64,000 nucleotides of DNA from Spirochaetia bacterium. Lineage in GTDB: Bacteria; Spirochaetota; Spirochaetia; SZUA-6; Bin103. The stretch covers positions 1,920,001 to 1,984,000 of the forward strand of contig CBDAOI010000004.1 of the NCBI GenBank assembly GCA_965198005.1. Direction: 5' to 3'. The notes beneath the pieces were generated by a model. That model saw only the letters and a program-made list of their open reading frames with translations. It was not told the origin of the DNA and ran no database searches. Numbering within the stretch: position 1 is the first letter of the stretch; the number at the start of each line of letters is the position of its first letter. The position numbers and the translations under genes are program-made. Positions 1 through 64,000 of the stretch are shown piece after piece.

Positions 1-188
1 GCGTTGCTGCGCGCCGCGTTGAGCTCGCCGTAGGTTTCGTACAGGATGGTGATCGGGCCCAGCCGCCGGCCGCTTTCCAGCACCAGCTCGTGGGGAGGCG
101 CGGCGAAGGTGTGCGCCCGCGGCGTGACCAGCCCGACCGATTCGGGGGCCTGCCACGGCGCCGAGGGCGGCGTCGGAATACTACTCAT
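1..188 (-). CDS. metX: Homoserine O-acyltransferase, N-terminal part (runs off window start)
   Basis: Manual translation MSSIPTPPSAPWQAPESVGLVTPRAHTF...LVLESGRRLGPITILYETYGELNAARSN, the typical MetX N-terminus. Confidence 0.85.
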   Translation of the reverse strand, partial: MSSIPTPPSAPWQAPESVGLVTPRAHTFAAPPHELVLESGRRLGPITILYETYGELNAARSN

Positions 189-308
189 GTTCAGGATGCG
201 GCGCAGGCTTGGCGAGCGGCAGCGATGGTGCGGCCCGGCGTGCGGCGGCATCCGGCGTTTTGCGCTATCATCGCCACGAACGGTAAGACTATTGTACGGC
301 TACCGCCA

Positions 309-1343
309 GTGATCTGTCAATTCAGCAACTCCGCGCCCGCCGCTTGCCGCCCGCCTGCCCGACGGGTCCTCCGACGTTGGCCGGAACTCCGGCCGCGGGT
401 GGGGAGCGCCGCGGTGCTGGCCCTGGCCCTGGCGCTCGCGGCCTGCTCGTCCGGCCCCAAGCTCCGCCTGCCGGCCGCGCTCGGTCCCACCGCCCGGGAC
501 GCGCAGCTCGTGGTAACCCTGCGCCAGCCGCTGATCTCCGACCTGATGGGCAGCGTCGAGCGACGGGCGCTGCTCCCGCCCGACCTGGAGCAGGCGGCGC
601 AGGACCTCACCGACATCACGGCGCTGATGGTGTTCGGCGTGCTGCCCGATCGGCGGGGGGCGGTGCTGGCGATGGTGCCCCGCTCGCGCTACCCGGCGCA
701 GGCAATCGGCTGGCAGCTCAACCTGAGTGATCTGACGTTCCACACCGATGCCCCCAGCGGCGTGCGCCACTACTGGAGCGACCGCAAGGCGGGCTTCGGA
801 GTCGTGGTGTTTCCCAACCTGATCTTCAGCTTCTGGCTGCATCCGCGGGAGTTCGGCCGCGCCGGTGCCGAACCGAGCCCGGCGGTCCGCGAGATGATCG
901 AGATCGCCACCGCCGGCGCGAGCATCGACCTGCACCCGGCGGCGGCCGCGGTCAGCGACGCGGAGCTGTTCGCGTATCTGCGGGACGTCAATGCCTGGGT
1001 GGCGGAGCTGGACCCGCGGGCCGCGGCGGCGGGCGCCCGCCTGCCGCTGGAGGCCGCCTGGGCCGCCGGCCGGTTCGAGGAAGAGACGGCGACGATCCAC
1101 GCGGGCGTGGCCCTCGAGACCGACAACGTGGACCCCTATCTCGCGCTGGTGCGGCTGCTGGTGGTCAACCTGCTGACCCGGCTGGACGCCCTGAGCGTGC
1201 AGCGGCTGCGGGCGGTACAGGTGGCGGCTGCGGGCGACGAGGGGGTCGGCGCTACGATTACGGTTACCGGACTGAAGCTGCCGCGGCGGCTGGTCACCGA
1301 GCTGCTGCTGGCGGAACTGGAGGGTGACGATGAGCAGCCGTGA
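309..1343 (+). CDS. Hypothetical lipoprotein (start uncertain)
   Basis: Within ORF 90..1343; hydrophobic stretch and lipobox AVLALALALAAC; overlaps the hisH start. Confidence 0.6.
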   Translation: MICQFSNSAPAACRPPARRVLRRWPELRPRVGSAAVLALALALAACSSGPKLRLPAALGPTARDAQLVVTLRQPLISDLMGSVERRALLPPDLEQAAQDLTDITALMVFGVLPDRRGAVLAMVPRSRYPAQAIGWQLNLSDLTFHTDAPSGVRHYWSDRKAGFGVVVFPNLIFSFWLHPREFGRAGAEPSPAVREMIEIATAGASIDLHPAAAAVSDAELFAYLRDVNAWVAELDPRAAAAGARLPLEAAWAAGRFEEETATIHAGVALETDNVDPYLALVRLLVVNLLTRLDALSVQRLRAVQVAAAGDEGVGATITVTGLKLPRRLVTELLLAELEGDDEQP

Positions 1344-1956
1344 ACCGGTCCTGATCGTCGACTACGAGGCCGGCAACCTGCGCAGCGTGGAGACGGCGGT
1401 GGCCCACCTCGGCGCGGGCGCGGTGACCAGCGGCGATCCCGACCGGGTGCGGCGGGCCGGGCGCGTCATTTTTCCGGGCGTGGGCGGCGCGGACGCGGCC
1501 ATGGCCGTGCTGCGCAGCCGCGGGCTGGATGCGGCGCTGCGCGAGGTGTATCGGGCGGGGCGGCCGATGCTCGGCATCTGCATCGGGTGCCAGGTGGTCT
1601 TCGACTGGTCGGAAGAGGGACCGACCGACTGCCTGGGTCTGGTCGCCGGGCGGGTCACGCGGCTGCAGCCGACCGCCGAGCGCAAGGTTCCGCACATGGG
1701 GTGGAACGTGGTCCGGCTGCGGCGCCGCCATCCGGTGGTCGCCGGCGTGGCCGACGGGGCGCGCTTCTACTTCGTCCACTCCTACAGCGTGGCGCCGGCC
1801 GATCCCGCGGTTACCCTGGGCGCGACGGTGTACGGCCGGGAGTTTGCCGCCATCGTTGCGGCCGACAACATCGTGGCGACCCAGTTCCACGCGGAAAAAT
1901 CCGGCCGGTGGGGCCTGCGCCTGTTGTCCAACTTCCTGGCGTGGAATCCCTCGTGA
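1330..1956 (+). CDS. hisH: Imidazole glycerol phosphate synthase, glutaminase subunit
   Basis: [44 protein letters not shown] motifs. Confidence 0.95.
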
Positions 1957-2753
1957 CCGACGGCGGCGTGACCGACGGCGGCATCGGACTGGCCAAGCGC
2001 GTGATCGTGTGCCTGGACGTGCGCGACGGCAAGACCACCAAGGGGGTCCGGTTCCAGGCCAACCGGGTGGTGGGCGATCCGGTGGAGATGGCGCGGCAGT
2101 ACTATGCGGACGGAGCGGACGAGCTGGTGTTCTACGACATCACCGCTTCCGCCGAACGGCGCGGCATCATGCTCGACGTGGTGCGGCGGGTGGCGGAACA
2201 GATCTTCATTCCGTTCGCGGTGGGCGGCGGCATCGGCTCGGTGGCCGACATGCGGGCGGTGCTGCTGGCCGGCGCCGAGAAGGTGTCGGTCAACTCCCAG
2301 GCGGTACGCAATCCGCACGTCATCAGCGAAGGCGCGGCGGCGTTCGGCACGCAGTGCATCGTGCTGGGCCTGGACGCCAAGCACGACCCCGCCATGCCGA
2401 GCGGCTACCGGGTGATGATCGACGGGATGCGCCGCTCGACCGAGCTGGATGCGCTGGAGTGGGCCGTGCGCGCCCAGGAGCTCGGGGCCGGGGAGGTAGT
2501 GCTCAACGCCATCGACACCGACGGCGTGCAGGAGGGCTACGAACTGGAGGTAACCCGGCTGCTGGCCGACGCGTTGACCATTCCGGTCGTCGCCTCGGGC
2601 GGCGCCGGCACCCCCGACCACCTCTACGAGGTGCTCGAACACGCCCGTGCGCACGCGGCGCTGGTGGCCTCGATGGTCCACTTCGGGGACTACACCGTGT
2701 CGGAGATCAAGCGCAGTCTGGCCGCCCGCGGCGTGTGCGTCCGTGCCGATTGA
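1953..2753 (+). CDS. hisF: Imidazole glycerol phosphate synthase, cyclase subunit
   Basis: [41 protein letters not shown] overlap with hisH stop. Confidence 0.95.
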
Positions 2754-2844
2754 CGATACCCGCGATACGCGCGAGGGGGTTGACAGTTTGTCGCGTGCAT
2801 GCGAGAGTGCACCGCTCGGGGCTCTAAACCGACGTGGCGCCGCA

Positions 2845-3017
2845 GCAGGACATGGCGCACCAGGATCTGCGTGGTGGGCGCGCCAACGGCCTTGGCTGCC
2901 AGAAAGACGCGCGAGCCGCCCACACCGCCGGCGACTCCCCGGACCACGATGATCTGTGGTATACCCCGCCCCGCGACGGACATGATCGTGAGCAACAGAA
3001 GCAGTCCAGGGAACGCC
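2845..3017 (-). pseudogene. Isolated internal fragment of a DppC-type permease
   Basis: AFPGLLLLLTIMSVAGRGIPQII..GVAGGVGGSRV/FLAAKAVGAPTTQILVRHVL matches the intact permeases at 22178 and 51858, with an internal deletion. Confidence 0.7.
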
Positions 3018-3119
3018 GGGGCCCGCCATCGGGCTGGCGCCCACCCTCGTCTTTCTGCTCGCCTGGGTCGTGTCTCGACTCAGGTTGTGATTCCGGCACC
3101 GGCACAGTAGCATCCAAGG

Positions 3120-4469
3120 ATGCGCACATCGTCGGCGCGAGAACGTCAGGAACAATCCACCAGTTTGAACCTTGAGCCCTACTGGATGCCGTTTACCGGC
3201 AATCGCTACTTCAAGAAGCACCCGCGGCTGATCGCCGCGGCGAGCGGCGTGCACTACACTACGGTGGACGGCCGCACACTCCTCGACGGAGCCGCCGGGA
3301 TGTGGTGCTGCAACGCTGGCCACTGCCATCCCACGATCGTCGCGGCGGTGCAGGCGCAGGTGGCGAAGCTCGACTACGCGATGGCGTTTCAGGTCGGCCA
3401 CCCCTCGATATTCGAGCTGGCCGAGCGCCTTACCGCGATGGCGCCGTTGGGGTTCGACTACGCCTTCTTCGTCAACTCCGGCTCCGAGGCGGTGGACAGC
3501 GCGCTCAAGATCGCGCTCGGCTATCACCGTGCCCGCGGGGAGGGCACGCGTGTGCGGTTGATCGGACGGGAACGCGGCTACCACGGGGTCGGATTCGGCG
3601 GCATGTCGGTTGGGGGTATCACCCCGAATCGGAAGACCTTCGCGGGCGCGCTGCTGCCGGCGGTCGATCATCTGCCCCACACGCACGACCTGCAGCGGAA
3701 TGCATTCAGCCGTGGCCAGCCGGAGCACGGCGCCGAGCGCGCCGATGCCCTCGAGCAGTTGGTCGCGCTGCACGACGCGTCGACGATCGCGGCGGTGATC
3801 GTGGAGCCGGTGGCCGGCTCGGCCGGCGTGCTGCTGCCGCCGCAGGGCTACCTGAAGCGTCTGCGCGAGATCTGCACGGCACACGGCATCCTGCTGATCT
3901 TCGACGAGGTGATTACGGGCTTCGGCCGCCTCGGCGCGAGCTTCGCCACCGAGCGCTTCGACGTGGTGCCCGACATCATAACCGTCGCGAAGGGTCTGAC
4001 CAGCGGCGTGGTGCCGATGGGCGGGGTGCTGGTGCGCAGGGAGATCTACGACGCGTTCATGAGCGGGCCCGAGGAAGCCATCGAGCTGTTCCACGGCCAC
4101 ACCTACTCCGGCCATCCCGTCGCCGCGGTGGCGGCGCTCGCCGCACTGGAGGTCTACCGCGACGAGGACCTGTTCGAGCGCGCGCGGCGGCTCGAGCCGA
4201 TTCTGGAGGACGCGCTGCACGCGTTGCGCGGGGCCCGTCACGTCATCGACGTGCGCAACCTGGGGCTGGTCGGGGCGGTCGAGCTGGAGCCGGCTGCCGG
4301 CGCGCCCGGCAGACGTGGCGCAGCCGTGTTCCGCGGATGCTTCGACCGCGACGCCATCGTCCGGACCACGGGGGATACCATCGCGCTGTCACCGCCCCTC
4401 ACTATGGAACAGACCGAGATCCACCAGGTCGTCGACACCATCGGTCGGGTGTTGGGCGAGCTCGACTAG
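3120..4469 (+). CDS. Class III PLP aminotransferase (omega-amino acid/beta-alanine:pyruvate transaminase-like)
   Basis: YWMPFTGNR, NSGSEAVDSALK, LIFDEVITGFGRLG, DIITVAKGLTSG, HGHTYSGHP. Confidence 0.9.
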   Translation: MRTSSARERQEQSTSLNLEPYWMPFTGNRYFKKHPRLIAAASGVHYTTVDGRTLLDGAAGMWCCNAGHCHPTIVAAVQAQVAKLDYAMAFQVGHPSIFELAERLTAMAPLGFDYAFFVNSGSEAVDSALKIALGYHRARGEGTRVRLIGRERGYHGVGFGGMSVGGITPNRKTFAGALLPAVDHLPHTHDLQRNAFSRGQPEHGAERADALEQLVALHDASTIAAVIVEPVAGSAGVLLPPQGYLKRLREICTAHGILLIFDEVITGFGRLGASFATERFDVVPDIITVAKGLTSGVVPMGGVLVRREIYDAFMSGPEEAIELFHGHTYSGHPVAAVAALAALEVYRDEDLFERARRLEPILEDALHALRGARHVIDVRNLGLVGAVELEPAAGAPGRRGAAVFRGCFDRDAIVRTTGDTIALSPPLTMEQTEIHQVVDTIGRVLGELD

Positions 4470-4474
4470 CGCGC

Positions 4475-4528
4475 ATGGCCCGCTACGCCGACCTGGCAGT
4501 CCGGGTGGGCCTGAACTTGCAGCCCGGG
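4475..4528 (+). pseudogene. 18-codon N-terminal stub resembling an M29 aminopeptidase
   Basis: MARYADLAVRVGLNLQPG just after the transaminase, cut off by the convergent gene. Confidence 0.5.
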
Positions 4529-4529
4529 C

Positions 4530-5360
4530 TCAGGCGATGCCGAGGATCCGGCGAGCGTCGGCGGTGGTCGCCACCTCGCGCTGCTGCTGTTGAATGACGT
4601 TGGCGGCCACCTCCACCATCTGCGCGTTGCTCTCGAGCAGCACCCCCTTGCGCAGGTACAGGTTGTCCTCGAAGCCCACCCGCACGTGGCCGCCGAGGAT
4701 CACCGCCATCGTGATGAGCGGAAGCTGCGCGCGCCCCACACCCAGCACCGACCAGGGGATGTCGGCGGGCAGCTGCTTGCGCACGTGCAGCAGGTTCTCC
4801 GGCGTCCCCTCGATCCCCCACTTCACCCCCATGCAGATCTGCACGTAGGGCGGATCGTCGAACAGCCCCTGCTCGATCATGGAACGCGCCTGCCAGGCGT
4901 GGCCCGCATCGAACACCTCGATCTCCGGCTTTACCCCCCGCTCGCGCATCCGTTGCGCCGCGGCTGAACTCCAGTCGGATGGATTCTGAAAAACCGCCGG
5001 GCGGTAACCCAAGTTCAGCGACCCGATGTCGAGGGAGCACAGCTCGGTGCCGAGCTCGACCGGCTGCAACCGCTCCTCGATGACGTTCTTACGGGGGATG
5101 TTATTGCCGCTGGTCGTCAGGTTTATGAGGATGTCGCACTTGTCGCGGATCCTCTCGACGCACTCGCGAAACAGCTCGAGGCGGTAGGTGGGGACCCCCG
5201 TCTCGGGATCGCGCACGTGGATATGGACGATCGCGGCGCCGGCTCGGTAGCAGTCGTAGGTGGCGTCGGCGATCTCCGCGGGGGTGTGGGGGAGGCCGGG
5301 ATGTTGGTCGCGCGTCGGCACCGAGCCGGTCACCGCGACGGTTATGATGTGCTTGCTCAT
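4530..5360 (-). CDS. BKACE / DUF849 beta-keto acid cleavage enzyme
   Basis: [45 protein letters not shown]. Confidence 0.9.
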
Positions 5361-5451
5361 AGGCGTACGTCTGATTCTCCTTGCGTCACGATACCGTATG
5401 CGATAACCGGCACACAAACCGAGTACAAAATTCTGAATCGTGGCCCAATGG

Positions 5452-6334
5452 TCGACGAATGGCCGGAGGAGGTCAAGCAGTACTACCGCTACGACCCGGA
5501 ACGGGCGAAGCAGTTGCTGGCCGAGGCGAGCTATCCCGATGGCCTCAAGACCGAACTTTACGACGCTCTTGACCCGTCTTTGGATCGACCAGGATCTGAA
5601 GCGCGAGCTCGGATTCTGAATCAATCGCCCTTGGGCGATGGAAATGGGAGCCCGCTTCCGGGCGGACTCCGCTGCCACATGACAGAGTGGGACGGTGGCG
5701 TGTGCTGCCGTCCCACTCTCGAGGCGCCCTGCAATGCGAACGTACATCATCCGACGCGTCTTGCTGCTGATCCCGACGTTCCTCATTCTGACGGTCCTGG
5801 TGTTTCTCTCGGTGCGCTTTCTTCCCGGCGACGCCCAACTTCTGGCTCGCCACGCTGGTGCTGACCTTTCCCGCGATCTGGTGGGCGTGGGCGCCGCCGC
5901 TGCGCATGGTGGCGTTCGCCGATGACCCGCTCCGCAACCTCGGCCACCTGTTCATTCCCAGCCTCATTCTGGGCACCTACCTGTCGGCTACCCGGGTGCA
6001 GTACCGCTAAGTAGGAGCTTGGCGCGTGCGACAGACTCCTGGCGGACGGTGGGGATGGGCCGCAAGCGACGCCTGGCGGATGCGACATACTCAGCCGAAA
6101 CCGCGGCCGTTCCTGCTCGACCTGCTGCGGCGGCTGGTGGGGGAGCGGCCGCTGGGGGCAGCGAGCGCGGTGGTGGTGTACTGCCTCAACATGTTCGGTG
6201 ACGCGGTCCGCAACCTGCTCGATCCCCGGCTGCGGGGCGGTGGCGGCGGTGCGAGCCTCGGCAGCGGCGGCATGAGCGCCCGCGCCATCGAAGGCGCCCG
6301 CCGCGCCCTGCAAAAGGCAGCGCGCTCCGGCTGA
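5452..6334 (+). pseudogene. Miniaturised SBP-dppB-dppC cassette with several internal deletions
   Basis: In order: SBP pieces ([29 protein letters not shown]), dppB pieces ([11 protein letters not shown] / PNFWL..GTYLSAT / RVQYR*), dppC pieces (ERPLGAASA / VVYCLNMFGDAVR..LDPRLRG). Confidence 0.85.
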
Positions 6335-6413
6335 TACGGCTGACCACACCTTTGACACCCGTTACTCAATTGGCCCTGAACTTGACATAGGCACAACATG
6401 TATGCGTACTAAT

Positions 6414-6440
6414 ACACTGGCGTGCTAAACACGCCGGTGT
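6414..6440. promoter_or_regulatory. Inverted repeat, candidate TA operator
   Basis: ACACTGGCGTG-ctaaa-CACGCCGGTGT lies between a TTGACA (6382) and the antitoxin start. Confidence 0.4.
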
Positions 6441-6450
6441 GGGGTACGGT

Positions 6451-6651
6451 ATGAGAACGATTGAAAAGCTCAAGGCGGAAATTACGCAGCTTACCGCCGA
6501 AGAGTTGAGCGAATTGGCGCGCTGGCTCTCGGAACGCCATTGGGAGTCGTGGGACGCACAAATCGAAGCCGATTCTCGAGCTGGGAGACTGGATTTCCTG
6601 ATCGATGAAGTGCAAAAGGAGAAGTCTGACGGCAGCCTCAAGGACTTGTAG
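6451..6651 (+). CDS. Putative type II antitoxin
   Basis: 66 aa, WDAQIEADSRAGRLDFLIDE motif, directly upstream of a RelE-like toxin. Confidence 0.7.
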   Translation: MRTIEKLKAEITQLTAEELSELARWLSERHWESWDAQIEADSRAGRLDFLIDEVQKEKSDGSLKDL

Positions 6652-6790
6652 GTGCATCGCGCCACTACGCGCTTCTGGGACAGCTATAGCCGGCTCCCGG
6701 AACCGGTCAAGAAGGCGGCCCGACAGAACTTCGGTCTCTTGAAGTCAAATCACCGGCATCCCTCCTTGCACTTCAAGAGAATTGGAAAGG
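6652..6790 (+). pseudogene. RelE/ParE-like toxin, truncated
   Basis: MHRATTRFWDSYSRLPEPVKKAARQNFGLLKSNHRHPSLHFKRIGK, then unrelated sequence. Confidence 0.7.
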
Positions 6791-7158
6791 ATAGTGGTCA
6801 GGCCATGGAATCCGGCGGGCAGGCGGAACAGGCGGTTGGCGGCGCCGAGCAGGCCCTCGCGGAGCAGCATCGGCAGTGCTGTGAGGACGCCGCCGTAGGC
6901 GACCGCGGTGGCTGGCTCGGCGAACACCGGCGTGGCCTCGGTCAGCAAGCCGGGGCTGGCGCGCGTGCGGCCCTCGACGTCGCGCGCGGCGCGGCCCATG
7001 GGCGCGTGCTTGTCGCGGGCGTCGCGGGTGGCGCGGTCGGTGGCCGCCGCCGACACGACCTGCAGCTTGGCAGCGCCGAGGCGCCAATTGCCAGAATCGG
7101 CGCCGGGTGACTGGGGGAGTTCTCGCCGGGGGTCGTTGGTCGGTTTCCTGCGAGTCAC
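6790..7158 (-). pseudogene. Putative transposase-like N-terminal fragment (shorter copy at 17846-18132)
   Basis: MGRAARDVEGR..GLLTEATPVF..YGGVLTALPMLLREGLL; ends abruptly against the toxin; family assignment from memory only. Confidence 0.4.
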
Positions 7159-7261
7159 GCCGAAAGCTGGCCCTCGGAGCGGCCATTCGCCCCTGCTGGC
7201 GGCCTGGGCGGCTCATTCGGCTCATTGCGTTCGCTACGTTAGCCATGTTGGTATCGCTTTG

Positions 7262-7591
7262 ATGGCAACCCTCTCCGTACGCGCTCTCCCCGACCCCCTG
7301 CATCGCCGCTTCAAGCTGCTGTGTGCCACCCGCGGTCTGTGGATGCGCGCGGAGGTGATTCGCCCGATCGAGCGGGAACTCGCCATGGTCGACGATCTCG
7401 AGGCCGCTCTGCGTGCGGTGCTCGGCCAAGCGTCGGCGCCGCCTCGAGAGGACCTCGGCAGTTGGGCCGGCTGGGCCGATTCGTGGTTGACGTTCACGGG
7501 AGCGGAGGTTATGATGGGGTGGATGCAGTCAATCGCCGCTACATCCGGGTATGGCTGTGCCTCACCTGCGGAGGGCTTGAGTGACCTATAA
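7262..7591 (+). CDS. FitA/Arc-like ribbon-helix-helix protein, stop read through (TGG at 7463)
   Basis: MATLSVRALPDPLHRRFKLLCATRG; paralogue at 18236 has TGA at this codon. Confidence 0.6.
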   Translation: MATLSVRALPDPLHRRFKLLCATRGLWMRAEVIRPIERELAMVDDLEAALRAVLGQASAPPREDLGSWAGWADSWLTFTGAEVMMGWMQSIAATSGYGCASPAEGLSDL

Positions 7592-7634
7592 CACGTCAAC
7601 GCTTATGACACTCTGTTCCCCTGACAGCCGCTCG

Positions 7635-7648
7635 CCGAGAATTGCTGA
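7635..7648 (+). mobile_element. Isolated IS terminal repeat CCGAGAATTGCTGA
   Basis: Identical to 18618-18631 and 48144-48157; reverse complement at 55721-55734. Confidence 0.6.
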
Positions 7649-7686
7649 GAATCAGCTCGCGGCGGGCTTGCTTAATGGTGAGGAAT

Positions 7687-7706
7687 CCCCCCCCCCCCCC
7701 CCCCCC
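7687..7706. repeat. Poly-C tract (20 C)
   Basis: Direct read; counterpart with 16 C at 18670-18685. Confidence 0.9.
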
Positions 7707-8047
7707 AAGTATTAGCACGAGAAGCATTAACACTATCCGGAGCTGAGGGCGCAGCGCGCCGCGCGCGCCACTTCGCCTGCACCACCGCTACCCCGTCTGC
7801 CTGGAAACCACGCCGCCGGCGTTGCCGGTCACTCACCTGCGCTGCATCGCCGACCACCGCCCCGCGCGGAGCTTCGGGATCAGGTGCGCGCACGCGTTCA
7901 CGGAGGTGGCCGATGCGGAACTGATTCACCGATTCGGACTCCGGGCTGGCGGCCCTCGCTTTCCGGCACCTGCCATTGCGGGTGTACTTCGAGAGTGGGC
8001 GAGGGATGGGCAGTGGCATCAGCACTCTCGAAACATTGGAGTGAAAC

Positions 8048-9859
8048 ATGCATTATGCAATTTTTCGCACGTTCCTTGCGGTACTGTTCGGGCTCGTCCT
8101 GACGGCAACCGGCGTGTGGGCGGCTGCTGCACAAGAGGAGCCGGCCGCGGCGACGGAGAAGGAAATGGTGATGGACCCCACCACCGGCAAGATGGTGACC
8201 GCGCCGGTGTATGGCGGGACATTGACGTATCCACATAACAGAGTAAGCACTAATGTAGACCCCTTTGCTGTTGGGTTTGAAGCGGGCTGGCTCATAGACG
8301 GTGTCAATGAGAAACTCGCCCACGGGAACTGGGGCCTAGATAGGGAAGAATTTGCCTTTAAAGCCATGTACCTCCCCTTGTTTGCGTATACGGGGAACCT
8401 GGCGGAAAGTTGGGAAACGCCCGACGACACAACCTATGTCTTCAACATCCGTAAGGGCGTTCACTACGCCCTTAATCTAGACAGTGAGGCCAGCCGCTTA
8501 GTAAACGGTCGGGAGCTAACTGCCAAGGATGTAGAACATTCCTTTCACCGTTTGTTGGGTCTGGGCAGCGGCTTCACCGAACCTAGCCCCCGTCCCGCCA
8601 CACTCATCGCCATACCATTCGAATCGATAACGGCCACCGACAAATGGACGGTTGTTGTGAAGCTGACGGAGCCAAGCGTCGGTGCACTGAGGACTATCAT
8701 CGCCGCAGCTGAGTTGTGGACATTACCCGCCGAGGTAATCGAGAAATACGGCGACTATAGTGATTGGAAGAACGTCGTCGGCACCGGGCCCTTCATGCTG
8801 ACTGACTACGTCGAAGGCGTCTCCAAAACCTTCGCCAAGAACCCTGAGTATTGGGGCTACGACGAAAAATACCCCGAGAACCGCCTGCCCTATATTGACC
8901 AGCTAAGGGCCTTGTTAATGGCAGACGAAGCAACACGTATATCGGCACTACGCACGGGTAAGGTTGATATTATACAACACGCAGGCGTCGTTGATATTAG
9001 ATCAGTCGATGTGGGAAGGAGCCTCATGAAGACCGACCCGGAAATCGAGGTACACAGTCATTTCGAGCGGTCGTTTCAGAGCATTACTATGAACATTCGC
9101 AAGCCGCCATTCGACGACATAAGGGTGCGCCACGCACTGCAGATGGCACTCGACCTCGAGACGATCAACGATACGTACTACGGCGGTTTAGCTAAGTGGG
9201 AACCTATTGGGTTGGGAGGCGTACAGGGGTATTACACCCCATTTGAAGAGTGGCCCGAAGAGCTCAAGCAATACTACAAGTATGACCCGGCAGGTGCAGA
9301 AGCGTTGCTTGATGCGGCGGGATATCCGCGCGGCGCGGACGGCGTTAGATTCCAGACCAACCTGGAGCTCCGCCCCGGTGATTTGGGCTATTTTGAAATA
9401 GCTGCCGGCTACTTTGCTGATATTGGCGTTGATGTATCGATAAGTAATGTTGACCCGGCTACTTGGATCGCTAGTAGAGGAGAACATAATTATGAGATGA
9501 GCCTTGGCGACATGGCCTTTCCTGGGAACCCTGTCTGGGCGGTAGGCATTTATCGCGAGAACAACGTGTGGTTGCGCGAATGGGTGGGCGGAGTCGAGAC
9601 CCCTGAGCTTACCGCCGCCTATGATGCCCTTTACGCCGCTACCACCGTTGAGGAGCAGAGAAAGGCAATTAGACAGTTCGATATGGAGGTGGTGAAGCAG
9701 CACAATCAGATATGGGGTCCCTTGGCTCCAGGGTTTCAGGCGAACCAGCCGTGGGTCGAGGGTTATCACGGTGAATTCACGATGGGAGACATGCTGCATC
9801 ATACCATCCTCGCCCGCATCTGGATTGACCAAGATCTGAAGCGAGAAATGGGGTTCTGA
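8048..9859 (+). CDS. ABC transporter substrate-binding protein, family 5 (DppA/OppA-like)
   Basis: Signal peptide, YGGTLT, LAESWE, GTGPF, PFDDIRVRHALQMALD. Confidence 0.92.
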   Translation: MHYAIFRTFLAVLFGLVLTATGVWAAAAQEEPAAATEKEMVMDPTTGKMVTAPVYGGTLTYPHNRVSTNVDPFAVGFEAGWLIDGVNEKLAHGNWGLDREEFAFKAMYLPLFAYTGNLAESWETPDDTTYVFNIRKGVHYALNLDSEASRLVNGRELTAKDVEHSFHRLLGLGSGFTEPSPRPATLIAIPFESITATDKWTVVVKLTEPSVGALRTIIAAAELWTLPAEVIEKYGDYSDWKNVVGTGPFMLTDYVEGVSKTFAKNPEYWGYDEKYPENRLPYIDQLRALLMADEATRISALRTGKVDIIQHAGVVDIRSVDVGRSLMKTDPEIEVHSHFERSFQSITMNIRKPPFDDIRVRHALQMALDLETINDTYYGGLAKWEPIGLGGVQGYYTPFEEWPEELKQYYKYDPAGAEALLDAAGYPRGADGVRFQTNLELRPGDLGYFEIAAGYFADIGVDVSISNVDPATWIASRGEHNYEMSLGDMAFPGNPVWAVGIYRENNVWLREWVGGVETPELTAAYDALYAATTVEEQRKAIRQFDMEVVKQHNQIWGPLAPGFQANQPWVEGYHGEFTMGDMLHHTILARIWIDQDLKREMGF

Positions 9860-9922
9860 GCCGGGACGCACGCCTAGCGGCGGGGTCCGCGAGCGTTTTT
9901 CGCGCTCGTTCTGCTTGCAGAG

Positions 9923-9960
9923 AATGGGCGCCGGGAGCATCAAGCTTCCCGGCGCCCATT
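9923..9960 (+). promoter_or_regulatory. 14-bp stem hairpin between SBP and permease
   Basis: AATGGGCGCCGGGA...TCCCGGCGCCCATT; homologue at 50790-50845. Confidence 0.6.
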
Positions 9961-9972
9961 TACCGCGAAGAT

Positions 9973-10929
9973 ATGAGAGCCTACATCATCCGGCGTCTGC
10001 TGCTGGTCATCCCCACCCTGTTCATCCTGAGCGTGTTGGTGTTCCTGTCGGTCCGCTTCATCCCCGGCGACGTCATCGACATCATGGCCAGTCGCACGGA
10101 ATACACTGCCGCCCCGCTCGACCGCGCGGCCATGGAACAGCGGCTCGGCCTGGACCTGCCGATTCACGTGCAGTACGGCCGCTGGATCGGCGGCATCCTC
10201 CTGCGCGGCACCCTCGGCGAGTCGCTGCTGGGCGGTTGGCGCATTGAGGAGCGCATGCTGGGACGACTGCCGGTCACCGTCGAGCTCGGGCTGCTGGCCA
10301 TCCTCATCGGCCTGGTCATCGCCCTGCCGGTGGGCATCTACTCGGCGGTGCGCCAGTACACCGCCGCCGACTACGTGGGACGGTCGGTCGCTATCATGGG
10401 GCTGGCGACGCCCAACTTCTGGCTGGGAACGATGGTGATGATCTACCCCGCCATCTGGTGGACGTGGTCGCCACCGATGGAGTTTCATTCTCTCTCCGAA
10501 GACCTACTGGGCAACCTCGGCATGTTCCTCATCCCCAGCCTGATCCTGGGCACCTACCTGTCGGCCAGCACCATGCGCATGACGCGCACCATGATGCTGG
10601 AGGTGCTGCGCCAGGACTACATCCGCACGGCCTGGGCCAAGGGTCTGCTGGAGCGGTCGGTGATCCTGCGGCACGCGGTCAAGAACGCCATCATCCCGGT
10701 GGTGACGCTGGTGGGCATGCAGCTGCCGATTCTGGTAGGCGGCTCGGTGATCATCGAGAACATCTTCAACCTGCCGGGGCTGGGGCGGCTGATGCTGGAC
10801 GCCCTCAACGACCGCGACTACCCGGTGGTGTCGGCGGTGAATCTGTTCTTCGCCACGGTGGTGGTGTTGGTCAACCTGCTGACCGATCTGCTGTACGCGT
10901 CGCTGGACCCGCGGATTCGCTACGAATGA
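9973..10929 (+). CDS. ABC permease, DppB/OppB-like
   Basis: YIIRRLL, RLPVTVEL, EVLRQDYIRTAWAKGL, RDYPVV, LDPRIRY. Confidence 0.92.
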   Translation: MRAYIIRRLLLVIPTLFILSVLVFLSVRFIPGDVIDIMASRTEYTAAPLDRAAMEQRLGLDLPIHVQYGRWIGGILLRGTLGESLLGGWRIEERMLGRLPVTVELGLLAILIGLVIALPVGIYSAVRQYTAADYVGRSVAIMGLATPNFWLGTMVMIYPAIWWTWSPPMEFHSLSEDLLGNLGMFLIPSLILGTYLSASTMRMTRTMMLEVLRQDYIRTAWAKGLLERSVILRHAVKNAIIPVVTLVGMQLPILVGGSVIIENIFNLPGLGRLMLDALNDRDYPVVSAVNLFFATVVVLVNLLTDLLYASLDPRIRYE

Positions 10930-11102
10930 GGCACGCCGATGGCTGACGTATCGCAGTTGCCGCCGACCGCCGCTGGCCTGTTCGCCCCCTGGGGGCCGAC
11001 GGATGCGGATGCCGCATGACCCTCACGCGTGGAGCGGCGCGGAGCGCCGTCAATTGCTTCTCGCGCCTCGGAAACGATAGAGTCAGTGCTCAGGCTACTG
11101 CA

Positions 11103-12908
11103 GTGAGCACGCCCCCCGCCCACCCGCGCATTCCCTACGGCGAGGCCGACTTCAGGCGCATCCGCTTGAACCGGTGGCTGTACGTCGACAAGACCCGCTT
11201 CCTGCGGCGCCTGGAGGAGGAGCGCTACGCCTTTCTGATCCGCCCGCGCCGCTTCGGCAAGTCGCTGTGGGTGTCCCTGCTGGAGAACTACTACGACCGC
11301 TTCTGGGCCGGCGACTTCCAGGCCACCTTCGCCGGCACCGACATCGGGCAGGACCCGACCGGGGAACAGAGCCGCTACGTCACCCTGCGGTTCAACTTCT
11401 CGATGGTCAACGACAAGCTCGAAACACTGGAACGGGAGTTCGAAACCTACTGCCACACGGAGCTGCAGGGGACACTGGAGCGGCATCTCGACCTGTTTCC
11501 CGAAGCGGTGCTGCAGCGGATCCTCACGCCGCCCTCCATCAGCGCCAAGCTTGGGGTGCTGTTTCGGTACACGGGCGACCATGACATCCCGCTGTACGTG
11601 CTGATCGACGAGTACGACAACTTCGCCAACACCGTGCTGGCGTACCACGGCGCGGAGGCGTACCACTCGTTCACCCACGGCGGCGGCTTCTACCGCAACT
11701 TCTTCGCCACGCTGAAGGGCGGCGCGGACCGCAGCGGCGGCGGTCTGGAGCGGCTGTTCATCACCGGCGTGTCGCCGATCACGATGGACGACGTGACCAG
11801 CGGCTTCAACATCGGCAAGAACATCAGCCTGCACCCCGATTTCAACGAGATGGTGGGCTTCACCGAGGCGGAGGTGCGGCGCCTGGTCGAGACCTACCGG
11901 GACTTGGACGTGTTCAACCAGGCCGTGGATACCGCCATGGGCATCATGGGGCAGTGGTACAACGGCTACCGGTTCTCCGAGGAAGCTGAAACCGATCTGT
12001 ACAACACCGACATGGTGCTCTACTACCTGGACAACTCGATTCCCAACCGAGACGTCCCGACGTACCTGATCGACACCAACGTGCGCATCGACTACGGCAA
12101 GCTGCGCCACCTGCTGGTGACCGGGCGACAGCTCAACGGCAACTTCGACCTGCTGCGGGACGTGATCGGCGAGGAGCAGGTGGACACCCGCATCCAGCCC
12201 GGCTTTCCGCTGAAGGACCTCACCAAGCCGGAGAACTTCCTCTCCCTGCTGCACTTTTTTGGGTTACTGAGCATCCACGAGGTGCGGGGCGTAATGCCGC
12301 GGCTGGCGATCCCGAACCAGACCGTGAAGCGGTTGATGTACGGCTTCCTGCGCGATGCCTACCGCGACGTGGGGGTGTTTTCGGTCAACCTGTTCCGGTT
12401 CGAGCAGTTGATGCTGCGGATGGCGACCGAGGGCGAGTGGCGGCCGGTGCTGGAGTTTCTGGGCGAGGCGATCGCGCAGCAGACGGGGATCCGCGACTAC
12501 ATCGGCGGGGAGAAGGTCATTCAGGGATTCCTGGCCGCCTATCTAAGCGTGGCCGATTACTACGTGTTCCGGTCGGAGGCGGAGCTGGGGAAGGGGCATG
12601 CGGACATCTGTCTGGAGCCGCTGGTCGCCCGCCACCCGAACCTGCAACGTGGCTATCTGATCGAGCTCAAGTATCTGAAGCGCAGCGAGTCGGCGGACGA
12701 GGCCGCCGTGGCGGCGGCGGCCGGAGAGGCGGCGGCGCAGCTCGAGCGGTATCTGGCGGACGAGCGGCTGACGCGGCAGTTTCCGGGGGTGCGCTTCGTC
12801 GGCCTGGTCGTGGTGTTCCACGGCTGGGAACTCGTGTTCTGCGACGCCGTGCGCCGGCCGGCGCCGAGCCGGTCGCGGGGGCGGTTGCGGCCGGGCAGGC
12901 CGGGCTGA
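11103..12908 (+). CDS. AAA-ATPase-like / PD-(D/E)XK nuclease protein
   Basis: IPYGEADF, YVDKT, RPRRFGKSL, LIDEYDN, C-terminal GHADI..LIELKY. Confidence 0.88.
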   Translation: MSTPPAHPRIPYGEADFRRIRLNRWLYVDKTRFLRRLEEERYAFLIRPRRFGKSLWVSLLENYYDRFWAGDFQATFAGTDIGQDPTGEQSRYVTLRFNFSMVNDKLETLEREFETYCHTELQGTLERHLDLFPEAVLQRILTPPSISAKLGVLFRYTGDHDIPLYVLIDEYDNFANTVLAYHGAEAYHSFTHGGGFYRNFFATLKGGADRSGGGLERLFITGVSPITMDDVTSGFNIGKNISLHPDFNEMVGFTEAEVRRLVETYRDLDVFNQAVDTAMGIMGQWYNGYRFSEEAETDLYNTDMVLYYLDNSIPNRDVPTYLIDTNVRIDYGKLRHLLVTGRQLNGNFDLLRDVIGEEQVDTRIQPGFPLKDLTKPENFLSLLHFFGLLSIHEVRGVMPRLAIPNQTVKRLMYGFLRDAYRDVGVFSVNLFRFEQLMLRMATEGEWRPVLEFLGEAIAQQTGIRDYIGGEKVIQGFLAAYLSVADYYVFRSEAELGKGHADICLEPLVARHPNLQRGYLIELKYLKRSESADEAAVAAAAGEAAAQLERYLADERLTRQFPGVRFVGLVVVFHGWELVFCDAVRRPAPSRSRGRLRPGRPG

Positions 12909-13770
12909 GGAAGTTCTGCGCGCGGCTGGTGCGCGAGCAGCCGCTGGGGACCGTCGGCGGCATCATCATCCTGCTTCTGGTGCTGGTGAGCATCTTCGCC
13001 GATTCGCTGGCGCCCTACCGCTACGAGGCGATCCACCTGCGCGACCGCCTGCAGGCCCCCTCGGCCCAATACCTGCTGGGCACCGACCACATGGGGCGCG
13101 ACCTCTTGAGCCGCCTCATCCACGGGGCGCGGCTGTCGCTGACGGTGGGGCTGGCCGCCACCGCGCTCACCGTCGCCGTTGCCGTGCTGATCGGCGGCAC
13201 CACCGGCTTCATCGGCGGTCGCGTGGACTTGGTGACGCAGCGCTTCGTCGACGCCTGGATGGCGTTCCCGTGGCTGCTGTTGCGGCTCACCATCATGTCG
13301 ATTGCCGGCCGGGGGATGGCGCAGATCATCATCGTGCTGGGGGTATCGGGCGGCATCCCAACGTCGCGGGTGGTGCGCGGCGCCGTGCTGGGGGTGAAGG
13401 AGAACGTCTACTTCCAGGCGGCCCAGGCGATCGGCAGCTCGCGCCGGCGCTCGCTGCTGCGCCACGTGCTACCCAACATCGCCGCGCCCATCATCATCAT
13501 CTTCAGCATCAACGTGGGCGGCGTGATCATGTCCGAGGCAGCGCTGAGCTTCCTCGGCTTCGGCTTGCCGCCGGACATCCCGAGCTGGGGCGGCAGTACA
13601 TGGAGATCGCGCCGCACCTGGCGCTGTGGCCGGGGCTGTGCCTGACGGTGGTGGTGTACAGCCTCAACATGTTCGGCGACGCGGTGCGCGACCTGCTGGA
13701 CCCCCGCCTGCGCAGTCGCCTCGGCCGCTACGGCGGGGCCAGGGCCAGGGTTGTGGACGCCATCGGCTAG
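12890..13770 (+). pseudogene. DppC-type permease, no start codon, frameshifted near 13590
   Basis: RLVREQPLG..LGTDHMGRD..PSWGG, then frame change to QYMEIAPHLALWPG..LDPRLR; MLSREGR missing. Confidence 0.85.
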
Positions 13771-13901
13771 TTCCCTGGTAGCGGCAGACGCCCGACTTCG
13801 ATAGCATACCTGGACGAGCCACGCTGCACCGCAGAATCCCACTTGAAGCTCGCGCGATCATCGGGGGCGTCTTAGCGCGCGCAGTGCAAGGAGGAACAAA
13901 C

Positions 13902-14116
13902 GTGCCGACGATATCTATGTTCTATGGCATCTTGATCCTGCCGAACATACCGCCGCCGTGGCCATTGATGATGGTGCCGTTCTGGGCGGCAGTCTGCCGG
14001 TAGCAAAGATGAAGCTCGTCCAGGCCTGGATTGAAATACACCGAGAGGATCTGCTTGCCGACTGGAAGTTAGCCGTTGCTGGCGAACCTGTTTTCAAGAT
14101 CGATCCACTGCGGTAG
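13902..14116 (+). pseudogene. DUF4160-family TA component with internal frameshifting deletion
   Basis: SD AGGAGG; MPTISMFYGILI joined out of frame to AEHTAAVAIDDG..VQAWIEIHREDLLADWKLA..FKIDPLR*; His-rich motif missing. Confidence 0.75.
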
Positions 14117-14129
14117 CAGGTGGCAGATT

Positions 14130-14405
14130 ATGGATACTATTGTTCAAGCTATTCCCCTCAACGACCACTGCATTGAGATTCTGACCAGTAGCGGTGTTTC
14201 CGGGATTTTCGATGTCAAGCCCTACTTGAAAGGGCACGCGTTCAAAGAACTGGAGAATGAATCATATTTTCGTCTGGTTCGCCTTGCCCATCATGGCATC
14301 GTGTGGCCACATGAGCAGGACTTCAGTTCAGACACGATAATCTGGGACATCGTTCATGCTCAACCGGCCACCACGCCCGACTCATCGAGTACCGCGGATC
14401 GGTGA
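14130..14405 (+). CDS. DUF2442-family protein (TA partner)
   Basis: GIFDVKPYL..FKEL..YF..V..IVWPHEQD; follows DUF4160. Confidence 0.75.
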   Translation: MDTIVQAIPLNDHCIEILTSSGVSGIFDVKPYLKGHAFKELENESYFRLVRLAHHGIVWPHEQDFSSDTIIWDIVHAQPATTPDSSSTADR

Positions 14406-14477
14406 CGATGCTGCACCACCGCCACCCCGTCCGCCTGCCTGGCGGGCGACCGGCCGGAACGCCTTGATGCCAGAAGA

Positions 14478-14612
14478 GGAGATCGCGCCGCATCTGGCGC
14501 TGTGGCCGGGAGTATGTCTGACCGTGGTGGTGTACAGCCTCAACATGTTCGGCGACGCGGTGCGCGATCTCCTGGACCCCCGCCTGCGCGGCTAGCTCGG
14601 GCGCTACGGCGC
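14478..14612 (+). repeat. Duplicated 3' end of dppC
   Basis: EIAPHLALWPGVCLTVVVYSLNMFGDAVRDLLDPRLRG*; near-identical to 13603-13735. Confidence 0.85.
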
Positions 14613-14766
14613 CGGCAGTGGCCGGCGGGCCGACGGCTCACAGTCAAGCTCTCCCACCGAGCCGGGCAGCCCGGCGTAGTCACGGAAGCAACAGCGTTCC
14701 GAGCGTTCCGGGTAATGCTTGCCGGAACGCGTGGCGTTCGCTACCATCGGATGAGCGAGCGTACGT

Positions 14767-15474
14767 ATGGCCGAAGGCAACGGACACCGCGAACCCGCGA
14801 CCCCGCAGGAGATCTGGGCGATTCTCCGCGAGGTCTCCGCAATGCAGCAGGAGACTGCACGCCGTATGCAGGACACCGACCGGCAGACTGCACGCCGTAT
14901 GCAGGAGACCGACCGCCAAATGCAGGAGACCGACCGGCGGTTGCAGGAGACCGATCAACTGCTGACGCGGCAGGCACGGGCCGCCGACCGGCGCATGGAC
15001 AAGCTGGAGGAGTTGTTCAACGGGCAGTGGGGCAAGCTGATGGAGTCCCTGGTGGAAGGCGACCTTGTAGCACTCCTCCAGCAGCGGGGCATCGCGGTGC
15101 AGCACACGGTAACCAACCCGCGGCAGAACTACGGTGAGCGGCGCTGGGAGTTCGACCTCGTGGCGATCAACGGCGAAGAGGTCGTGGTGGTGGAAGTCAA
15201 GACTAGCCTGAGGGTGCCGGACGTCGATCGATTCATCGGGCGGTTGAACGAGTTTCCGGAACTGATGCCCGAGTACGCCGAGCGGCGGATCTACGGGGCG
15301 GTTGCGTATCTGAAGGCATACCAGGAGTCGGAGGTGCGAGCAGAGCGGCTGGGCCTGTTCGTGATTCGCGCCACCGGCAGCAGCGCCAGCATCACCAACC
15401 GGGAGGGGTTCACGCCGCGCGCGTTCGGTCACCGGAGCCCGTCGGCCAGCCGCCCAGCGGGGCGCTCCGACTGA
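14767..15474 (+). CDS. Coiled-coil repeat / PD-(D/E)XK nuclease-like protein (DUF3782-like)
   Basis: QETDR heptad repeats, WGKLMESLVE, EFDLVAING..VVVEVK. Confidence 0.75.
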   Translation: MAEGNGHREPATPQEIWAILREVSAMQQETARRMQDTDRQTARRMQETDRQMQETDRRLQETDQLLTRQARAADRRMDKLEELFNGQWGKLMESLVEGDLVALLQQRGIAVQHTVTNPRQNYGERRWEFDLVAINGEEVVVVEVKTSLRVPDVDRFIGRLNEFPELMPEYAERRIYGAVAYLKAYQESEVRAERLGLFVIRATGSSASITNREGFTPRAFGHRSPSASRPAGRSD

Positions 15475-15797
15475 CCTCAGCGTCCGGCGGGGTCTGCATG
15501 GCGTAGTGGTCGCCGATGGGAGTGGCGTCAGGAGGGGAGAACGGGAGGGAGAGGATCACGGGCTGCCTCCAAGCATGTATCATCGTATTTCGTCAGCAAC
15601 GGAGACAGCATGTCAAGGGGAATTGGGTGCGAGAGCGAAAAAGGGGCTCGAAAACCGGGTTATCGGACGGCTTTGAACGCGCTACCGGTGCTGCGATCAG
15701 CGCACTAGGTCAGGAAGTCTGAACCTACGGCCGGACCACGCCCCAGCCGCACCCCGATGCCTGGTCGGTCAACGGCGGGGCACATCAATTCAACGGC

Positions 15798-16880
15798 GTG
15801 GTCAGCGAGATGTTCGTCATCCCCGACTGGGCCGCCGACCGAAGAGAGGAGCACAACCCCAGATCGCTCATGCGAGGGCAGTTGGCGGAGAGCTGGGAAC
15901 AGCCCGACCCACTCACGTTTATCTTCAACATCCGTAAAGGGGTTAACTGGCACGACAAGGCACCGATGAACGGTCGCGAGTTGACCGCCAGCGACATCGA
16001 ATTCAACTTTCATCGGTACTTGGGGATCGGCAGTGGCTTCAGCGAAGCCTCGCCGTTTGAGGGTCAGCTGCCCAAGATCGAATCCGTGACGGCCACCGAC
16101 GCATCGACGGTGGTCTTCAAGCTGGCAGAGCCAGACCTCTTTGCGCTGGACAAGCTAGTCAACAACCGGCTTGCCTGGATCTACCCACCGGAGGTCATCC
16201 AGCAATACGGCGACGTCCAGGATTGGAGGAATCTGGTTGGCACTGGTCCCATGGAGCTGACGGACTACGTCGAGGGCAGCTCTATCACGTGGACCAAGAA
16301 CCCCAACTACTGGGGGTTCGACGAGAAGTTTCCGGAGAACCGCTTGCCCTATGTCGACGAGATCGTCGCCCTGATCATGCCGGCCGCCGTTCGATGACAT
16401 CCGGGTACGCCAGGCCCTGCAGATGGCTGTGGATCGGGAGACGATCGCGAACACCTACTTCAAGGGGTTGGCCGACCCGACGTCGCACGGAATCATTAAC
16501 AACGAGGACCCCCTTGGGACGCCGTTCGACGAATGGCCGGAGGAGGTCAAGCAGTACTACCGCTACGACCCGGAACGGGCGAAGCAGTTGCTGCCCGAGG
16601 CGGGCTATCCCGATGGCCTCAAGACCGAACTGAAATACTTCGAACGCTACGATGCGAACTACGCGGAGCTCGTCGTTGGCTACTGGGCTGAGATTGGCGT
16701 GGACGTCGAGATGAGCATTCACAGCAGCCCGGAGAGCCAGGCCATCCTGCAAGGGCACACCTCGGACGGACTCGCACACGGCGAAAACGCCTACATGGGG
16801 TCGGATCTCCTTCACCTTGAGTATTTCTACCGGGCCGACTCCTTCAGTGGCTACAACAACGATGGATTGGGAGTGAACGG
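15798..16880 (+). pseudogene. Family-5 SBP fragment lacking both termini, internal deletion at ~16383
   Basis: LAESWEQPD..NRLPYVDEIVALIMP joined to PPFDDIRVRQALQMA. Confidence 0.85.
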
Positions 16881-17661
16881 GGCTGGATGTGCCGGTGCCC
16901 GTGCAATACGTACGCTGGCTGGGCGGCATCTTCCTGCACGGCACCCTGGGTGACTCTCTGTTCGGCGGAGCTACCGTCGAGGAGAGGATCATCGGCCGGC
17001 TGCCGATCACCGTCGAGCTTGGTGTCCTGTCCATCCTCATCGGGTTGGTCATCGCCGTGCCGGTGGGCATTTACTCGGCGGTGCGGCAGGACACCGCGGC
17101 CGACTACGCCGGCCGCTCGATCGCCATCATCGGCCTGGCGACGCCCAACTTCTGGCTCGCCACGCTGGTGCTGACCTTCCCGCCATCTGGTGGGCGTGGG
17201 CGCCGCCGCTGCGCATGGTGGCGTTCGCCGACGACCCGCTCCGCAACCTCGGCCAACTGTTCATTCCCAGCCTCATTCTGGGCACCTACCTGTCGGCTAC
17301 CGTGATGCGCATGACGCGCACCATGATGCTGGAGGTGCTGCGCCAGGACTTCATCCGCACCGCCTGGGCGAAGGGACTGCGGGAGCGGGTGATCATCCTG
17401 CGCCACGTGATCAAGAACGCGCTGATCCCGGTGGTGACGCTGATCGGCCTGCAACTCCCGATCCTGGTCGGTGGCTCGGTGATCATGGAGAACATGTTCG
17501 CCCTGCCGGGGCTGGGCCGTCTGATGCTCGACGCCCTCTCGGCGCGCGACTACCCGGTGGTGTCGGGCATCAACCTGTTCTTCGCGACCGCGGTGATGAC
17601 GATCAACCTGTTCATCGACATTCTCTACGGCTACCTGGACCCCCGGGTGCAGTACCGCTAG
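16881..17661 (+). pseudogene. DppB-type permease, 5'-truncated, frameshift near 17180
   Basis: GLDVPVPVQYVRW..TPNFWL / [16 protein letters not shown]. Confidence 0.85.
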
Positions 17662-18685
17662 TAGGAGCCTGGCGCGTGCGACAGACTCCTGGCGGACGGT
17701 GGGGATGGGCCGCAAGCGACGCCTGGCGGATGCGACATACTCAGCCGAAACCGCGGCCGTTCCTGCTCGACCTGCTGCGGCGGCTGTTCAAGGAGCGGCC
17801 GCTGGGGGCAGCGAGCGCGGTGGTGGTGTACTGCCTCAACATGTTCGGCAGTGCCGCGAGGACGCCGCCGTAGGCGACCGCGGTGGCTGGCTCGGCGAAC
17901 ACCGGCGCGGCCTCGGTCAGCAAGCCGGAGCTGGCGAGCACGCGGCCCTCGACGGCGCGCGCCGCGCGGCCCATGGGCGCGTGCTTGTCGCGGGCGTCGC
18001 GGGTGGCGCGGTCGGTGGCCGCCGCCGACACGACCTGCAGCGTGGCAGCGCCGAGGCGCCAATTGCCAGAATCGACGCCGGGTGACTGGGGAGTTCTCGC
18101 CAGGGGTCGTTGGTCGGTTTCCTGCGAGTCACGCCGAAAGCTGGCCCTCGGAGCGGCGATTCGTCCCTGCTGGCGGCCTGGGCGGCTCATTCGGCTCATT
18201 GCGTTCGCTACGTTAGCCATGTTAGTATCGCTCTGATGGCAACCCTCTCCGTACGCGCTCTCCCCGACCCCCTGCATCGCCGCTTCAAGCTGCTGTGTGC
18301 CACCCGCGGTCTGTGGATGCGCGCGGAGGTGATTCGCCCGATCGAGCGGGAACTCGCCATGGTCGACGATCTCGAGGCCGCTCTGCGTGCGGTGCTCGGC
18401 CAAGCGTCGGCGCCGCCTCGAGAGGACCTCGGCAGTTGAGCCGGCTGGGCCGATTCGTGGTTGACGTTCACGGGGGCGGAGGTTATGATAGGGTGGATGC
18501 AGTCAATCGCGACATCGCGACTACATCTGGGTATGGCTGTGCCTCACCTGCGGAGGGCTTGGAGTGACTTATAACACGTCAACGCTTATGACACTCTGTT
18601 CCCCTGACAGCCGCTCGCCGAGAATTGCTGAAAATCAGCTCGCGGCGGGCTTGCTTAATGGTGAGGAGTCCCCCCCCCCCCCCCC
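17662..18685 (+). repeat. Second copy of duplicated segment (dppC remnant, transposase-like fragment, RHH gene, IS end, poly-C)
   Basis: Near-identical to 6012-6198 followed by 6874-7706. Confidence 0.9.
18236..18439 (+). CDS. FitA/Arc-like ribbon-helix-helix protein (orphan antitoxin-like)
   Basis: 67 aa, MATLSVRALPDPLHRRFKLLC. Confidence 0.65.
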   Translation: MATLSVRALPDPLHRRFKLLCATRGLWMRAEVIRPIERELAMVDDLEAALRAVLGQASAPPREDLGS

Positions 18686-18939
18686 ACTTTTTCGAACCGA
18701 CAAACAACTAACCGCTCCGGCTGATCGCCGCGTACGCGAAAACGCGCACGCGGGCGCCTTCACCACCGCCGTAGCTATAGCTATCGGTTGCGCGGGCTCG
18801 GTCCATCGCCAAACCGGCATGCGGACCGGCCACGCCCTTCCCGGCGATCGCAACCGTCCCGGATCCTCGCCGGCGACTGACTGCCGGCAAAGCTCACCAC
18901 CGGCGTTGCCGGCCGCGAGGCACCCCGACGTGAGGAAGA

Positions 18940-19151
18940 AGGAGGTCAAGATGATACTCAAAGAGCCGCACGTGCGCGCGGCGTGAGCCCGGGTGAACCC
19001 GGATGAGTCACACGCCGCGCGCTCTTATTGTACGTGACTCAGACTGGCAGTCCGCGTTGGCGGGCGCGCCCGCGTTGCGGTGCGCGAGAGTAGCCAGGGA
19101 GCGGCAATCCGCTCCGCAATACTCTCAAGAATACATTTATGGGAGAAAACC
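18940..19151 (+). promoter_or_regulatory. Structured 5' leader with uORF MILKEPHVRAA (18951-18986), candidate cis-regulatory RNA
   Basis: Conserved with 48610-48818; stems show compensatory changes. Confidence 0.65.
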
Positions 19152-20983
19152 ATGGATTATATCGTACGCATTACAAGGACCTTCGCGGTTGCGTTGGTCC
19201 TCGCCGTGACCGCGCCCGGCCTCTGGGCCACTGGCGCAGAGGAAGACGCGACCGCCGCTGACAAGCAGTATGTGACCGACCCCGTCACCGGCAAGGAGGT
19301 GACCGCGCCAGAGTATGGCGGGACATTGACCTTCGCCGATCGGGGCAGATGGCGTTCGGCTCCTATGACCATGTATCATGGCCATGCATTGAGCCAACAA
19401 CAGTGTCGTCATAGAGAAACTGGGCGTCGCTGACTGGGCAATAGATAGGAAGAGATATCCTTTCGTCGGCGGCTACCAGCTGCCTGTATACGCCACGAGG
19501 GGGGCGCTGGCTGAAAGCTGGGAACAGCCCGACCCCACAACGTATGTCTTCCACATCCGCCAGGGTGTCCACTGGCATGACAAGCCGCCGATGAACGGTC
19601 GGGAGCTCACCGCCAAGGACATCGAGTATAACTTTCACCGGCACTTGGGTCTGGGCAGCGGCTTCACCGAACCTTCCCCTTGCTGCGTAGGGTTCCTCGG
19701 AGAGTTGCCTTGGGAATCGATAGAGGCCACCGACGAATGGACGGTTGTCATGAAGCTGAAGAAGCCCACCCTTCTTGCCCTGGGCACCATCTTGGACGGA
19801 TTCTATGCGATACAGCCCCCCGAAGTAATTGAGGCATCAAAGACTGCTGAAGTGCCAGAGGGCAAGATTTCGGACTGGAGGGACATGGTTGGCACCGGGC
19901 CCTACATGAGAACCGACTGGGTCGGGGGCAGTTCTTATTACCTACACCAAGAATCCCAACTACTGGAGCGACGACGAAAAATATCCGGGGAACCGCTTGC
20001 CCTATATTGACGAGCTAAGGAGCCTTGTTATGACCGAAGTGGCAACAGAGCTATCGGCACTGCGCACGGCTAAGGATCGATGGCATAGGTTGGCAGGGGC
20101 GAATGCACAATTAAGCTCCCTGGACCAGGCAGAGAGCCTCGAGCGCACTAACCCAGAGCTCGTAATTCACGCGTGGTCAGAACGGTCGAATAACAATTTT
20201 TGGCTCAACGAGAGCAAGCCGCCCTTTGACGACATCAGGGTGCGCCACGCAATGCAGATGGCACTTGACGTCGAGACAATGAGCGCGACCTTGTACAAGG
20301 ATTTAGGAGATCCGATACCTCGCGGGCGAGTAGGCCTGGAATTCACGGGGTTTACGTCCCATTTGACGAGTGGCCCGAACAGCTCAAGGGATACTATACC
20401 TATGACGTGGCGGGGGCCGAGAAGCTCCTTGATGAGGCTGGGTATCCGCGCGGCGCCGACGGCATGAGATTCGAAGACCAATCATTGTGTGGCTCGACAT
20501 CGCGGTGATTATGATATTAACTATGCAGAATTAATGCCGTTTCATACTGGCGTGAGATTGGCATTCATGTCGACATCGAGCACACTCCCTGGGGCTGAAT
20601 TCGGTCCCAGAGCGCAAGATCGGAAATGTTGGAGGTTTCGTGTGGCCCGCCGGCGTCAAGGCTTTTCCAGTTCAGGTCAAATGGAAACATTTTCGAGCGA
20701 ATATGTCTGGAACCCCAGGCAGCGACGCGCAATACGACGCCTGGTATGAAGAGATGCTAGCTGCTGCCACTGAGGAGCAGCAGATGAGCGCGATCAAGAA
20801 GCTGGACATGTACAGCATAGAGCAGCACTGGATGATCTGGGGGGCCTTGGCCCAGCGTTCAACGTGCACCAGCCGTGGGTGATAGGCTACAACGGCGAAG
20901 GCGGTTTCGGTAGAAGTCGAAATAATGATGTCTTCGCCCGCCTCTGGATTGATAGTGCGCTGAAGGAGGAAATGGGTCATTAG
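19152..20983 (+). pseudogene. Family-5 SBP, full length, multiple frameshifts
   Basis: Signal peptide through LWIDSALKEEMGH*, spread across several reading frames. Confidence 0.85.
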
Positions 20984-21017
20984 GGGGTTCACCCCTTGTG
21001 GCTGACCTTGCGGAAGA

Positions 21018-21052
21018 AGGGAGCTGGGGGCTGAAGAGCCCCCCAGCTCCCT
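21018..21052 (+). terminator. Strong GC hairpin after SBP (stabiliser or terminator)
   Basis: AGGGAGCTGGGGGCT-gaag-AGCCCCCCAGCTCCCT; no U tract. Confidence 0.45.
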
Positions 21053-21155
21053 CATGGGAAACCGCGAGGTGCGCGGTTGAAGCGCAGGCAGTGCGAGACC
21101 ATAAGCTGGACCCGCGGGAGCACCTTCGAGGGATAAGGCACCTCGGTTGCGTCAC

Positions 21156-22161
21156 ATGAGAGCCTATATCATCAGGCGGTTATTGCTCATAATCCCCACC
21201 TTGTTCATAATGAGCATCCTGGTCTTTCTTTCTGTCCGTTTCATCCCCGGCGACGTAATAGACCTGATGTTGGTTAGGATGCAAGAAACGGCGAGTGGCC
21301 ACATTGACCGCGAAACCCGTCTCGAGCGTTATCTGGGATTGGACGTGCCTGTGCACGTGCAGTATGGACGCTGGATGGGAGTGTTGCCGACCCCCGGCTG
21401 GATTACCGGTGAGCCCTTCTTTAGAGGTCTGCTTCAGGGCAGCCTTGGCGAATCACTGATACGCGGCGCTGTGCGGTAGAGGAGGAGATACGAAGTAGAT
21501 TGCCGGTGACCATCGAACTCGGTTTCATGGCAATCGTAATCGGCTTGATAGTAGCGCTGCCAATCGGCATCTACTCGGCGATTCGCCAGGATACGGCCGC
21601 CGACTATGTGGGGCGCTCGGTCGCCATCATCGGCCTGGCGACGCCGAACTTCTGGTTGGGAATTATGGTCATGATCTTCCCGGCAATCTGGTGGGGTTGG
21701 TCGCCGCCGATGGAGTGGATACCTTTGACCGAAGACCCGCTGGGGAATATTGGGGTGTTCATCATTCCCAGCCTGATTCTGGGGACGGCCTGTCCGCTGC
21801 CACCATGCGGATGACGCGTACGATGGTGCTGGAGGTGCTCAGGCAAGACTATATCAGGACGGCTTGGTCCAAGGGCTTGAAGGAGAGGGTCGTCATCATG
21901 AGACACGCCCTCAAGAACGCATTCATGCCGATAGTTACCCTGGTGGGCATGCAGTTGCCTGTCCTGGTCGGTGGCTCGGTTATCATGGAGAACATATTCA
22001 ACCTACCGGGTCTGGGTCGTCTCATGGTGATGGCGCTCATTGAGAGAGACTACCCAGTGGTCTCGGGAGTAAACCTGTTTTTCGCCACCGCGGTTGTGGG
22101 AATCAATCTTATGATAGACCTGATCTATCCCTATTTGGACCCGAGGGTCCGCTATAGCTAA
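21156..22161 (+). pseudogene. DppB-type permease with frameshifts (~21470, ~21790)
   Basis: Three consecutive ORFs each match parts of the dppB at 50858. Confidence 0.85.
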
Positions 22162-22177
22162 TGGGGAAACGGCCAGC

Positions 22178-23098
22178 ATGAGTGACGGCAAGGGGATACC
22201 ATCCGCAGTAAGCGAGCCAAAGGGTCACGCCCGGCCGGCAGATTTCTTTGTCAGGCTGTGGAGGGAGAAGCCGCTGGGCATCGTCAGCGGGATCATCGTA
22301 CTGATTTTGATCGTGGTCGCTATCTTTGGCGATGTTCTGGCCCCTTATCCATATTGGGAGGTGCATCAGTTAGACAGGTTGCAGGGCGCATCAGCCCAGT
22401 ATGTGTTGGGTACCGACCAGTTGGGGCGAGACTTGTTGAGCCGACTTATCTACGGGGCTCGTCTTTCGTTGGTTGTCGGTCTGGCGGCGACTGCTCTCAA
22501 TGTTCTGGTCGCTGTCATGCTAGGCGGCACTTCGGGGTTCCTCGGTGGCAAATTCGACCTGGTTGTGCAGAGATTCGTCGATGCCTGGATGTCTTTCCCG
22601 GGGCTGCTGCTGTTGTTAACCGTAATGTCCATAGCGGGCCGAGGGCTGTTACAGATAATACTGGTCCTGGGCATATCTGGAGGAATTGGCGGCTCGAGAA
22701 TAATGAGAAGCGCCGTTATTGGTGTGAAAGAGAACGCCTATTTCCAGATGGCAGAGGCGATTGGCAATACAAGATGGAGAATACTCATTCGACATGTCCT
22801 GCCCAATATTGCGCCTCCCGTAATCATCATATTCAGCATCAACATCGGTGCGGTGATCATGTCTGAGGCTTCCTTGAGCTTCCTGGGATTCGGTCTGCCG
22901 ACCCAGGTTCCGAGCTGGGGAGGTATGCTCAGCAGGGAGGGGCGTCTCTACATGGAGATGGCGCCACGGCTGGCTCTCTGGCCTGGTTTTTGCCTGACGA
23001 TTACCGTTTACAGTCTAAACATGTTCGGCGACGCCATGAGGGATCTGCTCGACCCGCGGCTGAGGGGCGGTGGTGGTGGTTTCGATGCCGGAAGATAA
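22178..23098 (+). CDS. ABC permease, DppC/OppC-like
   Basis: LGTDQLGRD, RHVLPN, EASLSFLGFG, PSWGGML, GDAMRDLLDPR. Confidence 0.92.
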   Translation: MSDGKGIPSAVSEPKGHARPADFFVRLWREKPLGIVSGIIVLILIVVAIFGDVLAPYPYWEVHQLDRLQGASAQYVLGTDQLGRDLLSRLIYGARLSLVVGLAATALNVLVAVMLGGTSGFLGGKFDLVVQRFVDAWMSFPGLLLLLTVMSIAGRGLLQIILVLGISGGIGGSRIMRSAVIGVKENAYFQMAEAIGNTRWRILIRHVLPNIAPPVIIIFSINIGAVIMSEASLSFLGFGLPTQVPSWGGMLSREGRLYMEMAPRLALWPGFCLTITVYSLNMFGDAMRDLLDPRLRGGGGGFDAGR

Positions 23099-23183
23099 CG
23101 CCAGCGCCAGGCGTGACGTACCGCCATGGGGTTTCCCTAATCGGAATGCCGCCCAGGGTGACCACGCGCCCGCGCGCGGGGTG

Positions 23184-23393
23184 CGCCGATTGAGGCGGTC
23201 GGGCACACGGACACACCTTCTGGTACGCAATGCCCGCGGCGAGCGGCAGCGCATCGTGCAGGCCGACCAGATACTGTTCCTGCATCCGGCGCGGACGCTG
23301 CCCCGAGGCAACGCGATCGAGGTGGGCACGGACGCGCTGCCGGAGGTGGTGCTGGAGGTGGACAACACCACGGACGTGCGCCGCGGCAAGCTC
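23184..23393 (+). pseudogene. Uma2-like endonuclease internal fragment
   Basis: QADQILFLHP..LPEVVLEVDNTTDVRRGKL. Confidence 0.5.
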
Positions 23394-23427
23394 GGCTGCG
23401 CCGAGCCCACGGTAGCCGCCGTAGTCG

Positions 23428-23457
23428 TTGATTTCCGGGCGCGCGCGTTGGTATACT
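23428..23457 (+). promoter_or_regulatory. Sigma70-type promoter for secG-atp
   Basis: TTGATT-N18-TATACT with extended TGn. Confidence 0.5.
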
Positions 23458-23481
23458 ACCCTCGACCCCCAAATCGGTAGC

Positions 23482-23934
23482 ATGGCTGTAGTCTCGATTC
23501 TCATTCTCGTGGTGTTCGTGCTGAGTGCGCTCCTGCTGATGGTGGTGGTCCTGCTCCAGGATGATCAGGGGGGCGGGATCGCCAGCATGTTCGGCGGCGG
23601 CAGCAGCACCCCGTTCGGCGCCCGCACCGGTAACGTGATGACCCGGCTCACCGCGGTGCTGGCCACCATCTTCCTGGTCGCGGCCTTTTCCATGGCGTGG
23701 CTCAACCGCACGCCCGACGTCGGCAACGTGATCGGCCGCGCGCGCGCCGAGCAGCTGCGCGGGATCGAGCGCACCGACTGGTGGGTGGAGGCCCCGGCGG
23801 CCGCGGCGGTCACGCCGCAACCGGTCGCGCTCGAGACCGGCGCGGCGCCGGCCGGGGACGAACCGGTCGCAGCCGAGTCGGTGGACGAGGGTGGGGAAGG
23901 CGCTCCCGCGGCGGCCGGTGACGACCGGCAGTAG
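23482..23934 (+). CDS. secG: Preprotein translocase subunit SecG
   Basis: VVLLQDDQGGGIASMFGGGS..FG..GNVMTRLTAVLA. Confidence 0.9.
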   Translation: MAVVSILILVVFVLSALLLMVVVLLQDDQGGGIASMFGGGSSTPFGARTGNVMTRLTAVLATIFLVAAFSMAWLNRTPDVGNVIGRARAEQLRGIERTDWWVEAPAAAAVTPQPVALETGAAPAGDEPVAAESVDEGGEGAPAAAGDDRQ

Positions 23935-23986
23935 CGGACGGTAGCCGGGCACCGGCAATGAAGCACCAGCAATCGAAGCACCAGCA

Positions 23987-24961
23987 ATGAAGATCGTCCT
24001 CATCCTTCTGGTCGCGCTCGCCGTCATCGTGGTCGGCAATACCGTGCTGCCGGTGCCGCAGGCGGCGATCGAGGTGGCCGCCGAGCAGATCGGTCTCGGC
24101 CCGGTGACCAACGCCCTGCTGACCTCGTTCATCCTCAGCGCGGTCATCCTGATCGTGGCGCTGGTGGTCGGGCGCAACCTGAAACTGCGCCCCGGCGGAC
24201 TGCAGAACGTGATCGAGGCGATGATCGAGGGGCTGAACAACCTGGTGCACCAGACCGCGTCCCGCGCCTGGGCGCCCCGGTTCTTCCCCATCTGCAGCAC
24301 CATCTTCATCTTTTTGCTGGTCTCCAACTGGTTCGGCATCCTCAGTCCCGCGCTCGGCAGCATCGGCCTGGTCCACGTCGCCGAGCACGGCGGCCTCGCA
24401 CCCCACGAGATCGTGTTCCTGCGCGGCAGCGCCGAGCAGGTGGCCGCCGACCACGCCGCGCACGCCGGCGAGGACGCCCACGCCGAACCGGACGGCGAGG
24501 CGCCGGGCGAGGCCGGCGAGCACGCGTCCCGCTTCGCCATCGTGCCGTTGCTGCGCGCGCCGAGCAGCGACCTCAACCTGACCCTGACCCTGGCCCTGAT
24601 CACGATGTTCCTGGTGCAGGTATTCGGCTTCTGGAGCCGCGGGATGGGCCATCTCGCCCATTTCTTCCGCTTCAAGAGCCTGCGCACCAAGGGCATCGGC
24701 ATGGGCTTGGTGGACATTTTCGTCGGCCTGATCGAGGGCCTCAGCGAGTTCGCGAAGGTGATCTCCTTTTCGTTCCGGCTGTTCGGCAACATCTTCGCGG
24801 GCGAGGTGATCCTGATCGTGATGTCCAGCCTGGTATCGCTGGTGCTGGTGGTCGCGTTCTTCGGCCTCGAGATCTTCGTCGGCCTGATTCAGGCGTTCGT
24901 GTTCTTCATTCTGTCGCTGGCGTTCTTCTCCCTGGCCACCGCCCACGACGAGGAGCATTGA
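23987..24961 (+). CDS. atpB: F0F1 ATP synthase subunit a
   Basis: PGGLQNVIE, PSSDLN, SFSFRLFGNIFAGE, IQAFVF. Confidence 0.95.
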   Translation: MKIVLILLVALAVIVVGNTVLPVPQAAIEVAAEQIGLGPVTNALLTSFILSAVILIVALVVGRNLKLRPGGLQNVIEAMIEGLNNLVHQTASRAWAPRFFPICSTIFIFLLVSNWFGILSPALGSIGLVHVAEHGGLAPHEIVFLRGSAEQVAADHAAHAGEDAHAEPDGEAPGEAGEHASRFAIVPLLRAPSSDLNLTLTLALITMFLVQVFGFWSRGMGHLAHFFRFKSLRTKGIGMGLVDIFVGLIEGLSEFAKVISFSFRLFGNIFAGEVILIVMSSLVSLVLVVAFFGLEIFVGLIQAFVFFILSLAFFSLATAHDEEH

Positions 24962-24989
24962 GGAGCATCGCGAGGAGCATCGGTGATGA

Positions 24990-25271
<282 letters not shown>

Positions 25272-25285
25272 GTTCCGAGGCTACC

Positions 25286-25789
25286 GTGCAGGCTCTCGGA
25301 ATCTCTCTCTTCGGATTGATCGCGTACGCGATCAACTTCGTGATCCTGGTGGTGTTGCTGCGCCTGCTGCTCTACCAGCCGGTCAAGCAGATGCTGGCGG
25401 CGCGCAAGCAGCGTATCGCCGAGGGGCTGGACGCCGCGGAACGGGCTGCCGCCGAGGCCGCCGAGCAGCGCACCCGCTTCGAGCGGGAGCTGGAGCAGGC
25501 GCGCGGCGCGGCCCAGGCGGAAGCCGCCAAGCTGGCGCAGCAGGCCGAGCAGGTGCGCCACGAGGTGCTCCAGGCCGCCGAGCAGGAGGCCGCCGAGATC
25601 AAGGCGCGCGCCCATGAGGAGATCGAGCAGCAGCGGCAGCAGGCGGCGGCCGAGCTGGAGCAGCACACCGCGGAGCTGGCCCTGGCCGTGGCGCGCAAGG
25701 TGGTAGGCGCGGCCCTCGACCAGCAGGCGCAGCGCCGCCTGGTGGACCGGTTCGTGCAGGAGTTGGGTGTCGCCGGGGAACGCCCGTGA
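25286..25789 (+). CDS. atpF: F0F1 ATP synthase subunit b
   Basis: N-terminal TM helix INFVIL..YQPV, then coiled coil. Confidence 0.92.
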   Translation: MQALGISLFGLIAYAINFVILVVLLRLLLYQPVKQMLAARKQRIAEGLDAAERAAAEAAEQRTRFERELEQARGAAQAEAAKLAQQAEQVRHEVLQAAEQEAAEIKARAHEEIEQQRQQAAAELEQHTAELALAVARKVVGAALDQQAQRRLVDRFVQELGVAGERP

Positions 25790-26301
25790 CCGACGCCCGC
25801 AGCTATGCGCTGGCGGCGTTCGCGACCGCGGCGGAACCCTGGCTGACCGCCCTGCGCACCCTGCAAGGGCGGCTGGAGCGGGAGCCGGAGCTGCTGGCGC
25901 GGCTGGCGGACAAGACGGCGGCGTTCAGTGCCCGCGAACAGCGCCTCGCGGAGCTGCTGCCGGACGGCGTCAGTGACGCCTGCCGCAATTTCCTGCGCAT
26001 GTTGCTTGATCGCGGCGATCTGGGCCAGTTGGCGGCCATCGTCGATTGGATGGGGGCGATGGCCAGCGGCGGCCCGGCCGCCCGCATGGCGATCGTCACC
26101 ACCGCCTACGCGCTGGACGGCGCGCAACGGCAGCGCTTCGTCGACACCCTCCAGCACACCCACGGCGCCGACCTGCGCTTGTCGTTTGCGGTAGACCCGG
26201 CGATCGTCGGCGGCGCGGTGGTGCGGATCGGCGACCAGGTGATCGACGGCAGCGTGCGCGCGCGGATGCAGGCGATCGACGGCGTCCTGGCGCGGCGCTG
26301 A
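25786..26301 (+). CDS. atpH: F0F1 ATP synthase subunit delta
   Basis: ARSYALA, VDPAIVGGAVVRIGDQVIDGSV. Confidence 0.92.
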   Translation: MTDARSYALAAFATAAEPWLTALRTLQGRLEREPELLARLADKTAAFSAREQRLAELLPDGVSDACRNFLRMLLDRGDLGQLAAIVDWMGAMASGGPAARMAIVTTAYALDGAQRQRFVDTLQHTHGADLRLSFAVDPAIVGGAVVRIGDQVIDGSVRARMQAIDGVLARR

Positions 26302-26325
26302 CGGGAGACCGGAGGGAGACTGACG

Positions 26326-27858
<1,533 letters not shown>

Positions 27859-27876
27859 CGGCCCGCAACGATCTGC

Positions 27877-28812
27877 ATGGCAACGACCCGTGAGTTGCGC
27901 AAGCGGATTCGCAGCATCCGCAACCTGTCGCAGGTGACCCGCGCAATGGAGATGGTGGCCGCCTCGCGCATGCGCCGCGCCCAGGAGCAGGTGGCCGCGT
28001 CCCGCCCCTACGCCGCCAAGGCGTGGGAGCTGCTGACCCAGCTTGCCACCCAGCAGGCGGTGATCGACGTTCCCGCACCGCTCCTGACCGGCCGCGATCC
28101 GGTGCGCGCGGTGGTGCTGATCCTGATTTCGGGCGACCGCGGGCTGGCCGGCGCCTACAACGGGTCGGTGCTCCGCGCCGCGCGCGTGTTCATGGAGCGC
28201 CAGCACGGTCCCGAGCGGCGCCTGATCACCGTCGGCCGCAAGGGGCGCGACGCGATGCTGCGCGCCGGGCAGGTCATCGAGGCCGAGTTCGGAGACCTGC
28301 CCGACCGTCCCGGCGAGATGGACGTGGCGCCGATCGCGCGGCGCGCTACCGACGGCTTCCTGAGCGGCGCCAGCGACGCGGTGTTCATCGCCTACACCGA
28401 CTTCCTCAACGTGCTGCGCCAGGAACCGCAGGTGCGGCGGCTGTTGCCGCTGCATCCGCTGGAGCTGGACGCGGAGCCGGTGCGCGGCGAGCGTACCCCG
28501 GTGATGGCCCGCTATCTGCGCGCCACGCCGCCGCCGCTGGCCGGCGGCTACAGCTACGAGCCGGCCATGGAGGATCTGCTGGAGCAGGTGGTGCGCCGGT
28601 TCGTGGAGCTGCAGATCTATCAGGCGGTGGTGGAGTCGCTGGCGAGCGAGCATGCCGCGCGCATGGTCGCCATGCGCCAAGCCACGGACAACGCCAACGA
28701 CCTGCTGAAGGACCTGAGGATGAGCTACAACAAGTTGCGCCAACAGTCGATCACGGAGGAGATGCTGGACATCGCGGGCGGCGCGGAAGCGCTGGCCGCG
28801 GCGGCCCGGTGA
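27877..28812 (+). CDS. atpG: F0F1 ATP synthase subunit gamma
   Basis: VTRAMEMVAA, SEHAARMVAM..ATDNA, RQQSITEE. Confidence 0.96.
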   Translation: MATTRELRKRIRSIRNLSQVTRAMEMVAASRMRRAQEQVAASRPYAAKAWELLTQLATQQAVIDVPAPLLTGRDPVRAVVLILISGDRGLAGAYNGSVLRAARVFMERQHGPERRLITVGRKGRDAMLRAGQVIEAEFGDLPDRPGEMDVAPIARRATDGFLSGASDAVFIAYTDFLNVLRQEPQVRRLLPLHPLELDAEPVRGERTPVMARYLRATPPPLAGGYSYEPAMEDLLEQVVRRFVELQIYQAVVESLASEHAARMVAMRQATDNANDLLKDLRMSYNKLRQQSITEEMLDIAGGAEALAAAAR

Positions 28813-30273
<1,461 letters not shown>

Positions 30274-30275
30274 CC

Positions 30276-30689
30276 ATGAGCACCCTGCGGCTCGAGCTCC
30301 TCACCATCGAACGCCAGCTCCTCGACGAGCAGGTGAACATGGTGATCGCCCCGGGGGCGGACGGCGTGGTCGGCATTCTGCCGCATCACCAGCCGCTGCT
30401 TACCGCCCTGCAGCACGGCGAACTGATCATCCGCGTGGACGGGAAGGCCGACCGCTACGTCGCCATCGGCGGGGGCGTGATGCAGGTGCTGCCCGACCAC
30501 GTGGTAGTGCTGGCCGACCGCGCCGAGCATGCCGAGGAGATCGACCTGGCGCTGGCCGAGGAAGCGCACCGGCGGGCGGTGGAATCGCTGGAACGCGGTC
30601 CCACCGGGATGGAGCTGGGCCACGCCCGCGAAGTGGCGCGCCACTCGGCGGTTCGGCTGGCGGTGGCGCGCCGGTACCGCGGTCGTTGA
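30276..30689 (+). CDS. atpC: F0F1 ATP synthase subunit epsilon
   Basis: PGADGVVGILPHH, GGVMQV, position in operon. Confidence 0.93.
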   Translation: MSTLRLELLTIERQLLDEQVNMVIAPGADGVVGILPHHQPLLTALQHGELIIRVDGKADRYVAIGGGVMQVLPDHVVVLADRAEHAEEIDLALAEEAHRRAVESLERGPTGMELGHAREVARHSAVRLAVARRYRGR

Positions 30690-32473
30690 TGGCGGCGAAT
30701 CCCGTGACCGAGACGCTTGATCCCACCGTCCTGGCCGACTGGCAGATCGCCGAGGCCGCGGCCCGGCGCATGAAGACCGTGCAGCAGCTCGGCGCGGAGC
30801 TGCAGTTGCAGCCGGCGGAGGTGCTGCCGTACGGCCACCACGTCGGCAAGCTCGACTACGCCCGCATCCTGGAGCGGCTGGCGGGGCAGCCCACCGGCCG
30901 CTACGTCAACGTGACCGCGATCACGCCGACGCCGCTCGGCGAAGGCAAGACCACCACCACGATGGGGCTGGTGCAGGGGCTGGCCGCGATCGGGCGGCGG
31001 GTGGTGGGCACCATTCGCCAGCCGTCGGGCGGCCCGACCTTCAACATCAAGGGATCGGCCGCGGGCGGCGGCTTGGCGCAGTGCATTCCGCTCACCGACC
31101 TCAGCCTCGGCCTGACCGGCGACATCGACGCCGTCACCAACGCTCACAACCTGGCGCTGGTGGCGCTCACGGCCCGCCTGCAGCACGAGGCCAACTACGG
31201 CGACAAGGCGCTGGCGCGCCGCAAGCTGCGCCGCCTCGCCATCGACCCGCGCACCGTGACCATGGGCTGGGCGCTCGACTTCAGTGCGCAGGCGCTGCGC
31301 GAAATCGTGATCGGGCTCGGCGGCCGGATGGACGGGGTGCCGATGCGCAGCGGGTTCCAGATCTCGGTGTCGTCGGAAGTGATGGCGATTCTGGCGGTGG
31401 CCACCGATCTGGCCGATCTGCGCGCGCGGCTGGGCCGCATCGTGCTCGCGCACGGGCACGACGGCAGCCCGGTGACCACCGCCGACCTGGAGGTGGACGG
31501 CGCGATGGCCGCGCTCATGGCGCGCGCGATCAACCCCAACCTGATGCAGACCCTCGAGGGGCAGCCGGTGCTGGTGCACGCCGGCCCGTTCGCCAACATC
31601 GCGCTCGGACAGTCGTCGATCATCGCCGACCGGGTGGGGCTCAAGCTGGCCGACTACTTGGTCACGGAGAGCGGCTTCGGCGCCGACATCGGCTTCGAGA
31701 AGTTCTGGAACCTGAAGTGCCGGGCCGGCGGACTGGTGCCGAACTGCTCGGTGGTCGTGTGCACGCTCCGGGCGCTCAAGATGCACGGCGGCGGCCCGCG
31801 GGTGGTGCCGGGGCGGCCGCTCGACCGCGCCTATACCGAGGCCGCCCCCGAGCTGGTGGAGCGCGGCGTGGCGAACCTGGCGGCGCACGTGGCCACGGTG
31901 CGCAGGAGCGGGGTGCCGGCGGTGGTGTGCGTCAACCACTTCCACACCGACACCGACGCCGAGGTCGCCGTGGTGGACGAGGCCGCGCGGGCGCTGGGCG
32001 TGCCGTGCGTGGTGAGCCGGCATTGGCGGCATGGGGGGGAGGGGGCGCGCGCGCTGGCTGAGGCGGTGGTGGCCGCCTGCGAGACGCCGGTGGACTTCCG
32101 CTACCTCTACCCCGAAACGCTGCCGCTGCGGGCGCGGATCGAGCGGATCACCACCGAGGTGTACGGCGGGGCGGGGGTCAGCTACGAGCCGGACGCACTG
32201 GCCAAGGTGGCCGCGGTCGAGCGCGACCCCGCGCTGGCGCGGCTGGGCACGTGCATGGCCAAGACCCACCTCAGCCTGAGCCACGACCCGGCGTTGAAGG
32301 GGCGGCCGACCGGCTGGGAGCTGCCGGTGCGCGACCTGCTGCTGTACCACGGCGCCGGACTGGCGGTGCCGGTGGCCGGCGACGTCAAGCTGCTGCCCGG
32401 CACGGCCTCGGATCCCGCCTTCCGCCGGATCGACGTCGACCCGGCCACCGGCCGCGTGCGCGGCCTGCACTGA
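30689..32473 (+). CDS. fhs: Formate--tetrahydrofolate ligase
   Basis: TAITPTPLGEGKTTT, IKGSAAGGG, VHAGPFANIA, TESGFGADIGFEKF; TGATG overlap with atpC. Confidence 0.95.
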   Translation: MAANPVTETLDPTVLADWQIAEAAARRMKTVQQLGAELQLQPAEVLPYGHHVGKLDYARILERLAGQPTGRYVNVTAITPTPLGEGKTTTTMGLVQGLAAIGRRVVGTIRQPSGGPTFNIKGSAAGGGLAQCIPLTDLSLGLTGDIDAVTNAHNLALVALTARLQHEANYGDKALARRKLRRLAIDPRTVTMGWALDFSAQALREIVIGLGGRMDGVPMRSGFQISVSSEVMAILAVATDLADLRARLGRIVLAHGHDGSPVTTADLEVDGAMAALMARAINPNLMQTLEGQPVLVHAGPFANIALGQSSIIADRVGLKLADYLVTESGFGADIGFEKFWNLKCRAGGLVPNCSVVVCTLRALKMHGGGPRVVPGRPLDRAYTEAAPELVERGVANLAAHVATVRRSGVPAVVCVNHFHTDTDAEVAVVDEAARALGVPCVVSRHWRHGGEGARALAEAVVAACETPVDFRYLYPETLPLRARIERITTEVYGGAGVSYEPDALAKVAAVERDPALARLGTCMAKTHLSLSHDPALKGRPTGWELPVRDLLLYHGAGLAVPVAGDVKLLPGTASDPAFRRIDVDPATGRVRGLH

Positions 32474-32520
32474 ACGCGCCGCTGCCCACGCCGAAATGCA
32501 GAGTGAGCGCTTGCTCGTTC

Positions 32521-33297
32521 CTACTGCGAGGTGTAGCCGCCGTCCACCGGCAGGCAGGCGCCGGTGATGAAGGAGGCGTCGTCGGAGGCCAGGAACAGCG
32601 CGGCCCGGGCGACCTCGTCGGGTTGTCCCAGCCGGCCGAGCGGCGCCATCGCCACGATCTGGCGCAGCCACTCCGGGTCGTCGGTGAGCGTGCGGGTGAG
32701 CGGCGTGTAGATGAACCCCGGACACAGCGCGTTGACCCGAATGCCGTGCCGGCCCAGGCTGTTCGCCAGGTCGCGGGTCAGGCTGATCACCGCCCCCTTG
32801 CTCGGCGGGTAGGGGTCGTGACCGGTGCCGAAGAACGCCGGCCGGCCCACCAGCCCGTAGATCGACGACAGATTGACCACCGCGCCGCCGCCCTGGCGCT
32901 CCATCTGCGCCGTGGCGTAGCGCGCCATCAGGTAGGTGCCCTTGACGTTGACCCCCATCACCCAGTCCCAGGTCTGCTCGATGTCCCACTCCGGCGGCGC
33001 GTAGCGCGGCGTCACTCCGGCACAGTTGACCAGAATGTCGAGCCGCGCGAACCGTTCGACCGTGGTGCGCACCAGCCGCTCCGCGTCGCCGCCGCGCGTG
33101 ACGTCACCGGTGAGCGCGATCGTCCTTCCGCCAGCGCCGGCGATCGCCCGCGCACACCGCGCGGCCGTCTCCGGGTCGAGGTCGGCCGCCGCCACGGCCG
33201 CCCCCTCGCTTCCGAACAGGAGCGCGGTCGCTCGGCCGATGCCGGAGCCCGCGCCGGTGATCAGCGCCACCTTGCCGTCGAGTCTGCCGCGGCTCAC
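32521..33297 (-). CDS. Short-chain dehydrogenase/reductase
   Basis: TGAGSGIG, NCAG, YPPSK, IRVNALCPG. Confidence 0.92.
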   Translation of the reverse strand: MSRGRLDGKVALITGAGSGIGRATALLFGSEGAAVAAADLDPETAARCARAIAGAGGRTIALTGDVTRGGDAERLVRTTVERFARLDILVNCAGVTPRYAPPEWDIEQTWDWVMGVNVKGTYLMARYATAQMERQGGGAVVNLSSIYGLVGRPAFFGTGHDPYPPSKGAVISLTRDLANSLGRHGIRVNALCPGFIYTPLTRTLTDDPEWLRQIVAMAPLGRLGQPDEVARAALFLASDDASFITGACLPVDGGYTSQ

Positions 33298-35003
33298 GCG
33301 AAGTCGGACCTCCAGACCAGCGCCGCCGCCCGCGCCAGTCGCCGCTGGCGCTGCGCCACCAGCTCCGGCGTCCACTGTTCGGGCGCCAGCTCCGGAAGCT
33401 CGCGCGTGAGGGCGTACGTACTGCGGCCGTACGCGGCGAGCTTGGCGCCGTAGGACGAGTTGGCCACGGCCCGATTGGCGGATGCTTCCAGCAGCGTCAG
33501 GTTGCCGAGGCGATACGCGTCGCTGTCCCACAGTTCGGGCGCATAGGTCTCGGTCCAGCTCTCGCCAGGGTGTTCGGGCAGCACGTGCTCGATGGTGCCG
33601 GGGTCAGTGTCCGGATCGCAGGCGCGGCCGGCGACCTGGTGCTCGAGCCGTGCGAGAATGTACTTCACCAGCTTTCTGCGACGTCCTTTCGGGTCGAGTT
33701 CGAGCATGGAAAAGTCCTGCCGCATCTTCTCGTCGGCCACGTACACCGGTTTGAGGTACTCGAACACCGCCGCCGGGGTGGCCGCGGCGCCATCCGTCAC
33801 CGCTTTGGCGGCTCGATGGTAGACCGATTCCAGTGCGTTGGGATTGAGACCGCTCACGATGCCATACCGGAACGAGACCGCACTGACGAGCTTCAACACA
33901 CGAATGAAGTCGTCCCTGCTGAATTCCTCCCAGGCTGCGAACAGGAGCGGTATCGGCTGCCGCACGCGAAACAGACTCAGCTCGCTCACGTGCAGCTTGG
34001 CCCGCGGCAGCTCCACCCAGTAGCCGTGGTTCGGGTCGAGCACCGCAGCGAACAGCTCGGCCCTGCCTTCCAGCTCTTCAAGCAGAGCGAATACTTCGGC
34101 CGCCGTACGGGTTCGGTCACGCACCAGCTTGAACAGCCGCTGGGCACGGATCTTCGGCTCCCGGCAGAGCAGGTGGAAGCGGAGGAACTCCGGGAATCCA
34201 CCCTGGCCCACGGTCTCGACCAGTGATCGCCAGCGGCGCCGGAGGACGTCGAGGTCGGACGGGACGGATACGCGCGAGAACAGGTAGTTCTTGAGCAAGT
34301 CGGTGGTCGTCAGTTCGAGACCCCGCGCGTTGAGCGTCTCGAACACCGTGTACGCGTTCAACTCGTCGTCTACCGTGATCAGGATGAAGAGGAGCTGGCG
34401 GGCCACGGTCTCGGACAGCAGACCCGCCAGGGCACGCCCGTCGTTGCGTATTTCGCTCAGGCTTGGGAGCCGCGCGACGAAGTACTCGTAGCACTCCAGC
34501 AGCAACCGGTTCGAGTTCGGCAGCTTGCGGCGGTTGAGCGGACTCCTGAGCTGGATCAGATAATCCTGGTAGAAGGCGTTGTCCGTTTCATTCAGATGCA
34601 GCCGGCTGCTCTCCACCAGCGAGGCCGGGTCCTTTTCCCCGATGAAGCGTTTGCGCAGTTCCCGGCCGCGCTCCTGGTTGTCGCTGGCTTCGATGCCGTT
34701 TTCCGCCAGCCCGCCCAACCGGTGAATCACGGCGAGGGCGAGCAGGCTCAGAGTGGCGAGGCGCTGCTGGCCGTCGATGATCAGAAACTCGCGGTCGCTG
34801 GTGCCTTCGACGACCAGCGCACCGAGGTAGTGAGTCAATTCCGTATCCGAACGCAGGTAGACGACGTCGTTCCAGAGATCTTCCCACTGTTCCTCCGACC
34901 ACGAATAGTCGCGCTGGTAGGGCGGCACCCGGTATTGCTTGCCGTTGCCGATCAGCTCGAGGTAGTTGATGGTCCGCGTATTCAAGAGATTGGACTTGGC
35001 CAT
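33294..35003 (-). CDS. DUF262-DUF1524 (GmrSD-like) nuclease
   Basis: VPPYQRDYSW, IIDGQQRL, FETLNARG, IEHVLPE, LGNLTLLE..N. Confidence 0.9.
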   Translation of the reverse strand: MAKSNLLNTRTINYLELIGNGKQYRVPPYQRDYSWSEEQWEDLWNDVVYLRSDTELTHYLGALVVEGTSDREFLIIDGQQRLATLSLLALAVIHRLGGLAENGIEASDNQERGRELRKRFIGEKDPASLVESSRLHLNETDNAFYQDYLIQLRSPLNRRKLPNSNRLLLECYEYFVARLPSLSEIRNDGRALAGLLSETVARQLLFILITVDDELNAYTVFETLNARGLELTTTDLLKNYLFSRVSVPSDLDVLRRRWRSLVETVGQGGFPEFLRFHLLCREPKIRAQRLFKLVRDRTRTAAEVFALLEELEGRAELFAAVLDPNHGYWVELPRAKLHVSELSLFRVRQPIPLLFAAWEEFSRDDFIRVLKLVSAVSFRYGIVSGLNPNALESVYHRAAKAVTDGAAATPAAVFEYLKPVYVADEKMRQDFSMLELDPKGRRRKLVKYILARLEHQVAGRACDPDTDPGTIEHVLPEHPGESWTETYAPELWDSDAYRLGNLTLLEASANRAVANSSYGAKLAAYGRSTYALTRELPELAPEQWTPELVAQRQRRLARAAALVWRSDFA

Positions 35004-35178
35004 GTGACCGCCGCCTGGCCCGCAACCTCGCTGCCGGATCGCGAGCAAGCCCGTCCGCCATACTGACGCCTCGGAGCTCCGTTGATCAATACCACCATCC
35101 TCCTCAAATCCTCCTCACGCCGACGATCCGGAGGACGTGGCGGCGCTGGCCCTCCTGGGGCTGCAACTGAGCTGGCCA

Positions 35179-36360
35179 TCAGCCGTGTTCCGCTCCTTCG
35201 AACAGACCCTGCTTCCAAAGCTCGCCAGGACGATCGCCCCGGTCGATCAACCGGCGCAGCAGGTCACGATCAGCAGCGCGCCGCACGGTGGCGAACCCAT
35301 TGCTCTTTTCCAGCCAGTAGATCTCTTCGAGACTCGCACCGTTCATGAACTCAGGCGAATGAGTGGACACGAACACCTGGCCGCCACGACGCGCATAGTC
35401 GCGAAACTCTTCCACCAGTTCACTCAGCAATCGTGGATAGAGCTGATTCTCCGGCTCCTCCACTGCCAGTACGGGATGCGGCTTCGGGTCGTGCAGCAGG
35501 ACCAGGTACGCGAACATCTTTATGGTGCCGTCAGACACGTAGCGGGCAATGAACGGATCCTGGAAGCTCCCGTCCTGGAACCGTAGCACAAGCCGTCCAT
35601 CTTCGGTAGCTTTGGCTTCTACTCGGGTGACTCCCGGTACCCGTTGGCCCATCACGTCCAGGATACGCTGAAATCGATCCGGATGCTGTTCAAACAGGTA
35701 TGCCGCGGCCTGGGCGACGTCGTCGCCGCGTGCCGACAGATGTTCCGAGAGTCCCGCGTCGCTGCTCTGACGGGCAGAGCTGATCTGAAAGTCGGAAATG
35801 TGCCAGTGCTCCAACAGCCCGCGGAACTCGGATACGACCGGAAACTCACGGAACTGACCGAGACCCTTGATCGCCAAGGTGCTCGGATCATCGAGGACGC
35901 GCTCCTCCCGCTCCTCCGTGGCACCCTCCTGACCGTAAGCGGCTTCATTGGTTATGGCGGTACCTCGGCCCCTGGAGAAATCAAGGAAGTGCCAAGGACG
36001 ACCAGCCCTACCATGTCTGCGTGTGTAGCGCAGGATTTCCCGACCGACGATCGGCCGTCCGTTACGGTTGGCTATCTCCAGCAGATAGGTCGCCAGGCGG
36101 CCGCCGCTTTCTCGAAATTTTATAGTGATCCCAACAGGTCCGGCCTCACCGCGACTGATCAGCTCTCGCAGGCCGCCGCGTCGTGCCACAGCCTGGGATA
36201 CGTTTTCCGTCAGACATTCCTTGAGAAAACTCAGCGCGTCGAAGAAGGTCGACTTGCCAGATCCGTTAGCACCAACGATAACGGTGAACGGTGGCAGCTT
36301 GTTCCATTTGGCGCGACGAAACAGCCGATAATTGCGCAATTCAAGATACTCGATTCGCAT
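35179..36360 (-). CDS. ABC/AAA_21-type ATPase (defence-associated)
   Basis: GANGSGKS, SDGTIK, VEEPENQLYP, STHSP. Confidence 0.88.
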   Translation of the reverse strand: MRIEYLELRNYRLFRRAKWNKLPPFTVIVGANGSGKSTFFDALSFLKECLTENVSQAVARRGGLRELISRGEAGPVGITIKFRESGGRLATYLLEIANRNGRPIVGREILRYTRRHGRAGRPWHFLDFSRGRGTAITNEAAYGQEGATEEREERVLDDPSTLAIKGLGQFREFPVVSEFRGLLEHWHISDFQISSARQSSDAGLSEHLSARGDDVAQAAAYLFEQHPDRFQRILDVMGQRVPGVTRVEAKATEDGRLVLRFQDGSFQDPFIARYVSDGTIKMFAYLVLLHDPKPHPVLAVEEPENQLYPRLLSELVEEFRDYARRGGQVFVSTHSPEFMNGASLEEIYWLEKSNGFATVRRAADRDLLRRLIDRGDRPGELWKQGLFEGAEHG

Positions 36361-36490
36361 ACGTATTCCTCAATCACTTTCCGTAGCTCGCGGCGCGACA
36401 CCTGCATTCCGGCGCCGGCCGTCCCGCTGCGGTGGGCCCGTGTTGCGCAAGCTGTTCCGCATGGTTCCGGAGTGTAGCACGGCGGCATGC

Positions 36491-38200
36491 TCAGGGCGTG
36501 GGCCGAAGCTGATTGCGACGCTGGCGGGTGGCGGCGGCATCCACGGCGCCGGTGGCCGGGTCGATCACGACGCCGTACTGGGCCACCGCGGCCGCGGGCG
36601 AGACGTAGCCTTGGCGGACGTCCTCGGCCACCGCCTCGACGGCTCGCTCGACCGGAGGGTAGTAGCCGCCGCCGCCCGGCAGCCGCAGGGTGACCCGCTC
36701 GCCCGGCTGCAGGGTGTAGCGCCGTTTGGGGTGTAGCGCGGAGCCGTCGCCGGCGGTCAAGGCGCCGACCGCGCCCGGGCCGCCGCCCGCGAAGCCGCGC
36801 GCCGCGAATCGGGTGCGGTCATACATCGGCGAGTGCAGCGCCGGGTGGCCGGTCACCACTTCCAGCTCCATCTCCTGGCCCAGGCCGCCGCGCAAGCGGC
36901 CGGCGCCGCCGGAGTCGGTGCGCAGCGCCCGCCGGTGCATCAGGATCGGCGCCACCGCCTCGATCACCTCCGCCGGCACCCCGGTGATGCCGCTCGGGAA
37001 GGCGGTGGCCGACAGGCCGTCACGGTGCGCGCGCGCGCCCATGCCGCCGGCGGAGAAGAAGGTGTAGGCGAACACCTCGCCGCGATCACCGACCTTGCCT
37101 TCCAGCATCGTGATCCACAGGCCGGCGGAGCCGTCCGCGATCACCCGCTCCGGGATCGCCTGCCCCAGCGCCCCCAGGATCGGCTGCGACACGAAGTGGC
37201 CGATCAGGTGGCGCGCGCCCACCGCCGCCGGCCGCCGGCAGTTGAGGATCGAGCCCTCGGGCGCGGTGATGGTGAGCGGCCGGAACGCCCCGGCGTTGCT
37301 GGGAATGGCCGGCGCCACGGCGGCCATGATGGTGTAGGTGGAGTAGGCCTGGGTGTAGTTGAGCACCACGTTGATCCCGCGCTCCACCTGCGGCGAGCTG
37401 CCGGCGTAGTCGACCGTGATGGTGTCGCCGGCAACGGTCAGCGCGCACCGGATCGCCAGCGGCTCGTCGAACCCGTCGATCGCCACGGTGCTGCGGTAGA
37501 CGCCGTCCGGAATCTCCCGGACCGCCGCCCGCACCGCGTCTTCGGTGCGCTGCAGGATCAGCGGCGCCACCCCCTCCAGGTCGGGCAGGCGGTACTCTTC
37601 GAGCATCTCGGTGAGCTTGCGCGCCCCCACCACGTTGCCCGCCTGCTGGGCGTAGAGATCGCCGATCACCAGGTCCGGCACGCGCACGTTGGCGCGGATG
37701 ATCTCCAGCAGGTCGCGGTTGGGCTCGCCCCCACGAAACAGCTTCATCAACGGGACCGCCAACCCCTCCTCGAACAGCTCACGGGCGTCGGCGCCCATGG
37801 TCAGGCCGCCGACGTCGGTCGCGTGGCAGGTGCTGGCGAACCAGGCCACGCCGCGGCCGCGGTAGAACACGGGAGTGACCACGGTGAAGTCGAACAGGTG
37901 TCCCGAGGCCGCCCACGGATCGTTGGTGATCAGCGTGTCGCCGGGCTCCAGCGTCGCGATCGGGTGGCGCGGCACCACGTGGTCATGCACGCAGTTGGCC
38001 ATGGTGTTGATGTGGCCGGGGGTGCCGGTCACCGCCTGCGCCAGCATGCGGCCGGTCGCGTCGAACACGCCGGCGGAGAGGTCTCCCGCCTCCCGGACCA
38101 CGGTGGTGAACGAGGCGTGCATCAGCGCCGCGGCCTGCTCGTCGACGATCGAGATCAGCCGGTTGCGCAGCACCTCCAGCAGGATCGGATCGAGCGTCAC
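36491..38200 (-). CDS. Hydantoinase B / oxoprolinase family protein
   Basis: LDPILLEVLRNRL, TNDPWAASGH, HATDVGG, PGGGGY. Confidence 0.92.
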   Translation of the reverse strand: MTLDPILLEVLRNRLISIVDEQAAALMHASFTTVVREAGDLSAGVFDATGRMLAQAVTGTPGHINTMANCVHDHVVPRHPIATLEPGDTLITNDPWAASGHLFDFTVVTPVFYRGRGVAWFASTCHATDVGGLTMGADARELFEEGLAVPLMKLFRGGEPNRDLLEIIRANVRVPDLVIGDLYAQQAGNVVGARKLTEMLEEYRLPDLEGVAPLILQRTEDAVRAAVREIPDGVYRSTVAIDGFDEPLAIRCALTVAGDTITVDYAGSSPQVERGINVVLNYTQAYSTYTIMAAVAPAIPSNAGAFRPLTITAPEGSILNCRRPAAVGARHLIGHFVSQPILGALGQAIPERVIADGSAGLWITMLEGKVGDRGEVFAYTFFSAGGMGARAHRDGLSATAFPSGITGVPAEVIEAVAPILMHRRALRTDSGGAGRLRGGLGQEMELEVVTGHPALHSPMYDRTRFAARGFAGGGPGAVGALTAGDGSALHPKRRYTLQPGERVTLRLPGGGGYYPPVERAVEAVAEDVRQGYVSPAAAVAQYGVVIDPATGAVDAAATRQRRNQLRPTP

Positions 38201-40298
38201 GGCGCGCCGCCCGCTCTCAGGATCAGGCAGCCGTTGGCGTGCACGCGGACCCGCCAGTCGGGCGGCACCACGGTCGTGCACTCCGCCTCCTCGATGATCG
38301 CCGGTCCCGCGCCGGCGAACTCCGCCGCCAGCCCCGCGCGCCGGTACACCGGCGTGTCGACTGCCCCGTGCGCGGGGTCGAACAGCACCGGCCGCCGGCC
38401 CACCGGTCGTGCCTGCCGCTCCCCCGGAGCCGCGGGCGGCGGCAGGTGCCGCAGGTCGAGCGCGGGGCCGGCGACCACCACCCGCCAGTTCACCGCCTCC
38501 AGCGGCACGCCGTCGCTGAGGCGGCCGTAGAACCGGACGTAGGCTTCCTCGAAGCTCCGGCGGATGCTGTCTACCAGCGCGCGGTCGACCGGCCCGGGCG
38601 GCACCTGCACGCGGATCTCGTAGCCCTGACCGACGTAGCGCAGGTCGGCCGTGCGCTCGACCGTGATTGCCGCCTCCGCCACGCCGGCGGCGCGCACCGT
38701 GCTGCGCCCTTCTCGTTCCAGTTCGTCCAGCAGCGCCCCGAGCCGGTCGCACGCGAGCCGATCGAGGCGCACCAGGTAGCTGCGGGTCAGGTCGAACGCG
38801 ATCGGTGCCCGCAGCAGCCCGAATGCCGACCCGACCCCCGCCAGCGGCGGCACCACCACCGCGCCGATGCGCAGCCGCCGCGCCACGCCGCAGGCGTGCA
38901 CCGGCCCCGCGCCGCCGGTGGCGACCATGGCGTAGCCGCGCAGGTCCAGGCCGCGCTCGGCGGCATGCACCCGCGCCGCCGCGGCCATGTTCTCGTCCAC
39001 CAGCTCGCGGATCCCCCAGGCCGCGCGCCGCGCGTCGACTCCCAGCCGCCGGGCCAGGTCGCGGTAGGCGGCGGCCGCGGCCGCCCGGTCCAGGGTCATG
39101 CTGCCGCCGGCGAACCACTGCGGGTCCAGGTAGCCGAGCAGCAGGTCGGCGTCGGTCACCGTGGGCTGCTCGCCCCCCAGCCGGTAGCAGGCCGGTCCCG
39201 GATCCGAGCCGGCGCTCAGCGGCCCCACCGCCGGCAGCCCCAGCTCGCCGATGCGGGCGATGCTGCCGCCGCCGGCGCCGATCTCGATCATGCGCAGCAT
39301 GGGCACCAGCAGCGGCAGGCCGCTGCCGCGCTTGAACCGATGCGCCGGGGCGACCTCCGACTCGGCGGCGACCGCGAATTCGCCGCGTTCGGTGAGCAGC
39401 GCCTTGGCCGTGGTGCCCCCCATGTCGAACGCCAGCAACTCGCGGTAGCCGCTGCGCGCGCCCCAGTAGCCGCCGCCAGCGCGCCGCCGGCCGGCCCCGA
39501 CTCCACCAGGCGCACCGGGAAGGCGGCCGCGGTCGCCACGGTGCCAGTGCCGCCGTTGGACAGCATGACGTGCAGCGGCCCGGCGATCCCGGCTGCCCGG
39601 AGCCCGGATTCCAGGCCGTGCAGGTACCGCCGCGCCAGCGGCTGGACGTAGGCGTTGGCCGCCGCGGTGGAGGCGCGCTGGTACTCGCGCATCGCCGGCG
39701 CCACCTGGTGCGACAGGGTCACCGGCAGCCGTGGCAGCCGCTCCCCGAGCAGGCGCTCGGTAACGCGCTCGTGCTCCGGGTTGGCGTAGGCGTGCAGATA
39801 GCACACCGCCACCGCCTCGATCCCCTCGGCCTGCAGGGTGGCGCACAGCGTGCGGACCGCGGCCTCGTCCAGCGGCCGCAACACCGCCCCCGCGGCGCTC
39901 ATCCGCTCCGGCACCTCCAGGCGCAGGCGCCGTTCCACCAGCGGCTGCGGCTTGATCAGCCCCAGGTCGTAGATGTCGTAGCGCCCCTCGGTACCGATCT
40001 CCAGCGCGTCCTTGAAACCGGCGGTGGTGAGCAGGGCGGTGCGGGCGCCGCGCCGCTCGATCAGGGCGTTGGTTACCAGCGTGGTACCGTGGATGACCCG
40101 CTCGACCGCGGCGGGATCGAGCTCGCGCGCGGCCAGCAGCGTGCGGATACCGGCCAGCACCCCGGCGCTCGGATCGGGCACCGTGGTGAGCACCTTGGCC
40201 ACGTGCAGCGTCCCCGCGCTCCGGTCCAGCACGACCAGATCGGTAAACGTGCCGCCGATGTCAACCGCAACCAGCACACGGATCCTCCGGAATGACAC
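38197..40298 (-). pseudogene. Hydantoinase A / oxoprolinase family, single frameshift at ~39470 (may be a sequence error)
   Basis: DIGGTFTD..ESGPAGG in one frame; FDMGGTTAK..IGAGGGS in the next. Confidence 0.88.
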
Positions 40299-40357
40299 AC
40301 CAGCCCGCGCCCCACACCGGCACGTTGCTGTTGTTGGGACGGTCCCGTCCGTGTATG

Positions 40358-40594
40358 TCAAGGCACAAACGACTGACCGCTCACCCGCTCGCGAAGGGCC
40401 GCGTTGATCAGTGATTGATAGCCAACCTTCCGAATCCCGGCGAGCTTCCGAAAATACAGCACAATGTCGTCGTCCAGGCGGATCGTCACTGATACCTTCT
40501 TCGGCGAGTAGAAGCGCCCTCGGATCGCCTCCTTGCCGGAAAAGTCATACTCCTCGGGCAGTTCGTAATCGTCCCGATCAACTCGTTTCTTCAT
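40358..40594 (-). CDS. brnA: BrnA-like antitoxin
   Basis: EYDFS, VTIRLDDDIVLYFR, GYQSLINAALR. Confidence 0.85.
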   Translation of the reverse strand: MKKRVDRDDYELPEEYDFSGKEAIRGRFYSPKKVSVTIRLDDDIVLYFRKLAGIRKVGYQSLINAALRERVSGQSFVP

Positions 40595-40865
40595 ATTCCT
40601 GTCGCTCCCCCTGGGTGGCTCGGCGAGCGGAGATCAGCCGTACCACGCCCTCGCCCCGTTCGTCGAAAAACAGATTGGCCACCGTAAGCGTAACACCGGT
40701 GCTGCTTTGCCCGACGGTCACCCAACGTTCTTCGAACACAGAGAAGCGCTCGTCCAGCCAACTAATATGCAGGGGGTCCGCAAACACCTCCGCTGCCTCC
40801 TCGAATGACACGCCGTGCTTGCGCCGGTTCGACCGATCCTTTCGTTCGTCCCACTCGAAGCGCAC
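40578..40865 (-). CDS. brnT: BrnT-like toxin
   Basis: FEWDERKDRSNRRKHGVSFEEA, EERW, RLISARRAT. Confidence 0.9.
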   Translation of the reverse strand: MRFEWDERKDRSNRRKHGVSFEEAAEVFADPLHISWLDERFSVFEERWVTVGQSSTGVTLTVANLFFDERGEGVVRLISARRATQGERQEYEETS

Positions 40866-41083
40866 GCCAATACGAGGGTACCACGGTCGTAGTTACGATG
40901 TCAATACACGACGGGTGAGGAGCGGTGAGGAGCACGCCTTCCATTAGGGACGATCTGTTCTGCCACGATCTCTTCTTTCAGATAGGTGAGGGCATAGCCG
41001 CGCAGATACGCCACTGGGCGAACAGGTCGCCTTCGATCACGTCCTGGAACAGAAACTCAGCACCGCGGAGCCGATCCGAAAAG

Positions 41084-41428
41084 TGGAGGTGGCGGGAATC
41101 GAACCCGCGTCCTGAGAGGTGCACCTGCGGCGTCTACAGGTTTAGCCGGCTGTTGTTTGCTTGGCGACGCCTTGGTGAGCCGACCAACCGGCGCCGGTGC
41201 AGCCCGCTGTTTGAGTTTCCCGCCGCACCCGCGAGCCGATGTGGCGGTGAGTTCTGAATTGCGTCGGGGTTGCTCGTCGCTCAGGACCGCACTTCAAGTC
41301 CCCGTGGCTACGTTATCAGGCAGCCAGTGCTAGATCTGTTTCGGCAGATCAAAAGTTCCAGGTTAAGGAGACTGGGCTCCACCTGCAGCCGCAAACATCA
41401 ATCTCTCAGTCGAAGCCAGGTCACCCCC
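41084..41428 (-). ncRNA. ssrA: tmRNA; predicted tag (A)AETDLALAA at 41316-41345
   Basis: 5' GGGGGTGACCTGGCTTCGAC; 3' GCGGGTTCGATTCCCGCCACCTCCA; adjacent to smpB. Confidence 0.93.
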
Positions 41429-41461
41429 AATTACAGTATCGGACGGCGCACTCACCGCCGC

Positions 41462-41962
41462 TCACAACCGACGCTGACCGGCGCGTACCTGACGTTCCAG
41501 GTCGCGCTCGGTGTCGCGCCGCTTGATGTCTTCCCGTTTGTCGAAGGTCTTCTTGCCGCGGCACACGCCCAGCTCGACCTTGACCAACCCGCGCTTAAGA
41601 TAAAACCGAAGCGGGATCAGCGTCAAGCCCCGCTCCGCCACTTTCTTGCCCAAGCGTCGCGTTTCGTCCCGATGGGCCAGCAGTTTTCGCGGGCGCGTCG
41701 GATCGTGGTTGAACCGGTTGCCGAAGGCGTAGGGGGTGACGTGCAGGCCGATCAGGGTCAACTCGCCGCCGGCGACCTTGGCGTAGGCATCGACGAACGA
41801 GAACTGCCCGCCCTTGAGCGACTTGACCTCCGTGCCGCGCAACGCGATCCCACACTCAAGTCGGTCCTCGACGTGGTAGAGATGGCGCGCGCGCCGGTTG
41901 GTGGCCAGCACGCTGGCGGCGCCGTCCGCGGGCCGCGGGCGGGCCGAGCGGTCGCGGCTCAC
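41462..41962 (-). CDS. smpB: SsrA-binding protein
   Basis: NRRARHLY, GIALRGTEVKS, RPRKLLAH, GKKTFDKR. Confidence 0.95.
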   Translation of the reverse strand: MSRDRSARPRPADGAASVLATNRRARHLYHVEDRLECGIALRGTEVKSLKGGQFSFVDAYAKVAGGELTLIGLHVTPYAFGNRFNHDPTRPRKLLAHRDETRRLGKKVAERGLTLIPLRFYLKRGLVKVELGVCRGKKTFDKREDIKRRDTERDLERQVRAGQRRL

Positions 41963-43629
41963 GGCTCTGCCAGCACCAGCCGGAACCCCAGCACCGGCGT
42001 GCACCAGTCGGCCGGCTGCGAGCCGCGCGTGTGCAGCTTGACCACCCGCGGGTCATTGGTGAACGAACCGCCGCGCACGACCCGCCGGCTCCCCACGCGG
42101 AATCTCGGGTCCGTCCGATAGTCGGTCACGAAGTCGCGCGCCAGCAGATAGCGGGCAGGGGAATACCAGTCGCCGGTCCACTCCCAGACGCTGCCCAGCA
42201 GGTCGCGGAGGCCGTAGCCGTTGGTGGGCGACCGCCCCACCGGCAGCAACCCCACGCCGGGAGCGGCCACGTGCGCCCCCTCGGACTGCGCACCGCGCGG
42301 GTACGGCTGCCCGACCAGCCCGCCGCGGGCGGCATACTCCCACTCCGGCTCGAACGGCAGCCGCGCCCGCAGCCGGCGTCCGGCCGCGGCCGGCGGCAGC
42401 CGCTCGCTGAGCCAGGCCGCGAACGCCTCCGCGGCCGGCGCCGAGACGTACACCACCGGCTCACGCTCGCGCCCGATGGGCGGGCGGCCGTCCACCCAGT
42501 CGGCCAGATAGTCTTCCGCCACCAGGCCGTCGACCACCAGCGCCGCGCGGTTGGCGACCGCCCAGGCGGGCACCGCGGCCACGAACCGGGCGTACGCCTC
42601 CTTGGTAACCTCGCGCTCCTGAATGTAGAAGCTCCCGACGGTAACCGGATGCGGCCACTCCTCGAACGGCTGTGCCGGCAGCACCGCGCCGCCGAACCGG
42701 GCCGCGTCGCCCATGACGTAGGTCCCTCCGGGAATCGAGTGGAATCTCAGCCCAACAACTTCGATCACCGCCCTGGCACTCGGCCCGGCTGCCGCCGGTT
42801 CGCCCTCGACGGTGTCCGGCGCCGCCGCGCGCGCCTGGCGCTCCACGAAGGCGGCAAAGGAAGCGGATTCCAGCAGCAGTCGGGTATCCGCCGCCGGCAG
42901 CAGCGCGCCGATCCAGAGCGGCCAGGTCGGATACTCGGCCGCTCCCCGGGCAAGCTGTCGGACCGCCTGCTGCAGGGCGAGTGGCGACACCGGGCCGCCC
43001 ACGGCGGCGAAGCGTACCTGCGCGCCGAACAGGGCCGCCACCCCGGCGCTGTCCTCTACTAGATAGAGGGCATTGTGCAGGAAGCGCTGCGCCGCCTCGG
43101 GTTGCGGTGGCGGCCCCGCCAGATCGTCGGCGGCCTCGGTGATGATGCGCACGAGCCGCGGGCTGCGCGCCAGTTCCAGCAGGGCGGCATCCACCGCGGC
43201 CTCGGGATCGCCGAGCTGCAAGGACGCGTGAAAGGCGGCGCGGCGCGGCGCAATCAGGGACAGCAGCAGACGACCGCGTACTTCGAACACGGTCTCGTGG
43301 GCCTGGAACCAGGTCCTGGTCAGGGTCACGCGGCGCGTGCCGGCGGCAAGCCGGGTGGTGGCCGGCGTGTTCCCCACGAACCGGCCGTCGACCTCGACCC
43401 GCGCGCCGGCGGGGCTGGACGAAAAGGTGACCAAGGACCCGTTGAAGCGCAGCCCGGGGAGAACCAGAAGGAGAAACAGCACCAGCAGCAACCCGACGCC
43501 GTGGAGTACCGGCACCCAGGTTGCCGGGGGGATACCCGCCACAGGGCGCAGCTTGACCGTGGTTCGGTCCACGGTATCGCCCGGCCGCGAACCGGCGCGA
43601 GGGACGTGCCGGTTCCGTCGGTCCGCCAT
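41959..43629 (-). CDS. PEGA + formylglycine-generating enzyme (SUMF1)-domain membrane protein
   Basis: SSPAGARVEVDG..TP; EVT..Y, PVVYVS, EWEYAARGG, GSVWEW, GFRLV. Confidence 0.85.
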   Translation of the reverse strand: MADRRNRHVPRAGSRPGDTVDRTTVKLRPVAGIPPATWVPVLHGVGLLLVLFLLLVLPGLRFNGSLVTFSSSPAGARVEVDGRFVGNTPATTRLAAGTRRVTLTRTWFQAHETVFEVRGRLLLSLIAPRRAAFHASLQLGDPEAAVDAALLELARSPRLVRIITEAADDLAGPPPQPEAAQRFLHNALYLVEDSAGVAALFGAQVRFAAVGGPVSPLALQQAVRQLARGAAEYPTWPLWIGALLPAADTRLLLESASFAAFVERQARAAAPDTVEGEPAAAGPSARAVIEVVGLRFHSIPGGTYVMGDAARFGGAVLPAQPFEEWPHPVTVGSFYIQEREVTKEAYARFVAAVPAWAVANRAALVVDGLVAEDYLADWVDGRPPIGREREPVVYVSAPAAEAFAAWLSERLPPAAAGRRLRARLPFEPEWEYAARGGLVGQPYPRGAQSEGAHVAAPGVGLLPVGRSPTNGYGLRDLLGSVWEWTGDWYSPARYLLARDFVTDYRTDPRFRVGSRRVVRGGSFTNDPRVVKLHTRGSQPADWCTPVLGFRLVLAEP

Positions 43630-43741
43630 CGGCTCCAGTATACGGCCCCCGGCGCCGCGGGGGCCAGTCTGCGGCCGCCCGCGGGGCTGCCTTGCTCGCG
43701 CACCGGCGTTGCACTACCTTTCCGGGGTATAGGCTTCGCGG

Positions 43742-44734
43742 GTGAGAGACGGCACAGCATCGGACCGGCGGCACGCACTGGTGACCGGCACCGAGCGGTT
43801 CCTGACTTGGCGGCGGCGGCGCAACCTGCGGCGCCGGGCCCGCCAACAGCAGAAGAACCCCATCCTCGACTGGGCCGAGGCGATCGGGTCCGCGATCGTG
43901 ATCGTCCTCATCATCAATCAGTTCCTGCTCCAGGCCTACCAGATTCCCTCCGAATCGATGGTGCCCACGCTGCTCGTCGGCGACCGGATCTTCGTCAACA
44001 AGGTGATCTACGGTCCGGAACTGGTGCCGGGCGCGGTCAAGCTGCCCAGTCCGCGCGCACCGCGCCGCGGCGAGGTGATCATCTTCGAGAATCCCACCTA
44101 CGTGCCGATGGGGCCGCTGATGGACCTGCTGCAGCGGGTGATCTACATGGCCACGCTGTCGATCGTGAACATCGACCTCGATGAGCAGGGCGGGCAGCGG
44201 GTCCACTTCCTGATCAAGCGGGCGATCGGGATGCCGGGGGATCGGGTGCGGGTGCGCGCCGGCGACGTGGAGATCAAGGTCGGCGGCCGCGGACCATGGA
44301 TGGCGGAGCGTGAGGTGATGGAAGAGCTGGGACTGCCGTACAACGTTTCGCGTCTGTTTCCCCGCGACGGCTATCCCGACCTGCGCCGCGCCTCCGTGAT
44401 CCGGGTGCGCGCCGCGGCCGGCATGGAGGTCAGCGCGGCCGACCGGCAGGCGCTCGAACGGATTCAACGGTTGCGCAAGCTGGACCACACCTTCTCGAAC
44501 GCATGGATCGCGCGCGCGCGGTACGAGCTCGATCCGCACAACCAGGCGCTGGCGCGCGACTGGAGCCGCTTCGAGCACGGCTGGCTGGTGCCGGCCGGGA
44601 CGGTCATGCCGATGGGGGACAACCGCGACGATTCACGCGACGGCCGTGACTTCGGTCCGGTCAGCCTGGACCAGGTGCTCGGCCGCGGCCTGTTTCACTA
44701 CTGGCCGCCGTCGCGCTGGGGCAGTGTCCGGTAG
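43742..44734 (+). CDS. lepB: Signal peptidase I
   Basis: IPSESMVPTL, LIKRAIGMPGD, MGDNRDDSRDGR. Confidence 0.92.
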   Translation: MRDGTASDRRHALVTGTERFLTWRRRRNLRRRARQQQKNPILDWAEAIGSAIVIVLIINQFLLQAYQIPSESMVPTLLVGDRIFVNKVIYGPELVPGAVKLPSPRAPRRGEVIIFENPTYVPMGPLMDLLQRVIYMATLSIVNIDLDEQGGQRVHFLIKRAIGMPGDRVRVRAGDVEIKVGGRGPWMAEREVMEELGLPYNVSRLFPRDGYPDLRRASVIRVRAAAGMEVSAADRQALERIQRLRKLDHTFSNAWIARARYELDPHNQALARDWSRFEHGWLVPAGTVMPMGDNRDDSRDGRDFGPVSLDQVLGRGLFHYWPPSRWGSVR

Positions 44735-44759
44735 CGCTTCCGCGCCGACGACGCGGACG

Positions 44760-46067
44760 ATGACGGCGTTCGCGCTCTACGTGCACGTTCCGTTCTGCGC
44801 CGCACGCTGTGGCTACTGCGACTACCCCGTGCTGGTGGGCGCCCCGGAGCAGGCGGCCGGCTTCGTCGCCGCGGCGCTGGCCGAGGCGCGGGCGCTCGCG
44901 CAGGCGCTGGCGGGGCGGCCGCTGGCCGCGGTCTACGTCGGCGGCGGTACCCCGACCTGGCTGCCGCGCCCGGCGCTGCGCGCGCTGCTGCACGGGCTGG
45001 CCGGAATCGTGACCACGCGCGCGGCCGGCACCGGCGCCGGCCACACCGCCGCCGCGCCGGTCGAGTGGACCCTGGAAGCGAATCCCGAGGACCTGGACCG
45101 GGAGCTGCTGGAGATCTGCGCCGGCGCCGGCGTCAACCGGCTGTCGCTCGGCGTCCAGTCGTTCGAGGACGCCGTGCTGCTCCGGCTCGGACGGCGTTGC
45201 CACGGTCCGGACCTCGACGCGCGGCTCGACCTGGTGCTGAACCGCTGGACCGGACGCCTCAACCTCGACCTCCTGGTAGGGGTGCCGGGCCAGGCAGGCC
45301 CGGCGGTGGCGGCGGCGGTCGATCGGGCGGCGGCACTGGGTATCGGCCACGTCACGCTGCTGCAGCTCACCGACCCCGGACCCGGCGGCCCGCAGCCGGC
45401 CGCCGACGCCGACCAGCTCTGGCTGACCGGGTATGAGCGACTCCGCGCGCACGGCTTCCGCCAGTATGAGGTGACCCACTTCGGACTGGCCGGCGATCGT
45501 TCGCGCTACGTGTGTCATACGCTGCAGCTCGTGCCGCTGGCCGCGGTCGGTCCCGGAGCGGTCGGACTCCTGCCGGAGGCCGCGGCCGCGCTCTATCCGG
45601 CCGCGGCCCCCGGCCGGACGCTGCAGCCGCAGCGCGTGACGCATCCGCCGGCTCTGGCACCCTACGTCGCGGCCGCCGGCCGCGGGTGGGGAGGGTGCGC
45701 GGCCCCGGTACCGCCCGCCGACCTGCTCATGGACCACTTGGTGCACGGGCTGCGGCTGGCCGCCGGCGTGCGCGTAAGCGACGGCGCACGCTGGTTCGCG
45801 CCGTCACCGGCCGAGCTGCTCGCCGCACCGTGGCGGGAGTGGGTCAGGCGCGGTCTGGCGCACCCGGCCGGGCGCCGGCTGGCGCTCACTGCCGACGGCC
45901 TGCTCCAGGCCGACCGCCTCACCACGGAGGCGCTGGCCACCCTCGAGGAGGGACCCGCCGTCCGCTACCGTGCCGCCGCCTGGCCGGATGCCGCCCCGGC
46001 GCCCCGGCCAGCGCCCCAAAACCGTCGTCCGGGGCGCCGCTCTTGGCCCATCCCGTCCGTCCGCTAA
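44760..46067 (+). CDS. HemN/HemW-like radical SAM protein
   Basis: YVHVPFCAARCGYCD, GGGTP, EANPE, RLSLGVQSF. Confidence 0.85.
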   Translation: MTAFALYVHVPFCAARCGYCDYPVLVGAPEQAAGFVAAALAEARALAQALAGRPLAAVYVGGGTPTWLPRPALRALLHGLAGIVTTRAAGTGAGHTAAAPVEWTLEANPEDLDRELLEICAGAGVNRLSLGVQSFEDAVLLRLGRRCHGPDLDARLDLVLNRWTGRLNLDLLVGVPGQAGPAVAAAVDRAAALGIGHVTLLQLTDPGPGGPQPAADADQLWLTGYERLRAHGFRQYEVTHFGLAGDRSRYVCHTLQLVPLAAVGPGAVGLLPEAAAALYPAAAPGRTLQPQRVTHPPALAPYVAAAGRGWGGCAAPVPPADLLMDHLVHGLRLAAGVRVSDGARWFAPSPAELLAAPWREWVRRGLAHPAGRRLALTADGLLQADRLTTEALATLEEGPAVRYRAAAWPDAAPAPRPAPQNRRPGRRSWPIPSVR

Positions 46068-46236
46068 CGTTGGTAGTCGGCCCGCCGCCGGATCAGCGCG
46101 CGTCCGGCGCTTCTTATTGGACGGGCGCAACTGCCGGCTCTTCCTGCCGTTCAGCCTGCCGGTCCATCTTCCCCAACGTATCTTCTACGTGCTCCAACCT
46201 GATCTCTACGATCTAAATCTAAATCTCTGAATCTAG

Positions 46237-46749
46237 CTAAAGGGCGGACTCGAGGTCGCTCAATCGTGCCAACAGGACCAGCGGGTCGATTGGGGACTGC
46301 ACCAACCCGCAGTCCAGGTAGAAGCATCGGGCACGCTCGTTCAGCGCGTGGACGAGAACGGCGGCGACCCCGATTTCGTTGGCGGCGGTTCGGACCCGAA
46401 CCAACGCGTCTCGCACCAGTGCACGGCCGACCCCCGCACCTTGCTCGGCTGTTGCAACGGCCAAGCGCCCCAGTACGACGGCCGGGATCGGATCGGGCAC
46501 GTTGCGGTGGATTCGACCGGGTGCTTGGCGGTGATCGATAGCGCCTTCCGCCAGTGCGTAATAACCCTGGACGACGTGCCCGCGGCGAACCACGAAGGTG
46601 CGCGAGGCGCCGGAAAACTGGTTGGTCTTGGCCCGACGGATGAGCCAGTAGTCGAGGCTCGCCACGCCGCATTGGAACGCCTCGACCCGATGGGTGTCGC
46701 GGAGTTGCTCCGGTGGACCGAGAGGATGCCAATCAACGGCTAATCCCAC
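46237..46749 (-). CDS. GNAT toxin (TacT/AtaT-like)
   Basis: FQCGVASLDYWL, GYYAL, PIPAVVLGRLAV..QGAGVGRALV, VHAL..FY. Confidence 0.88.
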   Translation of the reverse strand: MGLAVDWHPLGPPEQLRDTHRVEAFQCGVASLDYWLIRRAKTNQFSGASRTFVVRRGHVVQGYYALAEGAIDHRQAPGRIHRNVPDPIPAVVLGRLAVATAEQGAGVGRALVRDALVRVRTAANEIGVAAVLVHALNERARCFYLDCGLVQSPIDPLVLLARLSDLESAL

Positions 46750-46895
46750 GGCGCCGCGGTTCCGAGCACCCGCTTGAGATTCTCGTTCGGCTTAGGCGGT
46801 GCGTCGAGGAGCTGCATGAACGCGTCAAACCGGTCGGAGTCCACGCGCAACAGGACGCGATCAAGCAGCGCGTTTTCGGCCGCCTGCCTCGCCAC
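46740..46895 (-). pseudogene. DUF1778 (TacA-like) antitoxin, N-terminus replaced by IS DNA
   Basis: ARQAAENALLD..FDAFMQLLDAPPKPNENLKRVL..APWD*. Confidence 0.8.
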
Positions 46896-48157
46896 CACCA
46901 CGACATCCTGCAGACCGCCATCGTCCACCCCGACAAGCGGCAGGTGCTGCCGTTGGCTCCCGGGTTCATTCACAACGCCGATGACTCTGGCGCCAAGAGC
47001 GCCAAACGCCGCAAGCAGGACTGTGAACTAAAAGCCGGCTACCGTGCCGTGCAGCGCATCCGTAACGACCATCCCCGGCTGGCTACGGTGATCGTCGCCG
47101 ATAGTCCGTGCTCCAAGCAACCGTTCATCGAACAGGTGCGCGCCGCCCGCTTCTCGTTTCTGCTGGTGGCCAAGCCGGAGGATCACACCAGCCTGTACCA
47201 GGATATCGACGGGCTGCGCCGCGGTCGGCTGCTGGACCACCGCTGCACCATCGACGCGACCGGGGACCGGCATGAATACGAGTGGGTTACCGGGGTGCCG
47301 CTGAACGGCAACCCCCGCAGTCCCCAGATCAACTTCGTGCACTACCGCATCGTACGGGCCGGCACGACCACCTATCAAAACGCCTGGGTGACCGACTTGG
47401 TGCCCACCGCTGGAAGCGTCGCGCGGATCGTGCGTGCGGGACGGGCACGCTGGAAGATCGAGAACGAGGGGTTCAATACGCTGAAGAACCAGGGCTATCA
47501 CCTGGAGCACAACTTCGGCCACGGTGACAAGTACCTGTCGGAGGCGTTCTTCCTACTCAACCTGCTGGCCTATTTCATGCACCAGATATTCGAGCTGGTG
47601 GACGGTCTGTATCAGCAGGTGCGGGCTGGGTTCGGGTCGCGCCGGGAGTTCTGGGGCGCGATCCGCGCCACGTTCCGGCTATTCCTGTTCCCGTCGTGGG
47701 ACCAGGTGCTGGTGCGGATGAACTCGCCGCCGCAGCCGCTGTCCGGGTAGCCGCTCCCTGGAGAACTGAACCTGCTCCCTGAACGATCCCTGACGAGGGC
47801 CGCGGCGCAGGTGTGCCGGCCGCGGCTGAGCACCGCCCCCGAAGGCCGATCGCCGCACCGCGCCAGCCCGCGGAATCGGCCGACCGGCGGTGGCTGACGG
47901 TGGTCAGGTCATCGCACCGGGCTGGCTTGACGGTGGCTAAATACATCACCTGCAATCAGTTACAGAATTTCTTCCGGGTCGGACCGTGCATTCACTCGGT
48001 GGGCCAACAGGTGGGCATGGTCGCGTTTCACACTCGGAGGGCTTGAGCTTATGACAGGGCTTGCGGTCTCGCCCTCAAGACTATTCTGCTGTAACCTTTC
48101 GGCCCCCAATGTTGCATTACTGTTTATGATGCTCTGCTGCTCCCCGAGAATTGCTGA
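46893..48157 (+). mobile_element. Right part of an ISNCY-like IS: transposase C-terminal fragment (to 47750) plus terminal repeat
   Basis: KQDCELKA, GRARWKIENEGFNTLKNQGYHLEHNFGHG; CCGAGAATTGCTGA at 48144-48157. Confidence 0.8.
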
Positions 48158-48173
48158 GCGCGGTGGGTCGCGC

Positions 48174-48203
48174 TTGACATGGATTCGGGCCGGCCTATAT
48201 ACT
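48174..48203 (+). promoter_or_regulatory. Near-consensus sigma70 promoter
   Basis: TTGACA-N18-TATACT, 16 bp after the IS end. Confidence 0.6.
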
Positions 48204-48260
48204 CGTCCGCGAATGGGAACTGACGCCATCCAGCCCAGCCGCCGGCTAGCGGTCACCCGA

Positions 48261-48359
48261 CTTACCGACTTACCGACTTACCGCGCGCCGCTAGCGGCTC
48301 AGCCAACGCCCGGCAGCCAGCCGCGCGGCAGCCAGCCGCGCGGCAGCCAGCCGCGCGGC
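48261..48359. repeat. Short tandem repeats (CTTACCGA x~3; CGGCAGCCAGCCGCG x3)
   Basis: Direct read. Confidence 0.85.
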
Positions 48360-48609
48360 GCCGGTGCTGAGCGCGGCACCATTGATCCGTGTGGCGCACA
48401 GCCGCCACGCGTCCGTGCGTCCAACGGCCGACCTGTTGGCCCGCAAACTGATACCAGTCCACACCTGCATGCGTAGCGACGTGGCCGGAGCGAGAAGGGG
48501 CGCGGCTGTGCGCGACCATACTCGTGGGCCACAGATGCGCGCTAAGCCGTGGCAGCGGCTCGGCGATCGCCGGGCCACCGTTCTGTCAGAGGAACCTGTA
48601 GCTCAAGAG

Positions 48610-48818
48610 AGGAGGTGCAAAATGATACTCAAAGAGCCGCACGCGCGCGCGGCGTGAGCGGGGGGAACCCGCTGAGTCACACGCCGCGCGCTTTCAGTGT
48701 AATTGACTCAGACTGGCCGTCCGCGTTGCGGGCGCGCCCGCTGTTGCGGGCGTCAGAGTAGCCAGGGAGCGACAACTCGCTCCGCAATACTCTGGAGATA
48801 ACATTTAAGGAAGACACG
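48610..48818 (+). promoter_or_regulatory. Structured 5' leader with uORF MILKEPHARAA (48622-48657), candidate cis-regulatory RNA
   Basis: Homologous to 18940-19151, with co-varying stems. Confidence 0.65.
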
Positions 48819-50660
48819 ATGAAAAACTTTTTGACACTGACCTTCGCGGTTGCGTTGGTCCTGGTTGTGACCGCAACCGGCCTCTGGGCCGGCGGTGGCA
48901 CGGAAGAGGAGCCGCTAGCGGCGATGGAGAAGGAAATGGTGCGCGACCCAGCCACCGGCATGATGGTAACGGCACCAGAGTACGGCGGGACATTGACCAT
49001 GTCCAAGTCGGGTGGCTTTCCTCCGACTACTGACCCGTATTTTTCCGGGGGCTGGGCCGGCCACAGCCTGCTCCATGGTACTCTAGAGTTTCTAAGCATT
49101 GCCGACTGGGCAATAGATAGGGACCAATTGGACTGGTCAAGTTTTGCCGTTCCTCTATCTGGCTTAAGAGGGGCGCTGGCGGAAAGCTGGGATATTTCCG
49201 AGGACGGGCTCACCTATACCTTCAACATCCGCCAGGGCGTTTACTTCCACGATAAGCCACCGGTGAACGGTCGGGAGATGACTGCCAAGGATGTCGAATA
49301 TACCTTTCACCGCAATCTTGGAAATCGATTGACAGGGACCGAATTCTCCGAAGCCGAACCTACCCCCGACCTCCGTTGGCAGGGGTGGGATACGATGCCG
49401 ATCGAATCGATAACAGCAACGGACAAATGGACGGTTGTTTTTAAGCTGACGCGGCCAGACGCCCGTGCGCTGCGGGGTATCATCTCCCCTTCAGTTCACT
49501 TAATTGTTGCACGAGAGGTAATCGAGGAATACGGTGACATGAAGGATTGGAGGAACGTGGTCGGCACCGGACCCTGGATGCTGACTGACCTTGTCGAGGG
49601 CAGCTCTATGACCCTTACCAAGAATCCTAACTACTGGAGCGACGACGAAAAATACCCGGGGAACCGCTTGCCCTATGTTGACGAGTTCAGGGTTCTGGTT
49701 ATGCCAGAAGCGGCAACACGAATTGCGGCACTGCGGTCGGGTAAGATCGATTACGCCGGCGCCGCGCTCTCCTCTCCTGTCCTCGACAGTATCGACAAGG
49801 TGGAGAGCATGCAGCGGACCAACCCCGAAATCGTGATATGGGAGCATATAATACGGCAGAACTCTAGTTTTGGCATGAACACGCAGAGGGCGCCCTTTGA
49901 TGACATCCGGGTGCGCAAGGCTATGCAGATGGCACTGGACCTTGAGACACTGAACGAGACCTACTTCAAAGGGTGGGGAACGTGGGGACCTCAGGGACTG
50001 ATTGCCAACGATGTCCCACTGGCTGGCACCCCATTCGAAGAATGGCCCGACGAGGTCAAGAAAGGCTATAGGTATGACCCGGCAGGGGCGGAGGAGCTCC
50101 TTGATGAGGCGGGGTATCCGCGCGGGGCCGACGGCATCAGGTTCAAGGCCCATTTGGTCTGGTTTGACAAGCAAGATCCGAGCTTTATAGAATTACTAGC
50201 CGCTACGTACTACCGTGACATTGGCGTTGATGTAGAGATTGAGCTAGTGCCAGGTCCGGAATATAATCCTAGAAGGAAAGCTAGAGATTGGGACATGCTG
50301 ATGACCATAGCGGCCGACACGGGGTCGTCGCCGCCTTGGAACGCCATGGCTAGGTACAAGACTGGTGCTGATAATAACACCGCCAATGTGAACGATCCGG
50401 CTTATGACGCCATGTTGGCAGCCGCCGAAAAGGTAAGCACGGAAGAAGAGCAACTGCTTTTGGTGAAAGAGCTGAATATGTACGCAATAGAGAGGCACTG
50501 GACCGTATTTGCTGGTAATGTAATACCGTCGACGACCGTGACCCAGCCGTGGGTCAAAGGTTATAACGGAGAATTGAAACTGGGAGGTAACCATTTTGAA
50601 TATACCATCGCCGCCCGCCTCTGGATCGACCAGGAGCTGAAGGAGTCGATGGGATTCTGA
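48819..50660 (+). CDS. ABC transporter substrate-binding protein, family 5
   Basis: Signal peptide LWAGGG, YGGTLT, LAESWD, GTGPW, PFDDIRVRKAMQMALD. Confidence 0.92.
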   Translation: MKNFLTLTFAVALVLVVTATGLWAGGGTEEEPLAAMEKEMVRDPATGMMVTAPEYGGTLTMSKSGGFPPTTDPYFSGGWAGHSLLHGTLEFLSIADWAIDRDQLDWSSFAVPLSGLRGALAESWDISEDGLTYTFNIRQGVYFHDKPPVNGREMTAKDVEYTFHRNLGNRLTGTEFSEAEPTPDLRWQGWDTMPIESITATDKWTVVFKLTRPDARALRGIISPSVHLIVAREVIEEYGDMKDWRNVVGTGPWMLTDLVEGSSMTLTKNPNYWSDDEKYPGNRLPYVDEFRVLVMPEAATRIAALRSGKIDYAGAALSSPVLDSIDKVESMQRTNPEIVIWEHIIRQNSSFGMNTQRAPFDDIRVRKAMQMALDLETLNETYFKGWGTWGPQGLIANDVPLAGTPFEEWPDEVKKGYRYDPAGAEELLDEAGYPRGADGIRFKAHLVWFDKQDPSFIELLAATYYRDIGVDVEIELVPGPEYNPRRKARDWDMLMTIAADTGSSPPWNAMARYKTGADNNTANVNDPAYDAMLAAAEKVSTEEEQLLLVKELNMYAIERHWTVFAGNVIPSTTVTQPWVKGYNGELKLGGNHFEYTIAARLWIDQELKESMGF

Positions 50661-50857
50661 CGCAACGCCTGCGGCGTTGACTGAATCAATCGCCCTACGG
50701 GCGATTGAAACGGGAGTCGCTGCGCGACTCCACGAGCGAGTTCGCCGTAGGCGACTTAGCGTTTTCGCGGTCGTTCTGGCTGCATAGAAGGGCGCCGGGA
50801 GGCGCCGGGAGGCGCCGGGAAGCCCGAGGCTTCCCGGCGCCCATTTACCACGAAGAT

Positions 50858-51865
50858 ATGAGAGCGTACATCATCAGGCGTTTCTTGCTGGCAATCCCCA
50901 CCCTGTTTATATTGAGCATCCTGGTCTTTCTCTCGGTCCGCTTCCTCCCCGGCGATGTAATAGACGCAATGGCGAATAGGATGCAGTCCGAGGGCCTGGC
51001 CATCGAGATTGACCGTGAAGCTTTTGAGCGTATGCTGGGATTAGACGTGCCTGTGTACGTGCAGTATGGACGCTGGATAGGAGTGTTGCCGACCCCTGAC
51101 TGGTTTACCGGTGAGTCCCACTTTAAAGGTCTCCTGCACGGCACCCTTGGCGAATCATGGATGTTTGGCGGTTTTTCGATAGAGGAGAGGATACTCGGTA
51201 GATTGCCGCTAACCATTCAGCTTGGTGTCATGGCAATCGTAATCGGGCTCGTCATAGCGCTGCCGGTCGGCATCTACTCGGCGATTCGCCAGGATACGGC
51301 TGCCGACTACGCGGGGCGCACCATCGCCATCATCGGCCTGGCCACGCCCAACTTCTGGTTGGCCCTGATGGTCATGATCTACCCGGCAATCTGGTGGGGC
51401 TGGACGCCACCGATGGAGTGGGTTCCTTTCACCGAAGACCCGCTGGGGAATCTCGGGGTGCTCATCATACCCGCCGTGATTCTGGGGACGGCCATGGCTG
51501 CAGGCACAATGCGGTTGACACGCACCATGATGCTGGGGGTGCTCAGGCAAGACTATATCAGGACTGCCTGGTCAAAGGGCCTCAGTGAGAGGGTTGTCGT
51601 GGTGAGACACGCCACAAGGAATGCCCTCATCCCGGTGGTTACGTTGATGGGCATGCAGTTGCCTCTGCTGGTAGGTGGCTCCGTTATCATGGAGAACATA
51701 TTTAACCTGCCCGGCTTAGGTCGTCTCTTTCTGACTTCACTCGAAGGCAGAGATTACCCTGTGGTCTCCGCAGTAAACCTGGTTTTCGCTACGGTTGTTG
51801 TGGGGGCGAATCTCATCATCGACCTGACCTATCCCTACCTCGACCCGAGGGTCCGTTATGAGTGA
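50858..51865 (+). CDS. ABC permease, DppB/OppB-like
   Basis: MRAYIIRR, QDYIRTAWSKGL, RDYPVV. Confidence 0.92.
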   Translation: MRAYIIRRFLLAIPTLFILSILVFLSVRFLPGDVIDAMANRMQSEGLAIEIDREAFERMLGLDVPVYVQYGRWIGVLPTPDWFTGESHFKGLLHGTLGESWMFGGFSIEERILGRLPLTIQLGVMAIVIGLVIALPVGIYSAIRQDTAADYAGRTIAIIGLATPNFWLALMVMIYPAIWWGWTPPMEWVPFTEDPLGNLGVLIIPAVILGTAMAAGTMRLTRTMMLGVLRQDYIRTAWSKGLSERVVVVRHATRNALIPVVTLMGMQLPLLVGGSVIMENIFNLPGLGRLFLTSLEGRDYPVVSAVNLVFATVVVGANLIIDLTYPYLDPRVRYE

Positions 51866-52772
51866 AGCCACAGGGGTATCATCATCAGTAATTGCGCCGA
51901 AGAGACGTACCGGGCTGGCTGATTTCTTCATCAGACTGTGGAGAGAGAAGCCACTGGGTACGATCAGCGGGATTATCATATTGCTGTTTATCTTTGTTGG
52001 TATCTTCGCCGATGTTCTGGCTCCCTATCCGTATGATGAGCCACACATACGTGACATGATGAAAGGCCCGTCAGCCCAGTATCTCCTCGGTACGGACCAG
52101 TTGGGGCGAGACTCATTGAGCCGCATCATCCACGGGACTCGTACTTCGTTGCTCGTCGGTCTGGCCACGACCGCTCTTGGTGTCGTGATCAGCACCCTGA
52201 TCGGCGGCACTTCGGGGTTCCTGGGTGGCAAATTGGACCTGGGTGTGCAGAGATTTGTCGACGCCTGGATGTCTTTCCCGGGACTGCTCCTGTTGTTGAC
52301 GATCATGTCTATCGTTGGGCGGGGTGTGCCACAGATAATACTGGTGCTGGGGATAGCAGGAGGCATCGGCGGCTCGAGAGTGTTGAGAGGCGCCGTTATC
52401 GACATCAAAGAGAATGTGTATTTCGAGGCGGCAGAGGCGATCGGCAGCTCAAAATGGAGAGCATTTATCCGACATGTCGTCCCCAATATCATGCCTGTCA
52501 TAGTCATCGGATTCAGCATCAACATCGGAGGCGTAATCCTGAGTATTGCATCTCTGGGCTTCCTCGGATACGGCCTGCCGTTCACGATTCCTGAGTGGGG
52601 AGGTCTGCTCAGCCGGGAAGGGCGTGAGTTCATGGAGATAGCGCCACGGCTGGCTCTCTGGCCCGGTCTTGCCCTGACTATTACCGTTTACTGTCTCAAC
52701 ATGTTCGGCGATGCGATGCGCGACCTGCTCGACCCGCGGCTGCGGGGCGGTGGCGGGCGGCCGGGTGCCTAA
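51858..52772 (+). CDS. ABC permease, DppC/OppC-like
   Basis: LGTDQLGRD, RHVVPN, GDAMRDLLDPR. Confidence 0.92.
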   Translation: MSEATGVSSSVIAPKRRTGLADFFIRLWREKPLGTISGIIILLFIFVGIFADVLAPYPYDEPHIRDMMKGPSAQYLLGTDQLGRDSLSRIIHGTRTSLLVGLATTALGVVISTLIGGTSGFLGGKLDLGVQRFVDAWMSFPGLLLLLTIMSIVGRGVPQIILVLGIAGGIGGSRVLRGAVIDIKENVYFEAAEAIGSSKWRAFIRHVVPNIMPVIVIGFSINIGGVILSIASLGFLGYGLPFTIPEWGGLLSREGREFMEIAPRLALWPGLALTITVYCLNMFGDAMRDLLDPRLRGGGGRPGA

Positions 52773-52819
52773 CCACACACACTCGATACCAAGGAACACT
52801 GAAATTGCCTAGCTAGCTA

Positions 52820-54900
52820 GCTACAGCTACATCACGTCACTCGATACGAAGGAGGACGCCCTCGAGGTCGTCGGCGGCAAGGGCCGCTCTTTGGCCAAGT
52901 TGGCGAACGCCGGCTTCCCGGTGCCTGGCGGGTTTCAGGTAACCACCGCGGCGTATCGCAGCTTTGTCGCCGACCACGAGCTGCAGGCACGCATCGTTGC
53001 GTTGGCCAGGCCGGCGGTCGTCGATGGAAGAGCCTCGTTTGAGCAGTCGTCGGCCGCCATCGGGCAGTTGTTTGCCGACACCGAGATCTCGGCCGAGATC
53101 AGTGCCGAAATTGGCGACTGGTATGGCGCCCTGGCGGGCGGCACCCTGGAGGGCGAACCCGCGTTGGCGGTGCGCTCGTCGGCGAACGCCGAAGACCTGC
53201 CGGGTCTCTCCTTCGCCGGCCAGCAGGAGACGTTTCTCAACGTCACCGGCGCCGAGGCCGTGGTGGCTGCCGTCAAGAACTGCTGGGCCTCGCTATGGAC
53301 CGCGCAGGCCATCAGTTACCGGCACCAGAACGGCATCGCCCAGGACTCCGTGGCCATGGCCGTGGTCGCCCAGATCATGGTGCCCTCAGAGGTGTCGGGC
53401 AATGACCTGGCGTTGATGGTCGCGGATTTGTCGGAGGTGGAGCGACAGGCCTTTCGCGCATTCGAGGCCGCGCAGCATCTCGACGATCTGGCGCTGCAGG
53501 TGACGATGCCGGAGAGCGAGAGCCCCGTTTTTCTGGGAAAGACAAAGACAGGCCTCAACGACCGGATAGTGGACGAATGGCGCGCGGTCACTCGACCGCG
53601 ATTGATTGCGGTGAAGGAAGAATGGGCCGAGCTGGACCTGGATTCGGCGACGGATGAGCAACTGCTGGCAGCTATTCGCGAGATGAGTATGGAAGAAGGT
53701 TATTGCTGGGCCAGTAACTCGTACATCTCCTTCGCGACCTCCAAGTTCCCCGACGAACAGCTGCAGCATTTTCTCCGTGAAACGTTGCCGAACCACAACT
53801 TCACCAGCGGTCAACTCCTGTCCGGCATCGAGTCGAAGACCATGCAGGCCAACGAGGATCTGTTCGAAATCGCCAAGCTGGTTCGAGCGAGCGACGAGCT
53901 TACCTACCTGGTGATCGTGACGCCCGGTGAATTCCTGATGGATGAGCTGCGCGAGCACCCTGCTGCCGGCAAAGTGGTGGCGGGGATCGAGCAATACCTG
54001 GCGACCTACGGGCATCAGGGGTACTCCTTGGACTTCGTCGATCCGACCCAGGCGGAGGACCCGGCGGCCCTGTTCGCCACGCTGAAAGCGATGGTCGGCG
54101 ACCAGGACTACGACCCTGAGCATCAGCGCGCCAAGGCGGCAGCTATCCGCGAGGAGAAACTCGAGCAGATCTCGGAGCTGCTGAGCGGCCTGGAGTACTG
54201 GCAGTTTCGCTACCGCCTGTGGCTGGCCAGAAGGTACGCTCCGGTCCGCGACCAAGTCTCCTTCCTGTTGGGCTCCTGCTGGTCGCTAGTGCGCCCCATG
54301 GCGCTCGAACTGGGCCGTCGCCTGGTGGAAGTGGGCACCTTCTTGGAGGCCGAAGACACCTTCTACCTGGTCACCGACGAGTTGAACCAGGCGCTAGAGG
54401 CGCGCAAGTCGGGCAAGGCGTTACCGCAATTGGGTGCGTTGGCGGCCGAGCGACGCGAGCTGCGCGAGGCACGCAAGAAGCATCGCGCGCCGGCAGTCGT
54501 TCCCGAAGAGGCCAGGGCCAACAAGTACATTGCCCAGGCAGAGTCAATGGCAGCGCAGATCAACAACGACGAGTCCAGCGCTACCATGCGCGGTTTCGCC
54601 GTCAGTTCCGGTCAGGTGACCGCCAAGGCCAGCGTGGTGATGGGCCCGGCGGACTTCGCCAAGATGGAGCCGGGATCGATCCTGGTCTCGCCGTTGACCA
54701 CGCCGGCCTGGACGCAGCTGTTTGCCCATGCCGCCGGTCTGGTCACCGATATGGGCAGCATCCTTGCGCACGGATCGATCGTCGCTCGGGAATATGGCAT
54801 CCCCGCGGTCCTGGGGGTCGGCAACGGCACCGAGCGCATCGCGCACGCTCAGCTGATCACCATCGACGGCGACGCCGGCACGGTAGCGATCCACGACTAA
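52820..54900 (+). pseudogene. PEP-synthase-family / rifampin-phosphotransferase-like protein; no start codon upstream of the GGK motif, in-frame internal deletion
   Basis: VGGKGRSL, AVRSSANAEDLP..SFAGQQET, C-terminal LAHGSIVAREYGIPAV; PPDK_N domain breaks off after SEVSG. Confidence 0.75.
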
Positions 54901-54909
54901 AGACGGAAT

Positions 54910-55137
54910 GGCTCGCAGGCGCGCGGTGATGCGACCGAATACTCCGACTACGATTTTCTGGTAGTTGTCGACACGCACCCTGCGTCCGTCCGCGATGCCA
55001 TCCTGGACGCTGGAGTGCAGATGCTGAACGAATACGACCAGGTGTTTGCAGCGCTGTTGTACAGCGAGGAGCAATGGCGTGAGCTCAGCCGGTTTCCCCT
55101 CGGTTGGAATATTCAGCGGGAGGGCACACCGGTATGA
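54910..55137 (+). pseudogene. Minimal nucleotidyltransferase (MNT antitoxin-like), 5'-truncated
   Basis: Manual translation GSQARGDATEYSDYDFLVVV..NIQREGTPV*; ATGA overlap with a following ORF in which no HEPN motif is recognisable. Confidence 0.7.
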
Positions 55138-55720
55138 GCGCATTCGAGCCAACCGATGGTGTGCTGGTCCCTCACACCGTTACGGCTCCAGGTCGACGGC
55201 CGTCTACCGATGTGCTACGGTTTGTGGTGACATTGATGAGAGGGGACTGATATGCCTGCAAAGAACATAGACGTATTCTCGGTACGCGACTTATCGATAG
55301 CGTTGGCGATGCCCTGGACGCGTTGAGGGCGACCGGTTACCGACTTTCGGACGGACTCTGCTCTCGCCTTCTGGCCCCCGCCGGCGAGGCGTCTGTCGAG
55401 AGACCGAGAGACCAAAAGCGATAAGCCCCCGCTCACAAACGTGACCGACCTCAAAGGGCGAGCGACTCCTCCGCTCACTGCCGTTGCGCCCGCCGGGCCG
55501 CCGACCGCCAGCGCTTCCAGGTAGCGCTCCACCAACCACGGAGACACGCAGCCCGTCGGTCCCGCAGGCCGCCGCCCGTGCCTACTGTCGGTCGGGCGCA
55601 CTTGGCGCACTTCGCGCACTTCAGTTCGACTTGACGTTCCTTGACGCGAGAGTCATACTGCGAGTCCAGACTTCAACGGGTGTGGTTGACGCGTGACGAA
55701 CTTCCCTTGGGATCCTGGGA

Positions 55721-56031
55721 TCAGCAATTCTCGGTGAACAAAAATTGAGAGGGTCGGCGTGGGGGGCAATGGCGGGCGGGACGGCACGTAAGAGGTCGTA
55801 TAGGTCATGAGTATGTAATAAGTTGCCTACCGGCTGGACACTCGACCCCAGGGTTGTCATGCTCTCTCCTATGGCAAGAGGTCGCCGCAGAGGTCCATTT
55901 TTACTTCGTTTTCGTGCGCTCCTGGTCTCCTTGAACCTGCACGCCGCCAAGGTCGTCGATACCCGCCAAGCCAGCAAGGTCCGGTACTCCCTGCAGGATT
56001 GCTACGTGTGTGCTTTCGCCTTGTTCTACCT
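55721..56031 (+). mobile_element. Left end and transposase N-terminal fragment of an ISNCY-like IS
   Basis: TCAGCAATTCTCGG; DTRQASKVRYSLQDCYVCAFALFYL interrupted at ~56031. Confidence 0.65.
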
Positions 56032-56032
56032 T

Positions 56033-56143
56033 ATATGTTGCGCGCAACATATGAGGTAATATGTTGCGGTGCTCGTTATGTTGCGTTCGAGCCGTTTCTC
56101 CTTGTGGAGTAAGGAACCGGGCTCCGATCAACGCAACATAACG
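56033..56143. repeat. TATGTTGCG motif cluster, probable RIT terminal recombination sites
   Basis: Perfect 20-bp palindrome 56033-56052; direct copy 56060; 14-bp inverted pair 56074-56087 / 56130-56143. Confidence 0.7.
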
Positions 56144-56151
56144 GCGTGCGC

Positions 56152-57159
56152 TCACAGCGTTCGCAAGAACGCCATCAGACCGGTGTCCTCCCGCCACGGT
56201 TTGGTCGCTTGCGGTTCGGTCGCGTCGCACAGAGCGATTGCCTTGGCCTTCGTCTCAAGGTCGATTTCGACGTAGACATTCGTTGTGTCCAGCTTGGCGT
56301 GGCCGAGCCATGCCCGAATCGTGTTGAGGTCCACGCCGGCACGCAGCAGGTGAGTCGCCGTGGTGTGGCGAATCACGTGCGGGCTGACGCGCTTGCCGAC
56401 CAGCGACGATACCCGGGCTGAGGCGACGGTCGCGCAGCGACCGACCAAGCGGCCGATGCCGAAGCGGGTGATCGGTTGTCCGTGCCGGTTGAGGAAGACC
56501 TGCTCCGCGGCAGGGCGCCCATCGACCAAAGCTGGCAGCAGGCGCGCCGTGCGCGGCCAGAGCGGGCACTGACGGACCTTGCCGCCCTTTCCGCGTACCG
56601 TTGCCAGAGAAGGATGCGACTCGGGGACGGTCAGTTGTAGATCGCCGACCGTGAGTTGCGCGGCCTCGGACGCCCGGACGCCGGTGTTGTAGAGGAACAG
56701 CAGCAGGGCACGCTCGCGGCGGCCCTGCCGCGTGCCGTGGTCGGGAGCGTCGAGTAAGGCGTCGATCTCGGACTTCTCCAGATAGGAGATCGGCTTGGGG
56801 GCCGCCTTCTTGCGGGGCAGAGCACGGATCTGCGTGCACCATTCGACGTGCTCGGGACTGCGGCTGCCGACGAAGCGGGCAAACGAACAGATGGCCGTGA
56901 GCCGCTGATTGCGGGTCTGCGGGGAGCAGCCCCGCGCATCTTCAAGATGTGCGAGGAACTGCAGCACACGCTCGGAGGTGAGATCGAAGACGGCCAGCCG
57001 GTCGACCGGTTTGCGCCGCGCGCGGCTGACGAAGGGGAGCAGCAAAACCAGCGTGTCACGGTAGCTGCGTTGAGTGTTGCGGGCCAGATTACGCTCACTC
57101 ACCAGATGCTCCGCGAGGAAGCGTCGCAGCCAAGGGCCCAGAGTACGGGTATCAGTCAT
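56152..57159 (-). CDS. Tyrosine recombinase (RitC-like)
   Basis: LYNTGVRASE, GKGGK, SPHVIRHT, LGHAKLDTTNVY. Confidence 0.9.
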   Translation of the reverse strand: MTDTRTLGPWLRRFLAEHLVSERNLARNTQRSYRDTLVLLLPFVSRARRKPVDRLAVFDLTSERVLQFLAHLEDARGCSPQTRNQRLTAICSFARFVGSRSPEHVEWCTQIRALPRKKAAPKPISYLEKSEIDALLDAPDHGTRQGRRERALLLFLYNTGVRASEAAQLTVGDLQLTVPESHPSLATVRGKGGKVRQCPLWPRTARLLPALVDGRPAAEQVFLNRHGQPITRFGIGRLVGRCATVASARVSSLVGKRVSPHVIRHTTATHLLRAGVDLNTIRAWLGHAKLDTTNVYVEIDLETKAKAIALCDATEPQATKPWREDTGLMAFLRTL

Positions 57160-57420
57160 CGCGGCCTCCGGTTGCGGTCTCTGCGTAGCGCTCGAAGCGG
57201 AGCGAAGCCGCGCGCAGCAACTCAGGGGTCATGCTGAGATAGACAGCGGTTCCTGCGATGTTGACGTGGCCCAGGTAGGTGGAGAGGAATGGCAGCAAGC
57301 GTTGCACGTCCTTCCCTTGGCGGTACCAGGAGGTCAGTCGATGGACGGCGAACGAATGTCGCAGGTCGTGCAGGCGCGGCTGACGGCGGGCTCCGACCGG
57401 GTTCCGCACTCCAGCCGCTT
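57152..57420 (-). pseudogene. Tyrosine recombinase (RitB-like) C-terminal fragment
   Basis: PRLHDLRHSFAVHRLTSWYRQG..LSTYLGH..YL..TPELL. Confidence 0.85.
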
Positions 57421-57425
57421 GGCGC

Positions 57426-58079
57426 TTTCAGCGCCTGCCCTACTCACGGCGCGAGCTGTTCGAGCAGATCGAGCGGCACACCCTGAAGCCGTTGCCTCGG
57501 CACCACTTCCCGCTGCAGCAGATCCGGGAAGTGACGGTCCAGTTCAACTATCATGTGGAGCTGCGCGAAGACCGGCACTACTACAGCGTGCCCTGGCACC
57601 TGCGCACCCGCGATCCGCGCACCAAGGTCAAGCTGCTCTACGACGAGCGCACCGTCTCGATCCACTACGACAACGTGCGCCTGGTCGAGTACCAGCGCGA
57701 TCGTCGTGCGGGTGGCTACACCACGCTGCCCGACCACATGCCGCCGCAGCACCGGTGGTATGCCGAGTGGAGCCCGGAACGATTTCTGCGCTGGGGGCGG
57801 GCGCTGGGCCGCAACGTGGAGGCCGTGATCGCAAAGGTGCTCAAGGACGCCAAGTACCCGCCCCAGGGGTTTCGTGCCTGCCTGGGCATCCTGAACCTGG
57901 AGAAGAGCTATGGCGCACCGCGCCTCGATCGGGCCTGCCAGCGGGCGCTTGTCTACGGACTGTGCTCGTACCGCCGGATTCAGAACATGCTGAAGCTGGG
58001 CCTGGAGGAGGAGCACGACCAACCGCAGCTGAACTTCCCCCGCCATGACAACGTGCGCGGCAGCCACTACTACAACTGA
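57426..58079 (+). pseudogene. istA: IS21-family transposase, C-terminal fragment
   Basis: SRRELFEQIER..LP, HYYSVP, HMPPQHR, HDNVRGSHYY. Confidence 0.88.
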
Positions 58080-58089
58080 GGTACCGACG

Positions 58090-58851
58090 ATGACCAATAA
58101 CCAAGCCACCCTGCACAAGCTCGACCAGATGCGCCTGCACGGCATGGCACGAGCGCTACGCACCACCCTGGAGAGCTCAGCCCAGTGGACCGCCGACGAG
58201 CTGCTGGCGCACCTGGTGGATGCCGAGTGGGACGACCGACATGCGCGGCGCCTGCAGCGGCTGCTGAAGGCGGCCCACTTTCGCTACCTGGCCGCCATCG
58301 AGGAAGTAGACTTCGCGCTGAGCCGCAACCTCGACAAGAACCAATTGCTGCGGTTGGCCGACTGCCGCTGGGTGCAGCACCACCAGGACCTCATCATCAC
58401 CGGCAAATGCGGTTCGGGAAAAAGCTATCTGGCCTCCGCGCTGGGCCACCAAGCGTGTCTGCGCGGCTTCCGGGTCGGCTACTACGCGGCCGCGCGGCTG
58501 TTCGGAGAACTCCGCCTGGCCAAGGCTGACGGCAGCTACGTCCGGGAGCTGGAGAAGATCAAGAAGCAGGCATTGGTGGTCATCGATGACTTCGCGCTGG
58601 AGCCGCTGGACGGACTGGCGCGTCTGGCACTGCTGGAGATGCTCGAAGATCGCCACGGTCGAGCCTCGACCCTGATGGTGTCGCAGTTGCCGGTGTCGTC
58701 CTGGCATGAGGTAATCGGCGAGCCCACCATCGCCGACGCGATCTGTGATCGCATCGTGCACGGCGCCCACCGCATCAACCTCGAAGGAGAATCCGTCCGG
58801 AAGCTGTATGCCCAACGTGCCGACCGTGACTCAGCCGAGCGGCTGGGCTAG
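58090..58851 (+). CDS. istB: IS21-family helper ATPase
   Basis: GKCGSGKS, VIDDF, SQLPVSSW, ADAICDRIVH..GESVR. Confidence 0.93.
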   Translation: MTNNQATLHKLDQMRLHGMARALRTTLESSAQWTADELLAHLVDAEWDDRHARRLQRLLKAAHFRYLAAIEEVDFALSRNLDKNQLLRLADCRWVQHHQDLIITGKCGSGKSYLASALGHQACLRGFRVGYYAAARLFGELRLAKADGSYVRELEKIKKQALVVIDDFALEPLDGLARLALLEMLEDRHGRASTLMVSQLPVSSWHEVIGEPTIADAICDRIVHGAHRINLEGESVRKLYAQRADRDSAERLG

Positions 58852-59188
58852 TAGGGGCCACGAAAGCGGGACACCGTCAGTCGCCGCGTGCGCGGGGGGG
58901 ATGGGCCGTTGCCGGGGCGCGTCGCGGCGCTCCAGAGGTCCAAGAGCCGCTCGCCGGTCGCGCGGCACCGCTCGGACAGGAGCGGGCACGAGCGCCGCCG
59001 CGGCGACGAATCTCGGCACTCGGACCCGTTCAGGGCTGTCATTCATCGCCGACTGGCCAGCAGCGGGGCGGCGCACCGCCATCGAACACCAACGCCAGCG
59101 GCAGCGCGCAGCGGCTGCCGAGGTCGAGAGCGCAGACCAGACCGCGACCGCACCGCCCGAACCCGTTACGTAACGGAGTGCAGTTACC

Positions 59189-59476
59189 ATGGCTTTGACC
59201 AACGCCCAACGACAACGGCGCTATCGAGAGCGCCACCAGGCACAGCAACCGCAGGTGCATTACCGACGACCGCAGGACCGCCGATCCCGACCGCAGCGCT
59301 GGCAGGATGCGGTACGCACCCTGCTCGACCTTCAGGATGAGTACCAAGCGTGGCTCGACAACCTGCCCGACAGTCTCGGGGAGTCCGCGCTCGCACACAA
59401 GCTGCAGGCGATTTGCACCCTTGATCTTGCCGAACTGGAGAGCGTCGAGCCGCCGCGCGGGTTCGGGCGCGACTGA
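59189..59476 (+). CDS. Small hypothetical protein, passenger within the IS21 arm
   Basis: MALTNAQRQRRYRER..YQAWLDNLPDSL..PPRGFGRD; SD-like GGAG upstream; coding-like composition. Confidence 0.65.
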   Translation: MALTNAQRQRRYRERHQAQQPQVHYRRPQDRRSRPQRWQDAVRTLLDLQDEYQAWLDNLPDSLGESALAHKLQAICTLDLAELESVEPPRGFGRD

Positions 59477-60287
59477 GGAAACCCGCAGCTCGCCACTCCG
59501 TTCGTCAAGCCCTGACCTGGCGGCCCTGGGGCCGCTACGGTGCCGACCGGCACTCCACGGTCGCTACGAGCAGGGCGCCAACCAACGTCCAGCCGTCCCC
59601 TCGCGCCCGACGAGCGCAACGCATGCGCTGCCAGCCAACGGCTCCTCAGAGCGCTTGCTCAGGCCCAGCCGGCGGTCGATGGCCTCCAAAATCGCCCGAG
59701 GATCGCCGTCGCGGGCTTCGCGGCAGCAAGGCGGTGGCGGGAGCAGAACGCCGGCGCTCGTCGACCTGGCGGTCGCTGTGCGAGTCCGGCCAGGAGGCAG
59801 CAACCTTGCGCGACGACGGCCACCGAGAGCCGTCCGCGGAATGGGGTGGTACCTACCGGCCCGGGCGGTGGGTCAATCGCTGACTCCGGGAATCTCGAAC
59901 CATGCTGCGAGACATCCCTCAGACACCCCCGGGTGATGAGCGGCGTATCGCCGTCGCAGCGACGCGAACGGCGTCCTGCGGCAGTGCGATGGCCGGCAGA
60001 GACGCTGCGGTCGAGGCGGTGCACGCGCCTGCGAACGCCGCGGGGGCCGCGGTCGGCGGGCGCGGTTGGGGACGTGCAGAACCACAGTCCCGGCTCCCTT
60101 GCAGCCGACAGAGCCGCGCGGGGTGATGGTGGTCGGAGGCGGTCGGTGAGACCGGGCTGCGAAAGCCTCCGCGGACTTGGCGTGACACCTGCACGACTAA
60201 CCGCCCTATGCCATCCTGTGTCTCGTTGCGACATTGATTCTCATCCTGATTGTCGCCGGTTTCTCATCCTGATTGTCGCGCCACACC

Positions 60288-60765
60288 CTGAGGGCCTTCC
60301 AAACCCAGGGGAATACCCCAGAGTACCCCCCGAAATCCCACAGTGTGCCCGTCAAGGCCGTTTCCGAGCACCGCTGACGCCGCGCGGTCGGACATACCAC
60401 CACCCGGCTGCGGGGTGCTACCCCGCGCGGTCCGCCACCCGGCTCCCATCCGGACCAGCAATCGAAGGCCCCCGCCTGCGGTCGGCGCGGTACTGTTCCA
60501 AGCCGACTGCCTCTGCCTGCCGCACGGCTGCCGGTCGAGTTCGCCCACCGGCGCGGCAGCATGAACGCCGCCACGGCGGCAATCCCGGAGTGTGGACCCG
60601 TTCAGGGCCGGCATTCACCACCGATTGGCCGGCAGCGGGACGCTCGGCGTCCAAGTCGGCCTCATAGCGGCTCTCTGAGGGCCTTCCAAACCCAGGGGAA
60701 TACCCCAGGGTACCCCCCGGAATCCCGCAAGGTGCCCGTCAAAGCCGTTCCCCAGCACCGCTGAC
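60288..60765 (+). repeat. Two ~91-bp imperfect direct repeats (60288-60378, 60675-60765)
   Basis: Both begin CTGAGGGCCTTCCAAACCCAGGGGAATACCCCAG and end AGCACCGCTGAC. Confidence 0.85.
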
Positions 60766-61086
60766 CCCCCGCGGTCCGCCACCCCGGCTCCCGTGTGCCA
60801 CCTCGAACATCAATCCGAGACGCGGCGCTCCGTTCGCGATGTCGCACCCTCCAACCCATCTCTGCGTCGCTTGCACAGATCCGAGCACCGAGCACTGCCG
60901 CTAGCCAGTTTTCTCCGCAAGGGTGGTGTGCTCAGCACTAAGGCCTCCGACCCCCACCCCCCAGGAAGCTTCTGCACCGAAGGAGGTTGCACCACCGAAG
61001 CCCCTCTGAGCACACACCCAGGCACCCAGGTTGATTCAAAAAAGCCACCCCGCTATAGTGGCTGTCACAGGATCGGACGCCCCGCC

Positions 61087-61136
61087 GGGTGGCTTTTTAT
61101 TCCCGGAATGGGTGGCTTTTTTCACCGGAATACGCA
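61087..61136 (+). mobile_element. IS21 right end
   Basis: Two tandem GGGTGGCTTTTT..CCGGAAT units ending in ACGCA; truncates the integrase gene at 61137. Confidence 0.75.
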
Positions 61137-61498
61137 AACACATTCCGAATCAGCTTCTGCTCCTCCTTGGGGAACTCCAGCACGCTGGTGGGGTCCCGGA
61201 GGATGAAGTCGCCGCGCAGTAGATAATGGAAGAACTTGCGCACCGACCGCAGGATCAAGTTCTGCGTGGCATGCGTCAGCGCCCCGATGCGCGGATCCTC
61301 ATGCTCGGCCAGATGCCGTTGATAGTCGAGGATGGTGTCCTTGGTAACCTGCTCCACCGTCTCGATGCGTGGGTAGCGCTGCTCGAGGAATGCCAGGAAG
61401 CGCTTGGTGTTAGCCCCGTAGGTCTCAAGGGTGCGGGCGGCGAAGTGATGGGCGCGCAGGTAGTCGCGAAAACCGTCCAGGTGGCGCTGGAACTTCAT
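61137..61498 (-). pseudogene. XerD-like integrase N-terminal (SAM-like) domain, truncated by IS21
   Basis: FRDYL..TLETY..FLAFL..LRSVRKFFHYL..DPT..LEFPK..KLIRNV. Confidence 0.8.
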
Positions 61499-61664
61499 GC
61501 TTGCTCCTTTCCGTTGCCGTCCGCTGCCGGTGAGACACCTTCGGGCACAGTCTAAACAGGGTATACGTTCAAATACGGCGTTCAGGGGTCCGGGTGCGGC
61601 TATCTCCTTGCAGGAGAGTTGGTTACCGCATCCGAACCTGAATGTTCGGGTGTGTTCAGCTCGT

Positions 61665-63842
61665 TCAGGTCGCCGCGCCCGCAGCGGCAGGTTGGGCCTT
61701 GATCCTGGCAGTCAGATCCTCGGGGCTGAGGATCGTGGTGAGGAAATCGAGGTCGCTGTAGTGTGCCGACAGCCGGTACTGATTGGCAAGACCACTGCGC
61801 GCCTTGATGAGCTGGATGTACTCGTAGTCGGCGAGGGTGCGGAAGTTGTTGCGGACCTGGGCGAACGACCACGAGGTATAGGTACGGATCTGGCTGCGCT
61901 GAAAGACCACCTGCTCGGCAACGACGCCCTCCGCATCGGCTTTGTCGGTGACGTACTTCTTGATGAGCTCCAGCAACTCTCTGGCCGGCCGTGGCAGGTC
62001 ATCGAGGGTGTTGTCCAGCACGCCGTCGGAGAGCAGCTCGTGAGCGAGCCGGTAGTCGGCGACGGTGCACTCGATGTATTCGAGGGTCTCGCCGCCGTCC
62101 AACGTCAGCTGCTTGCGCTTGCGCTGGTACTGATACAGGAAGCAGATGGCGTTGATGAGCCGCAGGAACTTCTCATGGTCGCGCCGGGTCTTCAGTGTGG
62201 AGGCCGGGAAGGTCAACACCGGCTCGAGCAACCGCTGCGCGAAGTGGTGGCGCTCGGTGATTCGATCCAGACTCCGTCGCTCGAGGAAGCCGTCGACGGT
62301 GTAGTTGGTGCGCTGCCGGTCGTGGATGAGCCGGGTCTGGTCCTCTGACTCGTCGATGCCCACGACGAAGCTGCGGCTGAGGTTGTCGGGGTTCACGTCG
62401 CCTTTGGTGGTGGTCTCGGCCAGCGAGATCGGCCCGTTCACGGTGATGGTCTCGGTCTTCACTTGGGCGGTGACCGGGTCCTTCATCGGCACCGCCTTGG
62501 TGATGGAGCGCCGCGAGATGAGCTCGCGCAGCGGGTAGTCGGAGCCCTCGCTGCCGTGCTTCTCGCCGATGACGATGAAGCAGTGCTTCAGGTCGTCCTT
62601 GCCGTAGTAGTAGAGCGCCTGCGCCGACAAGTCGCTGACGCTCTCCACATCCTCGGGCGGACACAGCTGCTCGGTCACCTCCACCAGCATGCTCTTGCCG
62701 GCGCTGCTGCGCGAGATGATGATCGCATGCAGCGGGTTGTGCATCAGGCGCGAGGTCATCACCAGGTAGAGCAGGAGCTTGTTCTTGCGCTCCCGGACGT
62801 AGCCAAGCTCGGTGTAGTCGCGGTCGATCTGGTCGACCAGGTCGGAGCTCTTCAGCAACTCCATCGCGATCTGCCGTTGATGGTCGGTCAGCGCGCGGTG
62901 CTTCTCGATCACGTCGATGATCTGGGTCAGGTCGCTCTCGATCTGCGCTTGGTCGCTCAAGCCGAAGCGGTCCATCAGCTGATAGGTGAAGTTCTGTCGG
63001 TCGCGGTTGCGGTACAGGTCGATGGAATCCACGAATGCGCTCTGGTCGAGCTGGGCCTTGATGTTGGCCTTCATGCGGGTGGTGTGCTCAGCGAAGCTGC
63101 CGATGACCCGGTAGGTCACCTGTGGGAACCGAAACAGGAAGCCGCCCTCGATCTCGGTCACCGCATCTGAGATGGACGCCTCACCACCGTCGCGGTCCAG
63201 GAGTCGCTGGAGTGAGGCGCGCACCTCAGAGCTGGGCAAACCGTCGAGCTCGATGGGCACGCGACGCGCCGAGACCCCGGCGCGCGTGAGATCGGCGAAC
63301 AAACGCGCGCGTCCCTCGAAGGTGAAGGTGACAGCGCGGATGCGCTGGTCCTGTGCGAACTTCAGGTACTTGGCGTCGCTGCCGAACGGGAACGTCGTAT
63401 GCGGAAAGTCATGCTGGATGAGCGTGAGCGCGTCGAGGGCGCTCTCGACGAAGATCACCTCCCTCTGCTTGCTCAAGAAGGGGGCGTTGAAGATGCCATC
63501 CTCGCCAATCATGACCAGGGGCCGCTTGGCGCGCCGGTTCAGTTTGTATCCGACGACGTTGACGACCGTCCCTGCCTCATCGAGGACCGGAATCGTCACG
63601 CAGCCCTGCAGCACGACGCGGCCGTTCTTGATGGCGCCGCAACGCTCCAGCTCTATGCGCAGCTCCTGGTCGCGCGCCAGATGCTCGGCGACCTGGTCGG
63701 CGCAGTAGCCGAGCCGGAAGCTCTCGAATACGAACGACTCAGTGATACCGGCTCGTGCGAGCGCGGCACGTGGGCGGGGATCCGAGGCCAGCGGTTCCGT
63801 GCAGAGGCCGGTCAGCTGTTCGAGTGCGTTGGCTTGATTCAT
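61665..63842 (-). CDS. Primase-like / P-loop NTPase protein of an integrative element
   Basis: FRLGY, VIFVESALDALT (TOPRIM-like), DSIDLY, SRSSAGKS, LSAQALYY, RRDHEKFLRLI. Confidence 0.7.
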   Translation of the reverse strand: MNQANALEQLTGLCTEPLASDPRPRAALARAGITESFVFESFRLGYCADQVAEHLARDQELRIELERCGAIKNGRVVLQGCVTIPVLDEAGTVVNVVGYKLNRRAKRPLVMIGEDGIFNAPFLSKQREVIFVESALDALTLIQHDFPHTTFPFGSDAKYLKFAQDQRIRAVTFTFEGRARLFADLTRAGVSARRVPIELDGLPSSEVRASLQRLLDRDGGEASISDAVTEIEGGFLFRFPQVTYRVIGSFAEHTTRMKANIKAQLDQSAFVDSIDLYRNRDRQNFTYQLMDRFGLSDQAQIESDLTQIIDVIEKHRALTDHQRQIAMELLKSSDLVDQIDRDYTELGYVRERKNKLLLYLVMTSRLMHNPLHAIIISRSSAGKSMLVEVTEQLCPPEDVESVSDLSAQALYYYGKDDLKHCFIVIGEKHGSEGSDYPLRELISRRSITKAVPMKDPVTAQVKTETITVNGPISLAETTTKGDVNPDNLSRSFVVGIDESEDQTRLIHDRQRTNYTVDGFLERRSLDRITERHHFAQRLLEPVLTFPASTLKTRRDHEKFLRLINAICFLYQYQRKRKQLTLDGGETLEYIECTVADYRLAHELLSDGVLDNTLDDLPRPARELLELIKKYVTDKADAEGVVAEQVVFQRSQIRTYTSWSFAQVRNNFRTLADYEYIQLIKARSGLANQYRLSAHYSDLDFLTTILSPEDLTARIKAQPAAAGAAT

Positions 63843-63941
63843 ATGGGCTCCCCATATACAGGACGTAGTAGTACCCTATATAGGAGTGCGTGGCAACCCT
63901 TGCGGTACAATTTGTCGCACGATTGTGCGTATGCTGCAGCT

Positions 63942-64000
63942 ATGGCTTCGCTCGGCACCCACCTCAAGGGCCTCCGAAAGCAGTCCGGGCTCTCCTACCG
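63942..64000 (+). CDS. XRE-family HTH regulator, N-terminal part (runs off window end)
   Basis: MASLGTHLKGLRKQSGLSY; divergent from the primase gene. Confidence 0.65.
   Translation, partial: MASLGTHLKGLRKQSGLSY

Follow-up and report, generated by a model that had tools for sequence, protein, structure and literature searches.

The short upstream ORF (uORF) analysed here belongs to a leader that is a new, lineage-restricted and very high-copy form of the leader-peptide theme, with a regulatory mechanism that we infer. Comparative evidence supports well that the uORF is a real leader ORF, and its sequence suggests that it is translated. The leaders make up a young family of at least 150 members, confined to this lineage, in which genes for family-5 solute-binding proteins (SBPs) have expanded and about half of them carry the leader; both copy number and context of the uORF leader are much more than chance would give. 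The host lineage is uncultured and apparently sponge-associated.

The window, i.e., the whole stretch of 64,000 nucleotides that was analysed, carries two copies of the leader, A and B. A sequence-only reading had reported an SD, an ATG and an 11-codon ORF in both, and the letters bear this out: each uORF has 11 codons plus TGA, and the two differ by a single base (codon 8, GTG in A and GCG in B). It had also placed the uORF SD closer to consensus than the SDs of the SBP genes, rightly so, as AGGAGGT is complementary to the 3' tail of the host genome's own 16S and the SBP genes themselves have SD cores of just 4–5 nt, e.g., GGAG or AGGA. In both copies the last 12 nt of the uORF, up to the TG of its stop, are perfectly complementary to a segment further downstream, with which they form the 12-bp G+C stem P1. 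P1 is found in the MFE fold of copy A and of copy B, and compared with shuffles the leader folds reach z values of -5.3 (A) and -3.9 (B). In an alignment of the two regions, similarity sets in at the SD and reaches past the leader as far as the signal-peptide codons of the SBP gene. The features are as follows.

18940-18946 (+), copy A: SD AGGAGGT, 4 nt before the uORF ATG, with 16S 3' tail complementarity
18951-18986 (+), copy A: uORF, MILKEPHVRAA plus TGA
18951-18968 (+), copy A: codons 1–6 (MILKEP), conserved as peptide (third-position excess, conservative replacements)
18969-18971 (+), copy A: codon 7 (CAC), free to vary; other copies have TAC, TAG (stop), TGG, TTG or GAG
18974-18985 (+), copy A: P1 5' arm, codons 8–11 plus TG of the stop
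18987-19003 (+), copy A: small hairpin within P1, 84% of cells paired, with register shifts among copies
19004-19010 (+), copy A: TGAGTCA, complementary to 19035-19041, 91–96% paired, little covariation
19011-19022 (+), copy A: P1 3' arm, 98.8% of cells paired
19035-19041 (+), copy A: TGACTCA, partner of 19004-19010
19050-19085 (+), copy A: hairpins P2 and P3 (P3 in long-form leaders only)
19086-19126 (+), copy A: long hairpin P4
19152-19154 (+), copy A: SBP paralogue, start codon; the gene is broken, with 6 tblastn pieces in three frames
48610-48616 (+), copy B: SD AGGAGGT, 5 nt before the ATG
48622-48657 (+), copy B: uORF, MILKEPHARAA plus TGA
48645-48656 (+), copy B: P1 5' arm
48673-48679 (+), copy B: TGAGTCA
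48680-48691 (+), copy B: P1 3' arm
48704-48710 (+), copy B: TGACTCA
48718-48753 (+), copy B: hairpins P2 and P3
48754-48794 (+), copy B: hairpin P4
48819-50660 (+), copy B: intact 613-aa SBP_bac_5 gene (Pfam)
50705-51865 and 51858-52772: two permease genes after the copy B SBP

Upstream of copy A there is a poly-C tract at 18670-18685, and the region upstream of the uORF is C-rich (C 37.5%, G 29.3%), the one feature seen that would bear on Rho utilisation.

In the host genome (4.89 Mb, 4 contigs, 66% G+C), blastn with leader B gave 89 HSPs that correspond to 81 leader copies with a 5' end. The ORF was present in 80 of these 81, and AGGAGG stood 4–6 nt upstream of the start in 49 of the 80. The link of the leader to SBP genes is exclusive. 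When the 613-aa SBP_bac_5 protein of copy B was used in tblastn, an SBP paralogue was found directly 3' of 78 of the 81 leaders; these paralogues are mostly 42–69% identical, with two at 30–31%. The genome contains 187 SBP-like loci, 143 of which span 70% or more of the query; the leader stands before 73 of these 143.

To follow the leader into other genomes we used the covariance model R1, which runs from codon 8 to the end of P4 and was built without uORF codons 1–7. R1 matched 82 times in G000, 40 in G001, 33 in G003, 61 in G005, 35 in G006 and 5 in G007, and once each in G004 and G008, so that the leader occurs in 7 of the 10 sampled same-genus genomes. The model found no match in the same-genus genomes G002 (81% complete), G009 and G010, nor in 30 farther relatives (13 sister-genus genomes and 17 genomes from other families of the order). 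The distribution obtained with blastn agrees with this picture; a 35-nt blastn match in G024 (E = 2e-4) was unconfirmed by the covariance model and was treated as a chance hit. Among 25 flanked loci of the relatives, all had an SBP match, in 23 cases directly downstream on the leader strand, the exceptions being G008 with its SBP on the opposite strand and G004 with a partial SBP. The leaderless genomes G009 and G010 each have one close SBP homologue (43–44% identity) with a short, ordinary 5' region and no uORF. The leader and the expansion of the SBP genes hence go together.

In public records, exact pattern matches came from four assemblies named 'MAG: Spirochaetia bacterium' and from one 'Candidatus Tectimicrobiota bacterium' MAG. 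A metagenome scan with a 19-nt motif of heptamer plus P1 arm returned four matches, none of them a leader. Searched at gathering thresholds against 4227 Rfam families, the window yielded tmRNA as the sole match and none on the leader, and in E-value mode the best match for 48540-48860 was an unrelated lncRNA model at E 0.53. The string 'MILKEP' was absent from the literature searched, and among the papers listed by keyword for SBPs, leader peptides and sponge symbionts none was relevant. Contigs of sponge metatranscriptomes (four RNA libraries, three studies) contain the leader with its flanks, as collapsed multi-copy contigs in which strand, ends and level are unreadable; those of sister copies begin 129 nt or more before the SD, where DNA carry-over is possible.

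Evidence for a coding function was sought in a set of copies collected blind to the uORF, with a query that started at codon 8. This set comprises 152 copies from 8 genomes, i.e., 71 own copies and 81 of relatives, with 60 regions from the R1 match list among the latter. At the aligned start, 137 of the 152 copies had NTG, and 132 of these 137 were unique. With a FastTree built for these 132 copies from 200 nt of sequence downstream of the uORF, Fitch parsimony inferred 12 changes at first, 10 at second and 71 at third positions of codons 2–6; the 71 is an upper figure, because a tree from 200 nt is weak and gene conversion likely, which inflates three common third-position polymorphisms. Third positions changed more than the others (exact Mann–Whitney p = 0.004), and the top three variable sites among the 15 were all third positions (p = 0.022). 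The sequence-only reading had suggested comparing the conservation of the peptide with that of the nucleotides across homologues, and for codons 2–6 this comparison thus points to constraint of the coding type.

The replacements that occur fit this picture. Start codons in 80 host copies were ATG (75), GTG (3), TTG (1) and CTG (1). The host peptides were MILKEPHARAA (42 copies), MILKEP-stop (12) and MTLKEP-stop (2), and the rest were variants found once or a few times. Leu3 is written CTC or CTG and Glu5 GAA or GAG, and Pro6 uses all of CCG, CCT, CCC and CCA, with a single replacement by Ser in 132 copies. Other replacements were rare and for the most part conservative, with Arg for Lys, Asp for Glu, and Val, Leu, Met or Thr for Ile. 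Only two indels fell within codons 1–7, and both kept the frame (+15 nt in L108, -6 nt in L085). In one 42-copy alignment, entropies at the three codon positions were 0.18/0.09/0.56 for uORF codons 2–6 and 0.07/0.26/0.12 for codons 8–11; true N-terminal (signal-peptide) codons of SBP genes, taken as control from the same alignment, gave 0.32/0.23/0.44 and 0.51/0.47/0.89.

Conservation sets in sharply at the SD, rising from 0.38–0.52 upstream to about 0.9 from the ATG onward. The 6 nt before the ATG nevertheless carried 22–44 changes per site, so the neighbourhood is not simply slow to evolve. Variable islands interrupt the conserved block at the spacer, at codon 7, in the linker that follows P1 and where the SBP gene is initiated, which favours selection over a recent conversion tract. 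Some of the constraint is of another kind. Of the 132 copies, 128 have ATA as codon 2 and 127 have AAA as codon 4, and in a crude ORF set of the host ATA makes up 10.7% of Ile codons (ATC 73%) and AAA 21.6% of Lys codons (AAG 78%). As both codons are kept against the genome bias, they must partly be constrained as nucleotides, be it as a rare codon or as an A-rich, open initiation region. Among the 50 tRNAs that Aragorn found in the 90%-complete assembly, where a tRNA able to read AUA was looked for, there is one CAU anticodon only and no UAU.

The earlier claim that the whole peptide MILKEPH[V/A]RAA is conserved needs to be narrowed to its first six residues. Codon 7 is the least constrained, with 24 first-base and 20 third-base changes, and it is a TAG stop in 13 of the 71 own copies and a stop in 18–20 of all 152 (L115 and L119 were assigned by eye). 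Behind it, GCGCGCGCGGCGTGA is unchanged whether translatable or not. With codon 7 free or often a stop and codons 8–11 conserved in the manner of RNA, the conserved peptide is MILKEP, and the letters 'H[V/A]RAA' come from translating an RNA stem. Selection on protein is hence limited to Met-Ile-Leu-Lys-Glu-Pro, and from codon 8 onward what is maintained is the P1 5' arm. Eight copies of relatives are frameshifted or lack the TGA after codon 7, and all of them keep MILKEP. About five copies of relatives have lost ATG or SD: in 3–4 the ATG is lost and a GTG lies two codons upstream in frame, and in L136 and the sole G008 copy both SD and start are gone. Homologues with a frameshift or without a start had been named as what would speak against the uORF; they amount to about 13 of the 81 copies of relatives and none of the 71 own copies, and the frameshifts all fall after codon 7.

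Downstream of the uORF the leader is highly ordered. P1 encloses a small hairpin and the heptamer TGAGTCA and is followed by a variable A/T-rich linker and TGACTCA; P2, an optional P3, a long P4 and an A-rich tail that bears the SBP SD complete the element. Pairing of TGAGTCA with TGACTCA would topologically be a pseudoknot stacked on P1, or else form an alternative hairpin. Among 63 classified copies, 21 have the long and 42 the short form. RNAalifold missed P1 on a global alignment of all copies, owing to insertions, and recovered it once short and long forms were split. In 50 sequences, 93.5% of pair cells are standard pairs, most pairs are invariant and six pairs changed on both sides. Support for the structure is hence of the thermodynamic and conservation type rather than from covariation, the near absence of which is explained by the youth of the family. 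Conservation reaches 90% or more in single-stranded stretches such as GACUGGC and in the P4 internal loop, and just 5' of the SD about half of the copies have a small G+C hairpin. Codon 7 (CAC, TAC, TAG) showed no covariation with the linker after P1, and TAG copies had no complementary change. A candidate pairing of codons 1–3 with the 5' strand of P4 (shared AUACUC) was discarded; it has 5 A/U-rich pairs only and is broken by CTG at codon 3 in 31 of the 132 copies.

How might a ribosome on the uORF influence the leader? The stop lies within the P1 5' arm in 108 of 152 copies, and a ribosome there must exclude P1. The sequence-only reading had gone further and assumed that ribosome position decides the downstream fold. 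For P1 this holds by geometry, but the ribosome-binding site (RBS) of the SBP gene does not respond: with the ribosome footprint forced single-stranded in ViennaRNA, the predicted unpaired probability from SBP SD to AUG was 0.45 in the free leader, 0.45 with a terminating ribosome and 0.44 with a ribosome at Pro6 (65 copies). An unmasking of the RBS as in cat/erm leaders is therefore unlikely. No conserved alternative pairing was found for the freed P1 3' arm; besides the heptamer pair, which is compatible with P1, we found no conserved competing helix. Within 8 nt after P1, at least four T occur in 38 of 138 copies, with a modal count of 2, and the linker after P1 is 65% A+T; simple scans found neither a terminator nor a sigma-70 promoter. 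This weak U-tract and the empty terminator scan leave a classical intrinsic attenuator for a minority of copies at best. That the uORF has no run of one amino acid had been noted before and remains correct for MILKEP, in which no residue is repeated; classical codon-starvation attenuation is thus unlikely, all the more as TAG variants have the three Ala codons behind the stop.

With RBS unmasking unlikely, a U-tract in a minority of copies and a signal that must be common, we favour the uORF as a translated leader ORF that acts as a ribosome-sensed gate at P1, a reading to which we give roughly even credence. A ribosome would load at the near-perfect SD and make MILKEP. With Pro-tRNA in the P site it would then either terminate, where codon 7 is TAG, or unwind P1 to reach the buried TGA, and P1 would be unable to form as long as the ribosome sits there. 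How long it stays would depend on slow chemistry after proline, which the nascent hexapeptide and a common cellular signal might tune. According to PMC3834316, which cites Hayes et al. 2002, a C-terminal proline hinders or slows termination in E. coli, and it is from this that we place the time-setting step after Pro6. Whether P1 is folded or unfolded would in turn decide the fate of the leader transcript, i.e., premature termination or decay versus read-through; the output of the gate would thus be transcript fate and not exposure of the SBP ribosome-binding site. Both the pausing at Pro6 and this output step are parts of the model that we infer. One and the same peptide stands before more than 70 SBPs that are 42–69% identical, so any ligand would be a common signal rather than the substrate of each transporter. 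Dozens of importers might in this way be tuned together by the state of translation.

A bolder form of the gate, which we hold to be unlikely, takes MILKEP as a minimal regulatory nascent peptide that would stall the ribosome at the base of P1 in answer to one common signal. Pro-tRNA would occupy the P site, and the A site could present any codon or a stop. A second, stochastic input to the same stop codon would come from a stop-free frame upstream, whose phase is set by a poly-C tract.

The leader shares traits with several known systems. TnaC, which controls Rho-dependent attenuation of the E. coli tna operon, is a 24-residue peptide defined by Trp, Asp and Pro residues and present in a single copy per genome. 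Like TnaC, the proposed gate would combine a short leader ORF, peptide dependence, a peptidyl-Pro-tRNA next to a stop and a ribosome whose position decides on read-through. In contrast to TnaC, the hexapeptide core is unrelated, there are 70–80 copies per genome, and proline is directly followed by a stop in just 13 of the 71 own copies. Judged by the defining residues, there is no sequence likeness to TnaC; Pro6 is near-invariant and precedes a stop in 18–20 of 152 copies. In the pyrL leader of E. coli pyrBI, the ORF enters the hairpin of a canonical intrinsic terminator and no regulatory codon run is needed. Here, too, a leader ORF runs into a hairpin that a close ribosome would prevent, but P1 has a complex interior, four or more T within 8 nt occur only in the 38 of 138 copies mentioned above, and the leader ORF has 6–11 codons.

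The cat-86, cmlA and ermC leaders stall ribosomes peptide-specifically over their first 5–9 codons, and the other arm of their hairpin sequesters the RBS of the regulated gene. With these the uORF has in common that it is a very short leader ORF behind a strong SD whose 3' part is the 5' arm of a hairpin. However, the RBS of the SBP gene is distinct from the P1 3' arm; it lies 130–165 nt further on, is mostly unpaired and shows no predicted response, and there is no antibiotic link here. Attenuators of the trpL/hisL type likewise have a leader ORF with its own SD and start, as do 80 of 81 own copies here (NTG in 137 of 152 in the blind set), but the run of regulating codons is missing, as is a terminator/antiterminator pair (U-tract in 38 of 138). 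In B. subtilis, 5' stabilisers such as the STAB-SD of cryIIIA or a ribosome stalled on the ermC leader protect RNA by a bound ribosome, and STAB-SD needs neither ORF nor peptide. The leader resembles STAB-SD in its near-perfect SD, which is placed well ahead of the RBS of the gene and often beside a 5' hairpin, whereas conservation of the peptide type sets the uORF apart. The host genome also contains a second leader family, with a uORF that ends in ..PKTGYD, in 13 copies before other SBP paralogues. It has a strong SD, a conserved mini-ORF of 8 codons and a structured RNA as well; peptide and RNA are unrelated in sequence, and in the copies inspected the stop lies outside any stem.

This likeness to 5' stabilisers leads to the main rival of the gate, a constitutive ribosome-loading or stabiliser module that senses nothing, which we consider unlikely. 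Strong SD and mini-ORF would hold a ribosome at the 5' part of the leader, shield the mRNA from 5' decay or Rho and so raise the expression of SBPs, which are abundant. Such a module would agree with conservation that starts exactly at the SD, with the small G+C hairpin just 5' of it in about half of the copies, with ATA and AAA kept against codon bias, as expected of an A-rich unstructured initiation region, and with predictions that show neither another fold nor an effect on the ribosome-binding site of the SBP gene. Yet it needs no particular peptide, and the first and second positions of codons 2–6 are near-invariant and replacements conservative; the RNA-library contigs that include 129 nt or more 5' of the SD also argue against it, with the reservation of DNA carry-over. 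If instead the letters that resemble SD and ATG were part of a structured RNA or of a protein-binding site, the frame would never be translated. The highly structured leader, the at least 90% conserved GACUGGC and P4 internal loop, the clear RNA constraint on codons 8–11 and the partial nucleotide constraint on codons 2 and 4 would all suit such an RNA-only element. We find it improbable, since variation has a period of three that is confined to codons 2–6, Pro is written with each of its four codons, every start variant is of the form NTG, codons 1–6 have no partner sequence that we could find, and none of the 4227 Rfam families matches.

Ribosomes might also arrive from further upstream. The mini-ORF would then be the tail of a longer frame that starts near a poly-C tract 185–525 nt upstream; one phase of the tract would read to the same stop in P1, with the internal SD/ATG as a second entry. 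The uORF frame is indeed open for a median of 114 codons, compared with 27.5 and 6 in the other frames, and has 78 stops within 330 nt upstream as against 206 and 214, a stop-poor pattern that recurs in all three homology clusters of upstream regions. A tract of C8–C28 is present in 42 of 80 copies, always with C on the leader strand, and from tract to uORF the frame is open in 26 of the 42, versus 6 and 7 for the other frames. Nevertheless, entropy in this region is flat (0.38/0.46/0.41) with no period-3 signal, gap blocks are multiples of three in just 6 of 11, and GC3 is 0.69; 11 singleton upstream regions have no open frame, and copy B has a different upstream region without the tract. As the copies are related, the effective sample is moreover about three, and we regard this explanation as improbable. 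Finally, the leader could be a functionless passenger, a 5' cassette of leader and signal peptide that multiplied along with the SBP genes and was homogenised by gene conversion. The family is young and lineage-restricted, leaders are 80–93% identical in nucleotides compared with 42–69% amino-acid identity of the mature proteins, and the signal-peptide region is likewise conserved at the nucleotide level, all of which a passenger would show. But conversion homogenises contiguous tracts, and here spacer, codon 7, P1 linker and SBP initiation region vary between flanking positions that are fixed, in a site pattern that is codon-periodic. A passenger is thus very improbable.

To our knowledge, leader peptides are single-copy devices, each bound to one pathway. 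Here, one mini-ORF with its hairpin heads about half of 143 SBP paralogues, and four sister genomes have 33–61 matches each, so the gate favoured above would be a cis element at the scale of a regulon. For annotation, it follows as a rule that the MILKEP frame should be called as a small gene. As a six-residue unit that ends in proline, MILKEP can be tested in cell-free translation without culturing the organism, and if ribosomes stall on it, few natural arrest or sensor peptides would be shorter. Nutrient import is the main genomic speciality of this lineage. Should the minimal-peptide reading be true, a single sensor written in cis would govern its importer regulon, 70–80 operons per genome, without a protein regulator.

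Upstream of both leader copies in the window, the frame of the mini-ORF that opens the leader (uORF) stays open over a considerable distance. The features found there are as follows.

18564-18986, stretch free of stop codons in the frame of the copy-A uORF
18670-18685, run of 16 C, 265 nt 5' of the copy-A uORF
48310-48365, 15-nt unit GCAGCCAGCCGCGCG, repeated three times in tandem, upstream of copy B
48364-48657, stretch free of stop codons in the frame of the copy-B uORF

The stop-free run upstream of the uORF amounts to 140 codons for copy A and 97 for copy B, and genome-wide the median open length in this frame is 114 codons (80 copies). The other two frames upstream of leader copies are not stop-free over a comparable distance. 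No period-3 conservation was seen in the stop-free region upstream of the uORF. Poly-C tracts like that of copy A (C8-C28) occur in 42 of the 80 leader copies of the genome, 185-525 nt upstream and with C always on the leader strand. Because their lengths differ between near-identical leader copies, our comparison suggests either slippage-prone tracts or homopolymer assembly uncertainty.

Within the uORF, codon 2 is AUA in 128 of the 132 unique leader copies with an NTG start, which were chosen without using codons 1-7. Aragorn found 50 tRNA genes in the whole genome, only one of them with a CAU anticodon, and no UAU-anticodon tRNA or other AUA decoder was seen by this program in the 90%-complete assembly. 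The genome also contains a second leader family, unrelated to the first, in which an 8-codon mini-ORF with a strong SD precedes other genes. Its peptide reads M-x-PKTGYD, with MQ[IT]LTVY[GD] variants, and blastn detected 13 copies, located on contig C2 (~148-190 kb, minus strand), with further copies on C4, C1 and C3.

The surroundings of the two leaders in the window contain the following features.

~19152-21200, family-5 solute-binding protein (SBP) paralogue that follows the copy-A leader, in 6 tblastn pieces in three frames
41081-41428, minus strand, tmRNA gene (Rfam, 134.7 bits)
46713-47750, ORF whose DDE-transposase match in Pfam is weak and below cut-off
50705-54900, genes 3' of the copy-B SBP: two permease genes, then one encoding PPDK_N and PEP-utilizer domains

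The tmRNA is the sole Rfam match at gathering threshold within the window, and the genes directly after the copy-B SBP do not include one for an ABC ATPase. The copy-A SBP paralogue is either a pseudogene or carries a series of frameshift errors. Despite this fragmentation, the leader in front of it is intact, as is the uORF. Across 42 copies, the signal-peptide codons and first ~55 SBP codons (48860-49000 and equivalents) share 72-93% nucleotide identity, which drops to ~35-40% per column in the remainder of the genes. The stretch that links the leader to the signal peptide, where SBP translation starts, is variable (56-63%). In many genome copies, e.g. at 19130-19160, a small hairpin, CAUACG-GAGAAA-CGUAUG, contains the SBP start codon and holds the SD in its loop, and variants such as CAUAGG/CCUAUG change on both sides with pairing preserved. 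Other copies instead have an unstructured AAGGAAGAAACGAUG start region.

Two relatives of the same genus, G009 and G010 (loci L166 and L167), are without the leader. In each, this SBP subfamily has a single close member, whose 5' region is short and conventional. It appears that the leader and the ~140-fold SBP gene expansion arose together.

Follow-up and report, generated by a model that had tools for sequence, protein, structure and literature searches.

Directly upstream of a gene for a family-5 solute-binding protein (SBP), a Spirochaetia bacterium (GCA_965198005.1) carries a conserved block of about 210 nucleotides, and the question raised by this locus is whether the block is a regulatory RNA and, if so, of which kind. 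The DNA analysed, referred to as the window, is a stretch of 64,000 nucleotides (CBDAOI010000004.1, positions 1,920,001-1,984,000 of the forward strand); window positions are used throughout. The host belongs to a sponge-associated spirochaete lineage. The original prediction described the block as a non-genic, structured RNA element occurring in two copies, each in front of an SBP paralogue, and interpreted it as an RNA-level switch. Both copies, here termed copy A and copy B (Table 1), were confirmed in front of their SBP genes. They are 86% identical over the aligned stretch, the identity starting about 15 nt 5' of a conserved ATG and running into the SBP coding region, and all the motifs described for them were found at their positions in both. 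The double compensatory differences between the distal stems of the two copies were likewise confirmed: where copy A has C-G as the outer pair and A-U as the inner one, copy B has G-C at both places. Either the SBP paralogue that follows copy B is broken, or its sequence carries indel errors of the long-read assembly. The window also contains a radical SAM gene (44646-46067) and, about 870 nt 5' of copy A, an ORF (46713-47750, plus strand) with a weak, sub-threshold match to a DDE transposase (PF01609, E = 5.6e-4, 20.1 bits against a cut-off of 23).

Table 1 Features of the leader and of its surroundings. Positions are those of the window, except where a locus name precedes them.
Feature	Position	Strand	Remarks
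Shine-Dalgarno (SD) AGGAGG of leader ORF, copy A	48610-48615	+	copy-to-copy conservation starts here
Leader ORF MILKEPHARAA-stop, copy A	48622-48657	+	
P1, 12-bp GC helix	48645-48656 with 48680-48691	+	spans 48645-48691
Optional inner hairpin inside P1	48657-48673	+	AGCGGG 48657-48662 with CCCGCT 48668-48673
GAGUCA within P1	48674-48679	+	DNA motif TGAGTCA 48673-48679
UGACUC	48704-48709	+	complement of GAGUCA 48674-48679; DNA motif TGACTCA 48704-48710
CUGGC	48713-48717	+	complement of GCCAG 48761-48765 in the P4/P5 internal loop
Two small GC hairpins, CCGC-GTT-GCGG and CGCCCGC-TGTT-GCGGGCG	48721-48751	+	one only in most copies
Distal domain	48754-48794	+	P4 48754-48760 with 48788-48794; P5 48766-48772 with 48777-48783; internal loop GCCAG / GCAA
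A-rich spacer, SBP SD and SBP start codon	48795-48821	+	SD AAGGAAG 48807-48813; start codon 48819
Family-5 SBP gene, 613 aa	48819-50660	+	Pfam SBP_bac_5, E = 1.3e-72
Two ABC permease genes (OppB/OppC-like)	50705-52772	+	operon of the SBP gene; Pfam BPD_transp_1, OppC_N
Copy B leader	18940-19151	+	SD 18940-18945; P1 18974-18985 with 19011-19022; TGAGTCA 19004; TGACTCA 19035
Copy B leader ORF MILKEPHVRAA	18951-18986		
SBP paralogue behind copy B	19152-21100	+	homology spread over frames 1, 2 and 3
RF02005 example	L201:3112-3331	-	adjoins leader at L201 ~3369 (+)

The element is by no means restricted to two copies. A blastn search of the own genome (4.9 Mb, four contigs, 90% complete) returned 89 matches, which were merged to 83 copies. 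In 80 of them an SBP homologue lies directly downstream on the same strand, which rules out random placement, and the remaining three are truncated leader fragments. A MITE, which had been named as a possible refutation, is at odds with a placement that is fixed to gene starts and to one strand. Eleven of the 80 SBP-linked copies, including copy B, exhibit frame changes or short homology, and 70 of the 83 copies are followed by a same-strand ORF of at least 485 aa that starts between -47 and +74 nt from the end of the match. Homologues of the two permeases of the window follow 79 of the 83 copies, indicating that the operons are complete. The block is best explained as the central part of a 5' leader cassette that is common to this whole family of Opp/Dpp-type ABC importer operons. 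One SBP_bac_5 subfamily occupies roughly 160 loci in this genome (tblastn, E < 1e-40, a rough merged count), and with about 80 complete operons bearing the leader this is a very large transporter expansion.

With regard to the non-genic nature of the block, it is indeed a strand-specific, position-fixed 5' element, but a leader ORF that appears to be translated and that overlaps the 12-bp stem had been overlooked. This ORF was analysed in an alignment of 86 copies, to which the own genome contributed 67 of its 83 copies and relatives contributed 19; the 16 own copies omitted are truncated, are devoid of the distal stem or the ORF pattern, or contain long insertions. The conserved block begins with GGAGG, followed 5-7 nt further on by the ATG. 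An SD-like motif at most 16 nt upstream of the start is present in 85 of the 86 copies, and identity among copies climbs from about 0.32 to 0.62 across the last 10 nt before the ATG. The start codon is ATG in 83 copies, GTG in two and TTG in one. The ORF usually exhibits 11 codons (68 copies) and less often six (MILKEP-TAG, i.e. Pro-stop, 15 copies). Within codons 2-6, differences at codon positions 1, 2 and 3 amount to 10, 7 and 65, respectively, and 62 variant cells are synonymous versus 17 non-synonymous, with only 10 of the 45 possible single changes being synonymous; the cells counted in these and all other tallies are related copies and not independent events. Variation returns with a period of three bases (CTC/CTG, AAA/AAG, GAA/GAG and CCG/CCT/CCC/CCA). 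Codon 7 is free, with His in 60 copies, a stop in 15, Tyr in five, Trp in two and other residues in four; after MILKEP, the ORF either stops or continues with five codons that range from variable to constrained. Judged from the alignment, this pattern is the signature of an ORF that is probably translated and of which the first six residues matter.

With its codons 8-11 and the first two stop-codon bases, the leader ORF supplies the 5' arm of P1. As this arm is kept even where the ORF stops earlier, it is retained for the RNA or the DNA rather than for the peptide. No tandem identical regulatory codons were found in MILKEP across the 86-copy alignment. The rare codon AUA was considered as a sensor and rejected, ATA representing 29.5% of the Ile codons in the SBP genes. 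Another candidate, in which the leader ORF is the tail of a long upstream gene, was likewise rejected. In 43 of 71 copies the frame stays open for 100 codons or more 5' of the ORF, but this stretch has no codon signature: its GC contents at the three codon positions are 0.68, 0.66 and 0.68, compared with 0.58, 0.42 and 0.64 in the SBP genes, and its diversity by codon position is 0.21, 0.24 and 0.22. Upstream modules are also shared between copies, and in one upstream class (class B) the stretch is antisense to an intron reverse-transcriptase gene.

The DNA upstream of the block had been described as differing between copies. This holds for copies A and B; among all copies, however, the adjoining 100 nt 5' of the SD can be sorted into sequence classes, each of which is common to several copies over at least 100 nt. 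A module located 100-400 nt 5' of the leader ORF, open in the ORF frame and without codon signature, is conserved in 29 of 71 copies, including copy B (18740-18900). In one of the upstream classes, the sequence is that of a group II intron 5' end in antisense orientation, for which matches to Rfam RF02005 (182-186 bits) are located directly 5' of the leader on the opposite strand. RF02005 (group II intron D1-D4) has 34 matches in the genome, 11 of which adjoin a leader according to a comparison of coordinates. The GTGCG end of the intron touches the complement of the leader SD AGGAGG, and one intron contains reverse-transcriptase sequences split over two ORFs (Pfam RVT_1, E = 5.6e-22 and 1.5e-5). 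The SBP ORFs behind the intron-adjoined leaders are intact; together with the abutment of the intron on the SD, this points to the SD as the beginning of the functional unit. The antisense strand of the conserved SD may be a homing site for the introns. A further group II intron D1-D4 match, at G000:C4:1652259-1652483 (plus strand, 169.5 bits), is one of about 14 copies with identical scores, suggesting a young and active intron family.

At the RNA level, both window copies are predicted to fold stably, with -97.7 kcal/mol (z = -3.9) for copy A and -102.4 kcal/mol (z = -4.7) for copy B; none of 200 shuffled sequences folded as well in either case. Pairing was counted on the 86 sequences for P1, the inner hairpin, GAGUCA/UGACUC, one small hairpin and the distal helices P4 and P5. 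The result of this covariation analysis is divided: 95.3% of the cells pair, compared with 30-60% when the partners are slid, but covariation is weak. Two-sided changes occur at six pairs and in 14 cells, compared with 6.0 +/- 2.1 cells in shuffles (none of 500 reached 14), and the covariation score is 0.060 versus 0.055 in shuffles (reached in 2 of 500), whereas the number of further pair types is indistinguishable from that in shuffles (118 of 500). The weakness of the covariation is due to the fact that the sequence hardly varies.

The helices are not all equally constant. P1 pairs in 98.7% of its cells, with zero two-sided changes. The inner hairpin is missing in 11 of 82 distinct sequences, and 15 of 61 classified copies have the small middle hairpin twice; where counted as a single small hairpin, 98% of its cells pair, as C-G, U-G or U-A. 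P4 pairs in 92.8% of its cells and the four apical pairs of P5 in 97.5%, the apical pair occurring as G-C (48), G-U (24) and A-U (5). The predicted complementarity of TGAGTCA and TGACTCA is borne out by their GAGUC/GACUC core, which pairs in essentially all copies, and the CTGGC/GCCAG pairing also holds (0.99 of cells, two further pair types, zero two-sided changes). A scan for further helices returned this CUGGC/GCCAG pairing and GUUGCG/CGCAAU, both nearly invariant, so that no covariation signal is possible for them. Among single-base departures, G.U exceeds A.C both in pair types (22 versus 15) and in cells (135 versus 34), which mildly favours an RNA of the plus strand; transversion mismatches account for 38 pair types. 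The loops are conserved as strongly as the stems. Based on these models, the fold is plausible and stable, and covariation does not prove it. In the predicted structure, UGACUC at 48704-48709 may pair with GAGUCA either as a pseudoknot with P1 or as an alternative hairpin once P1 opens. At the DNA level, TGAGTCA and TGACTCA may contain GANTC methylation sites.

The view that the block belongs to no known riboswitch class is consistent with Rfam 15: a search of 48500-48900 at E values up to 10 gave a best score of 17.5 bits against a threshold of 50, and on six further loci only a group II intron upstream of one leader was found. At gathering thresholds, the whole window yielded only a tmRNA gene (41081-41428, minus strand, RF00023, 134.7 bits). 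No canonical terminator was detected in the leader including P1, either in the consensus or in the two window copies, and no canonical promoter was found in or before either window copy. The sole terminator-like site is on the minus strand, upstream of copy B; at least three U directly follow the P1 stem in about 18 of 61 classified copies.

Conservation of the leader is high in relation to that of the genes behind it. Among 55 copies (1485 pairs), the median identity is 0.84 for the leader, 0.50 for the SBP protein, 0.63 for the coding DNA and 0.58 for third codon positions, and leader identity stays level while the SBP proteins diverge. Bins of the leader are 0.78-0.97 identical, with a variable linker at 0.59, about 0.32 upstream, and a renewed drop just 5' of the SBP start; identity then remains at 0.7-0.9 for about 180 nt into the SBP gene before falling. 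The first 60 or so SBP codons are conserved among paralogues, with third positions at 0.64-0.79 compared with first and second positions at 0.76-0.90, a pattern of ordinary protein-level selection. The leader mostly equals or exceeds the best-conserved first and second codon positions of the SBP genes (0.90).

A different picture emerges from orthologues. Pairing of the relatives' loci with the own SBP genes gave 16 putative pairs. Five distinct pairs with 93-99% identity in the coding DNA (codons 61-400) reach only 86-94% in the leader, and in three directly aligned pairs several differing parts stand beside an almost identical remaining gene. Differences affect the upstream module, the type of leader ORF (with an early stop or long), the optional hairpins, the segment with the SBP ribosome-binding site (RBS) and about the first 20 codons. 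Such orthologous loci are homologous from the SD onwards, but not upstream of it. Within the genome, five leader features, whose classes were set by simple word rules, assort freely: all 10 feature pairs exceed the combinations permitted by a recombination-free tree, as illustrated by upstream class and RBS segment, which occur in 19 combinations against a maximum of nine. As near-identical orthologous SBP genes of sister species carry different leader variants, the 5' cassettes are mosaic and exchanged between operons by recombination. Such exchange amounts to concerted evolution, which explains part of the uniformity; recombination and concerted evolution can account for much of the leader similarity without selection on each base. 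Both selection and frequent recombination, which shuffles the modules, contribute to keeping the leaders alike. More generally, very high conservation of a non-coding block can stem from concerted evolution instead of structural constraint.

Gene families of comparable architecture exist in other bacteria. The variable lipoprotein genes of Mycoplasma and the upstream homology box families of Borrelia are recombining families with a conserved 5' region and signal peptide. The present family resembles them in its conserved 5' non-coding and signal-peptide region before divergent mature domains and in the exchange between loci. In contrast to these surface antigens of pathogens, it comprises nutrient-binding proteins of a symbiont, complete ABC operons and a leader ORF that is probably translated.

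The leader was found in one genus of metagenome-assembled genomes (MAGs), the relatives' records being titled Spirochaetia. A covariance model of the 5' module (107 positions, at most 150 candidates scored per genome) gave 81 matches in the own genome and 57, 41, 31, 30, 5, 1 and 1 in seven of ten same-genus genomes; it gave none in the three other same-genus genomes and none in 13 sister-genus genomes, and blastn of 17 further genomes of the order returned nothing convincing. An exact 19-mer scan of 185,579 species genomes produced at least 58 entries. Among the matches listed, 51 are in MAGs titled Spirochaetia bacterium and seven carry other titles; one of these seven, a MAG titled 'bacterium', has a true full-length leader (116 bits), and the other six were discarded as chance hits to the GC hairpin alone or as no match (at most 20 bits). 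Leaderless genomes exhibit one SBP of the subfamily, with 43-44% identity and an unrelated upstream region. Genome G007 exhibits about 25 such SBPs, some of them with a different leader class. This second class (L135 and L138), about 200 nt 5' of the SBP genes, comprises an SD and a start-stop mini-ORF (ATG TAG or GTG TAG), TAACCGGCC as a threefold tandem repeat in one copy, an analogous distal stem GAGAGC/GCTCTC, and then AAGAAGGAGAG-ATG. The presence of an SD and a start-stop at the equivalent place points to ribosome loading as the shared feature.

The locus is also contained in sponge metatranscriptome runs from two studies. Contigs of RNA libraries match the unique upstream DNA with zero mismatches at 48357-48576 (X3) and 48439-48576 (X1), and zero-mismatch contigs at 48547-48634 (X1, X3) bridge the 5' edge of the leader. 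A one-mismatch contig from the second study (X5, 48494-48615) reaches that edge. Such contigs give no RNA ends, strand or level and may reflect DNA carry-over; stretches that lack cover in X1-X3, upstream of about 48282, were given no weight. As the contigs reach at least 129-250 nt 5' of the SD, the RNA probably does not begin at the SD, unless processing occurs at that site.

Based on these results, we tentatively interpret the leader as a ribosome-dependent leader-peptide control element common to the transporter family, not as a metabolite riboswitch, and rate the chance that this is correct at a little under even. In this mechanism, a ribosome that translates, pauses or terminates on the leader ORF would melt P1, and the fold would then toggle from P1 to the GAGUCA:UGACUC hairpin. 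Expression of all these operons could thereby be coupled to translation status, for example to amino-acid supply. Constrained folding of 53 copies is in keeping with such a toggle: once a ribosome footprint covers the 5' arm of P1, this helix gives way in the prediction to the GAGUCA:UGACUC hairpin, which holds the 3' arm of P1 in its loop, while the downstream hairpins are unchanged across the three modelled ribosome states. Sequestration of the SBP RBS by the leader was rejected as an output, the unpaired probability in the 53 copies being 0.50 for the free RNA, for a ribosome at the leader stop and for a ribosome at the Pro codon. In these models, the output therefore does not seem to pass through occlusion of the SBP RBS; it would most likely be transcription read-through, either hairpin- or Rho-dependent, or mRNA stability.

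In favour of leader-peptide control are the SD and the coding signature, the coincidence of the ORF end with the 5' arm of P1, the predicted hairpin toggle, and Rho, which was found in the genome. Also counted in its favour are the copy number and fixed placement, the constraint on the leader, the stable fold with its excess of G.U departures, the RNA-library contigs at the 5' edge and the start-stop class of G007. Against it are the equally open RBS, the lack of a detected terminator and of a codon run, the weak covariation, the 38 transversion-mismatch types and the share of recombination and concerted evolution in the similarity, as well as the limits of the RNA-library contigs. The 11 intron-abutted copies bear on where their operons are transcribed from; they are ambiguous and were counted against leader-peptide control.

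Classical attenuators offer the closest frame of reference. In the trpL, pheL and pyrL attenuators, the 3' part of the ORF overlaps a hairpin arm, and the position of the ribosome determines which hairpin forms. The leader shares with them a short ORF with its own SD that overlaps one arm of a stable hairpin. In contrast, it has no run of identical codons, no canonical U-tract terminator was found, it is present in about 80 copies per genome, and its peptide comprises only 6-11 residues. In the leader of the tna operon, TnaC ends with Pro-stop next to a Rho site. A short leader peptide, Pro-stop in 15 of the 86 copies and Rho in the genome are common to both, whereas 68 of the 86 copies read on for five codons. 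The leader thus exhibits two features of leader-peptide attenuators, namely a coding-selected short ORF with an RBS and, as a prediction, the overlap of this ORF with mutually exclusive hairpins. As tandem regulatory codons and a canonical terminator were not found, it was not assigned to the attenuator or tnaC-type leaders.

Further likenesses were drawn from comparison papers (PMC13285730, PMC5737220, PMC4191407). According to PMC4191407, the BmrB leader peptide controls the BmrC/BmrD ABC transporter by ribosome-mediated transcriptional attenuation. The present leader would similarly encode a peptide 5' of ABC transporter genes and act through the ribosome. Unlike the family studied here, which encodes importers, BmrCD is an exporter encoded at a single locus of a firmicute and induced by ribosome-targeting antibiotics. 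Known uORFs of mRNA leaders also combine an upstream RBS with a short ORF that modulates a downstream gene, as is proposed here. Those uORFs overlap the main RBS or are close to it, whereas about 160 nt of structured RNA separate the end of the present ORF from it.

The alternative that survives best is a constitutive expression cassette that senses nothing: ribosomes loaded on the mini-ORF, together with the hairpins, would shield the mRNA from nucleases or Rho and ensure strong SBP translation, and recombination would spread the cassette and keep it uniform. The A-rich SBP RBS, open in all modelled states, is compatible with this alternative, as are the sister leader class of G007, which has only a start-stop, the variation of the leader ORF between 6 and 11 codons, and the mosaic modules swapped between operons. 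A precedent is offered by the hbs mRNA of B. subtilis, in which, according to PMC5737220, initiating ribosomes at a strong SD block RNase J1. Nevertheless, conservation of MILKEP at the amino-acid level is needless for mere ribosome loading, and the RNA-library contigs extending 129-250 nt or more 5' of the SD do not fit an RNA that begins there, unless it is processed. We consider such a cassette unlikely, though it deserves to be kept in mind.

The idea of an RNA-level switch in the form originally put forward is supported by the stable fold and the placement 5' of SBP operons, but not by the search for an output: no terminator was found and the SBP RBS is sequestered in no modelled state. 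Given the weak covariation, the lack of a canonical terminator and the RBS open in every modelled state, a switch of the riboswitch type is not demonstrated. A structured RNA that binds a ligand or protein, with the loops GACUGGC, GCCAG and GCAAUAC serving as a pocket or as tertiary contacts, would nevertheless explain why unpaired segments are conserved as strongly as stems, and it is consistent with the stable fold, the possible tertiary pairings CUGGC/GCCAG and GUUGCG/CGCAAU, and the lack of a match to a known family. In contrast, such an RNA is difficult to reconcile with the weak covariation, with inner hairpins that are optional or duplicated, and with the failure to find an expression platform, the RBS being 0.50 unpaired throughout and no terminator being detected. 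In addition, one common ligand would be needed for about 80 transporters with very different binding domains. As for a protein, binding of CsrA to GGA motifs was rejected, since CsrA (PF02599) was not found in the 90%-complete genome. This alternative therefore appears quite improbable.

The weakest alternative, a mainly DNA-level role as a recombination or gene-conversion tract and mobile-element target that re-assorts upstream promoter modules and transporter genes, with the fold incidental to GC-rich inverted repeats, would account for the orthologues with near-identical coding sequences and different leader modules, for their homology starting at the SD, for the module pairs exceeding the tree-allowed combinations and for the 11 antisense introns at the SD edge, but it is very improbable in view of the third-codon-position pattern with the kept SD and start codon, which indicate selection on translation, of the fixed strand and distance to the SBP start, and of the excess of G.U over A.C departures on the plus strand.

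Leader-peptide control and the exchange of modules could also be combined. In this joint reading, which is unlikely to be right in every part, the nascent MILKEP peptide and the GC helix would form a ribosome-sensing switch in front of about 80 importer operons, allowing one translational signal to set uptake for the whole cell, and the cassette would at the same time be a recombination module that re-assorts control modules and transporter genes and into which group II introns home. The literature searched on spirochaetes and sponges, uORFs and start-stops, STAB-SD, and leader-peptide ABC transporters contained no description of the element, and 'MILKEP' returned zero papers. What is new relative to this literature is the combination of a mini-ORF with the signature of translation, a conserved fold, module shuffling between operons and possible intron homing at the edge of the leader. 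If the leader is regulatory, few cis-acting control elements would be as highly multiplied within a single bacterial genome, since about 80 copies precede about 80 complete operons; it would also offer a simple way to approach how an uncultured sponge symbiont controls a set of transporters that takes up several percent of its genome.
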